A DNA stretch of 64,000 nt from Bdellovibrionales bacterium (lineage in GTDB: Bacteria; Bdellovibrionota; Bdellovibrionia; Bdellovibrionales; UBA1609): contig DAHVQG010000005.1 in assembly GCA_027317865.1 (NCBI GenBank), forward strand, positions 32,001-96,000. The letters are read 5' to 3'. A program made the position numbers and the translations under genes. Each line of letters starts with the position of its first letter. The stretch's first letter is position 1. Below are positions 1-64,000 of the stretch, one piece after another. The notes beneath the pieces were generated by a model that saw nothing but the letters and a program-made list of their open reading frames with translations, was not told the origin of the DNA and searched no databases.

Positions 1-294
1 GCCCGTGTCTGGGCTCACGACATCACAGATAAGTGAAAGGGTCGGCACTTCCATAAAAGGATCGATTTTAGCCGTTTTTGGATCCGGCACGACATACATG
101 TCCGAGTCATTGATACTCTTCCAACCGCGAATCGAACTGCCATCAAATCCTAGGCCGCTCTCAAAAACTTCTTCGTTTAATTCATATAGTGGGATTGTAA
201 AATGTTGCCAGGTGCCCGGTAGGTCGACAAATTTTAAGTCGACCATTTTTACTCCGCGATCTTTAGCATATTTTATCACTTCGGTCGGGGTCAT
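1..294 (-). CDS. glnA: Type I glutamine synthetase, N-terminal part (runs off window edge)
   Basis: Not in ORF track. Reverse complement from ATG at 294 reads MTPTEVIKYAKDRGVKMVDLKFVDLPGTWQHFTIP...FDGSSIRGW, the GSI-beta N-terminus. AAGGAGG RBS; directly downstream of a P-II gene. Confidence 0.95.
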   Translation of the reverse strand, partial: MTPTEVIKYAKDRGVKMVDLKFVDLPGTWQHFTIPLYELNEEVFESGLGFDGSSIRGWKSINDSDMYVVPDPKTAKIDPFMEVPTLSLICDVVSPDTG

Positions 295-347
295 GGAGCC
301 TCCTTGTTTTTTAAAAGTTCATTACAAATTCAAAATTTTCTCGGCAC

Positions 348-1452
<1,105 letters not shown>

Positions 1453-1468
1453 GGTTTTTGCGGGTATT

Positions 1469-1984
1469 ATGAGCCACTATTCTCAGACCCTTTTTGATGT
1501 TGTCTTGATTGAGCCAGAGATCCCCAACAATACCGGTAATATCGGACGAACTTGTGTGGGATTATGGTCAAGGCTTCATTTGGTCGGTCCGCTTGGCTTT
1601 TCTATTGATGATAAGCAAGTTCGCCGGGCCGGCCTTGATTACTGGCCAAATTTGGACCTTGTTTATCATCCAACGAGGCAGAGCTGGCTAAAAAGCTTGG
1701 AGCCCGGCCAACGAGTTCACCTCATAGAAACAACCGGCGAGAAGACAATTTTCGATATTGAGTTTCGACCGGGCGATGCGCTTGTATTTGGCAAAGAAAC
1801 GAAGGGCATGCCAAGCGACATTCTCGGCCACTTTGAAGATCATGTGTATCGCATCCCGTTCCCCGGCAAAATTCGTAGTTTTAATTTGGCAAATTGCGTG
1901 GCGATGGTTATGGGAGAAGCGCTACGTCAGCTCATTCAAGCTGGCTACACGACAGGCATAGACAGGTCGCGCCTAAAATTATAA
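1469..1984 (+). CDS. trmL: tRNA (cytidine(34)-2'-O)-methyltransferase, SPOUT family
   Basis: EPEIPNNTGNIGR, RRAGLDYW, FGKETKG, RSFNLAN motifs. Confidence 0.93.
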   Translation: MSHYSQTLFDVVLIEPEIPNNTGNIGRTCVGLWSRLHLVGPLGFSIDDKQVRRAGLDYWPNLDLVYHPTRQSWLKSLEPGQRVHLIETTGEKTIFDIEFRPGDALVFGKETKGMPSDILGHFEDHVYRIPFPGKIRSFNLANCVAMVMGEALRQLIQAGYTTGIDRSRLKL

Positions 1985-1993
1985 AGTCATCTG

Positions 1994-4765
1994 ATGATCA
2001 ATAAGTTATTTAAGAAGGTTGTAGGGACAAGCCATGAGCGCGAAATGCGCCGCTTGCGCCCGACAGTCGAGCACATCGCAACGTTCGAATCGAAGCTACA
2101 GGGGCTAAGCGATGCCGAACTCAAAGCAAAAACCCCTGAATTTAAAGAACGAATTTCGCGGGGTGAAAAACTCGAAGAGTTATTGCCCGAAGCCTTTGCG
2201 GTCGTGCGTGAAGCCTCAAAGCGTACGCTTGGCATGCGCCACTACGACGTGCAAATGATCGGCGGGATTGTTTTGTTTCGCGGCGGTATTGCTGAAATGC
2301 GAACGGGTGAGGGCAAAACTCTGGTTGCCACCCTGCCCCTTTATTTAAACGCTTTAACGGGTAAAGGCGCGCATCTTGTTACCGTTAACGATTATCTTGC
2401 GAAACGCGACTGCGAGTGGATGGGTCAGATTTATCATTATCTCGGCCTTACTACGGGCACAATTGTGCACGAAAAAACAGACGAAGAACGCAAAATAGAA
2501 TACGCGGCCGATATTACGTACGGGACGAATAACGAATTTGGCTTTGATTATTTACGCGACAATATGAAGTTTGACCTTTCCGATTACGTGCAAAGGCCAC
2601 ATCACTTTGCCATTGTTGACGAGTGCGATTCAATTTTGGTCGACGAGGCGAGAACTCCGCTTATTATTTCAGGGCCATCTGAGGAATCGACTGACAAATA
2701 CGAAAAAATCGATCGAATCATCCCTCAGTTGAAACTCGACGAGCATTTTACAATGGAGGAGAAAACCAAAACGGTTTCGCTTACCGAAGAAGGCAACACA
2801 AAATGCGAAGAGCTTCTCGGGGTCGACAATCTTTATGATCCGCAGCACATCGAACTTGTACACCACATTTATCAAGGTTTAAAGGCCCACCACCTTTATC
2901 ATCGCGACGTCGATTACATGGTCGTCAATGGCGAAATCGTGATCGTTGACGAGTTTACGGGGCGTCTCATGCCCGGCCGGCGTTGGAGCGATGGCATGCA
3001 CCAAGCGATCGAAGCCAAAGAACACGTGCCGATTCGAAGTGAAAACCAAACCCTCGCGACGATTACGTTTCAAAACTATTTTAGGATGTATGAAAGATTG
3101 TCGGGTATGACGGGCACCGCTGAGACCGAAGCGGTCGAATTCAAGAAAATTTATAACCTTGATGTAACAGTAATTCCGACAAATAGGCCCATTAGGCGAT
3201 TTGATCACGAAGACATCGTGTACAAAAATGAAAACGCGAAATATCGGGCTATCGTTCGTGACATTCAGGAACGAAATCAAAAAGGCCAGCCCGTGCTGGT
3301 TGGTACGGTAAGCATTGAGAGATCTGAAAAGCTAAGTCGGTTTTTAAAAAATGATGGGATCACCCATAATGTATTAAACGCGAAACAACACGAGCGCGAA
3401 GCTGAAATTGTCGCGCAAGCGGGTCGAAAAGGCGCGATCACGATTGCCACAAATATGGCCGGCCGCGGGACGGACATCGTGCTTGGTGGTAATGCCGAAT
3501 TTTTGGCGCGTGCGGAATTGCGGCGCGCTTCAGGCGGCAAAGAAGTCGACTCAAACCGCAATGAATTCAAGCAAGTGCTTGAAAAGTACAAAGTCCAATG
3601 TGCGGCAGAAAAAGAAGAAGTGGTGGCGGCCGGCGGGCTCTATATTATCGGAACAGAACGCCATGAGGCGCGCCGTATCGACAATCAATTGCGTGGTCGG
3701 TCGGGACGACAAGGCGACCCAGGGGAGTCGCGATTTTATTTGTCTCTTGAAGACGATCTCATGCGTAAATTTAACGGTGAGCGCATCCAAAAAATTATGA
3801 CGATGTTAAAGGTTCCAGAGGATGAACCAATTACCGCGCGCATGGTGACAAATGCCATAGAAGGAGCGCAACGCAAAGTTGAAGGGCACAACTTTGATAT
3901 TCGTAAGCATCTTCTTGAGTACGACGATGTCATGAATAAACAGCGCACCGCAATTTATGGGCTTCGCCGCGAAATTTTAAACGGAAAGCCAGAAGATCTC
4001 GAGCGCATTATTTTAGATTTTCTTGGTGACACAACGTCGCGTACGCTTGAGCAATTTGCTCCCGAAAAAGGCAAGCCGTCCGATTGGGATCTGTCCGGTC
4101 TTCGAACGGCGTTGCAAAAACAATTTGGCATTGACCTTGAATTTGATCATTCAACGGCAACCGTTGAGAGTCTTACTAACGCTGTTCGCGATGAAGTAAA
4201 GCGCACTTACGACCAGCAGAAGAAGGAAATTGGCGAGCATTGGCCGCAGATGCAAAAAATGATTTTGCTCCAAACGCTCGATATGCGTTGGAAGGATCAC
4301 CTTAAAATCATTGATTACTTGCAAGATGCTGTTCGGCTTCGTTTTACCGCGCAACAGGATCCGCTTGTACAGTACAAGACCGAGGGTTTTGCGGCATTTG
4401 AACGGATGAATGAAGTCATCGCTTCAGAAGTGATTGAAAAACTCATCAAGGTTCGCATTCTATCTCCCGAAGAAGCGGAAGAGGCAAATCGCTTTGAAAT
4501 GGAATGGCGAAGACGACAAGGGCAACAACAGTTCAACTATCAAGGCAGCGAGGCGTCAGAGGGCGCAAGCTTTTTAAACCAAGCTCCGGGCGTAAATGCC
4601 GCAACTCAAAGTGGTTCTGAAAGAAATGGGGCTGGCTACGGTGCATCTCCAGCGGGCATGCCATCTGAGGCCGAGTTTGCGCGCGATGATATGATGAATT
4701 CCGAGCCAAAAATGAACCGCGCTCAGCGTCGCGCAATGGAGCGAAAAAAGCATAAGAGGGCGTAG
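1994..4765 (+). CDS. secA: Preprotein translocase ATPase SecA
   Basis: MRTGEGKT Walker [48 protein letters not shown]. Confidence 0.99.
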
Positions 4766-4766
4766 A

Positions 4767-5324
4767 GTGAGCATAAAGTGCCCGTTGTGTCAGGCCGAAA
4801 TTAATTCCGACGCTTTTGGTTTAATTACGTGTCCAAGCTGCGGGGGGCAAATCGTGGTCGGGATGGATGACGAGATTGCCGACGCCGACGCTAGTCACGA
4901 TGAAATTCAGCCACAAATTGAAGGTCAAACCGACGCAAGTGAAGCGGCGAGCGCTCCCGAGCCGATAGATAATGAAACAGTTTCGCCGACTGAGATAAAA
5001 TCAGTTGAGCCCACAAATAATGCCGGCGACCTTGCCGATATTGCTGAATACGGTAACTCCCCCGAATCGCAGGCGCGTGAGGGTCTGTTGAGGTTTAATA
5101 TTTGCCTAACAAATATTGACACTTCGGATGTGCGAAAATCTGTGCGTGAAGTTCTTGAAGATCCTAGATTTTTGTTTGACGTCGAAGCCATTTTGCACTC
5201 GATTCGAGATGGAGTAGTGAAAATTTCAGACGTGACTCCCGTGAAGGCGGCGGTGTTAATTCAAAGGCTTCGCGGTTTGCCGGTCGGAATAACTTGGGAG
5301 CAATATGCGATTCATTCACCCTAA
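4767..5324 (+). CDS. Hypothetical protein with N-terminal zinc ribbon and acidic linker
   Basis: CPLC...CPSC pair, acidic low-complexity linker, compact C-terminal domain; 1 nt after secA stop. Confidence 0.7.
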   Translation: MSIKCPLCQAEINSDAFGLITCPSCGGQIVVGMDDEIADADASHDEIQPQIEGQTDASEAASAPEPIDNETVSPTEIKSVEPTNNAGDLADIAEYGNSPESQAREGLLRFNICLTNIDTSDVRKSVREVLEDPRFLFDVEAILHSIRDGVVKISDVTPVKAAVLIQRLRGLPVGITWEQYAIHSP

Positions 5325-5892
5325 AGCGGAGTTGAACTTTATAAAAATGGCGATTGTCGCCGTTGTCATTGCAGGTGGGATTGCGGTACGCGCGAATGCC
5401 GAAGGTGCGGATCGTGAATGGGCGGTGCGAATCACACGTCTAAACAAACTTCAGGCTCGTATTCAATCTGATAAAAAAACACTGCTTTCGGCAATTGTGG
5501 CAAAGAGGTCCGGCAATCACTACGTCATTTCTAATAGTAAGAAGATCGGTGTTTTAAAAGAAATCGTGAAATCTTATAAAGACATGATGCACTCGATGGA
5601 TCAATACAATCATCAGACAGAAATTCTCAAATATGAGTATCCGGAAGAAGGGGCGGCAATCGACCGGCATTATTTATTAATGCACAAAAAGCCCCTTCAC
5701 GAATATGAGACGCAATCGGGCCTCGAGGGTGAACTCACAGCCCTAAAAAATAATATAGATAAAAAATACGAGCCGATCATGGGCCGCCCCCTTAAGCCTA
5801 CAGTTGAACAAATCAATCGCGCGCACGGCATCTTACCGGCGCAACCTAAAGAAAACAAAAATTCTGCCGGGCGATTGAAGTTAAGCGAATAG
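5305..5892 (+). CDS. Hypothetical exported protein (start may be 5347)
   Basis: Signal-peptide-like AIVAVVIAGGIAVRANA followed by a helical basic body; overlaps the upstream gene. Confidence 0.6.
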   Translation: MRFIHPKAELNFIKMAIVAVVIAGGIAVRANAEGADREWAVRITRLNKLQARIQSDKKTLLSAIVAKRSGNHYVISNSKKIGVLKEIVKSYKDMMHSMDQYNHQTEILKYEYPEEGAAIDRHYLLMHKKPLHEYETQSGLEGELTALKNNIDKKYEPIMGRPLKPTVEQINRAHGILPAQPKENKNSAGRLKLSE

Positions 5893-5927
5893 CGACCGGG
5901 AAAAGCTTTACAAATTAGAAATACTGA

Positions 5928-6272
5928 TTATTGGCCAACGGGCTGAAAGTGCCCCGACGATTTGTTGGGGAGTTTGTTGGGGCGCCCCACATAAGTGACA
6001 CGATTGTGTGCAAAAAACACATCCGTTGTAACAAATTTATGATTGGTACCGTCGTCGGTCTCGTATACCCACCGATCCTGATTAAGACGCCGGTCCGAAA
6101 TCTTTGGGCTACCTGCAATATTTAGAACTTCCGACTTTGACATGCCAACACGAATTTGGCGCAGGGCCTGGCTTTCGGGCAGACTTGAACAACCAAACAG
6201 CGCACTACAACAACAAGCGGCAATAATTATTTTCAGATTGTGTCGAATGATCTTTTCGTGTTTCACAAACAC
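5928..6272 (-). CDS. BamE/SmpA-OmlA family lipoprotein
   Basis: Lipobox LFGC; IRVGMSKSEVLNIAGSP and RWVY typical of SmpA/OmlA. Confidence 0.75.
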   Translation of the reverse strand: MFVKHEKIIRHNLKIIIAACCCSALFGCSSLPESQALRQIRVGMSKSEVLNIAGSPKISDRRLNQDRWVYETDDGTNHKFVTTDVFFAHNRVTYVGRPNKLPNKSSGHFQPVGQ

Positions 6273-6331
6273 AGCTTACGCACAATTTTTTTGGGCGACT
6301 AGTAATCGCAGCCGCCAACGCGTTGCAAAAT

Positions 6332-6350
6332 TTGAGTCATCTTTACTCAA
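6332..6350. promoter_or_regulatory. Palindrome upstream of the oxidase operon, possible operator
   Basis: TTGAGT-N7-ACTCAA in the AT-rich divergent intergenic region. Confidence 0.3.
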
Positions 6351-6443
6351 TTTATGCCAAATTGTTCAACATTAGTGACTTGTTATTGTTTTGCATTTAT
6401 ATGTGAAAACACAAAACAAGATTTTTCAGCCGAAGAGAGTCTT

Positions 6444-6998
6444 ATGTCTAGTGATCAAGATGACTACGACAAAGGCGGCCTGATTGCCTTTGTCTTCGCG
6501 ATGGGTTTTAGCATTTTATTTATCACCTACATTGCATTCTTTCACAAGGGCGTTGACCTGAAAGAAATCCCAACGGGTCACGAAACTGCGACAACCCAAA
6601 TGCCCTTAGCAACGGCCGGTGGCGTGAAAGATGTCGACGTTTCAGGCATTACCAATCCATGGGTTCCTAACCCAAAAATGGTTCAACACGGCCATTTCGT
6701 GTTTGAACAAAACTGTACGATGTGCCATGGCCCACAAGGGTTAGGTAACGGTCCAGCGGCAGCAACACTTAATCCGCATCCGCGCAATCTCGTCAAAGGG
6801 CACTGGCATTCGAAGGGCGATTCGATCGCGTTATTCAAAGTCTTGCAAAAGGGTATCCCCGGCAGTGCGATGCCTTCATGGAAGGCCTTGCCCGTTAAGG
6901 ATCGTTGGGCGCTTGTGCAATTCATTCGGTCAATTACGCACAATAAAGTTCCTGACAATCCTGCCGAACTTGCGGAGTTTGCGAAGACTGCAAATTAA
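6444..6998 (+). CDS. Membrane-anchored monoheme cytochrome c
   Basis: One N-terminal TM helix, CTMCH heme motif, GIPGSAMPSW distal Met. Confidence 0.9.
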   Translation: MSSDQDDYDKGGLIAFVFAMGFSILFITYIAFFHKGVDLKEIPTGHETATTQMPLATAGGVKDVDVSGITNPWVPNPKMVQHGHFVFEQNCTMCHGPQGLGNGPAAATLNPHPRNLVKGHWHSKGDSIALFKVLQKGIPGSAMPSWKALPVKDRWALVQFIRSITHNKVPDNPAELAEFAKTAN

Positions 6999-7018
6999 AA
7001 ATGATTAAAGGCGAAAGA

Positions 7019-7894
7019 ATGCTACGAAAGTTAATGACATCGATTGTGGTTGTTTTTTTAGCCATTCCATCGACGGCCATTGCTGCGGAAGCATATCCCG
7101 GCGAGAACGAATCACAGGTCGCCTCAACTGTCGTGCCCCAACAATTGCAAGGCGTGGGCATCACCCAACATTTGGGTAAAAAAATTGATCTCAATTTGCA
7201 GTTCACCAGCTCGAGCGGGAAGACGCATAAACTTGCCGATTTTTTTAATCATAAACATCCCGTTGTAATGGCGATGGTCTATTACCGCTGCAGAAACCTT
7301 TGTGGATATTTAATGATGGGTCTTGCCCATACATTTAAAAAAATGAAGGTTAAGGCTGGCAAATTCTACAGCGTGATTATCGTAAGCATGGATCCGACTG
7401 AAACACCCAAAATGGCTGCGGCAAAGAAATCTATGATTATGAAAGCGTTGGGCGAGCCAGGCGCGGGCAAGCACTGGCATTTTATGGTGGGCAATAAAGC
7501 CAATGTTCATGCGCTCGCTAATGAATTGGGATTTCATTATAAGTGGGACGCGCAACTCAAAGAATTTGCCCATCCAACATCCACTTATATTTTGACATCT
7601 AAAGGTAAAATTACCCGGTATTTGTTTGGTATTGGTTTTCCGGCTGAAACGATGCGCCTTTCGCTCGTTCAGGCGGGGCGCGGTCAAGTCGGGAGATTCA
7701 CGGACGAGCTTGCGCTTTGTTGTTTTCGGTTCAGCTCCGGCGACAACAAATACATTTTGTGGTCGTTTAATCTTATGCGAATCGCCTGCGTTATCACCGT
7801 AATTATTTTAGCAATAGTGTTACTCCCTGCTTGGATTAAAGGACGAAAACGTGGTCCACCTAACAAAACCTCAAATCCGTCAGCAGGGCCCTAA
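7019..7894 (+). CDS. SCO1/SenC family copper chaperone
   Basis: Signal peptide, CRNLC (CxxxC), FAHP His, C-terminal TM helix; upstream of coxB. Confidence 0.9.
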   Translation: MLRKLMTSIVVVFLAIPSTAIAAEAYPGENESQVASTVVPQQLQGVGITQHLGKKIDLNLQFTSSSGKTHKLADFFNHKHPVVMAMVYYRCRNLCGYLMMGLAHTFKKMKVKAGKFYSVIIVSMDPTETPKMAAAKKSMIMKALGEPGAGKHWHFMVGNKANVHALANELGFHYKWDAQLKEFAHPTSTYILTSKGKITRYLFGIGFPAETMRLSLVQAGRGQVGRFTDELALCCFRFSSGDNKYILWSFNLMRIACVITVIILAIVLLPAWIKGRKRGPPNKTSNPSAGP

Positions 7895-7906
7895 AGGAGA
7901 GACGAA

Positions 7907-8875
7907 ATGGTTTGGCTTCTGAGTTCAATTCTCCAATCTGTTACGGCGCATGCAAGTTTCAGTTTTTTGCCTCCTGATGGGGATACAATTGCGCCGATGT
8001 TTGACCATTTGTATGAGTTTATGGTCATCATCTGCTCCATTGCCTCGATTTTGGTTATTGGCGGAATGATTTATTTTGCCCTCAAGTACCGCCGTCGCCC
8101 GGGTCAAAAGTCGGCCTACATTACGCACAATACAATGCTTGAGTTCTTGTGGAGCTTTATACCGTTTGTGCTCTTTATGGTGGCGTTTGGTTGGGGTTGG
8201 TACGTTTACTTTCATATGCGAACGGTTCCGAAAAAACACTTTGAGGTTAACGTTATAGCTCAACAGTGGTTGTGGTCGTTCGAATACAATAGCGGCAGGA
8301 TCGAAGCTCGAAATTTGTACGTTCCGGTCAATACGCCTATCGAGCTCATCATGACCTCAAAGGACGTCATTCATAGCTTTTTTGTTCCGGCTTTTAGACA
8401 AAAGCAAGACGTCGTGCCTGGAACTTACACGTATACTTGGTTTGATGCGACCCACGTCGGGACATACGATCTTTTTTGTACGCAATTTTGCGGTGTGGGT
8501 CATTCGTCGATGCTTGGCAAAGTTCATGTGCTAACAAAGGTAGCCTTTGACCATTGGCTTGAGGCCAACCCGAATAAAGGACTGACACCGGTCGAAATTG
8601 GCCACAAGATTTATGAGCAACGGTGCTCAGTCTGCCACAACATTACGACGCAACCGAAAATAGGTCCGGGCTGGGCGCATCTTTATGGTTCGATGGTGCA
8701 ATTGCAGGGGCAACCGCCTCATCGCGCCGACGCGAACTATATTCGAACGCACATTTTGACTCCGGCAAGATACACTGTGAAGGGGTTCCCGAAAGGTGTC
8801 ATGCCGTCCTTTCAGGGGCAGCTAACGGAAACACAAATCAACGGAATAATTGCATTCATCAAGAGTCTCAAATAA
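7907..8875 (+). CDS. coxB: Cytochrome c oxidase subunit II with fused cytochrome c (caa3 type)
   Basis: DVIHSF and CTQFCGVGHSSM CuA ligands; C-terminal CSVCH heme c motif. Confidence 0.96.
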   Translation: MVWLLSSILQSVTAHASFSFLPPDGDTIAPMFDHLYEFMVIICSIASILVIGGMIYFALKYRRRPGQKSAYITHNTMLEFLWSFIPFVLFMVAFGWGWYVYFHMRTVPKKHFEVNVIAQQWLWSFEYNSGRIEARNLYVPVNTPIELIMTSKDVIHSFFVPAFRQKQDVVPGTYTYTWFDATHVGTYDLFCTQFCGVGHSSMLGKVHVLTKVAFDHWLEANPNKGLTPVEIGHKIYEQRCSVCHNITTQPKIGPGWAHLYGSMVQLQGQPPHRADANYIRTHILTPARYTVKGFPKGVMPSFQGQLTETQINGIIAFIKSLK

Positions 8876-8884
8876 GGAGCCGTC

Positions 8885-10483
8885 ATGTCGAGCGCAACCG
8901 CAACTGCTGAAAAAAGCGATAATTATTTGACCCATGAAAAAGGACTGTGGTCCTGGTTAACGACGCTTGACCACAAGCGAATCGGCATTTTGTACATGGT
9001 TACAGTCATGATTTTTTTCTTATTTGGCGGAATCATGGCGATGCTTATGCGCACCGAGCTTCTCACGCCGTCGCACACGATTATGGGGCCAGAAACTTAT
9101 AACCGGATTCTCACTTATCACGGCACCGTCATGATTTTCATGGTGATTATCCCAGGAATCCCGGCATTTTTGGGGAATTTCGTATTGCCGCTTCAAATCG
9201 GCGCGAAGGATGTCGCCTTCCCGAGGTTAAACCTTTTAAGCTGGTATTGTTTAATTACCGGTGCCACAATTTCACTGTTGTCGTTATTCGCCCACGGGGT
9301 TGACACGGGCTGGACATTCTATACGCCTTATTCGCTAAGAACTCATACCGGTGTGACATTCATGGTGCTTGGCGCATTTGTTATGGGATTTTCATCAATT
9401 TTAACGGGGCTCAATTTTATCGTTACTGTTCATAAGCTGCGCGCGCCGGGCATGACATTTTTTAAGATGCCGCTGTTCGTTTGGGGCATTTACTCAACGG
9501 CGATCATTCAAGTTCTTGCGACTCCCGTTTTGGCGATTACGCTTTTTTTAATTGCGGCTGAAAGGCTCATCGGCGTCGGGATTTTTGATCCGACCATGGG
9601 CGGCGACCCGATATTGTTTGAGCACTTTTTTTGGTTTTATTCGCATCCAGCCGTATACATTATGATCTTGCCTGCGATGGGAATAATAAGCGAATTAATC
9701 ACGACATTTTCGCATAAAACTATTTTCGGATACAAAGCGATAGCGTTTTCATCAATCGGTATTGCCGCCGTTAGTTTTTTTGTGTGGGGGCACCACTTGT
9801 TTGTGTCCGGCCAATCCGAAGTCGTGGGTCTGATATTTTCATTCTTGACGATGCTAGTTGGCGTACCCACTGCGATTAAAGTTTTTAACTGGATAGCAAC
9901 TTTATATAAGGGCCAGATTCAGTTTAAGCCGCCCATGCTTTTTGCTTTTGGCTTTTTGTTTTTGTTCACGATTGGCGGCGTGACAGGGATTATGCTCGCC
10001 ACAATTGCTCTGGATGTACACCTTCACGATACTTACTTCGTTATCGCGCACTTTCACTACGTGATGGTGGGTGGTACTCTCATGGCCCTTATGGGTGGAA
10101 TTTACTATTGGTTCCCCAAGATATTTGGGCGCATGTATAATGAATTTTGGGCGCGGATTACGTTTGTTTTTATTTTTATTGGTTTTAACGTGACGTTTTT
10201 TCCGCAGTTCATTTTAGGCGCGATGGGCATGCCGCGACGGTATTACGCTTATCTGCCGCCATTTGAGTCGCTCAATCGGATTTCGACCATTGGCGCTTAC
10301 ACCATCGGAACCGGTTTTTTGATTGCACTGGCTGTTATACTTCACGGAATTTTTAAAGGTGAAAAAGCGCCCGATAATCCTTGGGGTGCGAGAACATTAG
10401 AGTGGACGACGCCATCACCGCCGCCTCACGATAATTTTGCAGTTGAACCCATCATCACGGCAGGTCCCTATGAGTACCGCTAA
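8885..10483 (+). CDS. coxA: Cytochrome c oxidase subunit I, A2 subtype
   Basis: DHKRIG, GWTFYTP, WFYSHPAVY (YS motif of A2), WGHH, AHFHY, GMPRRY. Confidence 0.98.
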   Translation: MSSATATAEKSDNYLTHEKGLWSWLTTLDHKRIGILYMVTVMIFFLFGGIMAMLMRTELLTPSHTIMGPETYNRILTYHGTVMIFMVIIPGIPAFLGNFVLPLQIGAKDVAFPRLNLLSWYCLITGATISLLSLFAHGVDTGWTFYTPYSLRTHTGVTFMVLGAFVMGFSSILTGLNFIVTVHKLRAPGMTFFKMPLFVWGIYSTAIIQVLATPVLAITLFLIAAERLIGVGIFDPTMGGDPILFEHFFWFYSHPAVYIMILPAMGIISELITTFSHKTIFGYKAIAFSSIGIAAVSFFVWGHHLFVSGQSEVVGLIFSFLTMLVGVPTAIKVFNWIATLYKGQIQFKPPMLFAFGFLFLFTIGGVTGIMLATIALDVHLHDTYFVIAHFHYVMVGGTLMALMGGIYYWFPKIFGRMYNEFWARITFVFIFIGFNVTFFPQFILGAMGMPRRYYAYLPPFESLNRISTIGAYTIGTGFLIALAVILHGIFKGEKAPDNPWGARTLEWTTPSPPPHDNFAVEPIITAGPYEYR

Positions 10484-11132
10484 TACAGTGGCCCATCCTC
10501 AACATCACTCACCGCTTGCGCATCATTTTAAAGATTTGGGCCAGCAATTTGATGCGGCTAAGATGGGCATTTGGCTCTTCATACTTTCAGAAATTATGAT
10601 GTTTGGCGGGTTGTTTGTGGCCTACATTATTTTTCACGGGCTCTACCCCAAGATGTTTGCCGAAGGGGCTAAATTCTGTGATTGGCGTTTTGGCGCAACC
10701 AACACGGCAGATCTCATTATCAGTTCATTTTCTATGGCCTGCGCCGTCTATTATGCTCAAACGAATCAAACTAAGAAAAGCATAATATGTATGTCGATTA
10801 CCGCCGCTTTGGGAGTCGTTTTTCTCATCATTCACGGCATCGAATATCATGACATTTGGAAGCTCGGCCTTTTGCCGGAGCACTACTTTCGTTACAAAGG
10901 TCCACATGCCAAAAACTTGGCTATGTTTTTCGCGCTCTATTTTATTATGACGGGACTTCACGGTCTTCACGTCACCGTTGGTGTTTGTCTCATCATTTGG
11001 ATGATTATTCGTAGCAAACGTGGCGAGTTTAATAGCGAGTACTACACGCCGGTTGAGTTGACGGGTCTTTATTGGCACTTTGTCGATATTATTTGGATCT
11101 TCTTGTTTCCTCTTTTGTATTTAGTGGGGTAA
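10470..11132 (+). CDS. coxC: Cytochrome c oxidase subunit III
   Basis: WLFILSEIMMFGGLF, TGLHGLHV, LYWHFVDIIWIFLFPLLY. Confidence 0.95.
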   Translation: MSTANTVAHPQHHSPLAHHFKDLGQQFDAAKMGIWLFILSEIMMFGGLFVAYIIFHGLYPKMFAEGAKFCDWRFGATNTADLIISSFSMACAVYYAQTNQTKKSIICMSITAALGVVFLIIHGIEYHDIWKLGLLPEHYFRYKGPHAKNLAMFFALYFIMTGLHGLHVTVGVCLIIWMIIRSKRGEFNSEYYTPVELTGLYWHFVDIIWIFLFPLLYLVG

Positions 11133-11138
11133 AAAATT

Positions 11139-11507
11139 ATGGCAGACAGTAAAGTTGTAACAGCTGGACACGCGGGCGGGCACTCACACGGCAGTCATCA
11201 CATAACGCCCATCTCAACTTACTTTAAAACAATGATCGCGCTTTTGTGCTTAACGATCTTGACGACGCTGGTGGCAAGACCGGTAACCGGTTTCAACATT
11301 GGCATCTTCAATACATTTCTTAATTTTTTAATTGCCGCAATAAAGGGCTCGCTCGTACTCGCCTTTTTTATGGGACTTAAATATGACAAAAAAATACACC
11401 TCGTGATATTTTCAATGGGATTATTTTTTCTACTAATATTTCTGTCATTTTGCCTACTCGACATTTACACCCGAGTGCATGTAATAAGTCCCCTTGTTGG
11501 CGCTTAA
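11139..11507 (+). CDS. Cytochrome c oxidase subunit IV family protein
   Basis: Three TM helices, IAAIKGSLVLAFFMGLKY; position in operon. Confidence 0.88.
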   Translation: MADSKVVTAGHAGGHSHGSHHITPISTYFKTMIALLCLTILTTLVARPVTGFNIGIFNTFLNFLIAAIKGSLVLAFFMGLKYDKKIHLVIFSMGLFFLLIFLSFCLLDIYTRVHVISPLVGA

Positions 11508-11509
11508 CT

Positions 11510-12406
11510 ATGAAAGCATTTTTTAAACTGACAAAACCGGGAATCTCGCTGTTTGTGATGATCAGCGGGCTTGCCGGTTACGCGATCAGCTTACCGTTTC
11601 ACCGGCCTTTTGATCTCACCGTGCCCTGTTTATTGCTTTTTGGTTTGTATCTGGTGAGCACCGGAAGTTTTGCGCTCAATCAAGCTCAGGAGTGGCGACT
11701 CGATCAATTGATGCCGCGAACTTCTATGAGGCCGCTCCCGCAGGGCGATATGTCGTTGGTACAAGTCTATTCGATCGCGACACTCTGTCTTTTGTTTGGA
11801 TTTTTGGTGTTGCTACTTCTTAGCCCATGGACGGCGTTGCTCGCTTTTCTTACGGTCATCTTTTACAACGGATTTTATACGCTTTTATGGAAGAAGCGTC
11901 TGGCTTTTGCGGCTGTACCAGGCGCAATTCCGGGTGCGATGCCGGTTCTGGTGGGATACTCGGTTAACTCCATTATGCTGTGGCGGCCAGACTGCATTTA
12001 TTTATTTTTAATTATGTTTTTGTGGCAGATGCCCCATTTCTGGGCGCTTTCGGTTCGGTACAAGGACGACTATGCCAAAGCGGGCTTTCCGGTTTTACCG
12101 AATAGAATCGGCGTTGAGAGGACAATTTATTATATTGGTCTTTATACGTTTGCGTATGTCGCCCTTGCGCTATCGGCACCGGTTTTTGTTCCAGCCCATT
12201 ACTTGCAGGTTTTTATCGTGATACCGATTGCCGTTAAAGTTTTGTGGGAATTTTTCAAGTATCAAAAGTCATCTGAAACGGCGGCCGAAGGTCACATTAA
12301 ATGGCTGCCATTTTTTTTGTGGACGAATCTCAGTATGCTCGTTTTCATTTGTGCCCCCGTGTTTGACCGTTGGTGTTTCTATTTTATGGGCGGTCGGGGA
12401 GCATAG
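11510..12406 (+). CDS. ctaB: Protoheme IX farnesyltransferase (heme O synthase)
   Basis: LTKP, DQLMPRTSMRPLP, GAIPGAMP, LWQMPHFWAL, DYAKAGFPVLP. Confidence 0.95.
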   Translation: MKAFFKLTKPGISLFVMISGLAGYAISLPFHRPFDLTVPCLLLFGLYLVSTGSFALNQAQEWRLDQLMPRTSMRPLPQGDMSLVQVYSIATLCLLFGFLVLLLLSPWTALLAFLTVIFYNGFYTLLWKKRLAFAAVPGAIPGAMPVLVGYSVNSIMLWRPDCIYLFLIMFLWQMPHFWALSVRYKDDYAKAGFPVLPNRIGVERTIYYIGLYTFAYVALALSAPVFVPAHYLQVFIVIPIAVKVLWEFFKYQKSSETAAEGHIKWLPFFLWTNLSMLVFICAPVFDRWCFYFMGGRGA

Positions 12407-12435
12407 TTGTCCGCGCGCTTTGAAGGGCTTTAGCG

Positions 12436-13329
12436 GTGAATGAAAGACACCTAAAAGGTTACAAATATTTCTGTGTTACGATTTTCTGTTTAATTTTGCT
12501 TGGGGCCTTTGTGCGCTCCATGAATGCCGGCTTGTCGTGTCCGGATTGGCCGCTTTGTCTTGGCAGAATAATTCCGCATTATCAGCCGCGAGTTTATTTT
12601 GAATTCTTGCATCGGGTATTGGCGGGGCTTATTTCACTAGCGGCCGTTTATCTAAACTTCAAAATTATTCTAAATAAATCCATGCCGAAATCTCTGAAGT
12701 GGATTGTGAGTGCTGCGCTCGTTTTATTGGTCGGACAAATTATTTTAGGCGGGTTAACGGTTCTACTGCGGTTGAATTACGGCATTGTGACGAGCCATCT
12801 TGCAATGGGCACAGCGTTTTTTGAGCTTTCGTTTTGGGCGTACCTTTCGCTGCGTGATATTTTGAGGGATTCGAACAAATCCACCCCGACAACAAGGAAG
12901 ACGGATCCGCGAGTATTCACTATTGTTTTGGTTGCCGCCGTATATGGGCAAATTTTATTAGGTGGGCTTGTTGCCTCAAACTACGCTGGGCTCGTTTGCC
13001 CGTATTTTCCGCTTTGTGAAGGCAGCCTCATCCCAACGCTTCACGGACTGATTGGTCTGCAGGTGATTCATCGCTTGGGGGCTTATACGCTTGCAACAAT
13101 TATAATTATTTACACAATTTACGTTTTCAAGCGAGTGGACGATCTCGTTATGCGAAGACTCGTAAAATGGCTTTTGGGGCTAATTATTCTTCAAATCGGC
13201 GTGGGCGTCGCGAACATTGAATTACAAATTCCGCCGCTTGTTCAGGTTATACATTTGGGTGTTGCGGTTTTAATTCTAACAGTGGCGGTGCGCCTACTGT
13301 ACGCTTCACTCCGAATCCGGCTGTCTTGA
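12436..13329 (+). CDS. ctaA: Heme A synthase, COX15/CtaA family
   Basis: GLSCPDWPLC, EFLHR, HL, second C-x-x-FPLC and IHRLGA. Confidence 0.92.
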   Translation: MNERHLKGYKYFCVTIFCLILLGAFVRSMNAGLSCPDWPLCLGRIIPHYQPRVYFEFLHRVLAGLISLAAVYLNFKIILNKSMPKSLKWIVSAALVLLVGQIILGGLTVLLRLNYGIVTSHLAMGTAFFELSFWAYLSLRDILRDSNKSTPTTRKTDPRVFTIVLVAAVYGQILLGGLVASNYAGLVCPYFPLCEGSLIPTLHGLIGLQVIHRLGAYTLATIIIIYTIYVFKRVDDLVMRRLVKWLLGLIILQIGVGVANIELQIPPLVQVIHLGVAVLILTVAVRLLYASLRIRLS

Positions 13330-13956
13330 GGGGTGGGCGAGCACAAAGGGCTCGAGCTCTTCGACGGCATGGTAAACCTGTAGCACAGTCGGATAGTTTT
13401 CAAGTTCAACGCCGAATCGGCGAGCTGAAAAAATTTGTGGAACAATAAAGCAGTCAGCCGCAGTAACGTCGTCACCAAAGGCATAATCACCAGCTGTCAT
13501 TTTTAAAAGATCTTCGAGGGCGCGAAGACCACGGTGATTCCATTCTTTAATCCAATTTTTTTTCTGCTCGGCTGAAAAGCCGTATGTTTTTTCAAGCTCC
13601 TGCATGACGGCGGCGTTTTGTAGCGGCTGAATCCCACTATTAACGATTTCACAAATTTGTGTCACTACCGCCCGATCAAAGGGTTCGAGTGGGAATAAAT
13701 GTGGCTCCGGCGAGATGTTCTCTAGATAGTCGAAAATTGCCATCGACTGCGCAATGGGGTGGCCGGCATGAATGAGACAGGGGACTTGTTTGAGCGGATT
13801 AAGCTTTCGGTATTCGGGGCCGTGTTGTTCGCCGCCATTATTTAAAAGATGCACTGGCCGGTATTCGTATTTAATATTTTTTAGATTAAGTGCGATGCGC
13901 ACACGATACGAGGCTGAACTTCGGTAATAACTATAGAGCACAAATTCAGACGCCAT
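13306..13956 (-). CDS. maiA: Maleylacetoacetate isomerase (GST zeta)
   Basis: LYSYYRSSASYRVRIALNLK, SGIQPLQN, AHPSRQPD. Confidence 0.95.
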   Translation of the reverse strand: MASEFVLYSYYRSSASYRVRIALNLKNIKYEYRPVHLLNNGGEQHGPEYRKLNPLKQVPCLIHAGHPIAQSMAIFDYLENISPEPHLFPLEPFDRAVVTQICEIVNSGIQPLQNAAVMQELEKTYGFSAEQKKNWIKEWNHRGLRALEDLLKMTAGDYAFGDDVTAADCFIVPQIFSARRFGVELENYPTVLQVYHAVEELEPFVLAHPSRQPDSE

Positions 13957-14027
13957 GGTAAATTCCTCGCGCTTTACGGGTCAATTCTTTCAAGGTATCT
14001 TCAAGATATAGAGGTAGACCGTTAAAC

Positions 14028-15023
14028 ATGAAGTTGGCAACTTTGAAAAGCGCAATATGCCGGGATGGCGAACTGGTTGTTGTAAGCCGCGATAATAGCC
14101 GCGCCGTCAAACCGCACGTTTTGACCGACGGAGCCACTCCCTCGACACTTCGAGAAAGCGTTGAACGCTGGTCGACGGTGAGCCCAAAACTTGAACAGAT
14201 TTATTCCGACTTAAACCAAAAATCAGTGCCGGGCGAGTTTAAGGTTGTCGAGCACGATTTGCATTCGCCACTTCCGCGTGCGTTTCAGTGGGCGGACGGT
14301 TCGGCGTTTTTACATCATGTAAAGCTTGTTCGGCAGGCACGAGGAGCTGAAACTCCTCCGAATTTTTTCTCTACTCCGCTTATGTATCAGGGCGGGAGCG
14401 ACACGTTTCTTGCACCGACGGATGAAATCCCCCAAATTGATGAAAAATACGGTACGGATTTTGAGGGCGAAATCGCCGTCATAACCGATGATGTGCCGAT
14501 GGGCGTGTCTGCCGATGAGGCTCTTAAACACATAGTACTTGTGATGTTAGTGAACGATGTTTCGTTGCGCGGGCTCATCCCTGAGGAGCTTGCGATGGGT
14601 TTTGGTTTTTTTCAAAGTAAGCCGTCGTCGGCATTTGCACCGTTTGCGCTCACGCCAGAGGAGCTGGGTGACAATTGGCGGCAGGGTCGGCTTCATTTGC
14701 CACTTCTTGTGGATTTCAATGGCCAATTTTTTGGACGAGCCAATGGCGGCGAGATGCATTTTCACTTTGGCCAGCTTATAGCTCACGCCGCTAAAACACG
14801 CATGCTCAGTGCGGGCACCATTATTGGAAGTGGTACAGTTTCAAATGAAGACCCAACTGTTGGCTCAAGTTGCCTCGCCGAGCGGCGAATGATCGAAAAA
14901 ATCGAAGCAGGCTCGTCAAAAACGCCATTTATGAAGGTCGGGGACAGAGTCGAAATCAAAATGCTCGACTCAAATGGTCAGAATCTATTTGGCGCGATCA
15001 AACAAGAGGTGCGAAAGCTTTAA
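14028..15023 (+). CDS. Fumarylacetoacetate hydrolase family protein
   Basis: MKLATLK..RDG, PLPRAFQWADGSAF, DFEGE, NDVSLR, GFGFFQSKP, GSGTVSN; divergent from maiA. Confidence 0.92.
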   Translation: MKLATLKSAICRDGELVVVSRDNSRAVKPHVLTDGATPSTLRESVERWSTVSPKLEQIYSDLNQKSVPGEFKVVEHDLHSPLPRAFQWADGSAFLHHVKLVRQARGAETPPNFFSTPLMYQGGSDTFLAPTDEIPQIDEKYGTDFEGEIAVITDDVPMGVSADEALKHIVLVMLVNDVSLRGLIPEELAMGFGFFQSKPSSAFAPFALTPEELGDNWRQGRLHLPLLVDFNGQFFGRANGGEMHFHFGQLIAHAAKTRMLSAGTIIGSGTVSNEDPTVGSSCLAERRMIEKIEAGSSKTPFMKVGDRVEIKMLDSNGQNLFGAIKQEVRKL

Positions 15024-15096
15024 ATATACTAGACCAAGGTCTAGAGTTTCTAATGCGACTTTGCTGCCGCCTATGGACGCTCGCTAAGATTTTTTA

Positions 15097-16491
15097 GTGA
15101 TAAATAAAAGGCTAAAGCGACTCGCCAAAAGACCGGTATATTTTGCTCTTATTTTAGCTTCGTTTATATTTTTTTCTGGTTGCTCAAAATTTCAATCCGA
15201 AAGTTGGGCTCAGGCACCGCTAAACCGCCTTGCAAAGCCGGCACCGCCGATTTGTCGCGGAGAGACCGCCCCCTATCAAATGAAATTCGAAATTCGCGAT
15301 GAATCTTCGCCAGCCAATTTAAAGCAATTTTTACTGCAGCAATCGAACTTTCGTGACTCGTTGACCGCAATGAGTCTTCGCGAAAATTCATATTTAACAC
15401 CAACAAAAAGAGTGCCGCTTGAGCAATGGCCGGAACTTTTAGATGATTTGAATTTCGCCGAAATGCCCCTTGCAATAGACCGGCAAATTGCACATTACCA
15501 ACAGATAAATTTATCGGGCTACATTCGCCTTGGGAATGATGTTTACCCCCTTGCACAAGCGGAGAAAAGTTTAGAGGTTTTTAAATATCTTATAGAAAAA
15601 GATCTGGCGTGTACGGTAGGTCACACCTATCAATATTGCCTTCAACGATTTAACTCTGAAGTACGTGCGCAATTTAATCTTTATGAACCGTCTTTAGATC
15701 CGGGGGACCCTCGATACGGAGAGCCCGACGACGCCCTGTTTACGGGATATTATACCCCCGATATTTCTGTCAGCCGGATAAAAACCGCAATCTATAACCA
15801 CGCCATTTATGCAATGCCGGCAACTGATTCGTTACGTCAATCAAGTCGGGATCTTATTGATTTTCACAACCGCCTTGCCGGTCAACATTTGAGTTTGTTT
15901 TACGCCAGCGATTTGTTTTCGGTATATCTCGCGCAAATCCAAGGTAATGCCCACGTGTTTATTCAAGGCGCCGAGCATCCTGCAAGTTTTTACTTAAACT
16001 ATTCAGGAACAAATGGCCTTCGCTGGCGATTTATTTCTGAATACATGTACCGCATGCATTACATCAATAACACGTCGATTCATGCGCAACACCAGTTCCT
16101 AAGAGAACATCCAAACAAACAAGAACAGATCTATTCGACATGTCCTTCTTATGTATACTTTGAAAAAACGACCTCGCCTCCAATTGGTTCGGGCGACGTT
16201 CCCGTGACCGCAAACCGCACAATTGCCACCGACGAAAATTATTATCCCTTCAAGGGCCTTTTGGCTTTTGTTCAAGCGCAGCGCCCAACTGCAAAACAAA
16301 ATTTAAATACTCCGTGCCCGGCGATTCAATTTCAGAATTTTTCGCGGTTTTTTATCGACCAAGATTCGGGCGGCGCCATTCGCGGTAAAGCGCGCGCCGA
16401 TATTTATTTTGGCGAAGGTTCTTACGCGCGGCTTGCGGCCTATAATGAAGACACGCGTGGTAACATTTACTTTCTAATGCTAAAGAAGTAA
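15097..16491 (+). CDS. mltA: MltA-family membrane-bound lytic transglycosylase (lipoprotein)
   Basis: Lipobox FSGC, FTGYYTP, QIQG, PSYVYF, QDSGGAIRG..RADIYFG (3D domain). Confidence 0.9.
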   Translation: MINKRLKRLAKRPVYFALILASFIFFSGCSKFQSESWAQAPLNRLAKPAPPICRGETAPYQMKFEIRDESSPANLKQFLLQQSNFRDSLTAMSLRENSYLTPTKRVPLEQWPELLDDLNFAEMPLAIDRQIAHYQQINLSGYIRLGNDVYPLAQAEKSLEVFKYLIEKDLACTVGHTYQYCLQRFNSEVRAQFNLYEPSLDPGDPRYGEPDDALFTGYYTPDISVSRIKTAIYNHAIYAMPATDSLRQSSRDLIDFHNRLAGQHLSLFYASDLFSVYLAQIQGNAHVFIQGAEHPASFYLNYSGTNGLRWRFISEYMYRMHYINNTSIHAQHQFLREHPNKQEQIYSTCPSYVYFEKTTSPPIGSGDVPVTANRTIATDENYYPFKGLLAFVQAQRPTAKQNLNTPCPAIQFQNFSRFFIDQDSGGAIRGKARADIYFGEGSYARLAAYNEDTRGNIYFLMLKK

Positions 16492-16501
16492 AAACTTCGT
16501 T

Positions 16502-17128
16502 GTGAACCCATTAATCAAAAAGTTGAAAGTTTTAGCGTTCGCCTCTGGATACGGCTCAACGCTCGAACACCTATTGAAGTATGAAACAAGCCAAAATCCG
16601 CAATGGACGGTGACCGGTGTGGTTTGTGACAACCCCCGGGCGCGCGCGCTAACGGTTGCAAAACAGTACGCAAGAGCAGCTGTTTTGGTTTCTCGGCAAG
16701 ACTTCAAATCGAGTACCGAATTTGACCATGCAATTTTTAAGGCGGTCGAACAACAATCGCCAGATGTCATTTTTCTTTTGGGGTATTTGAAGAAAGTAGA
16801 CGCAAAACTGATTAATTCGTTTTCAGGGAGAATTTTTAACTCCCATCCGAGCTTATTACCAAAATACGGCGGCAAGAAAATGTATGGCCGGGCCGTGCAT
16901 GAAGCGGTTTTACGTGCCGGCGAATTAGAAACGGGCGTGACTCTTCACGAGGTCAACGAAAATTATGATAGCGGGCGTGTCCGAGTACAAAAGAAAATTC
17001 AAATCAAATCATCTTGGACTGTGGATGAAGTTGAGAATGCAGTTAAAATTTTTGAGAAACAAACGATTGTCGAATTCTTAAATCAAATTGCCGGCGCCGG
17101 CGCGGGTGCGTTTGAGGCAAAAATGTGA
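16502..17128 (+). CDS. purN: Phosphoribosylglycinamide formyltransferase
   Basis: FASGYGS, NSHPSLLPKYGG, GVTLHEVNENYDSG. Confidence 0.88.
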   Translation: MNPLIKKLKVLAFASGYGSTLEHLLKYETSQNPQWTVTGVVCDNPRARALTVAKQYARAAVLVSRQDFKSSTEFDHAIFKAVEQQSPDVIFLLGYLKKVDAKLINSFSGRIFNSHPSLLPKYGGKKMYGRAVHEAVLRAGELETGVTLHEVNENYDSGRVRVQKKIQIKSSWTVDEVENAVKIFEKQTIVEFLNQIAGAGAGAFEAKM

Positions 17129-18066
17129 ATTGCGGATGGCTCGGCTTCAAAAACTCGGTTTCGGTTTGTGAGTCGAAATTTACAGGCCACACACGTCGAA
17201 CGATTGCGATCGAGAAAAAAATTTAGTTCAGTAGACCAATCAAATAACATGAGCATTCCAAGGCCGGCGCCGCCGTTGTTGTTGATTTTTGGGGTTCTTT
17301 CGACCGCCGCGCGATTGAGCGCCCTTACGAGAGTATTGCGGTCAAGTGACCCAAAAGGATCGCAAACCATCAGCCAAAAATAATTTTGTTCATGCCCGTA
17401 TGTCAGCGTGATCGTTTCGCCCTTTTCAAGAGCGAATTTTACCCGCCGGTCCGTTACGAGCGGGGCGCCAGTTTTGAGGTTTCGCTTACCGTTATAAAAT
17501 GCATTTGTTAGTAGTTCGGATGCCGCAGTTAAAACAACTCCTTCAAAGCCTGGAAAGCAATTTAAGCTTTGAACGTATTTGCCAAGCTGGCGGTATAAAT
17601 CGTCGCACTGATCAGAGTTTGTAAGTGTCACATCTTGACGGTGAACTAATTGACCCGGTTGAAAGTGCTTCGGGGCAAATCTCTGTCTTTGTGACAATAG
17701 TTGTATGATGCAGGACCGCGAATTTTCTGAAGCGCGCGGGATAATGTGATCAATCGGATGTTTTAGCATGAGAGCCGTCATCTCGGCATTGGGGAGATCA
17801 TCGTAAACCAATGCAATCGTGGGTTGGCATTCGCGAATAACTTTTTCTAAATCGTTCTGCTTCGAGCGGACAATGTTTGAATTAACAAATAGCATTGCTT
17901 CTTGGCCGAATACTCGAACTGCGTCGTGTGCAGCGAGTAGGTCGGGAACAATTACGAAATGAGAAGAAACGAGTGCCTCCCGGGTGAAATCGCCGGGGTC
18001 ACCGCAAAATACGAATTGTGCCATCTGTACCAAAATTTTCCCGGCAAAGTTCGCGGCGCGCAACAT
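17083..18066 (-). CDS. RsbW/SpoIIAB-like GHKL ATPase (putative Ser kinase) with degenerate receiver-like N-terminus
   Basis: N box ASELLTNA, G1-like DPFGSL, G2 GGAGLG; no His-phosphotransfer box seen. Confidence 0.7.
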   Translation of the reverse strand: MLRAANFAGKILVQMAQFVFCGDPGDFTREALVSSHFVIVPDLLAAHDAVRVFGQEAMLFVNSNIVRSKQNDLEKVIRECQPTIALVYDDLPNAEMTALMLKHPIDHIIPRASENSRSCIIQLLSQRQRFAPKHFQPGQLVHRQDVTLTNSDQCDDLYRQLGKYVQSLNCFPGFEGVVLTAASELLTNAFYNGKRNLKTGAPLVTDRRVKFALEKGETITLTYGHEQNYFWLMVCDPFGSLDRNTLVRALNRAAVERTPKINNNGGAGLGMLMLFDWSTELNFFLDRNRSTCVACKFRLTNRNRVFEAEPSAIHIFASNAPAPAPAI

Positions 18067-18184
18067 GATTTTAGAGGCTGGACTTCGAACCAGAGCTCAA
18101 TAAGTTTGATTGATTTAGATGGCGTCGGTCATTACTCTAAAAAAACGCGGGCAAATTTAGTGGGTCCGCCAGTGGGAGCGCGAT

Positions 18185-18691
18185 GTGAAGGCAGCGGTTT
18201 TACCTAATACCCTGGCATTTGATGGGATTCTGGATGAAGTCTCCTCGTTTAATCACCTAGTTGAAGCATTCGAAAAATTAAAACAGACCGGCATGAAGCC
18301 ACCCGTGAATCTCGATTTTTCGAAAGTGAGCTATGCCAATTCCGCCGGGATCGTAACGTGGCTTAAATTTACCCAGGCCGCGAAAATCTCCTTCAAATAC
18401 ATTAATGCGCCAATTTGGCTAGTAAATCAGTTCAACATGATCCGCGATTATTTTCAAAACGGCAGCTATGCAGAAAGCATTGAAGCGCCGTATTTTTCAC
18501 CGGCAACCCAAGAATCGCGCGCATTCACGCTTCAGTTGGGCAAAGATATTCCGCTTCTAAACGACTATACAAACTTTGTTATGCCGAACCGGAATGTAAG
18601 TGGGCGTGTTTACGAAATCGATTTCTCCCCTGAACTTTACTTTTCTTTTATAAGCGAAAATTATCCTATGTTTAAAGAACTCCTAAAATGA
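18185..18691 (+). CDS. STAS-like (anti-anti-sigma type) protein
   Basis: FDGILDE...LDFSKVSYANSAGI matches the STAS pattern lDls.v.fiDSsG with the phospho-acceptor Ser kept. Confidence 0.72.
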   Translation: MKAAVLPNTLAFDGILDEVSSFNHLVEAFEKLKQTGMKPPVNLDFSKVSYANSAGIVTWLKFTQAAKISFKYINAPIWLVNQFNMIRDYFQNGSYAESIEAPYFSPATQESRAFTLQLGKDIPLLNDYTNFVMPNRNVSGRVYEIDFSPELYFSFISENYPMFKELLK

Positions 18692-19644
18692 ATAACGTCA
18701 CGGTTGTCAGCCACTTTTCTTTAGCCAATTGGCCGATCGTAAACAAACTTAGTGCGATTTGTAAGTGTCTCGAAGTTACAATGGTGCATTGTTCGGCAAT
18801 TGAAAAGTTGCGTTCGGTTATGAAAGAATTGCCTCCGGGTCGCCGGCTATTTTTTACGGATGAGGGGCTTGTATCCGTCGTGCAAGAAATCGAGACACAA
18901 TCGCATGGCGCAGTCGATGTGGCGATGTTTATAAATTCGCCGATTTCGAAAGTCGCTGAGAAGATAAACACCTTGCGATCGGTCAAATATTTAATTGGCG
19001 GGCAAAATGCCGAGTCGACTGGTCGGGATCTGTCGATCTTGATAAAAAAATATACGGACGGCGACATTCTTGATCTTGATAAATACTTGGCGTTTGGTTG
19101 TAAAATTCATACTCGAGTGGTGAATTCGGCGAAAGCAAAGCGAGACGCGATTGATTCCGTTGCAAAATATATCTCGCGCCTCGGTGACCCCGGTTATCGG
19201 CATCCATTTGACGAATACGCCCGGCGCATCTCTGAATTGACCGATGAGCTACTTTTAAACGCCGTATTTAACGCGAACCCGAGACTTCGCAATGCGGATC
19301 GTGGGGCGCAATTTCACTTACAACCCGAAGAAGAAGTTCGAATGTCATTTGGCTACGATGGTGATTATTTCGGCGTCTCGGTACGCGATCCGTTTGGCCA
19401 ATTTAACCCAGATACAATTATGAGCTACCTTGCTGCTAACCGTGAATCCGGCGGGATCGCAAAGTCAAAAAGTGCGGGGCTCGGGTTAAAATTTATATTT
19501 GAAAAAGCCCATCAAATCGTTGCGAATGTAAAAGAAGAGCGCGCCACTGAGGTCATAGCGCTGGTGCGATTTTCGAGTCGATTATTGGAATTTGAGAAAC
19601 AGAAAAAATCATTTTATTTTTTTGATTCAAGGAGGCGGGCCTGA
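18688..19644 (+). CDS. Second RsbW-like GHKL ATPase, paralog of 17083..18066
   Basis: DELLLNAVFNA, SFGYDG, VRDPFG, SAGLGLKFI; ATGA overlap with the STAS gene. Confidence 0.72.
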   Translation: MNNVTVVSHFSLANWPIVNKLSAICKCLEVTMVHCSAIEKLRSVMKELPPGRRLFFTDEGLVSVVQEIETQSHGAVDVAMFINSPISKVAEKINTLRSVKYLIGGQNAESTGRDLSILIKKYTDGDILDLDKYLAFGCKIHTRVVNSAKAKRDAIDSVAKYISRLGDPGYRHPFDEYARRISELTDELLLNAVFNANPRLRNADRGAQFHLQPEEEVRMSFGYDGDYFGVSVRDPFGQFNPDTIMSYLAANRESGGIAKSKSAGLGLKFIFEKAHQIVANVKEERATEVIALVRFSSRLLEFEKQKKSFYFFDSRRRA

Positions 19645-20792
19645 TGAAGACGAAGCAGATCGTTATTAAAAGTAAGGACCTCAATAATGCGAAACTTGAC
19701 GCTCTTTCGGCGATTGCTCCACAAGTTGGATTTTTATTTGGTTCGGTATCGACCTTCGAGAATCAGAGCTTTCTAAAGAAGCTGATTGATCAAAAGCCCA
19801 AATTGCAATGGGTTGGCTGCACAACCGCCGGTGAAGTGAGTCAAAGCGGCGTTTCTGACGACACTGCGGTTCTCACGGCAATTCATTTTGACAATCCAAA
19901 CGCCAAATTTAAAATCGCAACCGCGCGAATCGAATCCGCCGAAAAGAGCGAGCCGGCCGGGGAGAAGTTGGCAAAAGATCTTTCGACGCCGGAGTTGCGT
20001 GGCATTTTGGTTATAAGCCCCGGAGTTAACGTCAATGGTAGCCAGCTTGTTAAGGGCATTACAAAGGTGACGGGCAGCAGAGTCATAGTGACTGGCGGAT
20101 TAGCTGGTGACGGGGGCAAGTTTCAAAAAACGTTTACACTGTCCCCCGAAGGCGCAAGCGACAATCACGTGGTCGGGGTAGGCCTTTATGGGGACGCGAT
20201 CGAACTTCGTCACGGCTGTATGGGAGGGTGGGATCCATTTGGCAAGACCCGTCAGGTGACAAAATCGAATCTGAACGTGGTATTCGAACTCGACGGTAAA
20301 CCGGCGCTGGACATATATAAAGAATACTTAGGTGAACATGCTAAAGATCTCCCGGCATCCGGGCTTATGTTCCCTTTTGCGATACTAAACGATAAACAAG
20401 CGGACACGGGGCTAATTCGAACAATTCTTGCGGTTGACGATAAGGCGGGATCATTGACATTTGCCGGGGATGTTCCGGAGGGTTGCTATGTCAAACTCAT
20501 GCATGCCAATACAAAAGGTTTAGTAAGCGGAGCAAAAGGTGCGGCCGAACAGTCCATCACAAAGGGCGGCTTGGCTTCTAGTGCATTCGCGATGCTTATC
20601 AGCTGTGTCGGCAGAAAATTAGTCATGGGGCCGAACGTTGACGAAGAAATCGAGGCCATAAGCGACGTATTCGGAAGTGGCTGTGCATTATCCGGATTTT
20701 ACTCGTACGGCGAGATCAGCCCATTTTTAGACAAAGTGGGTTGCCAGCTTCACAACCAAACCATGACGATTAGCTATCTCAGCGAGCGATGA
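19644..20792 (+). CDS. FIST N/C domain sensor protein (NosP-like)
   Basis: GCTTAGEV, GGLAGDG, ELDGKPAL, FAGDVPEG, SCVGRK, GFYSYGEI, LHNQTMT. Confidence 0.93.
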   Translation: MKTKQIVIKSKDLNNAKLDALSAIAPQVGFLFGSVSTFENQSFLKKLIDQKPKLQWVGCTTAGEVSQSGVSDDTAVLTAIHFDNPNAKFKIATARIESAEKSEPAGEKLAKDLSTPELRGILVISPGVNVNGSQLVKGITKVTGSRVIVTGGLAGDGGKFQKTFTLSPEGASDNHVVGVGLYGDAIELRHGCMGGWDPFGKTRQVTKSNLNVVFELDGKPALDIYKEYLGEHAKDLPASGLMFPFAILNDKQADTGLIRTILAVDDKAGSLTFAGDVPEGCYVKLMHANTKGLVSGAKGAAEQSITKGGLASSAFAMLISCVGRKLVMGPNVDEEIEAISDVFGSGCALSGFYSYGEISPFLDKVGCQLHNQTMTISYLSER

Positions 20793-22480
20793 CCAATAAA
20801 ACGCTTTTGCGTATTATTCGAAAGACGTTTGGGGCGCGTTCAAACGGAGAGCTTGTGGCTTTGCTTGACGAGCGAAGGTCGCAAGTAACAGCGCCTGAAG
20901 CGAAAGTTCAATTTAATGATTTTGCTGATGCCCTTCTCGACTGCCTTGAGACGGTTGACGCGGCAATAACCGATCTTGATCGCGTAATCGATATTCGTGA
21001 TCGAAGTCTTGCTATTAGCTCTAAGGAACTTACCGCGCTCAACGAGCAGATTAGCGACGAAGCGGCAAAGCAGCGGGATGTACTCGATGAGCTCCAAGGA
21101 ATTTTGAGATTGTTGAGTGAAAACTCTGATGGTGTCGAATTTAAATCCGTAGCCGACACCGATGTCGATGCCGAAAAAAGCAATTTAACCGCACTTGTGG
21201 CAAAAGTTGATCAGCTTGTTAAAAATCAAATGAACTCGGCGCGCAATCTAAAAAATCTTTTTGAGGAGGGTCTACGAGTCTCATCGGCGATGGACTTCAA
21301 GTCTCTCGAAAGCCAGCTGCAAGAATCGGCATTGAATATCCTTGGCGTGGGAGTAAACATCAAAATATATTTCGCGGCGTCGCTATTCGGCCGTCGTTCT
21401 TCGAGAAGTGATCTAGCGGACGACGAGGCAAATAAATATTATTCGTGCAATGCCAGCAACGAACCGGACGAGGAGCTTAGCGCTAGATCGTCGCTTGGGC
21501 AGTCTTTTCAAATCGTGAGTTCGTCGAAGAGTAACGGGATATTAGCTTTTGCGAAAATGTCTTTGCAATCGCAGGCCGAAGCCGACTTCGAAAGCGCGGC
21601 ACAGGTAATTGCGGAGTACTGGACGAGACTTCAACCGTTGCTGCCGAATGTGGCAACGACTCTAGAAAATATTCGACTGCTCCAAGATGAAAAGCACCGG
21701 CAACGAATTGAGACGGAATTGCAAACGGCGCGGTTTGTTCAACAAGCCCTGTTGCCTCCGTCGGAACCGCTGGCACTTGGTAACGCACTCGAGGTGTGTG
21801 GTTTCTATCAAAACGCATCGGAGTGCGGTGGAGATTGGTGGTCACATATCAAAATGGCCGATGGGCGGCACGTTGTTTTTGTCGGTGACGTGACCGGGCA
21901 CGGAACTGCAAGCGCGATGGTCTGTGCCGTGGTTAAGGGTTATTGCGATTCATTTTCAGATCGAAGCGGGATAGCGCTTTCGTCTATGCTTGAAGAATTA
22001 AATGAGGTTGTTTACCGGGTGGGCTCGGACGCCGGTAGGGCCATGACGATGGCTGCAATTGCTTTTGACCCGCAGAAGGGCGAGCTAACGCTGGTCAATG
22101 CCGGCCATCCCCCGCCCATTCGAATTCGTTACAATGACGAGGCTAAGGGCGCCAAAGGCGTGAAATCTGTTGTGCAGTATTTAATTGCGCCGACCGGGAC
22201 CATTCTTGGGTTAAACGAAAAGGTCGTTTTTAAGGAGAAAACATTTCCGCTTAAAAAAAATGACGCGATTATTTTGTACTCGGACGGCGTAATTGAATAC
22301 ACGCGACACAATCGCGAAGTCTACGGCGATCGTCGGCTTTACCGTGTTGCCGCGTTGGCCAGCGGTGTGAACTCAACGGCTTACGAATTAAATCAAGCGG
22401 TAATTCGCGATCTGCAAGAATTTGCGCTTGGTGACGAACCGAGTGACGATGTTACGGCGGTTGTAATCAAAGCAATTTAG
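20789..22480 (+). CDS. SpoIIE/PP2C-type Ser phosphatase with N-terminal coiled coil
   Basis: ARFVQQALLP, GGDWW, GDVTGHG, NAGHPPP, YSDGVIE, DDVT; soluble, no TM helix. Confidence 0.92.
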   Translation: MTNKTLLRIIRKTFGARSNGELVALLDERRSQVTAPEAKVQFNDFADALLDCLETVDAAITDLDRVIDIRDRSLAISSKELTALNEQISDEAAKQRDVLDELQGILRLLSENSDGVEFKSVADTDVDAEKSNLTALVAKVDQLVKNQMNSARNLKNLFEEGLRVSSAMDFKSLESQLQESALNILGVGVNIKIYFAASLFGRRSSRSDLADDEANKYYSCNASNEPDEELSARSSLGQSFQIVSSSKSNGILAFAKMSLQSQAEADFESAAQVIAEYWTRLQPLLPNVATTLENIRLLQDEKHRQRIETELQTARFVQQALLPPSEPLALGNALEVCGFYQNASECGGDWWSHIKMADGRHVVFVGDVTGHGTASAMVCAVVKGYCDSFSDRSGIALSSMLEELNEVVYRVGSDAGRAMTMAAIAFDPQKGELTLVNAGHPPPIRIRYNDEAKGAKGVKSVVQYLIAPTGTILGLNEKVVFKEKTFPLKKNDAIILYSDGVIEYTRHNREVYGDRRLYRVAALASGVNSTAYELNQAVIRDLQEFALGDEPSDDVTAVVIKAI

Positions 22481-23319
22481 ACGCCCGTAATCGGCCGGTA
22501 AATCGACGAAACAAATTGGTGTGAACTTGCCGCCAGTTGCCCGGCCGTTTCGGCGTGCAAAGTGGAATATATTGGGGCGCCAAAGGTAACTCGGACTTTC
22601 GCGCGGCGAATGCTCCAAAAATTCCAGAGATGCGAAAAAAAAGGCATGTCACCGTACCAAAAAAGAAGGTCACGATTGAATGGCGTAACGCGCTCATTAT
22701 TAATTGTTTCATAGTTTAAACATGCCGGTAATACAGGTTGTCCACTTATAACTGCGGCGTTGTACAGCGGTTGACGAAATCGCAATACACTTTCACCGTT
22801 TGTGCTTGTCGCCTCGGGGAACACACAAACGTTAAGACGCGAATTTAGGGCCCGTGTCAGTTCTATAATTTCGCTTTCAATATTAGCCTTATTTCTGCGC
22901 TCCACATAAAGACAGCCAGAAAGTCTTGTAAGCCAACCAATAAAAAATGCGTCGCGCATTTCAACTGACGTCACAAACGAAACAGGAAGCAATGAGGACA
23001 ACACCAGCGCGTCGAGGTAGCCAAGATGATTGGAAACAATAAAATTTGAATTAATTCGGCTGGTCGAAGATATATCGACGCCAGGATTTTGCGAATCGAC
23101 ACCAATAGACACTCCAAAAATAAAAAGCAAAAGACGAGAGTGAAGTCGAACCCATCGGGCTAAAAACATGCGCGTTCTAAATTTGTCTCGAGTAAAAAAA
23201 TAAATAAGAATTGCCCCCGAACCATAAGTCAGCACGAGAAGCGAAAACATAGCCAGGCGAAAAACTTGTCGAAAAAAAGTAGTAGCGCGATCGCACGCGT
23301 CACGCATTCGGCGTCTCAC
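22477..23319 (-). CDS. Lysophospholipid acyltransferase (PlsC/OlsA-like)
   Basis: NHLGYLD, FPEATST motifs. The protein reads on the reverse complement (GTG at 23319, TAA at 22477-22479); the ORF track strand label is wrong. Confidence 0.88.
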   Translation of the reverse strand: MRRRMRDACDRATTFFRQVFRLAMFSLLVLTYGSGAILIYFFTRDKFRTRMFLARWVRLHSRLLLFIFGVSIGVDSQNPGVDISSTSRINSNFIVSNHLGYLDALVLSSLLPVSFVTSVEMRDAFFIGWLTRLSGCLYVERRNKANIESEIIELTRALNSRLNVCVFPEATSTNGESVLRFRQPLYNAAVISGQPVLPACLNYETINNERVTPFNRDLLFWYGDMPFFSHLWNFWSIRRAKVRVTFGAPIYSTLHAETAGQLAASSHQFVSSIYRPITGV

Positions 23320-24155
23320 GCAAAAAAATATCGTTTGCTATATTTTGGGTGAACGGCATTTAGATCTAGAGTTATAAGAAAGTCTACGCAGCCAAAAAAA
23401 GTGTCAAGAGCGGGTTCGCTGCAAATGTGAGCCCCGGCCTGAAGATAAGATTTCAGCAGCGCCGGGATTTGCGGCTCTACCGTTTGCCATCCGGGTAATG
23501 AATCGAAATTTGATGGCCTGGGGCACAGATAGCGCGGAGTAACTTTTGCCGCAATTTGAGAATTAAAAAATAACGGGTAAAGATGCCAGTACATCGAATA
23601 AGCGATATCAGGCGAAATTGTTTTTACACTGGCACAACCAAACAAAAATCTCGCGCCGACAAGACTTGCGTAGCGGGCTAAACCCTTCCATACGAGATTA
23701 AGCGTCACACCGTTGCGATGATCGCGGTGAACACACGCGCGGCCAAGTTCGATTTTAACGCCCGGCAAATTTAGAATACGGGCTATGTCGAATTCTTCGC
23801 CGCTATAAAACCGGGAAGAATAGTCCGTGCAGATAACACGGTAAGATCCAAGGATTTCTTTTGTATCGATGTGTTTTACAATGATGTGGTCGGCTAAAAT
23901 ATCAAAGTGATCGAAATCGATCCATCCCGGTTCCGCAGCGGTGGCAAAATCTTCGATAAACGAATGCCGGCGCAGCTCTATAATTTTCAGCAAATCTTCG
24001 GTGGAGGTTGCGACTTCTATGCGGTACGGGCCGCACTCCATTTGAAAAAAAACTTTGGGGGAAAATTTGCGCATGAGATTGCTCACGCGCGCCTTTTCGC
24101 TTTCGTCAAACGACTGGGGCGCTAAACGTTTGAATTCTGTCGTCAAAGCGTTCAT
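23316..24155 (-). CDS. GNAT family N-acyltransferase (OlsB-like)
   Basis: LR..SF, DFDHFD..ADH, GSYR, FYSGEEFD, ELGRACVHRDHR, LFGCAS, PALLKSYL; AAGGAGG RBS. Confidence 0.88.
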   Translation of the reverse strand: MNALTTEFKRLAPQSFDESEKARVSNLMRKFSPKVFFQMECGPYRIEVATSTEDLLKIIELRRHSFIEDFATAAEPGWIDFDHFDILADHIIVKHIDTKEILGSYRVICTDYSSRFYSGEEFDIARILNLPGVKIELGRACVHRDHRNGVTLNLVWKGLARYASLVGARFLFGCASVKTISPDIAYSMYWHLYPLFFNSQIAAKVTPRYLCPRPSNFDSLPGWQTVEPQIPALLKSYLQAGAHICSEPALDTFFGCVDFLITLDLNAVHPKYSKRYFFA

Positions 24156-24275
24156 GGTGCCTCCTTTTTATTATATTTTAGCAAAAACGGTCGCCAAGCG
24201 AGTTAGATCGCGGTGAGGAGATCGCAAGGATAGGATGAGAAAACTCCTCGACGGTTGCGAGGCGAATGTGTCAAA

Positions 24276-24788
24276 ATGGCGTTTGAAATGGGGCGGAAAT
24301 TAAAAATCATTGGAATTCTCCTACTTTTGCTACTCCTGTTGAGCGGGAGTGGTTTTGTACTTTACCGCTACTACAGCTATTTTTTCTCTCGAACAGTGAC
24401 GGGGCTAATCGTAAATGTTGAAAGTGCTACACCCGCAGCCTCTCGAGATATAATGACGTTTGCTGTAGCGATCCAGACTAAAGACGGTGAAATTGTCACC
24501 GGCGCTTCAAACGATCGCGAATGGGCGGTGGCAAGACCGGGGCTTTGCGCGCGAGCTCGGTTTTTTCCGCATCCACCATGGCAACTTGATAAGGCCGGAA
24601 CGTATTTTAACGTGCGCCTACTCAAGCTTTTTGTGTGCCACGAGACTTCGCCACTTTTAAAAGAGGCACCATTAACGCTAATTCCGCCAAGGTCGGCGCC
24701 GGTTCAGCCCAAATCTTCGACGAAGAAAAATGCCGGTAAAAATAAATTACCTAAAACAACAGGCGAAAAGGGTCGTAAAGGTTCATAA
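24276..24788 (+). CDS. Hypothetical membrane-anchored protein
   Basis: One N-terminal TM helix, beta-rich domain with two Cys, basic tail. Confidence 0.6.
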   Translation: MAFEMGRKLKIIGILLLLLLLLSGSGFVLYRYYSYFFSRTVTGLIVNVESATPAASRDIMTFAVAIQTKDGEIVTGASNDREWAVARPGLCARARFFPHPPWQLDKAGTYFNVRLLKLFVCHETSPLLKEAPLTLIPPRSAPVQPKSSTKKNAGKNKLPKTTGEKGRKGS

Positions 24789-26664
24789 AGAACGGATCAA
24801 CAATGTGGTGGGCGGCCATGAGTTCCTCACGGTGCCAATAGTAAAGATGTGTTGCGATCCAACCATATCCGTATTTATAACTTGTTGGATTATTGCTTTC
24901 TGAGAATACGTCTGACGTCGGATAACGGTCGTAATTTGTCATTACATATTTCATTATGGTGCCCGCGTTTTGACGAACTTTGTAGGCGCGCTCGATCCAG
25001 TAATTCCGCAAAATCTTATTGTGCCAATGCTCGATGGCCTCACGTATATCAAGAGCGTCATGCATGCGCAGAAAGGTAACCTGAAGCATTTCGCGAAGTT
25101 CAATGTTTTTAACGCCTTGAATTTGTGGGGCGGCTTGAATTGCTTTTTTTAAAAGCGCAATTTGCCAATCAAGATAGGATTCTTTGTGAAAAAGATCACG
25201 AATCAATACTCGGCGATGTATGGGTTTGTTCCAAGGCAGCTCATCCCAAAAGTTTGATGTCGACAGCGCCTGAATTAATTGTTTGTGTTTAAAATAAAGC
25301 GTTTCAAAGTTGAGAATTTTTTGCCAAACATTTAAATTTTCACCAAGAAGTTGAAGTCCGATCATTGGGTTCCCGGTGTATTCGCTATCGGATTGAAGAG
25401 CGAGATTCCAATCAAAAAGCCAATAGCCCAGTTCTTGCCCGCTAGTGGAATCGAGTACTCCATTAACGCCGAGGTTGACGACGTGTTTATAATCCTGCGC
25501 GCGCGCCACCAAATAGTCGGTGAGAAAAAGTGGCACATCGAGATCCATGCCTATTAAAAAACTGGTCTCGGGAGAGTACCATGTGCGGCGTTGATGAATT
25601 TCTTTGGCCATAAATCGGTCTATGTCCATAAAGTTTTTACGTCCGTACACAGGAGCGTTGTTATCAAGTAGGCCGTAAAACATTGCGGTACGCGCCAACA
25701 CGCCTATATCAGAGGGCCCGCGAGCCGGCAGAAAGTTGTAGTTGCCGTATGTCTCATCGTATTCGTTGGTGGTGTCATTTACTTTTACCATTAGGTACCG
25801 GCCGCGCATTTGAAGTATTGAGCTAATCAACGACAGCCAATGAACGGTTTTGCCATACCATGTGGGGGTAAATGCCGTAAATCCGGTATCGACGCTTAAA
25901 AAATCGAAATCAATTTTATCAATAAGAGTTTCAACGCGGCGGCGTAGAATATCGTCGCTTTCAATTGTGGTAAAAGCCGACCAGAAAGGGAGTAAACGAT
26001 AGCGGCGTTGGTCAATCATCGAAATGCTGACGCCGATGCCAACTTGAATTTGCAAACTGTGGGCTAATTGAATGACCGAGGCATTATGGCGCGCAAACTC
26101 ATTTAGTGTTCCCTTAAGAAGCTCGACCTCCATTAGATTTTGAAAATTTCGCGCAAGCCAAAAAACCGTATCGCGGGCAATTCTTGTATGGCCTTGAAAA
26201 AATCCCGATACCCATTCGTTGGGGTATTCGGTTTGAAAATCAAAACCTCGATGCGCCAGCGCGGGAATCCACGAAAATGTTTGCCCGCAATGAGAGCGCA
26301 AAGCCCCAAGTACCGGACTGATTTGCATTCGCGGATGCGGAAATAAAAAACCCAATTTATGTAAGCCAAAATAAAACGCCGAGACGCTCTCGGGGGCGGG
26401 GCCGCGCACATTCAGTTCGATATGGTTTGCCGTGCAAGTTACGGCAATAGTGGAGGCGACGGTCTTAGCCGACGGAGTCATTTTCGGCGCAACGGCGTGA
26501 ATATTAAAACCAATCAAGTTTGCCGGGAGGTGGGCAGTTACTAAAATTCGATTGAGATCTTGATTGAGGACCATTTGCGTACTTGACGCAATTGCTTGAG
26601 CCGATGTGCTACACAACAGTGCCGAAGCGGATAAAGCAACAATGGCGTTAAGCTTAAAATTCAT
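24751..26664 (-). CDS. Large hypothetical exported protein, possibly glycoside-hydrolase-like TIM barrel
   Basis: Signal peptide, about 637 aa open frame, WIPALAHRGF resembling the P-x-x-x-x-RG entry motif of GH20/GH67-like barrels. Confidence 0.6.
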   Translation of the reverse strand: MNFKLNAIVALSASALLCSTSAQAIASSTQMVLNQDLNRILVTAHLPANLIGFNIHAVAPKMTPSAKTVASTIAVTCTANHIELNVRGPAPESVSAFYFGLHKLGFLFPHPRMQISPVLGALRSHCGQTFSWIPALAHRGFDFQTEYPNEWVSGFFQGHTRIARDTVFWLARNFQNLMEVELLKGTLNEFARHNASVIQLAHSLQIQVGIGVSISMIDQRRYRLLPFWSAFTTIESDDILRRRVETLIDKIDFDFLSVDTGFTAFTPTWYGKTVHWLSLISSILQMRGRYLMVKVNDTTNEYDETYGNYNFLPARGPSDIGVLARTAMFYGLLDNNAPVYGRKNFMDIDRFMAKEIHQRRTWYSPETSFLIGMDLDVPLFLTDYLVARAQDYKHVVNLGVNGVLDSTSGQELGYWLFDWNLALQSDSEYTGNPMIGLQLLGENLNVWQKILNFETLYFKHKQLIQALSTSNFWDELPWNKPIHRRVLIRDLFHKESYLDWQIALLKKAIQAAPQIQGVKNIELREMLQVTFLRMHDALDIREAIEHWHNKILRNYWIERAYKVRQNAGTIMKYVMTNYDRYPTSDVFSESNNPTSYKYGYGWIATHLYYWHREELMAAHHIVDPFFMNLYDPFRLLF

Positions 26665-27421
26665 AACCGACCTGCACATACGAAACGTCTGGCGTGACAA
26701 TCGGGATAATCGTCAAAGATTTAGAGACGTGTTTTAAAGCACTTTCATTTTGGCGATAATAAACGCCAAGTCCGTAAGTAGTACCGATAAGCGCCCCGGC
26801 TGTGACATCGTGTAAATAGTGTTTGTTGTCGTTCATCCGGCTGAAGGCGACAAATGAGGCCAATGCGTATGCCCCGACACCGTAGTACCACGCGTGTTCG
26901 GCGCCAACAATTGAGGCAAAAGCAAACGCAACCGTCGAATGACCGGACGGAAAAGAAGCGAGATCCGGTGAGCCGTTGGGTCTTCGCTCTCGCACAATCG
27001 GCTTGAGTAAGTCCGTAAATACTCCCGAATAAAGTGTGGCTTTTACCATCAGTATGGATCGCTCTAGAGCAAGTGACGAGCCGGTTAGCTCGTAATCGGC
27101 AAGCATGCCCCCGGCGTAGAGGACGTTCGGGATCAGTTTACCCATATAGTTACCGAAATTTGACGTTGTTCCGAGCGGTTGTGTTTCGGCAATATGGGGC
27201 TGAATTTTTTGCGAAAATTGAGCATGTGTAAGAAGAAGAACAGCCTCTACGCCAAGTCCGGGCCAAAGAACTCGCGATGCTGGAGTTGTGACAGGTGATT
27301 CAATATCGCGTTTAGTGCCTTGCCAAAATGTTTCACCGGGTAGAGTCCAAACATTGGCAAACGCAGTCGAAGAAAAAAGAATTAAACTCGCAGCCAGAAA
27401 AATCGAACGCATGAAGTTCAC
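26654..27421 (-). CDS. PAP2 family phosphatase
   Basis: KPIVRERRP, SFPSGH, SRMNDNKHYLHD motifs; signal peptide. Confidence 0.92.
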   Translation of the reverse strand: MNFMRSIFLAASLILFSSTAFANVWTLPGETFWQGTKRDIESPVTTPASRVLWPGLGVEAVLLLTHAQFSQKIQPHIAETQPLGTTSNFGNYMGKLIPNVLYAGGMLADYELTGSSLALERSILMVKATLYSGVFTDLLKPIVRERRPNGSPDLASFPSGHSTVAFAFASIVGAEHAWYYGVGAYALASFVAFSRMNDNKHYLHDVTAGALIGTTYGLGVYYRQNESALKHVSKSLTIIPIVTPDVSYVQVGYEF

Positions 27422-28098
27422 GTTTCTAAACTGAAGGGGTTAAAATCCGTCTGGTAGTCGTAGTAATCCTCTTGTTCGTGGCGCTTGAGAAATGCAACAA
27501 CCTTGTAGGTCACGGGGGTCATGAGTGCCTCCCATAAAACCTTTAAAATATAATTCGTCAGCAGAACGACAAGTACCAAATGCGGCTTCCAGACACCCCA
27601 AAATGCTAGTGGATAAAAAATAAGCGAGTCAATAAATTCGCCGACAATTGTTGAACCGACGGTTCGTGTCCAAAGAAAACGGCCACGTGTCCAAATTTTC
27701 ATTTTTGCAAGAGTAAACGAGTTTGCAAATTCACCAGCGAAGTATGCGGCCAAAGAGGCGATCACGATTCGCGACGTGTCGCCAAACGCGATTTTGTACG
27801 CGGCCTGGTATGGCCAACCGGGCGCGGGTGGTAGATATAAAATGAACCAGGCCATGAAACTCGCAAAACCCATGGCGGCGAAACCGACCCAAACGACTTT
27901 GCGCGAACGTGCATAACCGTAAACTTCAGTCAAAATATCGCCGAAAATGTAGCTGATCGGGAAAAATAAAACGCCGGCACCGAACGTAATGCCCGCGACA
28001 TTGCACACTTTGCCGGCACCGATTAAATTTGAACATAATATTATAGTTACAAATGCGGCCATGACCACGTCATAGTAACGAAAGGACTTGGTGGTCAT
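27418..28098 (-). CDS. Queuosine precursor transporter (VUT/YhhQ family)
   Basis: FPISYIFGDILTEVYGY, RIVIASLAAY, RTVGSTIVGEFIDS. Confidence 0.92.
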   Translation of the reverse strand: MTTKSFRYYDVVMAAFVTIILCSNLIGAGKVCNVAGITFGAGVLFFPISYIFGDILTEVYGYARSRKVVWVGFAAMGFASFMAWFILYLPPAPGWPYQAAYKIAFGDTSRIVIASLAAYFAGEFANSFTLAKMKIWTRGRFLWTRTVGSTIVGEFIDSLIFYPLAFWGVWKPHLVLVVLLTNYILKVLWEALMTPVTYKVVAFLKRHEQEDYYDYQTDFNPFSLET

Positions 28099-28118
28099 AG
28101 CTCGATCTCCAATCAGGT

Positions 28119-29918
28119 TTAAAACGCAGTCGCAGGGGTCTCTTGAACGAGCGGTTGGGTTTCAAGCGCTGGCCGTCTTACAACTAAAAGCGTGCAATCA
28201 TCCTGTAGAGTAAGACCGCCATGAAACTCCCTAAAGTCGGAAACTACAGTACTAATGATGGCGTGGCGCTTAAGCCCGACAGAAACAAGTGATTTAAATA
28301 AGCGCCGCTCACCGAACATGACGTTGTCGCTATTTTGCATTTCGAGAATTCCATCAGTGTATAAAAATAGCGCGTCACCGGGTGAGAGCCGATGTTCTCC
28401 GCTTTCATATTGGGCCATTGGTAAACTGGCAAAAGCGGGTCCGGGCGGCACGTCTAAAAATTCAAGATCTTTCTTTTTTAAATCTTCTTTGTACGGAAGA
28501 TAAACGGCGGGATGGTGGCTGGCGTTACAGTACTCAACTACTCCATCAGCTTTACGATATTTGCCCAAGAAAAACGTCATCGTCGTCGCACCCTTTGACA
28601 TCGAATAAAGCGCTTCGTTGATATATGTCATGAGTTCTGGAAGAGTCGTACTGGGGATGTGTGTCAATGTCGCAAAGGCACTACGCGCAGCGCTTGTCAT
28701 AAGTGCGGCTGGAGCGCCGTGTCCGGTTACGTCACCGACGCAAAAAAGTACGTGCTCCGGAAAGTCTTGATAAAACCACCAGTCACCCGAGCACTCCGAC
28801 GCGGATTCGTAAAAACCTTCGATTTCAATATCTTCAGTCTTAAGATTGCCCTGCGGGAACAATTGTTCCTGCACGGCCTTTGCGGTTTTGAGCTCGTTTG
28901 CCATGCGCGCTTTTTCAGCGGTTTCGGCAAGTAGCCGCTTAATCTCACCGGCCATGGCGTTAAATCGGCTGGCCAAGATCCCCACTTCGTCGCGTTCGCG
29001 CGGCACAATGTTGAGATTGAAATCGCCCTGCGAAATTTTGATTGTTGCGGCCGTCAAGTCGCTAAGAGTTTGGGTTATACGTCCGGTACTAAAAATACTT
29101 ATCGCAATGATGAGGAATATTAAAAATACTGAAAATAAAATTGTTTTGAGTTCTAATTTTTGGGTTGCTAAAAACGCCACTTTTCTAGGTGTGCCCGCGA
29201 GGATAAAAAGATTTCCGAAAGCCAGACGTGAAATACCGATAAGCCAATTCTCGTTGTTGATTTTAAGGGTTTCCGTTTTGACCGCGAAAGGCCCGAGCTC
29301 TCGGGCGAATGAAATATTCGAAAAATTCGGATGTTGAAAAAACTGAGGATGCGCCGGAGCAATTAGAACTTTGCTGTTCGGACCAACCACAAAGTAATCT
29401 TGCACGCCGGTATTGTTCTCAATAAATGAAAATGGGTTGTCATTCCATATTGATTCAAGAAGGTAACCGGAGGCGCCGTTAATACGGGCCGTCAACCGCC
29501 AATCTTTTGAATTGGGGATTTGCTCGATATCAACTGACGTCGAGGTCAGGATCGGTGTTTTCGCGCGAAATTCATTTCGGCCGTCGCGGGACCATTCAAG
29601 ATTTGGCGCAATCGGTGCGCCTGGTTTACGAAGCGCAATGGCTTCAAGATCGTGCATGCTTAAAAAGGACTTAGCCGTTGCTTTTGTGATTCCCGTATTT
29701 TGATTGATCTGAGCGACCAGCGGTGCAAGTGCGCGTAGCCGGCTCTTCAATAGGAGATTGATAATTTCGGCGCCATGAATAGCGGCCTGCGTGTTGGAAT
29801 CGAGCACGTATGCGACTTTGTCCCGGCGAAAATCGTGAAGCGCCACAAATGCAAACAGTGCGAGCGAACCGATGCTCGTAATGAGTGTAAATAAAATCAG
29901 CTTTTTACGAAGCGACAT
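28119..29918 (-). CDS. Membrane-bound SpoIIE/PP2C phosphatase with periplasmic sensor and HAMP domain
   Basis: Two TM helices, HAMP RDEVGILASRFNAM, SGDWW, GDVTGHG, YTDG, DDCT. Confidence 0.92.
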   Translation of the reverse strand: MSLRKKLILFTLITSIGSLALFAFVALHDFRRDKVAYVLDSNTQAAIHGAEIINLLLKSRLRALAPLVAQINQNTGITKATAKSFLSMHDLEAIALRKPGAPIAPNLEWSRDGRNEFRAKTPILTSTSVDIEQIPNSKDWRLTARINGASGYLLESIWNDNPFSFIENNTGVQDYFVVGPNSKVLIAPAHPQFFQHPNFSNISFARELGPFAVKTETLKINNENWLIGISRLAFGNLFILAGTPRKVAFLATQKLELKTILFSVFLIFLIIAISIFSTGRITQTLSDLTAATIKISQGDFNLNIVPRERDEVGILASRFNAMAGEIKRLLAETAEKARMANELKTAKAVQEQLFPQGNLKTEDIEIEGFYESASECSGDWWFYQDFPEHVLFCVGDVTGHGAPAALMTSAARSAFATLTHIPSTTLPELMTYINEALYSMSKGATTMTFFLGKYRKADGVVEYCNASHHPAVYLPYKEDLKKKDLEFLDVPPGPAFASLPMAQYESGEHRLSPGDALFLYTDGILEMQNSDNVMFGERRLFKSLVSVGLKRHAIISTVVSDFREFHGGLTLQDDCTLLVVRRPALETQPLVQETPATAF

Positions 29919-29927
29919 GATTCCCCC

Positions 29928-31241
29928 TTAAAGTTCACTATCTATTGGCGGTAAAATCCCAAGTTCTTTGTAAATCGGTCTAATTTTTTCACCAATCGAT
30001 GGTAGGATATGATAAAAAACAAAAGCCGCAATCGTGCAAGTAAAACCGCTGATAAAAAGGGTCGTGGGAGCCCCGTAATATTTTGCGATGGTTCCGGCAA
30101 AAAGGCTCCCAAACGGGACCATGCCGGCGACCGCCATTGCGTAAAGGCTCATCACTCGCCCGCGTTTATCCTCGTCGATTATGGTTTGTAAGATCGTGTT
30201 GCCGGCGGCCAGTTGAACCATTAGGCCCAATCCGACAAAGAAAATGAAAAACATTGAGATCAGCGGCAAGCGAGAAAGCGAAAAGCACATGAGGCCCACT
30301 CCAAGCGTGGCAGAAGCCATTACAATTACTCGTCCCAGACCAAGCACGGATGGTCGAGATGCCAAATAGAGCACTCCGCACAGGGCGCCCAAGCCGGCGA
30401 ATGCTGTAAGGTAGCCGAGCAAGGCCGCGTTACCGTGTAGGCGAGCCACAATCATTGGCAATATCACCATGTAAGGCAAACCCATAAAACTCGCAACGGC
30501 GAGCATAAGCAAAAGCACAAGAACCGGTCGAAACGAAATAGCGTAGCGCACGCCCTCGACGAGTTCGTGCCTGACGCGTTTTCTTTCGTGCGCATGTTTG
30601 ACCTGCGGCTTGATCCGCATCATGAATAGGCACGCAATCACAGCCAAGTAGCTGACCGCATCGATGGCAAAACAGCCGCCTTCACCAACTGTTGCAATGA
30701 GAATACCTGCAAATGACGGCCCCACAAGCCGCGCCATATTGACCATCGACGAGTTAAGCGCGATGGCATTGGGTAAGTCTTCGCGGGATTCAACCATTTG
30801 AATAACAAAAGCTTGGCGGGTGGGCATATCAAATGTGTTGATAAAGCCCTGAAAAACACTCAACGCAATGATGTCGGTTATCGTAATTTTTCCGCTAATG
30901 GTAAAAACCGCAAGCAGTGCGGATTGAATCATAAACAGGGTTTGCGTTAGTTTTAGAATGTGATGACGATTTAGTCGATCAACCCACACGCCAGCAACCG
31001 ATGCGAACAAGAACATCGGAATTTGCCCCGCAAAACTGACAAATCCCAACATAAATGCCGACTTCGTGAGGCGATAAACGAGCCAGCTTGTTGCCACCCT
31101 CGTCAGCCACGTACCAATAAGTGAAATACTTTGGCCCGTAAAAAAAAGCCGGTAATTGCGATGCTTGAGGGCGCGGCCAAAGCGCGCGCGGATGCTCGTT
31201 GACCAGTCGCTAAAAGCTGAAAATCGCGGGATAACTCGCAT
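29928..31241 (-). CDS. MFS transporter
   Basis: RNYRLFFTGQSISLIGTW, GVWVDRLNR, NAIALNS, RGRVMSLY; about 12 TM helices. Confidence 0.93.
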   Translation of the reverse strand: MRVIPRFSAFSDWSTSIRARFGRALKHRNYRLFFTGQSISLIGTWLTRVATSWLVYRLTKSAFMLGFVSFAGQIPMFLFASVAGVWVDRLNRHHILKLTQTLFMIQSALLAVFTISGKITITDIIALSVFQGFINTFDMPTRQAFVIQMVESREDLPNAIALNSSMVNMARLVGPSFAGILIATVGEGGCFAIDAVSYLAVIACLFMMRIKPQVKHAHERKRVRHELVEGVRYAISFRPVLVLLLMLAVASFMGLPYMVILPMIVARLHGNAALLGYLTAFAGLGALCGVLYLASRPSVLGLGRVIVMASATLGVGLMCFSLSRLPLISMFFIFFVGLGLMVQLAAGNTILQTIIDEDKRGRVMSLYAMAVAGMVPFGSLFAGTIAKYYGAPTTLFISGFTCTIAAFVFYHILPSIGEKIRPIYKELGILPPIDSEL

Positions 31242-31260
31242 TTCAGAAGCTTAGCACCTT

Positions 31261-32409
31261 TTAAAGGCCTAGTTCACGAGCTATTAGTTCTTTCATAATC
31301 TCGTTACTGCCGCCATATACACGTTGTACGCGAGCATCGACGAAATAGCGGGATATCGGATATTCCCGCATGTAACCATAACCACCGAAAAGCTGCAGGC
31401 AATCATCGGCAACTTGAAATTGGGTTTCGGTAATCCAGTATTTTGCAATACTGACCTCTTTGACAAGTTTTTCGTTGTTCAGGTGCCGGACAATTAAGTC
31501 GTCTAAATAAGATTGAGCGAGTGAAACACGCGCTGCGGCTTCAGCCAATTTGAAGCGGGTATTTTGAAATTTCGAAAGTGGCTGCCCGAAGGCGTGCCGT
31601 GTTTTCACATATTCAACTGTGAGGTCTAGACTTCCGGCGGCGGCGGCGGCCGCGCCGATAGCCAGAACAAGCCGCTCTTGCTGAAGGTTTTGCATTAAAT
31701 ATTTGAAACCTTCATTTTCCTTTCCCAGCAAATTAGCTACGGGTACGCGGCAATCTTCAAAAAATATCTCGGAGGTGTCTTGAGCATGAAATCCAACTTT
31801 ATCGAGATTCTTGCCACGACTGAACCCTTTGCAATTCGAATCAACCAGAATAAGGCTGATACCCCGATGAGCCGGCTCGGCCTTTGGATCTGTGCGCACT
31901 GCGACCACGAACAAATCCGCGAGTTGTCCGTTACTGATGAAAGTCTTCGAGCCGTTTAAGACATAATAATCGCCGTCTCGGCGCGCTTCGGTCGTCAAAT
32001 GTGCAATATCGCTCCCGAAGCCGGGCTCGGACATCGCTAAAGCTAAAATTGTTTCGCCGCTTACACAGCCGGGTGTCCACTTTTTCTTTTGCTCGGGCGT
32101 GCCGAAGCGATCGATGTACGGATAAACAATGCCGTTATGAAGGGGAATGAAAAATCCCGAAACGCCGTGGTAATATAATTCTTCAGTTAATATGACCGTG
32201 TAGAGTAAACTTGCACCCATGCCGCCAAATTCCTCGGATGCTTCTGGGCAAAGCCAACCTTGCCGACCGGCTTCAAGCCAAGCTTCTCGCGGGACCATGC
32301 GGGCGTCTTCCCATTTTTCATATTCGGGGACTATTTGCGACTTAATTATCTCGCGAACTGTGTCGCGAAAGATGCGAAGTTCTTCGGAGGCTAAAATTTT
32401 TCGCTCCAT
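31261..32409 (-). CDS. Acyl-CoA dehydrogenase
   Basis: AMSEPGFGSD, NGSKTFISNG, QERL, QLFGGYGY, YGGSNEIMK. Start moved to ATG 32409 because the longer ORF overlaps the tRNA. Confidence 0.95.
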   Translation of the reverse strand: MERKILASEELRIFRDTVREIIKSQIVPEYEKWEDARMVPREAWLEAGRQGWLCPEASEEFGGMGASLLYTVILTEELYYHGVSGFFIPLHNGIVYPYIDRFGTPEQKKKWTPGCVSGETILALAMSEPGFGSDIAHLTTEARRDGDYYVLNGSKTFISNGQLADLFVVAVRTDPKAEPAHRGISLILVDSNCKGFSRGKNLDKVGFHAQDTSEIFFEDCRVPVANLLGKENEGFKYLMQNLQQERLVLAIGAAAAAAGSLDLTVEYVKTRHAFGQPLSKFQNTRFKLAEAAARVSLAQSYLDDLIVRHLNNEKLVKEVSIAKYWITETQFQVADDCLQLFGGYGYMREYPISRYFVDARVQRVYGGSNEIMKELIARELGL

Positions 32410-32427
32410 ATCCGAATTCCTTTCGAA

Positions 32428-32502
32428 TGGTAGGAGGTGAGGGATTCGAACCCACGACATCCACCTTGTAAGGGTGGCGCTCTACCACTGAGCTAACCTC
32501 CT
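32428..32502 (-). tRNA. tRNA-Val (anticodon TAC)
   Basis: Reverse complement AGGAGGT-TAGCTCAGTGGTAGAGC-G-CCACC-CTTACAA-GGTGG-ATGTC-GTGGGTTCGAATCCCTC-ACCTCCT-ACCA; cloverleaf with encoded CCA. Confidence 0.97.
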
Positions 32503-32605
32503 CCGCGCTTCGGCTTACAGTTGACGTGCACTCTTGCCGTGTGCGTAATTTTGCGAGGCGCAATATGACATCGCCTCAAGCACTTTGTAAAGTGCAAACC
32601 CACAA

Positions 32606-33931
32606 ATGAAAAGGTTATTTTGGTCGAGCCTATTAATCAAGCTGGTATTGGCGGCGTTTATTCCGATTTTTGCCGATGAAGCCTATTACTGGGTTTGGTC
32701 CCACCATTTACAACTCAGTTACTTTGACCATCCCCCAATGGTGGCATGGCTTTTTCTTCTCGGTCATTTTCTTGAACCGTACGCCAATTGTGTGCGATTT
32801 CCGGCGGTGATTCTCGGGCAAGCGACGTTTGCGCTGTGGCTACTCATTATGAGTGAAATTTTGCCGCAAGACGAGCTGCGCTCAGAACGGCTGTGGTGTT
32901 TTGCTCTGCTTTTTTTATTTTCTCCGTTTTTGGGAGCGGGTTCGATCATAGTGACGCCCGACATTCCATTGCTATTTTTTTGGTCACTCGCCATTTATGT
33001 GTTTTTGCGCCTTGAACGTGACCCGCGGGGGTTTAATTACCTCGCACTGGGTGCGGTCTTAGGGCTTTGCTTTTGTTCGAAGTACAATGCGGTATTGTTT
33101 GTTCCTCCTATATTTCTTTATCTGATTTTTGAGCGGCGATGGCGCGAGGTAAACTGGAAGTACGTGCCGCTTACCATTTTGGCGGGACTTTTATTTTGCG
33201 CTCCGGTTTTGATTTGGAATTATCAACACAATTTTATTTCATTTCGTTTTCAGCTCCACCATGGATTTCATAATCACGCCTACAAACCATCATGGGCTTT
33301 CGAGTATGTATTTACCCAGATCGGGTTATTGTTTCCGCTGATTGTGTGGGCCGCTTTACGGGCTAAGCTGCCGCGAGCGGCAAGGATTTTAATCTATTTT
33401 GGTTGGTTTCCGTTTGCATTTTTCTTTTTCTCGGCACTTAAGTCACATGTCGAGGCCAATTGGACAATCGTGGGCTACCCGGCGATTTTGGCCCTGGCGG
33501 TATTTTATCCGCGCATTCGTGCTTTTACGCGCATATATGTGGCCGTTTTTGGCGCTGCGCTCATTGCGGCGATCATTGTGATGTTTGTGCCGAATCTTCG
33601 TAAACTAAGCGGTCACGTTATGAACGCCTATCAATACGAGTTGCTCGCTAAAAAATTAAAACCCTACCATCCTCTTTTCACACAAACGCACCAATGGGCT
33701 GCGGCACTTAATTACATTACCAAAAAGCCGGTTTACATGCTGCGCGGTATTGATCGCCCTGATTTTTACGATTTTATTCCGCAATCGAAACCAACTGGAG
33801 ACCACTTTTATTTACTTACTGAGCCAAACGAAAGGATGCCCGATTGGATGTCAAAAGATCACTGGACTTGGCACCTGATTAACATTGCCATCCCGCCGAA
33901 ATTTCAACTTCTTGAGGCGACTCGCCAATAA
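32606..33931 (+). CDS. Glycosyltransferase family 39/ArnT-like (GT-C) membrane protein
   Basis: DEAYYWVWS, SYFDHPPMVAW, TPD, SKY, PVLIWN, EANW. Confidence 0.9.
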   Translation: MKRLFWSSLLIKLVLAAFIPIFADEAYYWVWSHHLQLSYFDHPPMVAWLFLLGHFLEPYANCVRFPAVILGQATFALWLLIMSEILPQDELRSERLWCFALLFLFSPFLGAGSIIVTPDIPLLFFWSLAIYVFLRLERDPRGFNYLALGAVLGLCFCSKYNAVLFVPPIFLYLIFERRWREVNWKYVPLTILAGLLFCAPVLIWNYQHNFISFRFQLHHGFHNHAYKPSWAFEYVFTQIGLLFPLIVWAALRAKLPRAARILIYFGWFPFAFFFFSALKSHVEANWTIVGYPAILALAVFYPRIRAFTRIYVAVFGAALIAAIIVMFVPNLRKLSGHVMNAYQYELLAKKLKPYHPLFTQTHQWAAALNYITKKPVYMLRGIDRPDFYDFIPQSKPTGDHFYLLTEPNERMPDWMSKDHWTWHLINIAIPPKFQLLEATRQ

Positions 33932-33935
33932 TTAT

Positions 33936-35141
33936 CTACATTAAATGTTGGGCGATTTTACTATAAACAGTTTCAGGTGAAATAACCTGCAAGCATTTAT
34001 TGTCTTGGCACGGAGTTTTGCGATGGTTGAACGCGCTCACGCACGGCGAGCAGGCGAAGTTCGCGTACAGAGGAGTGAAATTACCTAGAGACCCGTAGAG
34101 CGCCGGTGTCTCGGGCCCAAAAAAAACATAAGTTGGAATTTCAGTTAGGCTTGCAAAATGTGCCGGTCCGGAGTCGTTTGAAACCATAAGGCGGCAAAAA
34201 GTGTAAAGGCTTGTGAGATCTTCAAATGCAATACGCCCGGCGAAATTATGGCAGCGATCGCGCGCAGTTAATATGCGGATAGGTTCCACTTCAAGGGCCT
34301 CACTGGGCGAACCGGTGAGAAGAATGTGGGCATCAGGATTTTGATCTAAAATAAGTTGTCCGAGTTTTGCAAAATGAACTTGCGGCCAACGCCGCTGAGG
34401 TAAAAATTCTCCACCAGCGCAATTGAGAATGACCCACTTAACTTGGTCTACATCGGCCGTGCCGAGTTCTTTGAGCTTCGCCCGAACACGAAGCTTGGCG
34501 CTTTCATTAACCGCGATTTTTTGGGGTTGAATCTCCTCGTCGGAAATGCCGCCCTTGAAATAAGGGAGATCCGGCTCGCTCGCCATCAATGATTTGACAA
34601 GAGCCATGAAATTTTTTGCGATGTGGATATGCGGATTGTAAGCTACCCGGCGGGTAAGAATATCGCCGCGGTAAAGCCCTTCGGCATGAAACGAATCAAA
34701 ACCGACACGCTCGCGGGCTCCGCTAAACGCAGAAAGCAGGGCCGAGTATCTTGAGAAGAGTTCAAAATCGATCGCTGAATCAATTCGGCGGACGCGACAC
34801 CAAATAAAAAAACGAAACGTATCAAACGCAAACAATAAAGGGCTCTTTTCTCGAATTAAGTAAATATGATCTTGCGCGACTGTCCCTACCATTCGAAGGC
34901 TCGCGGCGTTGCGCTCAAAAATTGCGTAAAAGATTTCAACATTTTGATTGCGCAGCCAGCGAAGAGCCGAATCGCCGACAATGGCGCTGCCCATTTCTGA
35001 AAGCTGCAAAAAAACAGTACGTTTCGCGGGCCCCTTGCGGCCTTTTTGTAATAGGCGTACGAACTTCAGCCAAATCCCCGCTAAGAAACAGAGAGGAACT
35101 CCGACATAATAATCGATAAAGCGCATGACATCGACAGACAT
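33936..35141 (-). CDS. Glycosyltransferase family 9 (heptosyltransferase-like)
   Basis: LSEMGS, RRWP, SNDSGPAHFA, FFGPETP, CSPC...C...C. Confidence 0.9.
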   Translation of the reverse strand: MSVDVMRFIDYYVGVPLCFLAGIWLKFVRLLQKGRKGPAKRTVFLQLSEMGSAIVGDSALRWLRNQNVEIFYAIFERNAASLRMVGTVAQDHIYLIREKSPLLFAFDTFRFFIWCRVRRIDSAIDFELFSRYSALLSAFSGARERVGFDSFHAEGLYRGDILTRRVAYNPHIHIAKNFMALVKSLMASEPDLPYFKGGISDEEIQPQKIAVNESAKLRVRAKLKELGTADVDQVKWVILNCAGGEFLPQRRWPQVHFAKLGQLILDQNPDAHILLTGSPSEALEVEPIRILTARDRCHNFAGRIAFEDLTSLYTFCRLMVSNDSGPAHFASLTEIPTYVFFGPETPALYGSLGNFTPLYANFACSPCVSAFNHRKTPCQDNKCLQVISPETVYSKIAQHLM

Positions 35142-35234
35142 AGCGCCGACTAGCTTACCCAAGTGAGCTCATGAAGACAATTGTCGTAGAAAAATGCCTT
35201 GCGCCACGGCGGCCAATGGAGCAAATAGACCGTC

Positions 35235-35897
35235 ATGTCCAAAATTTATGAACTAGCGGCTACGCCCCAAACCAACCGTGACGGAGCCTGGCACGCTGAC
35301 TTTTTTAAAGAATTACCGTTGGCCAACGTTACGGTCGTCGATGAGACGCCAGCGCCGGGTCCAGATAATTGGCCTTACCTTAAAGTTGAACTAAACGAAA
35401 AATCGAAAGAGCCCGTAGCAAATGTTTTGAATTGGCTTTCAACCCGCGGCATCGGCCTTGTCGTAAATCCAAAAAAGGAATTGCCTGACGCGGTTTTGAC
35501 CTACGGGATGACATGGAATTTTCGCCAAACGGGGCACATTTTCACAACCGACAATAATACTTGCTCGGTGATTCAAAAAGCGCCCGCCGAATCGAAATTC
35601 GAACTTCAAAAGGGTCAGATGATTCACGCCGGAGCTCCGAGCGAACAATACCTACCCAAGTACGTGCGCGAAATTTTACAGGCGTTTTTTCATGATAATG
35701 GGGTTAAAACACCGAAAATACTTGTGGTGAGCCAAGACCGCGAACAATACGATCTTTGTTTTTCGGTTGAATCATTGGGCAATCCTGAACCCGCCGAGCA
35801 TCCGGGTGTTCTCGAGGCCCTGGCTTGGTTTTTACCGGCACATTATTCGCTCGTATTGGCGAGCGAAGCTGGATTGCCGCCATTTGTTGAACTGTAA
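35235..35897 (+). CDS. Hypothetical protein
   Basis: 220 aa ORF filling the gap; GPDNWPYL and WFLPAHYSL look like conserved motifs. Confidence 0.6.
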   Translation: MSKIYELAATPQTNRDGAWHADFFKELPLANVTVVDETPAPGPDNWPYLKVELNEKSKEPVANVLNWLSTRGIGLVVNPKKELPDAVLTYGMTWNFRQTGHIFTTDNNTCSVIQKAPAESKFELQKGQMIHAGAPSEQYLPKYVREILQAFFHDNGVKTPKILVVSQDREQYDLCFSVESLGNPEPAEHPGVLEALAWFLPAHYSLVLASEAGLPPFVEL

Positions 35898-35914
35898 AGA
35901 TAGAATGGCTCGGG

Positions 35915-36298
35915 TTACCTCATTTCGCCCGGCATTGGCAAAAGATCCACGAGACACGCGCGCCAATATTCCGGCACTTCAAAGGAAAAGTCGATCGCGA
36001 CTGCAAAAACTCCCTTGCCGACATGGGTTGTGCGAGAAACCGTGCCGTCCAAGTCGAGGTTCATTTGCGGCAAATAAAGCGCCACTTGCTGGCCTAGGAG
36101 CGATTCAAGGTTGAGATTTTGGCGAAGCGTTTTGGGAACCAAATCTCGCCGCGAAATTTCGACAAGAAACCCGCTTGTCGAGGCATTTACAATGCGGCCT
36201 GTTTTTGCAATCACAGAGTAATTCGTGATCGATGTCAGATCGCTTATTAAAATTCCCTCGACCTCTTTTCGGCCAGCCACCCGCCGCTCGCTTTTCAT
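35915..36298 (-). CDS. PilZ domain protein
   Basis: ERRVAGR (RxxxR) and NASTSG (D/NxSxxG) c-di-GMP motifs; AAGGAG RBS. Confidence 0.8.
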   Translation of the reverse strand: MKSERRVAGRKEVEGILISDLTSITNYSVIAKTGRIVNASTSGFLVEISRRDLVPKTLRQNLNLESLLGQQVALYLPQMNLDLDGTVSRTTHVGKGVFAVAIDFSFEVPEYWRACLVDLLPMPGEMR

Positions 36299-36335
36299 CG
36301 ATGCTCCTTTATAGTTGTTTAACTGTTATGAATAC

Positions 36336-36362
36336 CTATCGGCTAGGCTCGACGAAAGTTAA
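36336..36362 (-). promoter_or_regulatory. Putative sigma28 (FliA) promoter for the PilZ gene
   Basis: Minus strand TTAA-N15-GCCGATAG versus consensus TAAA-N15-GCCGATAA. Confidence 0.6.
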
Positions 36363-36925
36363 GGGCTAATTACGGCGAATCCCATTATTGTACGTTTATC
36401 AAACTCACAGCGTCCGTAGCCGCGCTTCGGTAACAGATGAGAATCATTTACGTTAAACTGAAACAAAAAGATTTGGCGTGAATTGTGGTGCTTCTTTAGG
36501 TGGCGTATTCCTTCAATTTGAATCGCTGAGACCACTTTGGGCTGTGCTGTCGTACGCAAAGCCTTAAATGCGGCTTCTTTAGCTACCCAGACGGCTAAAG
36601 CATTATTGTTAAAGTGTGCAAGTTCATATGGACTCGCAAACCGCAAAACGGCTTTTTTCGAGACACGACGGGTTGTTGGTTCTAGATCAAATCCGACCGG
36701 TTGTTGGGCGACCGCGAATCCGCCCAAGTGACGGGTGTGCGAAAGGCTGAAATAACAGCCACGACGGTTTTTTAAAATGAACTTAAGATGTTGTTCCAAT
36801 TTGAGACGGTTAGAGCTGGTTGCCTTCGCATTTCGGCCGAGAGACTTCCAGCCGGGAGAAATAAAATAGTCAATTTCGACGCCGCAAATCGTAACCGATT
36901 TTTTGGGGATGGGTTTTAGTTCCAC
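36359..36925 (-). CDS. 4'-phosphopantetheinyl transferase superfamily protein
   Basis: FSLSHT, VGFDLE, WVAKEAAFKA. Confidence 0.8.
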   Translation of the reverse strand: MELKPIPKKSVTICGVEIDYFISPGWKSLGRNAKATSSNRLKLEQHLKFILKNRRGCYFSLSHTRHLGGFAVAQQPVGFDLEPTTRRVSKKAVLRFASPYELAHFNNNALAVWVAKEAAFKALRTTAQPKVVSAIQIEGIRHLKKHHNSRQIFLFQFNVNDSHLLPKRGYGRCEFDKRTIMGFAVISP

Positions 36926-37872
36926 ACGACGACTTCACCGCGAGAGATTTTCATCATGCGCTCAAGCGGCCGGCGGGCAAGTTCGATGACCGATAAATCG
37001 ACCGTCACCTGGGGCGAACGGTCACGCAATGCCGCCGCGATTTTTTCAAGCGTATTCATCTTCATATAAGGGCACTCGTTGCAGGCACACGTTCCTTCGA
37101 CAGGAGCTTGCACGATTTCAGCATCGGGCCGGGCTTTTTTCATCTGGTGAAAGATTCCCGGTTCGGTTGCAACAATAAAGGTTTTTGCCGGGTTGGTTTT
37201 GACTTCTTCTAGAAGCCTTGAAGTTGATCCAGTTACGTCAGCGTATTGCAAAACGCTCTCAACGCATTCGGGATGGGCCAATACCGGCGCGTCTGGGTAT
37301 TTACTCTTTAACTCATAAAGTTTACGGGCCGAAAACAGGACGTGCACGTCACAAGCGCCGGGCCATAGCTCCATGGGCCGGCCGATTTTTTTTTGTAAGT
37401 ATGACCCGAGGTTTCGATCGGGGCCAAAAAGGATAGTTTTTTCTTCGGGAATGGCGCGAATCACTTTTTCGGCATTGGCTGATGTGCAGATAACGTCCGA
37501 AATACTTTTAGCTTCGGCTGAGCAGTTCACATAGCTAACAAGGACGCTGTCGGGGTGTTCGTCTTTCCACGCTTTGTAGCGTTCAAACGGGGAGTGGTGA
37601 ACAAGCGAACAGCCGGCGTTCGTGTCAGGTACAAGCACCGTTTTTTGTGGTGAGAGAATTTTGACCGTCTCAGCCATAAACACAACCCCCGCCATGAGAA
37701 CAATGGGGTTTTCGGTGTTTTGGCTATATTGCGCGAGCGCAAGAGAATCACCGACGAAATCGGCTACGTCTTGAATGGCGCCGTCTTCATAAAAGTGGGC
37801 AAGAATCAGCGCATTTTGCGCCTTTTTAAGGCGAAGAATTTCATCGATAATCGAATTTGAATTTAAAGTCAT
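36916..37872 (-). CDS. nadA: Quinolinate synthase
   Basis: LAHFY, GDSLAL, GVVFMAE, AGCSL, GACDVH, AHPEC, CPYMKMNTL. Confidence 0.96.
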   Translation of the reverse strand: MTLNSNSIIDEILRLKKAQNALILAHFYEDGAIQDVADFVGDSLALAQYSQNTENPIVLMAGVVFMAETVKILSPQKTVLVPDTNAGCSLVHHSPFERYKAWKDEHPDSVLVSYVNCSAEAKSISDVICTSANAEKVIRAIPEEKTILFGPDRNLGSYLQKKIGRPMELWPGACDVHVLFSARKLYELKSKYPDAPVLAHPECVESVLQYADVTGSTSRLLEEVKTNPAKTFIVATEPGIFHQMKKARPDAEIVQAPVEGTCACNECPYMKMNTLEKIAAALRDRSPQVTVDLSVIELARRPLERMMKISRGEVVVWN

Positions 37873-37929
37873 AGGCTCACCTCATACAAGATGAGCATTT
37901 ATATATCACGCAATACAGAAAATTCACAA

Positions 37930-38511
37930 TTACGGATGCCGGCCCAGCGCTTGCGTGCACTGTGAGCCAAATTCCTGAAAATATTGATCACAAGCGAAAT
38001 TCGCGTCAGTGCAATTCGATTCAAAAAGAGTCTCAAAGGGGCAGCTAAAGTTCGCGCCTTGAGTGACCACGCTTGTAAATTGCCCTTTAGAGATAACCTT
38101 AGAGCCTTTTGTCAGTTCGTAGTGAATGACATTTTTGCCCATTCCAAGCAGCGGCTGTTGAAAAAGTGACTGAATGAGTAAATTGATGCTCCCGCTTTGG
38201 CCCGTTTTTGAGTTGTATTTAACCGTTTTCACGGTTTGACTACCGTTTGAGTGAGTTGCGATTAGCTTCACGTGATCGGCATTTACGGGGCCAGCTATAA
38301 AGACATCAACACTGTTAGGTACCGTCGCCCACGTATTACAATTATACATTTGAGTCCCCATGCCGAACGGCGATTGGCATTGGACATTGACAGCTCCGTA
38401 TACGGGATCGATTTGCCGGTTATTACCGTATTTAAATCCCGGAGCAGCCAAAGCCGGTAGGGCAATAATTGAAGCGAAAATGAATAGGCCAAGCGACAAA
38501 AACGATTTCAT
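37930..38511 (-). CDS. Hypothetical secreted protein, Cys-containing and N/Q/S/T-rich
   Basis: Signal peptide ending ALA-A, six Cys; GGGGG RBS. Confidence 0.7.
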   Translation of the reverse strand: MKSFLSLGLFIFASIIALPALAAPGFKYGNNRQIDPVYGAVNVQCQSPFGMGTQMYNCNTWATVPNSVDVFIAGPVNADHVKLIATHSNGSQTVKTVKYNSKTGQSGSINLLIQSLFQQPLLGMGKNVIHYELTKGSKVISKGQFTSVVTQGANFSCPFETLFESNCTDANFACDQYFQEFGSQCTQALGRHP

Positions 38512-38534
38512 ACATCCCCCTAAATTTGAGACTT

Positions 38535-39125
38535 CTAAATTTCTCCACCTTTAAGTGTCGTGATGATGGCTTTTGACGTTGTCTTAAGCGCTTCAAAAAC
38601 ACCAATGCCTTCGCGGGCGCGGCCCTCAAAGTCGGGAGCATTGTAAGGATTTAAGGCATTTCGTAGCTCGGCAAGCGGTAAAGCGTTTGGCAAATCACGC
38701 TTATTGTACTGTATGGCAAGCGGCAGACTTCGCAGCTCGTAACCTTGTTGCTCAAGGTTGAGTTCAAGATTACGAAGTGATTGCAGGTTTTCTTCCATGC
38801 GTTCGGCTTGCGAATCGGCAACAAAAACAATTCCATCAAGACCTTTGAGGATCAATCTTCGACTGGCATCGTAAACAACTTGCCCCGGCACCGTGTAGAG
38901 ATGAAAGCGGGTTTTAAAGCCGCGAATTTCACCGACTTCCATTGGTAAAAAATCAAAAAACAGGGTGCGCTCCACATCAGTAGGGAGTTCAACAAGTTCG
39001 GATCGATCTTGGGCGATACTTTTTTGATAAATCCACTGCAGGTTTGTAGTTTTGCCGCCAAGCGAGGGGCCGTAGTAAACGATCTTGCAATGGATTTCTT
39101 TAGCGTTGTAGTTGATAAACGACAT
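38535..39125 (-). CDS. mglA: Ras-like GTPase MglA
   Basis: MSFINY..KEIHCKIVYYGPSLGGKTTNL, RTLFFDFLP, TVPGQV, QYNKRDLP. Confidence 0.95.
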   Translation of the reverse strand: MSFINYNAKEIHCKIVYYGPSLGGKTTNLQWIYQKSIAQDRSELVELPTDVERTLFFDFLPMEVGEIRGFKTRFHLYTVPGQVVYDASRRLILKGLDGIVFVADSQAERMEENLQSLRNLELNLEQQGYELRSLPLAIQYNKRDLPNALPLAELRNALNPYNAPDFEGRAREGIGVFEALKTTSKAIITTLKGGEI

Positions 39126-39157
39126 TAAGTTCCGCCTACAGTATTAGTTCTATCCGA

Positions 39158-39799
39158 CTACAGATCGACGCGATTTTCAAGTGCGCGGCCCAAAGTTCTA
39201 AAGTCTATGTAGTCGATATCCCCTCCAATGGGTATTCCATGGGCAAGGCGGCTGATCCGAAGCTTTTGCGACCCTTCATGCTGCCCAAAACTGCCGTTTT
39301 GAGGGTGCTCACGCAATTGTTTAGCAATATAAAGCGCCGTTGTGTCACCCTCGAGATCGGCATCGAGCGCTAGAATGACTTCACAAATATCTTCGTGAGC
39401 CACACGCTGAAGCAGCGGTTCAAGCCGAATGTCTTTAGGGCCGACCCCGTCAAGCGGCGAAAGAGTGCCATGCAAAACATGGTAGCGGCCACGAAAAACC
39501 CCCGACGTGTCGATGCGCGCTATATCGGCCGGATCTTCAACCACACAAATCGAATCATTCGTGCGGGATGGGTCAAGACAATAGTGGCAAAGGCTCTCGT
39601 TTTCAGTAAACGAAAAACAACGCGGGCATTCGTGAACAGAGGTTTTCACGCGCTCAAGGGCCGCGCGAAGATTGTCATTGTATGCGGCAGGGCTTCGCAA
39701 AATATAATAGGCAAGTCGCCCCGCCGTTTTGGGCCCCACTCCCGGGAGCTTCGCCAATTCGGCAACAAGTTTTTCAAGCGAAGGGACATTTTGAATCAT
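39158..39799 (-). CDS. recR: Recombination mediator RecR
   Basis: LPGVGPKTA, C4 zinc finger, ICVVE, YHVLHG, EGDTTA, RLAHGIPIG. Confidence 0.97.
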   Translation of the reverse strand: MIQNVPSLEKLVAELAKLPGVGPKTAGRLAYYILRSPAAYNDNLRAALERVKTSVHECPRCFSFTENESLCHYCLDPSRTNDSICVVEDPADIARIDTSGVFRGRYHVLHGTLSPLDGVGPKDIRLEPLLQRVAHEDICEVILALDADLEGDTTALYIAKQLREHPQNGSFGQHEGSQKLRISRLAHGIPIGGDIDYIDFRTLGRALENRVDL

Positions 39800-40132
39800 T
39801 TAAAATAATCCCGGAATTCCCACGCCACCTGTGATTTTTGACATTTCAGCTTGCGACGTTTCGCTGGCCTTGGTCAGGGCATCGTTGGCGGCTGTTACAA
39901 TTAAATCTTGGAGCATTTCGATATCACCCGCACTCATCACGTCAGGTTTAATGCTCACTGCAACCAAACGATTGGCGCCACTAACTTTTACGCTGACCGC
40001 GCCGCCGCCCGATGAACCTTCGTATTCTTGTGTGGCCAACTCTTCTTGCACCTTTTTCATTTTCATTTGCATTTGATTGGCCTGTTGCATGATCTTTTGC
40101 AGACTATTGCCGTTGCCGCCGAACCCTTTCAT
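39800..40132 (-). CDS. ybaB: YbaB/EbfC family nucleoid-associated protein
   Basis: QANQMQ, GSSGGGAV, DIEMLQDLIVTAANDA; between dnaX and recR. Confidence 0.95.
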   Translation of the reverse strand: MKGFGGNGNSLQKIMQQANQMQMKMKKVQEELATQEYEGSSGGGAVSVKVSGANRLVAVSIKPDVMSAGDIEMLQDLIVTAANDALTKASETSQAEMSKITGGVGIPGLF

Positions 40133-41763
40133 TATTCACTCTCCCGGATAGATTTAATTTCGCTATTAAAGATCGACTTTGCCTCTCTGACAAGAGGGTG
40201 CTCCTCGATTTTCCTTAGAAGTTTTTCGTGCTCTTCTTGCTTTTTCTTCTCCTGGAGTTGCGCGGGGCTATTACCACCTGATTCGGAAGCCTTCGAAGTT
40301 TGCACTTTAACGGTATGCCCGGGGCCCCAGAAGGTATTAAGATAGTTGACGACTTTTTTTATAAATGCCGGATCTGATACTTGTTCGCGTAAAAACTGAT
40401 GTTTTTCTGATACGCCAAGCGTTGCCTCTAAACCGGAGAGGCTTAGAAGTTCTATTTGGTCGAGTTGTGCGGCTATAAGTCCATTCACTTTACGAACGCG
40501 ATCGACAAAATCGCTCCATTTTTCAGCCCAAGTATTTTCGATAGGCGCTGCGGCTGGTGAAACTAAAGACGGAGCCGGAGACAAAGGTGAAGATTTTGTC
40601 GAAGTGCGCGCGCGTGAATCAATCCAGCGGTCTATGGTTTCAAGACGTGGCGCAATGGACATGCGCAGAAGAACCATTTCGAGTACCACGCGTGGATCTT
40701 GGGCGTGATGAAGATCGCTTGCGCCTTTCAATGCCATATCAAACAGCGTGTGGAGGTCTTCTTCGCTTATCTTATTCGATAAGCCACGCAAAAAATCAAT
40801 TTCTTCTTTTGGTAGATCGATCATCGACTCCGCTTGATCTCCGGCAATTTTAGCGAGCAAAAGATTGCGCCATTCCTCTAGAAGATCCTTCATGAAGACA
40901 AGCGGATCATATCCGGCCAAAAAAATCGCAGTGACGCAGTTTAGAATTTCTTGAGTTGCATTCGCATTTTCGCCTGTGACAAGCGCCGAAAGCGTGCGGG
41001 TTAATAGCGTACGATCAGTGAGACCTAGCGACTCCGTGACCTTTGCGAGGGTGAGATCAATTGCACCGTCGCTGCTAGCGCAAAAACTCATTACCTGATC
41101 AAGAAGGCTTTGGGCATCACGCATTGAACCTTCGCCTTGGCGTGCGATCGCCCAAATTGCCTCAGAAGCTGCGCGTACTTTTTCTGCCTCGCAGATTTTA
41201 CCTAAGTGCTCGGCAATTAATTTAGTTGATATTTTTCGAAAATCGTAGCGTTGGCAACGGGACAAAATAGTATTGGGAATCTTTTGGGCTTCGGTTGTTG
41301 CCATGACAAAAATCACATGCTCGGGTGGCTCTTCGAGAGTTTTTAAAAGCGCGTTGAAGGCGCTCGTCGTGAGCATATGGACTTCATCGATAATATAAAT
41401 TTTGTAGCGTCCCGATGAGGGCATGAACCCGACTGTTTCGCGCAGTTCGCGAATGGCCTCAACGCCGTTATTGCTGGCGCCGTCGATTTCAAGTACGTCA
41501 AGGCTTCGAGATTCGGCGACTTCTTGGCAGTCGCTACAAACGTTGCACGGAACGAAATTCTTTGCATTCGGGCAGCGTAAACTTTTAGCTAAAATTCGAG
41601 CCGTAGAGGTTTTGCCTGTTCCGCGTGGACCGGTAAAAAGTAGCGCATGCGGGAGCCGATTGTGGCGAAGCGAATTAAGGAGCGTTTGGCTGACATGTGT
41701 CTGGCCAACGAGTTCATCAAAAGTTTTTGAGCGCCACTTGCGGGCAAGCACCTGATAAGCCAA
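40132..41763 (-). CDS. dnaX: DNA polymerase III subunit gamma/tau
   Basis: YQVLARKWR, GPRGTGKT, EIDGASN, DEVHML, SRCQ, GSMRDA; TTG start at 41763 with GAGGGA RBS. Confidence 0.96.
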   Translation of the reverse strand: MAYQVLARKWRSKTFDELVGQTHVSQTLLNSLRHNRLPHALLFTGPRGTGKTSTARILAKSLRCPNAKNFVPCNVCSDCQEVAESRSLDVLEIDGASNNGVEAIRELRETVGFMPSSGRYKIYIIDEVHMLTTSAFNALLKTLEEPPEHVIFVMATTEAQKIPNTILSRCQRYDFRKISTKLIAEHLGKICEAEKVRAASEAIWAIARQGEGSMRDAQSLLDQVMSFCASSDGAIDLTLAKVTESLGLTDRTLLTRTLSALVTGENANATQEILNCVTAIFLAGYDPLVFMKDLLEEWRNLLLAKIAGDQAESMIDLPKEEIDFLRGLSNKISEEDLHTLFDMALKGASDLHHAQDPRVVLEMVLLRMSIAPRLETIDRWIDSRARTSTKSSPLSPAPSLVSPAAAPIENTWAEKWSDFVDRVRKVNGLIAAQLDQIELLSLSGLEATLGVSEKHQFLREQVSDPAFIKKVVNYLNTFWGPGHTVKVQTSKASESGGNSPAQLQEKKKQEEHEKLLRKIEEHPLVREAKSIFNSEIKSIRESE

Positions 41764-41783
41764 TGATCCCTCTGCATAAAAGT

Positions 41784-41879
41784 GGCCAGGCACCCCATAT
41801 CACATGGCACTTCGGGTACCGTTGCTCCCTTTCGGGCCTAGCGGGGTTCATCGAAGACGTCATTGCATGGGACCCGGCC
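41784..41879 (-). ncRNA. ffs: Signal recognition particle RNA (4.5S, small bacterial type)
   Basis: Minus strand long hairpin GGCCGGGTCCC...GGGGTGCCTGGCC with apical GAACCCCGCTAGGCCCGAAAGGGAGCAACGG (SRP helix 8, GNRA loop); usual position upstream of dnaX. Confidence 0.88.
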
Positions 41880-41917
41880 GCCTCCAAACATAGGCGCTGC
41901 GCCAAAAAACCGCAATA

Positions 41918-42898
41918 TTAAACTTGCCGGGCCAATTCTTCGAGAGCCCGAGTTTCGCTTAACCAGTGATCAAATTCAAGAAACTGCGGGAATAGATTGG
42001 GAAACGATGGGTCCTCCCATCTGTGAGCAACCCATGCTGAATAATGGATTATTCGTAGCCCACGTAAGCCCGGAATAAGTAAAAGTTCGCGGTCATCAAA
42101 ATGGCGTAGTTCTTTGTAGCCATTAAGTATGCTTTGCAATTCGTCGGCTCCTACGGGGGAGTTTTCAGGCTCCGATAGAAGCATCCAAAAATCTTGCACC
42201 GCAGGGCCCGTACAGCAGTCATCAAAATCTACGAAGAAAAATTCGGAAGGCCGATCTTTATGATCCGTTTTTAGGATATTGCCCCTGTGGCAATCACCGT
42301 GAATGCGATATTTTTTAGCGCTGCCGAGCGGGGCGCGCAGTTTATCCAAAATGATTTGAGCCGACTCACTGTAGCGCTTTTTTAGGTCAGGATGAATCCA
42401 GTTTTGCAAAAATTTAAGACTGTGATCGCCGTATGTCTCAACGCTAAGTACGGGGCGATGAGAAGCGGGGTGCGTGCCTCCCACATTGTGCATTCTAGCT
42501 AGGGTTCGCCCCAGGCGATAAAAATCCGGCATTTGAAATTCATCGACCATTCGAGCCAACGCACGCGGAAAGGCCGCAAACCAAATGCTTTGCGGGCTAG
42601 ACATTACAGTTCTACTGTTTTTAAGTCTTTGTGGGGCAATAACCGGAAGCCCTGCCTGCGCCAAATCGTCAATAAACTGGTGCTCTTCAAGTATTGAAAG
42701 CTCGCTCCAGCGGCCGGGGCGGTAAAATTTCACAATAACTCGAGATGCCTCAGATGAACCCTGTTCTAGATAAACGTCAAAGACGCGGTTTTCGTAGGAA
42801 TTAAGCTGAATAAACTGACCTGTTGGCGAAAACCCAGCGGTTTCGAGTGCGTGCATTACTTCGTCGGGCGTCAAGTCGTAAAAGTCTTCTTTTGACAT
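41918..42898 (-). CDS. srkA: Stress response kinase SrkA/RdoA (YihE) family
   Basis: LNSYENRV, KFYRPGRWS, HGDCHRGN, DFDD, VQDFWML, RWEDPSFP. Confidence 0.9.
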   Translation of the reverse strand: MSKEDFYDLTPDEVMHALETAGFSPTGQFIQLNSYENRVFDVYLEQGSSEASRVIVKFYRPGRWSELSILEEHQFIDDLAQAGLPVIAPQRLKNSRTVMSSPQSIWFAAFPRALARMVDEFQMPDFYRLGRTLARMHNVGGTHPASHRPVLSVETYGDHSLKFLQNWIHPDLKKRYSESAQIILDKLRAPLGSAKKYRIHGDCHRGNILKTDHKDRPSEFFFVDFDDCCTGPAVQDFWMLLSEPENSPVGADELQSILNGYKELRHFDDRELLLIPGLRGLRIIHYSAWVAHRWEDPSFPNLFPQFLEFDHWLSETRALEELARQV

Positions 42899-42929
42899 TC
42901 AATTTTTCTCAATGAAATGATTATTGACT

Positions 42930-43838
42930 ATGGATATTCAAACGCCGCTACCGATGCCTGAAACCGAAAACCACCAACCAACCTTAGGTTGTTATACCGA
43001 TTTTCGCCAGTACCTGCGAGATTTTTATGAATTCAAAGTACGTGAGTATCGCGATTCATTTGGGAGTTACACTTATAAAACCTTTAGCGCCTCGGCGGAT
43101 TTGCGCTCACCGAATTATTTAAAACTGATCATCGATGGCGAACGCAACTTGTCGCCAGGTACCGCCCGCAAATTTGCTAAAGCCCTGGGCCTTGACCGCG
43201 AGTCGACCGAAGAGTTTTTGCTTTTAGTTGAATACGGCCAGGCACTTGACCCCCTTGAACGCAATCGGCACTTGCGCACGCTCAATGAATTTCGTTTAAA
43301 GAGGCGTTTAAAAAACGGCGAATTGCCATCTGAGCGAGTCGAAATGGCGCCGCGGTGGGTGAGTTGGGCCCTGCATGCGGTTGCGGATCAAGCTGGTGCC
43401 GATTTTTCTGTTGACGGCTTGCGCGACCTTCTGATTGGTAAAGTAAGTGCTGATGAAATTCGAAAATCGCTACAACAGTTATTCGATGCAGGAGCCTTGA
43501 ATCTCGATTCTGAAACGGGACGGGTGAAAAAAGGAATAGTACCGCCCAATCAAGACGAAATACCGTCTGATGTAATCAGAAAAATTCAGGCTGAGCTTAT
43601 GTACCTTGGGATGGAGTCTCTGATCAGCGGTCAGGCGCAAGAGCGTGAAATTGGTACGTTGACTGTTTGTTTAACAGAAAATGAATTTGAAAAGCTTCGT
43701 TTTGAGCTTCGCCATCTGCGCAAGAGAATTTTAAAAGATGCATTGATAGAACGCGAACGCTCCCCAGGCGATCGCGTTTATCAACTCAATATTCAGTTAT
43801 TTCCGCTTACGAAGCGGTCGCGGCAGTCTCGCGTTTAG
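42930..43838 (+). CDS. TIGR02147 family protein (HTH plus DUF4423-like)
   Basis: YTDFRQYLRDFY, SPNYLKLIIDGERNLS, C-terminal VYQLNIQLFPLT. Confidence 0.85.
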   Translation: MDIQTPLPMPETENHQPTLGCYTDFRQYLRDFYEFKVREYRDSFGSYTYKTFSASADLRSPNYLKLIIDGERNLSPGTARKFAKALGLDRESTEEFLLLVEYGQALDPLERNRHLRTLNEFRLKRRLKNGELPSERVEMAPRWVSWALHAVADQAGADFSVDGLRDLLIGKVSADEIRKSLQQLFDAGALNLDSETGRVKKGIVPPNQDEIPSDVIRKIQAELMYLGMESLISGQAQEREIGTLTVCLTENEFEKLRFELRHLRKRILKDALIERERSPGDRVYQLNIQLFPLTKRSRQSRV

Positions 43839-43851
43839 CGTGCGACTCGAT

Positions 43852-44208
43852 TCAGCCAGCGGCAAGCTTTGGGATGAGTACTTGCCCTGCAAAAAGTGTT
43901 TGAAAAGGCTCGCGCTGGTTGGTGTGCAATTCCCGTTGCCCCGAGAGTGGAATCGGTTCTTCAGGCGACTCGCTGCCGTTCATTTGAGTGTCGATTGCAC
44001 CGTCGATGAGTTCGTTCAAATTAATACCGAGCGTCTGGAGCATGGAGCACAGGTCCCCGGCTCGGATTTCCGTGTGCTCTTTGAAAAATCGGTTTACAGA
44101 AATACGAGACATTGAACAACGTTTAGCGATCTGGTCTTGGGTTAATCCTCTCAGTTTGGCTAATACGGCAAGTTTTCGACCAAGGCTATTTTCTTGCGAG
44201 TCTCCCAT
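43852..44208 (-). CDS. XRE-family helix-turn-helix regulator
   Basis: RGLTQDQIAKRCSMSRISVNRF; G8 RBS. Confidence 0.8.
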   Translation of the reverse strand: MGDSQENSLGRKLAVLAKLRGLTQDQIAKRCSMSRISVNRFFKEHTEIRAGDLCSMLQTLGINLNELIDGAIDTQMNGSESPEEPIPLSGQRELHTNQREPFQTLFAGQVLIPKLAAG

Positions 44209-44302
44209 AATATCCCCCCCCGTTTTTTTGCGCGCGGTTCGTATACCGATTACGCATTATATTTTTGCCGGCCCCCTAACGGGCCGACACCAATACAACA
44301 GT

Positions 44303-44318
44303 AGCAAAAGCTATACCA
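44303..44318 (-). promoter_or_regulatory. Putative sigma54 promoter for the XRE gene
   Basis: Minus strand TGGTATAGCTTTTGCT, with GG-N10-GC spacing and TTGC -12 element. Confidence 0.6.
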
Positions 44319-44334
44319 GGATTTGTGGGGCCAA

Positions 44335-45588
44335 TTAGACACCGAACTCTTTGTCTAAGCTGCCTACGCGGATTTTATTGGCGAATAGCGAAAAGGCCAA
44401 ATAGCCACCAAGGGTGGGTACTTGCGATAGCCAGGGTGGCAAGTATTTTGGCGGCTCAATGATCTGAGATTCATAAAAAGGAGCTAATTTTTCAGCGTCA
44501 TCAAACGTCATGCGTCCAGCAAACAGGACTCGCGTCAGGCCAAGCTTGGATTTTTTCATTGCCCAGCGAAAAAACGAGTGAGCACGAAGTAGACCGTCCA
44601 AGTAAACAGAGTCTTTCGTAAATACGTAGCGGCCGTTTGGGTCGCCGCCGCGAAAAATCCTTTGAGTTGAGCTATAGCTCTCGCTCTCGCTTTGGCCACT
44701 CTTGAGAAAAAATTCGAACACCTCAATGAAGTTTGCGCCTTCAAGAGCCATATTTACCGCAAGCACTCGAAGCGCAATACGCTTGAGACGTCCAAGATCA
44801 ATCGCGCCCGTAATAAGTTCGGCGAATGTAGCAAGACCTTCTTGTGTAGCCGTTGTGCGAGGGGCGCCGGCGCCGAGGCAAGTAAGATGACTCTGATATT
44901 TGCCATTGAGCGCAGTTAGCGTGTGAACAAAAATTTCGTGTTCGAGAAGTTGTTTAAAATCATAGGGCGTGAAGCAAGTTCCCGAGCGAAGCCGTACTCG
45001 ATGCACCCCGGCTGCGGCTTTGGGAACAAGACTGTCATCAATCTGCACGCTAATTTTATCATTTACAAAAACGGCGCTGATCGCATTTTCGAGCTCCGAT
45101 TTGATTGTTTCAGCCAATACGCAAATGTCTTGTTCGTCGACATTATGGTAATCATTAAATTGATCGGCGATTTCGATAAAAAATTTCGCGGCGTCGATAT
45201 TAGAATATTTGCTGCCTGTGACGAGATCTCCAGGTCGGCCGTACATTTCTACGCAATACGGGAGCATTTCTGGCTGCCCGAGCTTTTCGGCAAACTTGTG
45301 ACCCGACCAATAGCTTTTCGCGGTTTGATGTAGGAATTGCGCTATGGGGTGAGGGGTATCGGTTTGTTTTACGATTTCATCAAGAGATTTGAGCTGTTCG
45401 GTGAATTGGTGCGCGGGGTAATTGATTTCTGGTATGATCTTTTTGCCGCTTCGATACTTCGACAAAAAATCATCTTGCTTGGCTTTTGGCCATTCGATCA
45501 TTGTCAGTATTTTAAACTGGATCGCAATGGCAAAAAGCCGCTTATCAATATCGAGATAATTTTTTAATTCAGCATCAATCTCAGCCAC
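44335..45588 (-). CDS. QEGLA-motif protein (DUF1704, MATCAP-like metallopeptidase)
   Basis: HEIFVH (HExxxH), TQEGLATFAE, RIFRG, FTKDSVYLDG. Confidence 0.88.
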   Translation of the reverse strand: MAEIDAELKNYLDIDKRLFAIAIQFKILTMIEWPKAKQDDFLSKYRSGKKIIPEINYPAHQFTEQLKSLDEIVKQTDTPHPIAQFLHQTAKSYWSGHKFAEKLGQPEMLPYCVEMYGRPGDLVTGSKYSNIDAAKFFIEIADQFNDYHNVDEQDICVLAETIKSELENAISAVFVNDKISVQIDDSLVPKAAAGVHRVRLRSGTCFTPYDFKQLLEHEIFVHTLTALNGKYQSHLTCLGAGAPRTTATQEGLATFAELITGAIDLGRLKRIALRVLAVNMALEGANFIEVFEFFLKSGQSESESYSSTQRIFRGGDPNGRYVFTKDSVYLDGLLRAHSFFRWAMKKSKLGLTRVLFAGRMTFDDAEKLAPFYESQIIEPPKYLPPWLSQVPTLGGYLAFSLFANKIRVGSLDKEFGV

Positions 45589-48038
45589 TAAGCTTTCGCC
45601 GTAGCTTTAACCGTTGCTTTGCCTTTGGCCATTTCGCTGATGCGCATTCCATAAAATGAGCGCCATACGAAAACGAGGCCGATCAACAAAAATACTACAC
45701 CAAGATAGGTGGCTACTGCTCCTGCGGAGTGCGCAATTTCAACCGCCAAAAGCCCGAACAATGTCGTGAACTTGATAATCGGATTTAACGCAACCGAGGA
45801 AGTATCTTTGAATGGATCGCCGACCGTATCGCCGATGACTGTTGCCGCGTGCAGGGGCGAGCCCTTTTCGCGAAGGTCGACTTCAACGACTTTCTTGGCA
45901 TTGTCCCAGGCGCCGCCCGCATTGGCCATAAACATGGCTTGATAAAGACCGAACACTGCAATTGATATGAGATAACTTGCAAAATAAGTTGCATCAAAAC
46001 AGGCAAACGCCAGCGTGAACGAAAAAAGAACGCCAAAGACGTTAATCATTCCGGTTTGGGCGTAGCGCGTGCAAATATGAACAACTTCTTTTGAAGTCTC
46101 AATAGAAGCTTTTTCGGCTGAATCAAGGCGGATATGCTTTTTGATATATTCAACGGCACGGTATGCGCCGGTTGTTACGGCCTGTATTGAAGCTCCCGTG
46201 AACCAGTAAATAATCGCGCCACCCGTAATGAGTCCAAGCAGTACGCGAGGATCAAGCAAATCAAGGTTGAGGTTCATCAACAAGATGATCGAGAATATCA
46301 TGGTTGTGGCTCCGATAACCGCCGTACCAATCAAAACCGGTTTAGCCGTGGCCTTAAAAGTGTTACCCGCAGAGTCGTTTTCTTCAAGGTAAGCTTTACC
46401 GTTTTTAAAATCGGGTTTAAAGCCGAAGTCTTTTTCAATTTCAGAAGACGCCGTGGGGCTTTGTTCGATTTGTGACAATTCGAAGACCGATTGCGCATTG
46501 TCGGTAACCGGACCATAGCTATCAACAGCGATAGTTACAGGACCCATCCCTAAAAAGCCAAAGGCCACCAAACCGAAGGCAAACACGGCTGGGTAAACCA
46601 TGAAATGGCCAAGCCCAAGAGTACTTGTGAGATACGCAATAAACATGAGGGCGACAAGAGTCATCCCTTTCCAGAAAGCAGAAAAGTTGCCAGCGACTAA
46701 CCCAGACAAAATCGTGAGTGAAGGGCCGCCTTCGCGGGACGCGGCGACAATTTCACCGACATGAATGGATTTTGCCGACGTGAATACTTTTGTGAGCTCT
46801 GGAATAACGGCGGCCGCGATGGTACCGCAGCTCATAATGGTCGAAATCTTCCACCACATACTGCCAAGATCTGAGAGCAAAAAATAACTGACGGAGTAAG
46901 TGACAACGATCGAAACCGCTGATGTGACCCAAACGAGAGTGGTGAGAGGGGTTTCAAAATCAAAGTGTTTTTTATCGCCAAATGCTGCGCGAGAAAAAAG
47001 GCCGTTAATCCAATACGAAATGACGGACGTAATGACCATGAGTCCGCGCATCGCAAAGATCCACACGATGAGTTTGGCTTGCAGTTCAAATGCATCGCTT
47101 TGCGGAACGAGTGTGCCACTTGCCCCGCGAACCATTCCAACAGCTAAAACGATAAAGCTGATTAGGGCAACACCCGTCACGCCGTAGGTTTCAAAACCGT
47201 CAGCGGTTGGTCCGACCGAGTCACCGGCATTGTCACCTGTGCAGTCGGCGATCACGCCGGGGTTACGAGCATCATCTTCTTTGATATTGAAAACGATTTT
47301 CATTAAATCGGAACCGATGTCGGCGATTTTGGTAAAAATACCGCCGCATATCCGAAGAGCAGAAGCGCCAAGAGATTCGCCAATAGCAAAACCTACAAAA
47401 CATGCACCGGCGCTTGGGCCGGGTACCCATTTCAAAATAATGGTCATGAGCGTGAGTTCTACGCAAACAAGAAGAACACCAATGGACATCCCGGCCTGTA
47501 GGGGGATAGCCATCACATTATAGGGCTTACCCGTAAGCGATGAAAAAGCGGTGCGGCTGTTGGCGTAGTTGTTGATGCGAATACCAAACCAAGCCACTCC
47601 ATAAGATCCTAAAATACCGAGTATCGACCATCCAAGAATCATAAAGACTTTTGCAAAACCGAGACTTTGCAAAAATCCAAAATAGTAGATGATGCATGCA
47701 GCGATAATCACTTCAAGGGCGGCGAGAAATTTACCTTGCGTGATCATATAGGTTTTGCAGGTTTCGTAAATGAGTTGCGAAATATCCAATAAACTCTTAT
47801 GCGCAGGCAATTTGCGGAGTCGGCTAAACTCGATTAATCCAAATCCGATACCGGCCAGCGCGATAAGAAGGACTATGGTTAAAAGTGTTTCGCCTGATAT
47901 CGGATGCCCAAACACATTAAAGTTAACATTTAGCGGTGGGATTTTTAAATCCGCTTCGCCGGCAAACGCCGTGGCCGCGAAAAAAGTCGAAAAAAGTGCA
48001 AATGTAAACCATGCTGAAATGCTTCTAATTAGACGCAT
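45588..48038 (-). CDS. hppA: Membrane-bound cation-translocating pyrophosphatase, divergent clade
   Basis: GGIFTKIADIGSDL, EDDARNPGVIADCTGDNAGD, DSYGPVTDNA, GNTFKA, GGAWDNAKK, GDTVGDPFKDT. Confidence 0.95.
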   Translation of the reverse strand: MRLIRSISAWFTFALFSTFFAATAFAGEADLKIPPLNVNFNVFGHPISGETLLTIVLLIALAGIGFGLIEFSRLRKLPAHKSLLDISQLIYETCKTYMITQGKFLAALEVIIAACIIYYFGFLQSLGFAKVFMILGWSILGILGSYGVAWFGIRINNYANSRTAFSSLTGKPYNVMAIPLQAGMSIGVLLVCVELTLMTIILKWVPGPSAGACFVGFAIGESLGASALRICGGIFTKIADIGSDLMKIVFNIKEDDARNPGVIADCTGDNAGDSVGPTADGFETYGVTGVALISFIVLAVGMVRGASGTLVPQSDAFELQAKLIVWIFAMRGLMVITSVISYWINGLFSRAAFGDKKHFDFETPLTTLVWVTSAVSIVVTYSVSYFLLSDLGSMWWKISTIMSCGTIAAAVIPELTKVFTSAKSIHVGEIVAASREGGPSLTILSGLVAGNFSAFWKGMTLVALMFIAYLTSTLGLGHFMVYPAVFAFGLVAFGFLGMGPVTIAVDSYGPVTDNAQSVFELSQIEQSPTASSEIEKDFGFKPDFKNGKAYLEENDSAGNTFKATAKPVLIGTAVIGATTMIFSIILLMNLNLDLLDPRVLLGLITGGAIIYWFTGASIQAVTTGAYRAVEYIKKHIRLDSAEKASIETSKEVVHICTRYAQTGMINVFGVLFSFTLAFACFDATYFASYLISIAVFGLYQAMFMANAGGAWDNAKKVVEVDLREKGSPLHAATVIGDTVGDPFKDTSSVALNPIIKFTTLFGLLAVEIAHSAGAVATYLGVVFLLIGLVFVWRSFYGMRISEMAKGKATVKATAKA

Positions 48039-48175
48039 AGGGAAGTTTCCTCGTGTTTTTGAGTTGATCACCGTTTAAAGTTTTAAGCCGTTGACAAATA
48101 AAGTGGCATCGATTTTGTGTCAACAACACGTTGCATCGTTTGACAACTTTTGATCCCCGCCGCAGTCTAAATTTG

Positions 48176-48817
48176 ATGAATGCTCTTATCACGGCTCTTG
48201 CCGACTTCGCCTTGGCGGGTAGCTGTTTGATCTTCAGTTGGAAGTTATGGACTCAACACGCACCCAATAGAAGCCTCAACAATAGCTTCTTTGGATTGTT
48301 TTTATCTACCGCCGTTGCCGCACTGGCTGGTGGTTTGAGGCATTCGACGCCTTGGCCATCGGCTTCGGCTGCGCTTTCATTTTTAAACTCCAGCATCATC
48401 ATTTTAGCGGGTGTCGCGGGTTATAATGTGTGGCTTATAGATGCCCAGCTTCTCTTTAGCAACGAGCGTTTTTTGCGGGTTGCACGCTGGGTTTTTAGAC
48501 TTTTATTTGTGATTTATTTGTTTTTGGTTTGGCGTCATGCGCACGGTTTTACCGCGGCAATTGTTGGATATGCTCCCGCAGCGGTCATATTGATTGTCAT
48601 CGCGACGTTGAGAGCCATGCACGCAAAAAACCGTTTTTACTTCTTTGGAGTCGCAGGCCTTTTACTTTGCGTTCTTGCCGCCTGGGTTGAGATTAAATTG
48701 ATTAACGTGCAGCCGATTTTCCTGACCCACGACATACTTTACGACCTTCTTCAGGGGTTCGGACTTTGGGGAGTGTACCTTTTCGGCAGCCGCGTCTCGC
48801 GGTTGAAGAGTTTGTGA
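48176..48817 (+). CDS. Hypothetical multi-pass membrane protein
   Basis: About seven TM helices, GGLRH and HDILYD; resembles DUF6962-type proteins. Confidence 0.6.
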   Translation: MNALITALADFALAGSCLIFSWKLWTQHAPNRSLNNSFFGLFLSTAVAALAGGLRHSTPWPSASAALSFLNSSIIILAGVAGYNVWLIDAQLLFSNERFLRVARWVFRLLFVIYLFLVWRHAHGFTAAIVGYAPAAVILIVIATLRAMHAKNRFYFFGVAGLLLCVLAAWVEIKLINVQPIFLTHDILYDLLQGFGLWGVYLFGSRVSRLKSL

Positions 48818-48822
48818 CGTTT

Positions 48823-49830
48823 TTAGTAGCGGAGCAAATTTGCACCCCAAGTAAAACCGGCGCCGAACGCGACAAATGCCACAAGATCACCGCGTTTGAT
48901 TTTATTAAGCGCCACCGCCTCGTCAAACGTAATCGGGATTGTAGCCATCGTTGTATTGCCGTAGCGGTCAAGGGTGTGGTGTGTTTTCTCAAACGGTACG
49001 CCCAGTTGATCGAGCACCATTTGGTTGATTCGCATGTTGGCCTGGTGAGCAATTACAAAATCAAGATCTGAAGTTTTAAAGTGATTCCGCTCTAAAAGTT
49101 CATTCATCACTTCGCACATGCGAGTTATTGCGTTTTTGAAAACAAGTTTGCCTTCCATGTAGGGGTAAATGGCGCTGTCAAAAGTCGGTTTTTCAGAAAT
49201 ACGCGGAAAATCATTCGAAGAAGGTTTTGTCACTGTTAATACTTCGGCAAATTTGCCCTCACTGTGCAGGCAACTGTCGAGCACATGGGGCGATTTTTCG
49301 TCACAGGCTTCAACGATCATCGCCCCTGCGCCGTCGCCAAATAAAACCGAAACATCGCGCCCACGTGTTGTGAGGTCGAGACTGGTGGAGTGTATTTCTG
49401 ATCCGACAATTAAAATCCGTTTGTACTGGCCCGAACGAATCCAGGCATCGGCAACAGATAGCGCATAGACAAATCCGGAGCATTGGTTGCGAATATCAAG
49501 GGCGGGAATGGGTTTTGAAAACCCCAATTCTCTTTGCAGCAAAACGCCCGTGCCGGGAAACAGGTAATCGGTGATAAGAGCGCCAAACACGATCATGTCG
49601 ATGTCGTCTGGTTTAAGATTTGCGCGCTCTAGAGCTTGGCGGCTGGCTTTGGCTGCCATGCCGCGCGTGGTTTCGCCTGGGGTAATCCAGCGCCGTTCTT
49701 TTATCCCTGAGCGTTGTTGAATCCACTCGTCGCTGGTATCCATATACGACTCGAGTTCTTTGTTCGTCACGACCCGACTCGGAACGTACATCCCGGTTGA
49801 AACAATTCGCGTGCGTATGGTGGCGCTCAT
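48823..49830 (-). CDS. fabH: 3-oxoacyl-ACP synthase III
   Basis: DTSDEWI..RSGIKERR, NQCSGF, LFGDGAGA, HQANMRI, YGNT, FGAGFTWG. Confidence 0.94.
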   Translation of the reverse strand: MSATIRTRIVSTGMYVPSRVVTNKELESYMDTSDEWIQQRSGIKERRWITPGETTRGMAAKASRQALERANLKPDDIDMIVFGALITDYLFPGTGVLLQRELGFSKPIPALDIRNQCSGFVYALSVADAWIRSGQYKRILIVGSEIHSTSLDLTTRGRDVSVLFGDGAGAMIVEACDEKSPHVLDSCLHSEGKFAEVLTVTKPSSNDFPRISEKPTFDSAIYPYMEGKLVFKNAITRMCEVMNELLERNHFKTSDLDFVIAHQANMRINQMVLDQLGVPFEKTHHTLDRYGNTTMATIPITFDEAVALNKIKRGDLVAFVAFGAGFTWGANLLRY

Positions 49831-51938
49831 TTTGTTATCCCCTCGCATAGTAAGATGAACGCGTATTCTAGCGCGATAACCTTCAAAGATTCAAACCGCC
49901 CTGTGGTGCCGGAATGACCCGCCGACATTTCTGTTTTGAGAAGGTAAAGGTGATCCGCGCGCGTTGTAAAGTCACGCAGCTTGGCAATCCATTTGGCCGG
50001 TTCCCAGTATTGAACTTGCGAATCATGATAGCCGGTCGTGGCTAAAATATGCGGATAAGCTTGTTTGCGTATATTGTCGTACGGTGAGTACGACTTTATA
50101 TACCGATAATCACCGTGCACATTCGGGTTGCCCCATTCTTCGTATTCGTTAGTTGTGAGGGGCAAACTGTCATCAAGCATTGTGGTCAAAGCGTCGACAA
50201 ATGGAACGGCGGCTACGATGCCGTTATAAAGATCTGGCCTCATGTTCACAATAGCTCCCATCAAAAGGCCGCCGGCGCTACCGCCCATTGCGTAAATATG
50301 ATGGAGTTTGCCAATCCCCGCGCGAATTAAAAATTCGGTTGTCGAGATAAAATCTGAAAAAGTATTTTTCTTCTTCCGAAGTTTGCCGTTATCGTACCAG
50401 TGACGTCCCATTTCGCTCCCGCCGCGAATGTGCGCAATGGCAAAAACAAATCCGCGGTCTAATAAGCTAATAACGAAACGGTCAAAGTCTGGATCACAAT
50501 TGAGGCCATATGAACCATATCCATAAACAAGCAGCGGATTTTTGCCTTTTTTGAATCGATCGCGCCTGTAAACAACCGAAATGGGAACGCGAACCCCGTC
50601 ATTGGCCTTTGCCCAAAGCCGTTTTGAAACGTAATTTGCTTTTTTATAAGTCGGTACTATTGCGGCTTTTAATAAAACCGAACGTTTTGTTTTGAAGTCA
50701 AAACTCAAAACAGTTTCAGGCCGGTTTGGTGATTCATAAACATATTGAAATGCTTTGGCTTCGTATTCAGCATTTGCACCGATTTCAGTCACATACGTTG
50801 GATCCGGAAATGCTATTGTGCGAAGGCTCGGGTTTGCGAAACCAAAGGCACCGCGCGATAAATAAGTCAGTTGCGGCAGGCCATTTTTTCTCTCTTGAAG
50901 CACTATCCAGTCTTTGAGCACGAGAACGTCTTCGATCAAAACGTCTTTTCTGTGAGGTACGACTTCACGCCATTTTTTTGGAGCGGTTTCTTTTTTGTCT
51001 GTCACAAGAAGGCGAAAATTCGGTGCGCGTCGATTTGAGAGAATAAAATAAACGTCCCCGCCGTCAAAAACCGAGTATTCGTGCTTGGGCGCGCGTTTTA
51101 GAAAAATCTTAAATTTTGCCTCGGGATCAAAGGCGCTCGTTGTGCGCCATTCGTGGGCGGTGCTGCTTTCTGAGTAAATATAGACTTCGTTTTGCGTCAA
51201 TGATTTTGAAACATATGTAAAGAACTTTTCGTCTTTTTCATAATAAACAAGAGTTGGTTGACTTTGCTTATTGCCAATTTTGTATTTAAAAATTCGATCC
51301 GCGCGCAACGTTTTCGGATTTTGCCGTCCAAATAGAACGGTTTTATTGTCATTCATCCAAACGGCGTTGCCGGTGGTGTCGGCGATCGCATCGCGCAAAG
51401 TTTTGCCGGTAATTAAATTCTTAAAATGGAGCGTATAAAATCGCCTGCCAACCGTATCGACGGCATAAAGGAGCCAATTCTGATCGTGTGACACGCGCAC
51501 ATTTATGACATCAAAGTATTTGTGTTTACGCGCAAGCTTGTTCACGTCTAATATAACTTCGGCTCGCCGCTCGCGACCCATTTTCACCGGTTGCCCAAGC
51601 TTTTGGATTTTTCTGCGGCAATATATAGGATACTCTCGGCCCTTTTTGTATTTTGTGAAATAGAAATACGACCCGAGGCGAAACGGCGCGGATACGTCAT
51701 CTTCTTTTATGCGCGCCTTGAATTCACGAAATAGCTTTCGTTGCAGTTGCCGCACGGGCTTTAGTTTTTTATCCGCATATTTGTTCTCGACATTTAAAAA
51801 ATCGAGAACTGATTTTGAGTCGCGTGCGCGAAGCCAGAAGTAAGGGTCGGCTCGCCGATCGCCAAACTTCGAGTGAGTTTTTAGTATTCTTTTGTGTTGC
51901 GGCCACTCCCGATGCGCTAAAGTGAGGGAATCGTTCAC
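49827..51938 (-). CDS. ptrB: Oligopeptidase B (S9A)
   Basis: DPYFWLR, YGYGSYG, HIRGG, GGSAGG, DSQVQYWEPAKW, AGH; GTG start overlapping the upstream TGA. Confidence 0.93.
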   Translation of the reverse strand: MNDSLTLAHREWPQHKRILKTHSKFGDRRADPYFWLRARDSKSVLDFLNVENKYADKKLKPVRQLQRKLFREFKARIKEDDVSAPFRLGSYFYFTKYKKGREYPIYCRRKIQKLGQPVKMGRERRAEVILDVNKLARKHKYFDVINVRVSHDQNWLLYAVDTVGRRFYTLHFKNLITGKTLRDAIADTTGNAVWMNDNKTVLFGRQNPKTLRADRIFKYKIGNKQSQPTLVYYEKDEKFFTYVSKSLTQNEVYIYSESSTAHEWRTTSAFDPEAKFKIFLKRAPKHEYSVFDGGDVYFILSNRRAPNFRLLVTDKKETAPKKWREVVPHRKDVLIEDVLVLKDWIVLQERKNGLPQLTYLSRGAFGFANPSLRTIAFPDPTYVTEIGANAEYEAKAFQYVYESPNRPETVLSFDFKTKRSVLLKAAIVPTYKKANYVSKRLWAKANDGVRVPISVVYRRDRFKKGKNPLLVYGYGSYGLNCDPDFDRFVISLLDRGFVFAIAHIRGGSEMGRHWYDNGKLRKKKNTFSDFISTTEFLIRAGIGKLHHIYAMGGSAGGLLMGAIVNMRPDLYNGIVAAVPFVDALTTMLDDSLPLTTNEYEEWGNPNVHGDYRYIKSYSPYDNIRKQAYPHILATTGYHDSQVQYWEPAKWIAKLRDFTTRADHLYLLKTEMSAGHSGTTGRFESLKVIALEYAFILLCEGITK

Positions 51939-52450
51939 TTGCCCGCCGCTTCTAAATCGTGCTCTAACGGCAGATGTTCTGAAGCGGGAACACTTAATTC
52001 TTCTGCGCGCCGGTTCGCCTCCGCCACCAACATGGCTTGGTAGCTTCGACCCCAATTGGCCAATTCTCGAAGCGCAGGTTCAAGCGAGCGCCCCAAACTG
52101 GTGAGCGAATATTCAACGCGCGGCGGGACTTCATAAAACATTTTGCGGTCGATTAAACCGTCGTGCTCGAGCTCTCGCAACTGTTGGGCAAGCATTTTAA
52201 CTGTGATCCCTTTGATTTCACGTTTGAGCTCGCCAAAGCGTTTTTTGGACTCGCGTAACCGCCAGATTATCACGGGCTTCCATTTGCCGCCGATAAGCCG
52301 AATGGCAAGTTCCACGGGGCAGTGTACAGACGCTAACGCCCGCTTTGACCCGCCCGTTTTCATGCTTTTTACCAACGCAATTTCTTGTTCACTTAGCTTT
52401 TTGTTGCCTTCTGGGGGACAATTTGTGTTGCCTGTGCTGACGTCTAACAT
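51935..52450 (-). CDS. HxlR family winged-helix regulator
   Basis: CPVE..IGGKWKPVI, RFGEL, LRELE.DG, VPPRVEYSLT; AAGGAG RBS before ATG 52450. Confidence 0.92.
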   Translation of the reverse strand: MLDVSTGNTNCPPEGNKKLSEQEIALVKSMKTGGSKRALASVHCPVELAIRLIGGKWKPVIIWRLRESKKRFGELKREIKGITVKMLAQQLRELEHDGLIDRKMFYEVPPRVEYSLTSLGRSLEPALRELANWGRSYQAMLVAEANRRAEELSVPASEHLPLEHDLEAAGK

Positions 52451-52638
52451 CTGGTGTCTCCTTAATTTTTTCTTCTTATCATGTACTGGCGGAACAGTAT
52501 ATACAACAACTTTAGAAACAATTGAAAAAATAACCGTTGTAGTGGATGTTTGATAGCAAAATGTTTCTAACAGAGCTCTGCGTCGGCATGTTATAGCAAA
52601 TTGAAAGGCTCGAATACATTTTTGGGGGGGGATCAAAA

Positions 52639-54099
52639 ATGACGACGGCACCAACCGCAGCCGAAGCGGATTCCACAGGATTTTCGCTACCGCAACTTGT
52701 AGCCAATAAATTTCGTGACCGCGAGTTTTTCGGCCATCCCATAGGTTTGTATGTGCTGTTTCTAACTGAAATGTGGGAGCGGTTTTCTTACTACGGTATG
52801 ATTTCGCTGCTCGTCTTATACATGAACGAGTTTTTGTTGAAAGATCCCGCCCGAGCCCATCAGATTTTTGGTTATGTGGCTTTTGCCCATGTGATTACGT
52901 CTGTGTTCGGCAAATTGACGGCCCAGCAGATGAGTTCACAAATTTTCGGCCTTTACACTGGATTTATTTACGTCACGCCCATTTTCGGCGGCATGCTCGC
53001 CGACAAAGTTTGGGGTCAGCACAAGTGCATTTATTTGGGCGGGATTTTAATGGCTATCGGTCACTTTATGATGGCATTTGAAAGCTGTTTTTTGTTTGCA
53101 CTTTTATTTCTCATTCTCGGGTGTGGGGCGCTCAAACCGAACATTTCAACTCAAGTTGGTAATTTGTACCCCGAGGGTGATGAACGTCGCGATCGCGCCT
53201 TCACTATCTTTTATATGGGCATCAACCTTGGCGCGGTACTGTCGCCGCTTGTCTGCTGGACACTTGGAGTAGAGTTCGGTTGGGGCTACGGATTTTCTGC
53301 TGCCGGCGTTGGCATGTTACTCGGTTTGGTTATTTATTATCTGGGATCAGGGCTAGTACCACGTCATCCAGTTAAAACAAAAGCCGATATGGAAAAGGAA
53401 CTTGAAAATAAAGATGAAGCGAAAGAAGAAAAGCCACGCAAGAGGCCATTGACGAAACAAGAATGGTGGCAAGTTTGGGCTTTGGTAATTCTTTGTATTA
53501 CGAACATGGCGTTTTGGGCTGTGTATATGCAACAAAGTAACACGCTGATGTTATGGTCGGCACAACGGACGAACTGGCATTTTTGGATTTTTCACATTCC
53601 TCCGGGCTGGTATGCTAGTTTCAACCCCGCATTTATCATTCTATTCGCCCCGCTACTCGATATATTTTGGGGCTGGCAATCCGGGCGCGGCAAAGAGCCG
53701 TCAACCGTGATCAAGATGGGCATTGGCTGTCTGCTTTTGGGTTCGTCATACTTCATTATGATGGCGGCGGCACATTTTGTTCCGCCACACGAGCGCGGCA
53801 GTGTCATGTGGCTCGCGGCGACGACATGGGTTTTTACGATGGGCGAGCTCTATTTGTCACCGACGGGGCTTTCGCTTGTCACCAAAGTGGCACCAGGGCC
53901 ACTGCTGAATACCATGATGGGTTGTTGGTTTTTGTCGTATGCCGTTGGTGATTGGTTAGGTGGTGACATCGGCATGTTTTACAACGTGATGACCAAACAA
54001 CATTTCTTTTTGCTTTTGGCGGCCATCGGGATCATCACGGGCGTTATTTTCTTTTTGCTCAAACGACCGCTCAGTCGTAGCATACAGCAAGACATTTAA
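52639..54099 (+). CDS. Proton-dependent oligopeptide transporter (POT/PTR)
   Basis: GHPIGL, EMWERFSYYGM, FYMGINLG, GELYLSPTGLS. Confidence 0.95.
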   Translation: MTTAPTAAEADSTGFSLPQLVANKFRDREFFGHPIGLYVLFLTEMWERFSYYGMISLLVLYMNEFLLKDPARAHQIFGYVAFAHVITSVFGKLTAQQMSSQIFGLYTGFIYVTPIFGGMLADKVWGQHKCIYLGGILMAIGHFMMAFESCFLFALLFLILGCGALKPNISTQVGNLYPEGDERRDRAFTIFYMGINLGAVLSPLVCWTLGVEFGWGYGFSAAGVGMLLGLVIYYLGSGLVPRHPVKTKADMEKELENKDEAKEEKPRKRPLTKQEWWQVWALVILCITNMAFWAVYMQQSNTLMLWSAQRTNWHFWIFHIPPGWYASFNPAFIILFAPLLDIFWGWQSGRGKEPSTVIKMGIGCLLLGSSYFIMMAAAHFVPPHERGSVMWLAATTWVFTMGELYLSPTGLSLVTKVAPGPLLNTMMGCWFLSYAVGDWLGGDIGMFYNVMTKQHFFLLLAAIGIITGVIFFLLKRPLSRSIQQDI

Positions 54100-54113
54100 C
54101 TTCAGGAGACCTC

Positions 54114-55496
54114 ATGTCTGATGCTGTATCTCATTCTCAAAACGGCGATCGCTCGGGCCAAACTACAAGCTTAACAAGACAGCTCGGTCTTTGGTCGGCT
54201 GTTTTCATGTGCATGGGCAGTGAAATAGGCTCAGGGATATTTTTGGTGTCAGCCGATATCGCAACGGCAATGAAATCGCCCATGGCCGGCCTAATGGTTT
54301 GGGTGGTAGCGGGTCTCATTTCACTGGCGGGGGCACTGATTTTTGCGGAACTCGGCACGATGTTCCCGAGTGCGGGAGGCGAGTACGTATTTTTGCGTGA
54401 AGCCTATCACCCGATATTGGCCTTTTTGTACGGCTGGACGCTAATTTTTGTTATTCAAGCCGGGACAATTGCGGGCCTGGCCGCCGCGTTTTCGCGGTTT
54501 ATGTTGCCGTTTTTACACCTTGGGCGATTCGGCCGCGAAATCGAATCTACAATTATAGTGGTTGTATTAACGCTGATGAATTTTGTCGGCATTAAGCGCG
54601 GGGCGCAACTCCTTGATGCGGTAACTTCATTTAAAGTTGTCGCAATCGTCGGGTTGATTCTATACGTTTTATTTGCGAGCCCGCATGGCACGGTTTCGCC
54701 GATTGATTTCAGTTTTGGCAAATCGACATTATCGGCGTTTGGCGTAGCACTTCTTGCGGCGTTTTGGGCTTATGACGGATGGTACTCGATTACATTTATC
54801 GCTGGAGAGATGAAAAATCCGGCACGCGACATTCCGTTGTCCTCGCTCATTGCCATTATCGGAACGGGTACGCTTTATATTTTGTGCTCCTATGTGTACT
54901 ACAAAGTTTTGCCAGTTTCGGCGATTGCACATTCGCATTACGTCGCGGCCGATGCCGTTCGCGTTTTGGGTGGCGATACGGCGGTTCGCATATTGGGTAT
55001 TGTCGTGTTAATTTCTGTGCTGGGTTGTTTGAATGCTTGCATTATATCAGGCGCACGCGTGATTTACGCGATGGCTAAAGATAACGTGCTCCCGCATGCT
55101 TTAGCTGTTGTTAATCCCAAAACTCATTCACCGAATCGAGCTCTGACTTTGCAAATGATTTGGAGTATTCTTCTTGTTTGGAGTGGCACCTATGATCAGC
55201 TTTTTACTTACGTCATCGTCGCGGGCTTTATATTTTACGGTCTTACCGCTTCGGCTGTTTTGTGGCTACGCAGAAAAAGACCGAATCAAAATCGACCGTA
55301 CAAAGTGCCGCTTTATCCGATTTTGCCGCTCGCATATGTGCTATTCACAATTGTCTTTACGGTGAATTCGTTTGTTGAAAAGACAAAAGAATCATTTGCC
55401 GGATTGTTGATTGTCGCGACCGGTTTGCCTGCCTATTACATCATGAAGAAGCTTGCCGCTCGTCGTGCCGAACAAAATGCCGCGACCCCAAGTTAA
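54114..55496 (+). CDS. APC family amino acid permease
   Basis: IGSGIF, AELGTMFPSAGGEY, WAYDGW, EMKNPAR, RPYKVPLYP. Confidence 0.94.
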   Translation: MSDAVSHSQNGDRSGQTTSLTRQLGLWSAVFMCMGSEIGSGIFLVSADIATAMKSPMAGLMVWVVAGLISLAGALIFAELGTMFPSAGGEYVFLREAYHPILAFLYGWTLIFVIQAGTIAGLAAAFSRFMLPFLHLGRFGREIESTIIVVVLTLMNFVGIKRGAQLLDAVTSFKVVAIVGLILYVLFASPHGTVSPIDFSFGKSTLSAFGVALLAAFWAYDGWYSITFIAGEMKNPARDIPLSSLIAIIGTGTLYILCSYVYYKVLPVSAIAHSHYVAADAVRVLGGDTAVRILGIVVLISVLGCLNACIISGARVIYAMAKDNVLPHALAVVNPKTHSPNRALTLQMIWSILLVWSGTYDQLFTYVIVAGFIFYGLTASAVLWLRRKRPNQNRPYKVPLYPILPLAYVLFTIVFTVNSFVEKTKESFAGLLIVATGLPAYYIMKKLAARRAEQNAATPS

Positions 55497-55511
55497 GGGC
55501 GCGCGGCATTT
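55475..55511. terminator. Hairpin between convergent genes, probable bidirectional terminator
   Basis: AAATGCCGCG...CGCGGCATTT perfect 10-bp stem at the permease/GST junction. Confidence 0.55.
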
Positions 55512-55521
55512 AAATAGAAAA

Positions 55522-56130
55522 TTACTTCGTAAGACCTTCAGCTTTTAGTGCCGACTGAACCGCAGGGGTTGTCGATACTTTTTCGACATAGCCCATAAGA
55601 TTCGGCCATTTTGTAAGATCAAATTTAACAGCGCGTGACCAATTGAGAACTGTCCACATGTAGGCGTCGCACACAGAGAATTGTGAGCCCATTAAAAATT
55701 GACCCGGTTTTATTTGGCCATTTACCCATTCTAATCGATTCGTTAATCGTTCGTGTGCAGCCTTTTTGGTTGCCTCGGGCAAATCTTTGCTCCACAGGGG
55801 GCTATAGCTTTTGTGAATTTCAGTTGCTATAAAGTTGAGCCATTCTTGCGCTTTGTAACGCTCCCATGTTCCATTTTTTGGCAGCAATTTTTTTTCAGGG
55901 GCTTGATCGGCGATGTATTGAAGGATAGCGGCTCCTTCAGTTAAAATTTGACCCTCATTTGTTTCAAGGCAGGGAACGTATCCTTTGGCATTGATTTTCG
56001 TATAATCTTTGCCGGACTTTGTTTTCTTTGCTTTCGTGTCGACTTGCTCAACTTCAAACTTCACGCCTGAAGCGAAAAGAGCAACATGCGATGCGAGCGA
56101 ACATGCGCCGGGAGAGTAGTACAGTTTCAT
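55522..56130 (-). CDS. gstA: Glutathione S-transferase, beta class
   Basis: MKLYYSPGACSLASH, KGYVPCL, LTEGAAILQYIAD, WLNFIATEIHK. Confidence 0.93.
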   Translation of the reverse strand: MKLYYSPGACSLASHVALFASGVKFEVEQVDTKAKKTKSGKDYTKINAKGYVPCLETNEGQILTEGAAILQYIADQAPEKKLLPKNGTWERYKAQEWLNFIATEIHKSYSPLWSKDLPEATKKAAHERLTNRLEWVNGQIKPGQFLMGSQFSVCDAYMWTVLNWSRAVKFDLTKWPNLMGYVEKVSTTPAVQSALKAEGLTK

Positions 56131-56280
56131 TTCTAACTCCTTTTTTGATTGTTGGAGCTATGATGCTGCGGCTGAACTCACGGCTTCACAAGTCCTGCTG
56201 GCGTGCAATGGCTGGCCTGCGAAAAATTGCCGCGTATCATTGTTACGTTGGCGTTACGCGATAATATAAAAATCAGCGCG

Positions 56281-56832
56281 TCAATTTCGGCTGACGAACG
56301 CATTGTTGCGAATCCAAAATCGTAGCGGCCAATCGCGAGCCTCTTGAGCATAGTCGATTCCGATGCGCGGTCCGCGTTTTATATCGCATTTATGAATATT
56401 AATTCCGATATCTTCAATAAATATAGGTGGAGCGTTTAGCGGCAAACCGTTTAACGGTTTTGCAATTTTAAGCTCTCGGCAGAGTTTACCTGGACCATTT
56501 GTGGGATTTTCTATGTCCATCGTTGGCTGAATCGCACGAATGAGTACGGCTTCGGGTCTTGTTTCGTCGCCGCATACCACATTAAAACAATGGTACATGC
56601 CGTAAATAAGATAAATGTAAGAATGGCCACCGGGGAGATAGAATGCTTTGGTCCGTTCTGTTTTTCTTCCACCGTAGGCGTGGGCGGCTTTATCTTTGAG
56701 GCCCAAATACGCTTCAGTTTCAACAATAATTCCAGATAATTTTTTCCCTCGCCAGATGCGCGTGAGTTGCTTGCCCAACAGTTGTTCGGCCACGGTTTTG
56801 GTCGGTTGCATGTAAAAATCATTTGGGAGCAT
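56281..56832 (-). CDS. DNA-3-methyladenine glycosylase (MPG/AAG family)
   Basis: IVETEAY, YIYLIYGMYHCFN, AVLIRA, NGPGKLC, RIGI. Confidence 0.93.
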   Translation of the reverse strand: MLPNDFYMQPTKTVAEQLLGKQLTRIWRGKKLSGIIVETEAYLGLKDKAAHAYGGRKTERTKAFYLPGGHSYIYLIYGMYHCFNVVCGDETRPEAVLIRAIQPTMDIENPTNGPGKLCRELKIAKPLNGLPLNAPPIFIEDIGINIHKCDIKRGPRIGIDYAQEARDWPLRFWIRNNAFVSRN

Positions 56833-56955
56833 AACGTGTTTGTAATAGCCCGCAAACTATTGATAGACAACGGACGGCGTCTGTCGTAACTCTTTAGCCC
56901 AACATACGCGAGCCATCTAAGCTTTGCTGGGGGAGCATTATGCGGCGGGGTTATT

Positions 56956-57915
56956 ATGCGTAGCATTTCAATGACCGATGAAAATGGACAAGCTCTTGCA
57001 ATTGTCGTCCCACCTATAGATGAAGTGGGGGCGACCGAGCGCGCTCAATTTTTTACCACCCGAAGTATCAAAAAAGACTCAAAGGTACGTGCACTCTATC
57101 TCGCGATTTCAATGTGTGACCTTACTACGCTCGAAGGCGCGGATACTCCCGGTCGAGTACGGCAGCTTTGCGAAAAGGCTCGGCATCCTGTGCCTCCAGA
57201 CATTTTTAATGAAGCAGCGAAACTTAAGGATTTTCCACCAATTCCGTCTGTTGCGGCCGTCTGCGTTTATCCGGCCATGGTTTCGGTTGCGGTCAAAGTG
57301 CTTGCGGGTTCGGGCATTCACGTGGCGTCGGTCGCAACGGCTTTCCCGTCTGGGCAATCACCACTTTCAACGAAAATTGATGAAACGCGATATGCGGTTG
57401 CAAAAGGCGCCGACGAAATCGACATGGTTATCAATCGTGGTGCGTTTTTGTCTGGTGATTATCAACAAGTGTTTGATGAAATCGCCGCGGTTAAAGAGGC
57501 ATGTGGCACCGCTCATCTTAAAGTCATATTAGAGACTGGAGAACTCGGGTCTCTCGATCGCGTGCGACTGGCGTCTGAAATTGCGATGCATGCCGGGGCA
57601 GATTTTATAAAAACATCAACGGGTAAAATTCAACCGGCAGCAACCCTTCCGGTCACGCTCGTTATGCTTCAAGCAATCGCCGATTTTTACCATAAAACGG
57701 GCAAAAAAATCGGCATGAAACCAGCCGGTGGCATTCGAACGGCCAAGCAAGCCATTCAGTATTTGTGCATGGTGAATGAAACATTAGGAGCTGAATGGCT
57801 TACTCCACAACTATTTCGATTTGGTGCAAGCTCAATGCTGAATGACATATTGAGGCAAATATTTAAAGAGGCAACGGGCCGTTACTACTACGACCGCGTA
57901 TTTTCATTGGATTGA
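56956..57915 (+). CDS. deoC: Deoxyribose-phosphate aldolase
   Basis: DLTTLEG, AAVCVYP, GADEIDMV, LKVILETGEL, FIKTSTGK, KPAGGIR, RFGASS. Confidence 0.95.
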   Translation: MRSISMTDENGQALAIVVPPIDEVGATERAQFFTTRSIKKDSKVRALYLAISMCDLTTLEGADTPGRVRQLCEKARHPVPPDIFNEAAKLKDFPPIPSVAAVCVYPAMVSVAVKVLAGSGIHVASVATAFPSGQSPLSTKIDETRYAVAKGADEIDMVINRGAFLSGDYQQVFDEIAAVKEACGTAHLKVILETGELGSLDRVRLASEIAMHAGADFIKTSTGKIQPAATLPVTLVMLQAIADFYHKTGKKIGMKPAGGIRTAKQAIQYLCMVNETLGAEWLTPQLFRFGASSMLNDILRQIFKEATGRYYYDRVFSLD

Positions 57916-57926
57916 GGAACTTAAAA

Positions 57927-59450
57927 ATGACCACCAAACGTGCGCAGAAAAAAAGCAGTCCGGCTGTCACCTCGATCACCCAAAAGACACGCTTAAGCGG
58001 CGCAGAAGCGCCTCGCTTCGAATATGCTCCTTCAGTGCAATCTTCTGATTTTGTGCAGATCGAAAAGCGAAATGGGTTATTTATCGGCGGCAAATTTGTC
58101 GAACCGAAAAGCGGCCGTTATTTTGCGACCATTAATCCGGCTACGGGAGAAAAGCTTGCCGAAATATCAGAAGCAAGTGCCGACGACGTAGATCTAGCCG
58201 TTAAAACGGCACGCAAGGCGTACGTAAACGTTTGGTCGAAAATAAGCGCAAAAGAGCGCGGGCGCTATTTGTTTCGAATTGCGCGGCTCATTCAAGAACG
58301 CTCTCGTGAACTAGCTGTTCTTGAAACAATCGATAATGGCAAGCCGATTCGCGAATCGCGAGATGTTGATGTTCCTCTTGTGGCGGCGCATTTTTTCTAC
58401 CATGCCGGCTGGGCGGATAAGCTTCACTACGCTTTTCCGGGTCAAACGCTTGCTCCACTCGGGGTAGTTGGGCAGGTAATACCCTGGAATTTTCCGCTTC
58501 TCATGGCGGCGTGGAAGATCGCACCGGCGCTTGCGTGCGGTAATACAGTTGTACTTAAACCGGCAGAGACAACGTCGCTATCGGTTCTGAGGCTCGCTCA
58601 AATCTTTCAAGAAGCAGGGTTGCCAGACGGGGTGGTGAACTTAGTCACTGGCGCGGGGGCTACGGGTTCGGCCCTGGTTGGTCATTCTGACATTAATAAA
58701 GTCGCGTTTACCGGTTCAACTGAGGTTGGCAAAATCATTGCGCGCGCGGTTGCTGGGACAAATAAGCGGTTGACGCTTGAATTGGGCGGTAAGTCTGCCC
58801 ATATTATTTTTGAAGACGCGGCGCTCGATCAGGCCCTTGAGGGTGTGATAAACGGAATTTATTTTAATCAAGGTCACGTTTGCTGCGCGGGCTCGCGGCT
58901 TCTTCTTGAAGAATCAATCGCAAAAGATTTTATTGATAAACTCAAAAGAAGATTAACGAAGCTTCGCGTTGGCAATCCGCTTGATAAAAATACCGATATT
59001 GGCGCGATTAATTCTGAAGGCGAATTGAAAAAAATCAAAAAACTGATTCAACTCGGGTGCGATGAGGGCGGCGAGCTCTACGAGCCGAAGACCTGCAAAA
59101 TTCCTGAAAAAGGCTATTTTCAACGGCCGTGTTTTTTTTCAAACGTGTCATCGAGTTTTACTTTGAGCCGCGTTGAAATATTTGGCCCGGTTCTCACTAT
59201 ATCAACGTTTCGCACTCCACAAGAAGCCGTATTGAAAGCAAACGATACGCCGTATGGTTTAGCGGCTGGGGTGTGGTCTGAAAAAGGCGCCAAAATTCAT
59301 AAGGTGGCAGGCGCGCTTAAGGCGGGCGTAGTTTGGGCCAACACATATAATAAATTCGATCCATCCGCTCCGTTTGGCGGGTACAACGAAAGTGGCTGGG
59401 GACGCGAGGGCGGCCGTCATGGACTAATGGCTTATCTTGATGTGAAGTAG
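57927..59450 (+). CDS. Aldehyde dehydrogenase, catalytic
   Basis: PWNFP, KPAE, FTGSTEVG, LELGGKS, GHVCCAGSR, EIFGPV, PFGG. Confidence 0.95.
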   Translation: MTTKRAQKKSSPAVTSITQKTRLSGAEAPRFEYAPSVQSSDFVQIEKRNGLFIGGKFVEPKSGRYFATINPATGEKLAEISEASADDVDLAVKTARKAYVNVWSKISAKERGRYLFRIARLIQERSRELAVLETIDNGKPIRESRDVDVPLVAAHFFYHAGWADKLHYAFPGQTLAPLGVVGQVIPWNFPLLMAAWKIAPALACGNTVVLKPAETTSLSVLRLAQIFQEAGLPDGVVNLVTGAGATGSALVGHSDINKVAFTGSTEVGKIIARAVAGTNKRLTLELGGKSAHIIFEDAALDQALEGVINGIYFNQGHVCCAGSRLLLEESIAKDFIDKLKRRLTKLRVGNPLDKNTDIGAINSEGELKKIKKLIQLGCDEGGELYEPKTCKIPEKGYFQRPCFFSNVSSSFTLSRVEIFGPVLTISTFRTPQEAVLKANDTPYGLAAGVWSEKGAKIHKVAGALKAGVVWANTYNKFDPSAPFGGYNESGWGREGGRHGLMAYLDVK

Positions 59451-59456
59451 GTAAAT

Positions 59457-60356
59457 ATGGCAAGTTTAGTTTCGCAAGGCGAGAGAGTTCCGAAAACGCT
59501 TAAACTTTTTATCGGCGGTGAATTCCCGAGGACAGAATCGGGGCGAAGCTTTCCGGTTTATGATCAAGACTCAAAAAAAGTTTTTGCGCAATTGTGCCAG
59601 GCTTCGCGTAAAGATTTTCGAAACGCGATCGCGGCGTCACTAAAAGCGTGCGAGCAATGGCAACAGCGGACAGCTTACAATCGGGCTCAAATTCTCTACC
59701 GTATGGCTGAAATGACGGAGGGGCATCGCGAAGATATGGTTTCAGTTTTGAAAAGCACGAGTGGTGTAAATGCGCAAACCGCAGAAAATTCGATCGATCA
59801 GGTCGTCGACGCGTTTGTGTATTATGCCGGGTTTTGCGACAAATATTCGCAGTTGAGCGGTTGTGTAAATCCCGTGAATGGTCCACATCATGCGTTTACA
59901 ACTCCTGAGCCGGTTGGGTGTGTGGATTGTCTATTTGACGACGACATGGGCGCAGCAGCGGCGTTGCCATTAGTTGCGTCGACATTGGCATCGATTATTA
60001 CAAGCGGCAGTGTGGTAACGGCCCTTTTACCAACGGCCGCTGCGGCCCAAATTGCATCCCTTGGCGAAATTTTTGCGACATCTGATCTTCCGAAAGGAGT
60101 CGTTAATCTTTTAACCGGAAATCGCAGCGAATTGATTGATCACATGGCTTCTCATATGGAGGTTCAAAGCGTTTGCTACGTGGGTTCAGATCGCGCGGTT
60201 AAAGAAAAGCTTAAGACTCTCGGCGCTGAAAACATGAAGCGCGTTGTGTGGCGTGAGCTACACGCAAACGCAGCGGACACTAATGAAAATCTTCGTCTTG
60301 AAAACATTCTCAGTTTTGTCGAGTACAAAACCGTTTGGCATCCGGTCGGGAATTAA
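59457..60356 (+). CDS. Truncated ALDH-family protein (Rossmann-like domain only)
   Basis: KLFIGGEFPRTESGR, AYNRAQILYR, GVVNLLTG, KTVWHP; lacks ELGG and the catalytic Cys domain. Confidence 0.85.
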   Translation: MASLVSQGERVPKTLKLFIGGEFPRTESGRSFPVYDQDSKKVFAQLCQASRKDFRNAIAASLKACEQWQQRTAYNRAQILYRMAEMTEGHREDMVSVLKSTSGVNAQTAENSIDQVVDAFVYYAGFCDKYSQLSGCVNPVNGPHHAFTTPEPVGCVDCLFDDDMGAAAALPLVASTLASIITSGSVVTALLPTAAAAQIASLGEIFATSDLPKGVVNLLTGNRSELIDHMASHMEVQSVCYVGSDRAVKEKLKTLGAENMKRVVWRELHANAADTNENLRLENILSFVEYKTVWHPVGN

Positions 60357-60381
60357 AATATAACCCACAAATCGTTTGGCT

Positions 60382-61791
60382 TTACGGCGACGAGATCGGA
60401 TCCGAAAACCGCATCCGTTTATAAAGAGTTTTGCGATCGATACCCAATTCGCGGGCTGTCTTGTCTTTAGCGCCATCATTTTTTGAAACTGCGTATTCAA
60501 CATATTTTTGAATGACATCTTGAAGCCGCAAGAGATTTCCCGTGTATTTCACGACGAAATCGTCGCCGCCATAGGTGCTGACGCCTGATGGATTTGCCTC
60601 GATGACCAAATCGGGATTAGCCATCAAAAAATCGGAATATTTCACTTGGCTATCCGTAGCCATGACGACGGCCCGCTCAACAGCATTTTCGAGCTCGCGA
60701 ACATTACCCGGCCAAAGATATTCAAGCATAAATTTAATAGCTTCTTTCGAAAATGTACGCGCGGGTGACCCATTAACAGCGGCAAATTTTTTAAGAAAAC
60801 TTTCAGCTAACGGGAGAATGTCCTCGGAACGTTCGCGTAAAGGCGGCAAAGGAATTGGTATCACATTGAGCCTGTAGAATAAGTCGTCTCTAAACCGGCC
60901 AGCTACGATTTCTAGCGGTAGATTTTTATGAGTTGCCGAAATTACCCTGGCGTCTATGGCGCGCAACTGATTTTCGCCCACGCGCTGAATTTTCTTTTCT
61001 TGTAAGACTCGTAAAAGTTTTGCCTGAAGTTGAAGGCTAAGATCCCCAATTTCGTCTAGGAACAAAGTGCCGCCCTCAGCTTCTTCAAAAAGGCCCATCT
61101 TTTTTTCGTGAGCTCCGGTAAATGCTCCTTTGGCGTGGCCGAACAATTCGGACTCGAGCAGATTTTCTGGTATAGCCGAGCAATTAATGGCTACAAATGG
61201 CCCGGCCTTTCTTGGACTCTCGGCATGAATATAACGAGCCAGAACTTCTTTTCCTGTGCCGCTTTCGCCGTAAATAAAAACGTTGGCCGTGCTACGCGCC
61301 ACTCTTTTCGCTACTTGAAGGGCGCCAATGAATTTAGGGCTGCGGCCGATAATATTGTTGTAACTGCTTTCGGTTCCCTTGATATGTTGACGGAGTTCCG
61401 TAATGTCCTCTTTAAGCGAATTCAAATGCAGGGCGCGCTCGACTGAAACAAGAAGTTGCGGAAAGTGAAGTGGCTTAACCAAAAAATCGTATGCGCCTTT
61501 TTGAATGGCGATGACCGCATTTTCAACGGACTTTGAAACTGTGATTAGAATGATTGGTAAATCAGGTTTGATCTTCTTCATTTTTTCGATGAAATCAAAT
61601 CCTGACATTTGCGGGAGTTGTAAATCGGTAATGAGAACATCCCAATTAATTTCGTTACCTTTTTCTTGAACGGCGGACAAGGCGGATTCCGCGTCGCTGA
61701 AGCAGGTGACCTGGTACCCTTTTGGTTGGAAAAAGGCTTTTACAAGATCTAAAATGTCATTATCATCATCAACGATTGCGAGATTTTTCAA
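60382..61791 (-). CDS. Sigma54-dependent response regulator (NtrC/AtoC family)
   Basis: Receiver domain VDDD/TDLQLP/KP, GESGTGKE, GAFTGA, FLDEIG, WPGNVREL, Fis-type HTH. Confidence 0.95.
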   Translation of the reverse strand: MKNLAIVDDDNDILDLVKAFFQPKGYQVTCFSDAESALSAVQEKGNEINWDVLITDLQLPQMSGFDFIEKMKKIKPDLPIILITVSKSVENAVIAIQKGAYDFLVKPLHFPQLLVSVERALHLNSLKEDITELRQHIKGTESSYNNIIGRSPKFIGALQVAKRVARSTANVFIYGESGTGKEVLARYIHAESPRKAGPFVAINCSAIPENLLESELFGHAKGAFTGAHEKKMGLFEEAEGGTLFLDEIGDLSLQLQAKLLRVLQEKKIQRVGENQLRAIDARVISATHKNLPLEIVAGRFRDDLFYRLNVIPIPLPPLRERSEDILPLAESFLKKFAAVNGSPARTFSKEAIKFMLEYLWPGNVRELENAVERAVVMATDSQVKYSDFLMANPDLVIEANPSGVSTYGGDDFVVKYTGNLLRLQDVIQKYVEYAVSKNDGAKDKTARELGIDRKTLYKRMRFSDPISSP

Positions 61792-61928
61792 TTGTCATAG
61801 CTCCGGTCTTCATTTTTGTTTTCAGCAGAAAATTATCACAGGTCCAATTTGTTCTCAATGTCTCGTACTTTTTGTGCACGTGAAAAGCTCGCCGATCAAT
61901 CAAATCATAACACGAACAAAATCCGCGA

Positions 61929-61944
61929 TGGAATCAAGCTTGCT
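61929..61944 (+). promoter_or_regulatory. Putative sigma54 promoter for the DUF1328/OMP genes
   Basis: TGGAATCAAGCTTGCT with exact GG-N10-GC spacing and TTGCT -12 element; divergent from an enhancer-binding protein gene. Confidence 0.65.
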
Positions 61945-62061
61945 ATTTTCTGCATAAAACATTGGCGATTGAGAATTCAAATCAAGCCGGTGTTAAAAAA
62001 ATTAAATAACTGGTGCGGGTGGTATAAGGACTGAACGGCAACTGCGCACGAAGGAGAAAAA

Positions 62062-62244
62062 ATGATTCGAATGGCGATCTCGTTTTTTGTGTTAGCGATT
62101 GTCTCCTTTATTTTTGGAGCGTACGGCATCGCCGGTTTTTCTGCTGAGATTGGCCGGATTCTGCTTTTTGTTTTTCTTGTTCTTGCAGTCGTATCGTTTA
62201 TCGGCGCATTGATTACGGGCCGATCGCCGAGGCAACTGCCTTGA
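62062..62244 (+). CDS. DUF1328 (UPF0391/YtjA-like) small membrane protein
   Basis: AISFFVLAIVSFIFGAYGIAGFSAEIGRILLFVFLVLAVVS; AAGGAG RBS. Confidence 0.88.
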   Translation: MIRMAISFFVLAIVSFIFGAYGIAGFSAEIGRILLFVFLVLAVVSFIGALITGRSPRQLP

Positions 62245-62936
62245 CGAAAACGCATTTGAAACAAAGGCATTGTTTGGCGCTGACAGTTTTGTTTTGGACA
62301 GCGACGTGTTTGGCCGCCAGGGTAAACAGTCAAGCGGGCGGAGCTACGCAAACAACGGCGGCAAAAATATCGGCACAGTCAAAAATTCAGCAACGTTACG
62401 GTGGGTTCTATTTTGAGCCAGGTTTTGCTCTTGAGACCGGCCGAACGTCGTCCAGTTATCCCATGACAAATTCGGCCGGTAGCTCTGACGGATTTGGAGT
62501 GCTGGTAAGAGCGGGTTATGAATTGAGACATTTTATAATTGCGGCACTTGATTGGCGAATGGCACTCACTCAATTTCATGACGCCGCACTCGATTACACG
62601 GCTAATGCCACAAGTGCGAATTGGGCCGTATTGGGCGGGCTTCAGATTCCTAACACTGCAGTTAGGGGATGGATCGAATATATTTTTGCCGGCACCTTGA
62701 ACCCAAGTGCGGCCGGCAGTGGTCTTGACCTGCGCTACGGTGGGGCCACAGGGTATCGCATTGGCCTTGGCTATAAATTTGCCACCGATACGAGTGCAAA
62801 TATTGAGTATCAATTACTTCGGTATAACCAAACGCGTGTCGAACAAAGTGGACCCTATACCGGCGTCAATTTTAACGGGAGCACCTTGGGGGATGCCTCT
62901 CTTATTGCCGGGGTTTCGTTTCCGCTCGAATTTTGA
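62241..62936 (+). CDS. Outer membrane beta-barrel protein
   Basis: Signal peptide, alternating amphipathic strands, GYRIGLGYKF, C-terminal Phe. Confidence 0.8.
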   Translation: MTKTHLKQRHCLALTVLFWTATCLAARVNSQAGGATQTTAAKISAQSKIQQRYGGFYFEPGFALETGRTSSSYPMTNSAGSSDGFGVLVRAGYELRHFIIAALDWRMALTQFHDAALDYTANATSANWAVLGGLQIPNTAVRGWIEYIFAGTLNPSAAGSGLDLRYGGATGYRIGLGYKFATDTSANIEYQLLRYNQTRVEQSGPYTGVNFNGSTLGDASLIAGVSFPLEF

Positions 62937-63059
62937 TCATTCTTTTGACAACTGTTAGACAAGAAGCGGCGCTGGCCGGTTGGCCAGGGGCAATTCAGTG
63001 ACATGGTTTCCGCTTAGTTTTGAATTGGAGCTGGCATGGCTTGCAATAGAGATATGTAA

Positions 63060-63147
63060 GTGATTGCGTCGTTGCCCCCCCTCGATAGCAGTCACTTTCA
63101 CCCCCATCCCCCGAGACCTCGCTTTCCCCCCAAAGCGAGGTTTTTTT
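63060..63147 (+). ncRNA. Candidate C-rich small RNA (two hairpins, C-rich linker, U-tail)
   Basis: Stem GTGATTGC-GTCG / CGAT-A-GCAGTCAC with loop TTGCCCCCCCT, linker TTTCACCCCCATCCCCCGAG, terminator hairpin with poly-C loop. Confidence 0.55.
63116..63147 (+). terminator. Rho-independent terminator
   Basis: ACCTCGCTTT-CCCCCC-AAAGCGAGGT followed by a T run. Confidence 0.9.
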
Positions 63148-63154
63148 ATTGTCA

Positions 63155-63178
63155 ATTATTATACATGCGTATAATAAT
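63155..63178. promoter_or_regulatory. Probable TetR operator overlapping a TATAAT box
   Basis: Perfect inverted repeat ATTATTATAC-ATGC-GTATAATAAT upstream of the TetR gene. Confidence 0.65.
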
Positions 63179-63221
63179 ATTGAATTGGAGGATGCTGGTC
63201 ACAGATGTGGCAAAACACGTT

Positions 63222-63851
63222 ATGCCTAGACCATCGCACAATATAGACAAGCGAATGCTTGAAGCCGCAAAAAAAATCGTTTGTGAGCACGGCTGTAGTG
63301 GTATTCGGATCCGGGACATTGCGGCCAAGGCGCACGCGAACCTCGGGATGTTTCATTACTACTTCAAAAGTAAGCGGCGATTCACCAAAGTTTTATTGCA
63401 AGACTGCTATGACGATTTTTTTAGCCGTCTTTCGACGGCCTCGCGCGATGGTGACCGTGCAATTGATCAGTTGCGAAGTGTCTTACTTGCCGCGGCAACA
63501 TTCGTGAAGCAAGAACACAAATTTTATTCCGCGCTTTTCAAAGATATTTTAAATGAAAACCAAGAAGTTTTAGAGTTCGTCAGATCGAATTTTCCGCGCC
63601 ATATTCAATTGATAAAGGAGCTGATACTACGGGCGCAAAAGGAGCAAGATATCGTGAAATTGCCCTTTCCACAGGTGATGTCATTTCTAATGACCAGTCT
63701 GAATCTACCGACGCTCATTGCCTATGCTCTTGAGGCGGGCGTGAAAAAAACCGGTCGTACTAGTAAATACAAAGTCGATATAGGCTGCATAGTGTCTGAT
63801 GCGGCAATTAAAGAGCGCCTCAATATGGCGCTCAGGGGGCTTGCGCCGTGA
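63222..63851 (+). CDS. TetR/AcrR family regulator
   Basis: MPRP..., IRDIAAKAHANLGMFHYYFKSK HTH. Confidence 0.92.
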   Translation: MPRPSHNIDKRMLEAAKKIVCEHGCSGIRIRDIAAKAHANLGMFHYYFKSKRRFTKVLLQDCYDDFFSRLSTASRDGDRAIDQLRSVLLAAATFVKQEHKFYSALFKDILNENQEVLEFVRSNFPRHIQLIKELILRAQKEQDIVKLPFPQVMSFLMTSLNLPTLIAYALEAGVKKTGRTSKYKVDIGCIVSDAAIKERLNMALRGLAP

Positions 63852-64000
63852 AATCTAATTTCGTGACAATTATCATTGCGATTTTAATAGCTGCGCAGGG
63901 ATTTTCGCTAAAAGCACAAGCGCAAAAACAAAATTCATTTTCAATGAGCCTTAAACAGGCTGAAGCGCGAGCCCTTCGTTTTTCGGATCAGTTAAAGGCC
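63848..64000 (+). CDS. Probable TolC-family outer membrane protein, N-terminal part (runs off window edge)
   Basis: GTG overlapping the TetR stop; signal peptide MKSNFVTIIIAILIAAQGFSLKAQA then MSLKQAEARAL, typical of a TolC N-terminus. Confidence 0.6.
   Translation, partial: MKSNFVTIIIAILIAAQGFSLKAQAQKQNSFSMSLKQAEARALRFSDQLKA

Follow-up and report, generated by a model that had tools for sequence, protein, structure and literature searches.

Sequence comparison indicates that positions 63060–63147 of the window (the whole stretch of Bdellovibrionales DNA analysed here, 64,000 nucleotides long) are a real, uncatalogued small RNA (sRNA) gene that is common to many Bdellovibrio-like bacteria. 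The RNA family appears to be new, while its kind is known from LhrC, sX13, RsaE/RoxS, 6C and RepG; its targets are candidates only. Our preferred reading is that the sRNA acts in trans as an Hfq-independent anti-Shine-Dalgarno repressor, to which we assign a probability of roughly 0.6. Two precedents speak for this reading, the three-site design of LhrC and the pairing of the C-rich loops of sX13 with G-rich ribosome-binding sites (RBSs). According to this model a separately transcribed RNA of about 88–92 nt, in which a short single-stranded linker joins a 5' hairpin to a Rho-independent terminator, would pair through its C-runs with G-rich Shine-Dalgarno regions, including the G5–G9 tracts that are found at a subset of genes. 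Pairing would block the 30S subunit and thereby repress translation. The sRNA would do this without Hfq, with as many as three redundant sites per molecule. The 99.2%-complete assembly of the genome to which the window belongs (G000; 2.65 Mb, 47% G+C, 42 contigs) yielded no Hfq gene, in keeping with reports that sX13 and LhrC act independently of Hfq. The nine sequencing runs listed as containing the window stretch are all DNA-type metagenome runs.

An earlier note, made from the sequence alone, had described an RNA of about 88 nt composed of a hairpin with a 12-bp stem, a linker and a terminator with a C6 loop. RNA folding of 63050–63155 reproduces all three parts (Table 1), and the 12 pairs of hairpin 1 fall into blocks of 8 and 4 separated by the bulged A, or amount to 14 if the AA at 63058–59 is counted. 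The minimum free energy of the region is −34.7 kcal/mol, as compared to a mean of −12.7 kcal/mol (sd 2.6) for 200 dinucleotide shuffles, none of which folds as well; with z = −8.47 the fold is stable and non-random. A consensus scan independently calls the terminator with 13 pairs and a loop of 6. Runs of C5–C7 are on display in all three unpaired parts, i.e. in the hairpin loop, the linker and the terminator loop. This is rare in the genome. A strict finder of hairpins followed by T5, applied to the whole 2.65 Mb, detects 117 terminators; two of them have a CCCC loop, and a loop of C5 or longer occurs only at the sRNA. Similarly, among 5,953 T6 runs only four are preceded by at least two C5 runs within 90 nt (two of these four belong to one other locus), and the T-run of the sRNA is the only one with four C5 runs in that distance. 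The element is single-copy in its own genome. A GTG at 63060 opens a frame that runs into the TetR gene, and this frame could be mis-called as coding in annotation.

Table 1. Coordinates of the sRNA element, its parts, its neighbours and the candidate target leaders in the window
Feature	Coordinates	Strand	Basis and remarks
Candidate target leader GGGGGAUGU-AUG (GGGGGAUGUAUG)	38509–38520	−	38511 gene, 193-aa secreted protein, no Pfam family
Candidate target leader G8-AUAUU-AUG	44206–44221	−	44208 gene, 118-aa HTH_3 regulator; G8 5 nt before AUG
Candidate target leader G8-AUCAAAA-AUG	52624–52641	+	52639 gene, POT-family peptide transporter; G8 7 nt before AUG
NtrC-type sigma-54-dependent response regulator	60382–61791	−	Divergent neighbour; Pfam Response_reg, Sigma54_activat and HTH_8
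Outer-membrane beta-barrel gene	62241–62936	+	Pfam OMP_b-brl at E = 5e-5 (under the curated cut-off); outside the sRNA
TGGCAT-GGC-TTGCA motif	63032–63045	+	Resembles sigma-54 −24/−12, but GG-N8-GC, not GG-N10-GC
Promoter-like block TTGC-AA-TAGAGA-TATGTAA	63041–63059	+	Abuts hairpin 1 on its 5' side; possible −10 box, TAGAGA
sRNA element	63060–63147	+	Letters of the window match the description in the earlier note
Hairpin 1	63060–63095	+	63060–63071 pairs with 63083–63095; 12-bp stem, one bulged A (RNA fold of 63050–63155)
Hairpin 1 loop UUGCCCCCCCU	63072–63082	+	C7 loop (RNA fold)
Linker UUUCACCCCCAUCCCCC (CACCCCCAUCCCCC)	63096–63112	+	17 nt, unpaired in MFE and centroid structures; two C5 runs
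Rho-independent terminator	63113–63147	+	13-bp stem, 63113–63125 with 63132–63144
Terminator loop CCCCCC	63126–63131	+	RNA fold
Terminator U7 tail	63141–63147	+	RNA fold
Promoter-like site	63149–63178	+	Consensus scan; sigma-70-like
Palindrome TCAATTATTATAC-ATGC-GTATAATAATATTGA	63152–63183	+	Near-perfect, overlaps the sigma-70-like site; not part of the sRNA
TetR gene	63192–63851		Downstream of the sRNA; Pfam TetR_N

Does the element belong to a known family? A cmscan of 61500–64000 against the 4,227 models of Rfam 15 at E ≤ 10 returned eight chance-level matches, none of them overlapping 63060–63147. The earlier note had compared the element with cuckoo RNAs, RsaE and RNAIII; membership in any of these families is unsupported since no Rfam model matched, and only the way of working would be alike. 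In Bdellovibrio itself, a survey of one strain has reported eight attack-phase RNAs, namely APsRNA1–7 and merRNA (PMC3627812). The accessible part of that survey, the sole one of its kind found in the literature searched, makes no mention of C-rich motifs (PMC3627812).

Related copies were found by several routes. BLAST against 60 relatives detected one copy with 78% identity (G006) and matched part of the element in G001, G002, G005 and G007. A search with the terminator pattern detected the element in 7 of the 109 genomes of the family, representing two genera, and the reversed control pattern had no match. Two copies are carried by G004, and the single copy of G061 has an extra C-loop hairpin. 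Seven copies folded one by one (G001, G002, both copies of G004, G006, G007 and G061) share the same design, a hairpin with a C5–C9 loop, a C-rich linker and a terminator with a C5–C6 loop, with z-scores from −6.6 to −9.5. A pattern scan of genome contigs gave 34 loci. Eight of these are the sRNA, and they come from Bdellovibrionales and Pseudobdellovibrionaceae MAGs; another 13 that were inspected are common terminators behind the coding genes of various taxa, Caulobacter and Nocardia among them.

For the wider distribution we used covariance models. Plain MAFFT alignments of the homologues were dropped, as the 3' half of the variable hairpin 1 was mis-aligned in them, and model-based alignments were used instead. 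Model R1 was built from the window sequence alone and its matches were collected and aligned; model R2 was rebuilt from 13 sequences. R2 matches 31 of the 109 family genomes at E ≤ 0.05, distributed over 14 of 35 genera. In an order-wide sample 33 of 151 genomes have a match at E ≤ 0.01. By family these are 10/31 in f1, 10/31 in f10, 5/30 in f12, 3/26 in f2, 2/4 in f5 and 2/7 in f3, and R2 found no match in the seven other families of this sample. Within family f10 the model matches 36 of 151 genomes at E ≤ 0.001, including all ten genomes of genus g84 and all eight of g57. A phylum-wide sample yielded only weak R2 matches outside the order, the best of them at E = 4.8e-5. There are one or two copies of the sRNA per genome. 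The copies of f5 (G133, G141) and of f10 (G184, G227) are clear homologues by eye, the promoter block included. Many of the weaker model matches have the design in common with the sRNA and may be analogues rather than homologues.

Covariation of the two helices indicates that the structure itself is maintained. In the 39 best copies 90.1% of the cells at paired positions hold standard pairs, as compared to 62.6% after shuffling (none of 500 shuffles reaches the observed value), and pairing falls to 50.1% or less when the partners are slid by 1–3 columns. Changes on both sides were seen at 24 of 25 pairs. They affect all 12 pairs of helix 1, where 84% of the cells are paired, and 12 of the 13 pairs of helix 2, where 95% are paired. 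The smaller set of 13 copies gives a similar picture, with 92.3% paired versus 67.3% shuffled and both-side changes at 22 of 25 pairs. By these counts both helices covary, as the check proposed in the earlier note had asked. The stems vary across copies while the unpaired parts keep their C-runs: a run of C4 or longer is retained in loop 1 of 38 of the 39 copies, in the terminator loop of 38 and in the linker of 24. It is important to note that the pair counts and the 38/39 figures lean in favour of the model, because the alignments were fitted to it and it also rewards C-loops. The flanks of the C-runs, for example the AU between the two runs of the linker, are not conserved. Some subgroups of copies show CCCCUCC, which contains the core of the 16S anti-Shine-Dalgarno sequence.

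Several bacterial sRNAs are known to act through C-rich segments. In RsaE/RoxS of Firmicutes and 6C/B11 of Actinobacteria, C-rich loops or linkers pair with the G-rich Shine-Dalgarno sequences of many mRNAs. These RNAs have other folds and belong to other lineages, and none of their Rfam models hit 61500–64000 at E ≤ 10. RepG of Helicobacter pylori uses a C/U-rich terminator loop to bind a homopolymeric G-repeat in the leader of its one main target, and the length of this G-repeat is variable. Compared through its general description and the Rfam scan, RepG is the nearest precedent for a terminator loop that would bind a G8 tract. It is named as a similar H. pylori sRNA in the paper on sX13 (PMC3771888). 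sX13 itself comes from Xanthomonas, a Gram-negative bacterium; it does not depend on Hfq, and its 4C/5C loops repress mRNAs with 4G/5G motifs at or near the RBS (PMC3771888). G-rich motifs are present at the RBS of about 5% of the genes of its host (PMC3771888), a share comparable to that of the G-tract RBS class of G000. The differences are that sX13 has three stem-loops and a 5' tail, a different sequence and a G+C-rich gammaproteobacterium as host (PMC3771888); the Rfam scan detected no homology of the element to sX13. In architecture the sRNA is like LhrC1–5 of Listeria monocytogenes, in which a single-stranded stretch lies between a 5' hairpin and a terminator and all three parts show the same pyrimidine-rich motif (PMC4132741). 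All three sites of LhrC have been shown experimentally to bind the Shine-Dalgarno region of lapB, and to do so without Hfq (PMC4132741). The motif of LhrC is CUCCC...UUUU (PMC4132741), whereas that of the Bdellovibrionales sRNA is a pure C5–C7 run; LhrC is moreover a multicopy RNA of Firmicutes that is induced by the two-component system LisRK (PMC4132741), in contrast to the one or two copies per genome seen here. There is no sequence or covariance-model similarity between the two, LhrC being without an Rfam match on the element.

Pairing of the proposed kind requires G-rich RBSs, and these exist in G000. With starts called by a crude rule (an ORF of at least 80 aa beginning 3–13 nt away), under which two or more of the 'RBS' cases fall inside known domains (GGT, FtsW), 70 of 299 runs of G6 or longer are followed by an ORF start, versus 15 of 299 for the C-run controls. 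The same rule gives 222 of 1,489 for G5 runs, with 110 of 1,489 for the controls, and 94 of 337 for AGGAGG. The spacing between G-tract and start peaks at 4–8 nt, and the 16S 3' end is canonical (CCUCC). The sequence statistics indicate that G-tracts are a genuine RBS class in this genome, in agreement with the earlier note, which had taken them for Shine-Dalgarno sequences. The class is widespread: G6-N3-9-ATG is above the reversed control in most of the 109 family genomes (76 versus 8 in G000, 75 versus 23 in G006). Genomes that have no match to the model show it too, for instance G026 (59 versus 10), G020 (62 versus 11) and G132 (45 versus 4). By inspection of the counts in the 109 family genomes no link is apparent between the presence of the sRNA and the abundance of G-tract leaders. 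Since such leaders are enriched also in genomes without an R2 match, they do not single out the regulon of the sRNA.

Which genes could be the targets? Three candidate leaders lie in the window, before the 38511, 44208 and 52639 genes, and the earlier note had proposed all three as complementary to the sRNA, the first of them exactly. The leaders do exist on the strands given, and their predicted duplexes with the three unpaired segments range from −12 to −19 kcal/mol. What did not hold is the specificity of the match, as the pairing is generic: counted on both strands, GGGGGAUG / GGGGGATG has 50 sites in the genome and GGGGGAT has 158. Judged on sequence, the complementarity between sRNA and leaders is that of any C-run to any G-run. 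There are 57 runs of G7 or longer in the genome, 12 of which are RBS-like. The leader of the peptide transporter gene (52639) is predicted to pair with loop 1 at −18.8, with the linker at −15.9 and with loop 2 at −18.3 kcal/mol; its orthologues have G6 in G006, G5 in G001 and weaker G-rich sites in three other genomes. The leader of the HTH regulator gene (44208) is G-rich in all five sRNA-bearing genomes checked, with a run of G5 or longer in four of the five and G4AGG in the fifth. For the 38511 gene the G-run is kept in one of the three orthologues found, that of G006. A ranking of full-length sRNA duplexes against 2,150 crude start regions gave unrealistic energies of −40 to −52 kcal/mol and was discarded, because it ignored intramolecular structure and the choice of starts favoured G-rich sites. 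Pfam analysis of 40 ORFs with G-tract leaders shows mixed functions, with no family in 15 of the 40. The identified ones include two subtilases, a trypsin-like protease, GH15, a BNR protein, the GspD secretin and an RHS protein, as well as a flagellar rod protein, two DksA/TraR proteins, POT, HTH, GST and a transposase, and we claim no functional theme from Pfam among these 40 ORFs.

The proposal of the earlier note that the element is a trans-acting regulator therefore stands in part: the RNA gene is conserved, structured and probably stand-alone and G-tract RBSs are there, while the matches that it named are generic. An unlikely alternative, to which we would still give some weight, is that the C-runs bind an RNA-binding protein (KH-type or another poly-C-binding protein), so that the RNA serves as a decoy or sponge. 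The three or four equivalent short motifs in loops are indeed reminiscent of protein-titrating RNAs, the C-runs are conserved and flanks such as the linker AU are not, and no specific target stands out. However, the candidate protein partner is purely hypothetical, whereas the G-tract RBSs offer abundant and exact RNA partners. Furthermore, the well-studied RNAs of the same design, as far as their published accounts go, all work by base pairing.

Just before the hairpin, a block of the form TTGC-NN-TA(G/T)NNN-N7 is present in 13 of the 15 copies that were lined up; two copies from genus g4 deviate. Its position suggests that the sRNA probably starts at 63056–63060. TTGCW is the −12 consensus of sigma-54 promoters. 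By eye, GG stands exactly 10 nt upstream (GG-N10-GC) in 7 of 13 copies (G001, G004a, G004b, G133, G141, G184 and G227), and AG-N10-GC is seen in three of the 13. The focal copy and those of G005 and G006 have TGGCAY-N3-TTGC, i.e. GG-N8-GC. The canonical TGGCAY-N5-TTGCW is the commonest spacing in G000, with 21 sites versus 1–11 for other spacings, and the focal site is one of the 11 with N3. On this ground the focal promoter was not accepted as a sigma-54 promoter, the 10-nt separation of the −24 GG and the −12 GC being absent. The rpoN gene is present in G000; it is cut by a contig end, which is why PF04552, the sigma-54 DNA-binding domain, was not found in this genome. Going by its sequence and its place 7 nt before the hairpin, TA(G/T)NNN could alternatively be a sigma-70 −10 box. 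In the focal copy this possible −10 box, TAGAGA, is without the final T and without a good −35. As the focal promoter is weak on paper, the sRNA could arise largely by read-through from the OMP operon.

This brings up a further explanation, that the element is the mere 3' end of a DUF1328–OMP operon, a structured 3' UTR with its terminator and no role in trans. The sRNA has the orientation of the OMP gene, its own promoter in the focal genome is unconvincing, and the stretch from the OMP stop to the element contains nothing but a U-less stem-loop (62972–62987). Read-through OMP transcripts probably also end at the sRNA terminator. The distance from the OMP stop to hairpin 1 is 123 nt, in line with the figure of more than 120 nt in the earlier note. 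The neighbourhood elsewhere speaks against this explanation. The order NtrC-type regulator (divergent), DUF1328 and sRNA is found in G000, G005 and G006, and in G005 the sRNA follows DUF1328 directly, without an OMP gene between them (the contig ends inside the sRNA). The NtrC-type regulator adjoins the sRNA only in this closest clade; beside the focal copy it is seen at loci L005 and L007. Otherwise the neighbours differ from genus to genus. Divergent genes lie upstream in G061 (an aldo/keto reductase) and in G007 (AHSA1), and divergent upstream ORFs are found in G002 and G133. The homologues thus follow divergent or unrelated genes. Moreover, hairpin 1 and the C-runs have been kept in different families, although neither is required for termination, and C5+ loops, with one case in 117 terminators, are not typical of the genome. 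We consider it quite improbable that the element is nothing but an operon end. The analysis supports a stand-alone RNA gene that is more than the terminator of the OMP gene: homologues lie beside unrelated or divergent genes, the upstream block is kept in 13 of 15 copies, the helices covary and the C-runs are retained, as one would expect from the remark in the earlier note that this is more than a simple terminator.

Still less probable is a role in cis, as a leader or attenuator of the downstream TetR-efflux (OEP) genes whose terminator is read through on some signal. The next genes on the same strand are indeed TetR/OEP in G000 and OEP in G006, i.e. efflux genes. The downstream gene is, however, convergent in G141 and G007 and unrelated elsewhere, the fold shows no evident alternative anti-terminator pairing, and the TetR gene has a promoter-like site and a palindrome of its own. 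From its sequence and position this palindrome is probably the promoter and operator of the TetR gene, the operator role being deduced. Taken together, the divergent, convergent and varied neighbours exclude a 3' UTR, and likewise a 5' leader, as a general explanation. A DNA-level element in the OMP–TetR spacer, an i-motif/G-quadruplex tract or a protein-binding site suggested by four G5+ runs within 75 nt of the minus strand, can practically be dismissed, as spacers of 13, 2 and 19 nt between the runs are poor for a G-quadruplex, and two helices with compensatory changes, with a T-run on one strand behind them, are indicative of an RNA from the plus strand.

Coming back to the sRNA as a repressor in trans, it may not be the only C-rich RNA of this genome. 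A second candidate of about 55 nt was found at G000:C37:127952-128031. In this RNA a terminator hairpin with the loop CCCCCCUUACCCU comes after a single-stranded AUCCCCCC, and the candidate lies behind a canonical sigma-54 promoter, TGGCATAGGGATTGCT. Both this RNA and its TGGCAY-N5-TTGCT promoter are conserved in G006, G004, G001 and G007. The Qrr sRNAs of Vibrio are transcribed from sigma-54 promoters and encoded beside an NtrC-type regulator; they are Hfq-dependent and are not known to be C-rich. Our system is Qrr-like in the divergent NtrC-type neighbour in G000, G005 and G006 and in the GG-N10-GC of 7 of 13 homologues and of the second C-rich sRNA, and unlike Qrr in the GG-N8-GC of the focal copy.

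Post-transcriptional control in Bdellovibrio-like bacteria is almost unexplored. What our analysis offers is a conserved RNA family with a covariance model, a second C-rich RNA that is apparently sigma-54-driven, and a recognisable class of G-tract RBSs; together they make a concrete regulon hypothesis that is open to reporter assays. A further phylum would also join those lineages in which C-rich loops are directed at G-rich RBSs, which supports the view of the design as a general and recurrent solution that is put forward in the sX13 paper (PMC3771888). More speculatively, and with the odds clearly against it, one can think of a lineage-wide translational switch of poly-C versus poly-G, in which at least two C-rich RNAs, the 63060 family and the sigma-54 RNA of about 55 nt, both tied to NtrC-type regulators, gate some 70–290 genes with G-tract RBSs. 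This gene class includes secreted proteases, glycosidases, a secretin, peptide uptake and DksA-like factors. If such a switch were true, an environmental or prey signal could be coupled to the cell's programme of hydrolysis and uptake.

A second candidate C-rich small RNA of about 55 nt lies outside the window, on contig C37 of the source genome. Its promoter, TGGCATAGGGATTGCT, is of the canonical sigma-54 type and is followed on the 3' side by single-stranded AUCCCCCC and a terminator hairpin with the stem GCGGCCUGG/CCAGGUCGC, the loop CCCCCCUUACCCU and a U9 tail. Both this RNA and its TGGCAY-N5-TTGCT promoter are kept in four related genomes (G006, G004, G001 and G007); the same RNA query gave no match in G133. 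As for sigma-54 itself, the core-binding domain of RpoN was matched in the source genome (E = 7e-59). Its DNA-binding domain was not found there, the gene being cut where it runs off the end of contig C22, which might wrongly suggest that the genome lacks sigma-54.

The sRNA of the window is present in two copies in some genomes, namely G004, G141 and G184. In G004 the copies are 8.7 kb apart on the same contig. The 5' hairpin of the G061 sRNA has gained a second hairpin inside it, which carries a C5 loop of its own; this RNA therefore has three C-loops in addition to the linker.

Features discussed in the text
Feature	Location	Strand
C37 RNA candidate	G000:C37:127952-128031 (L158:253-332)	
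rpoN	G000:C22:3-560 (L157)	-
sRNA copies, G004	L030:1499-1576; L031:1499-1578	
sRNA, G061	L024:1497-1591	
Stem-loop 3' of OMP gene	window 62972-62987	
Direct repeat	window 63020-63030; 63180-63190	
263-aa frame, GTG start at 63060	window 63060-63851	+
Sigma-70-like site	window 63149-63178	
Palindrome	window 63152-63183	

Between the sRNA and the TetR gene, just 5' of the latter, there is a near-perfect palindrome with 13-nt arms, TCAATTATTATAC-ATGC-GTATAATAATATTGA. It is overlapped by a sigma-70-like site with 10/12 matches, and the two probably constitute an auto-regulated promoter/operator of the TetR gene. An exact 11-nt direct repeat, TTGAATTGGAG, whose copies are exactly 160 nt apart, flanks the sRNA promoter, the sRNA and this putative operator on both sides. 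The repeat was not seen in G005 or G006, and it may be a trace of a local duplication or insertion that placed the sRNA beside the TetR gene. The 263-aa frame crosses the sRNA and continues into the TetR gene, the likely start of which is at 63192 or 63222; gene callers could absorb the sRNA into an over-long TetR ORF. On the other side of the sRNA, 36 nt past the OMP stop codon, there is a stem-loop (CTGGCC-GGTT-GGCCAG) without a U-tract. It may serve to process or stabilise the OMP mRNA, or terminate transcription weakly.

Across the whole source genome G6-N3-9-ATG occurs 76 times, as compared to 8 for the reversed control. Of the family's genomes (the source genome and 108 others), most have more copies of this motif than of its reversed form. 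The use of G-tracts as Shine-Dalgarno-like elements is a trait of the lineage.
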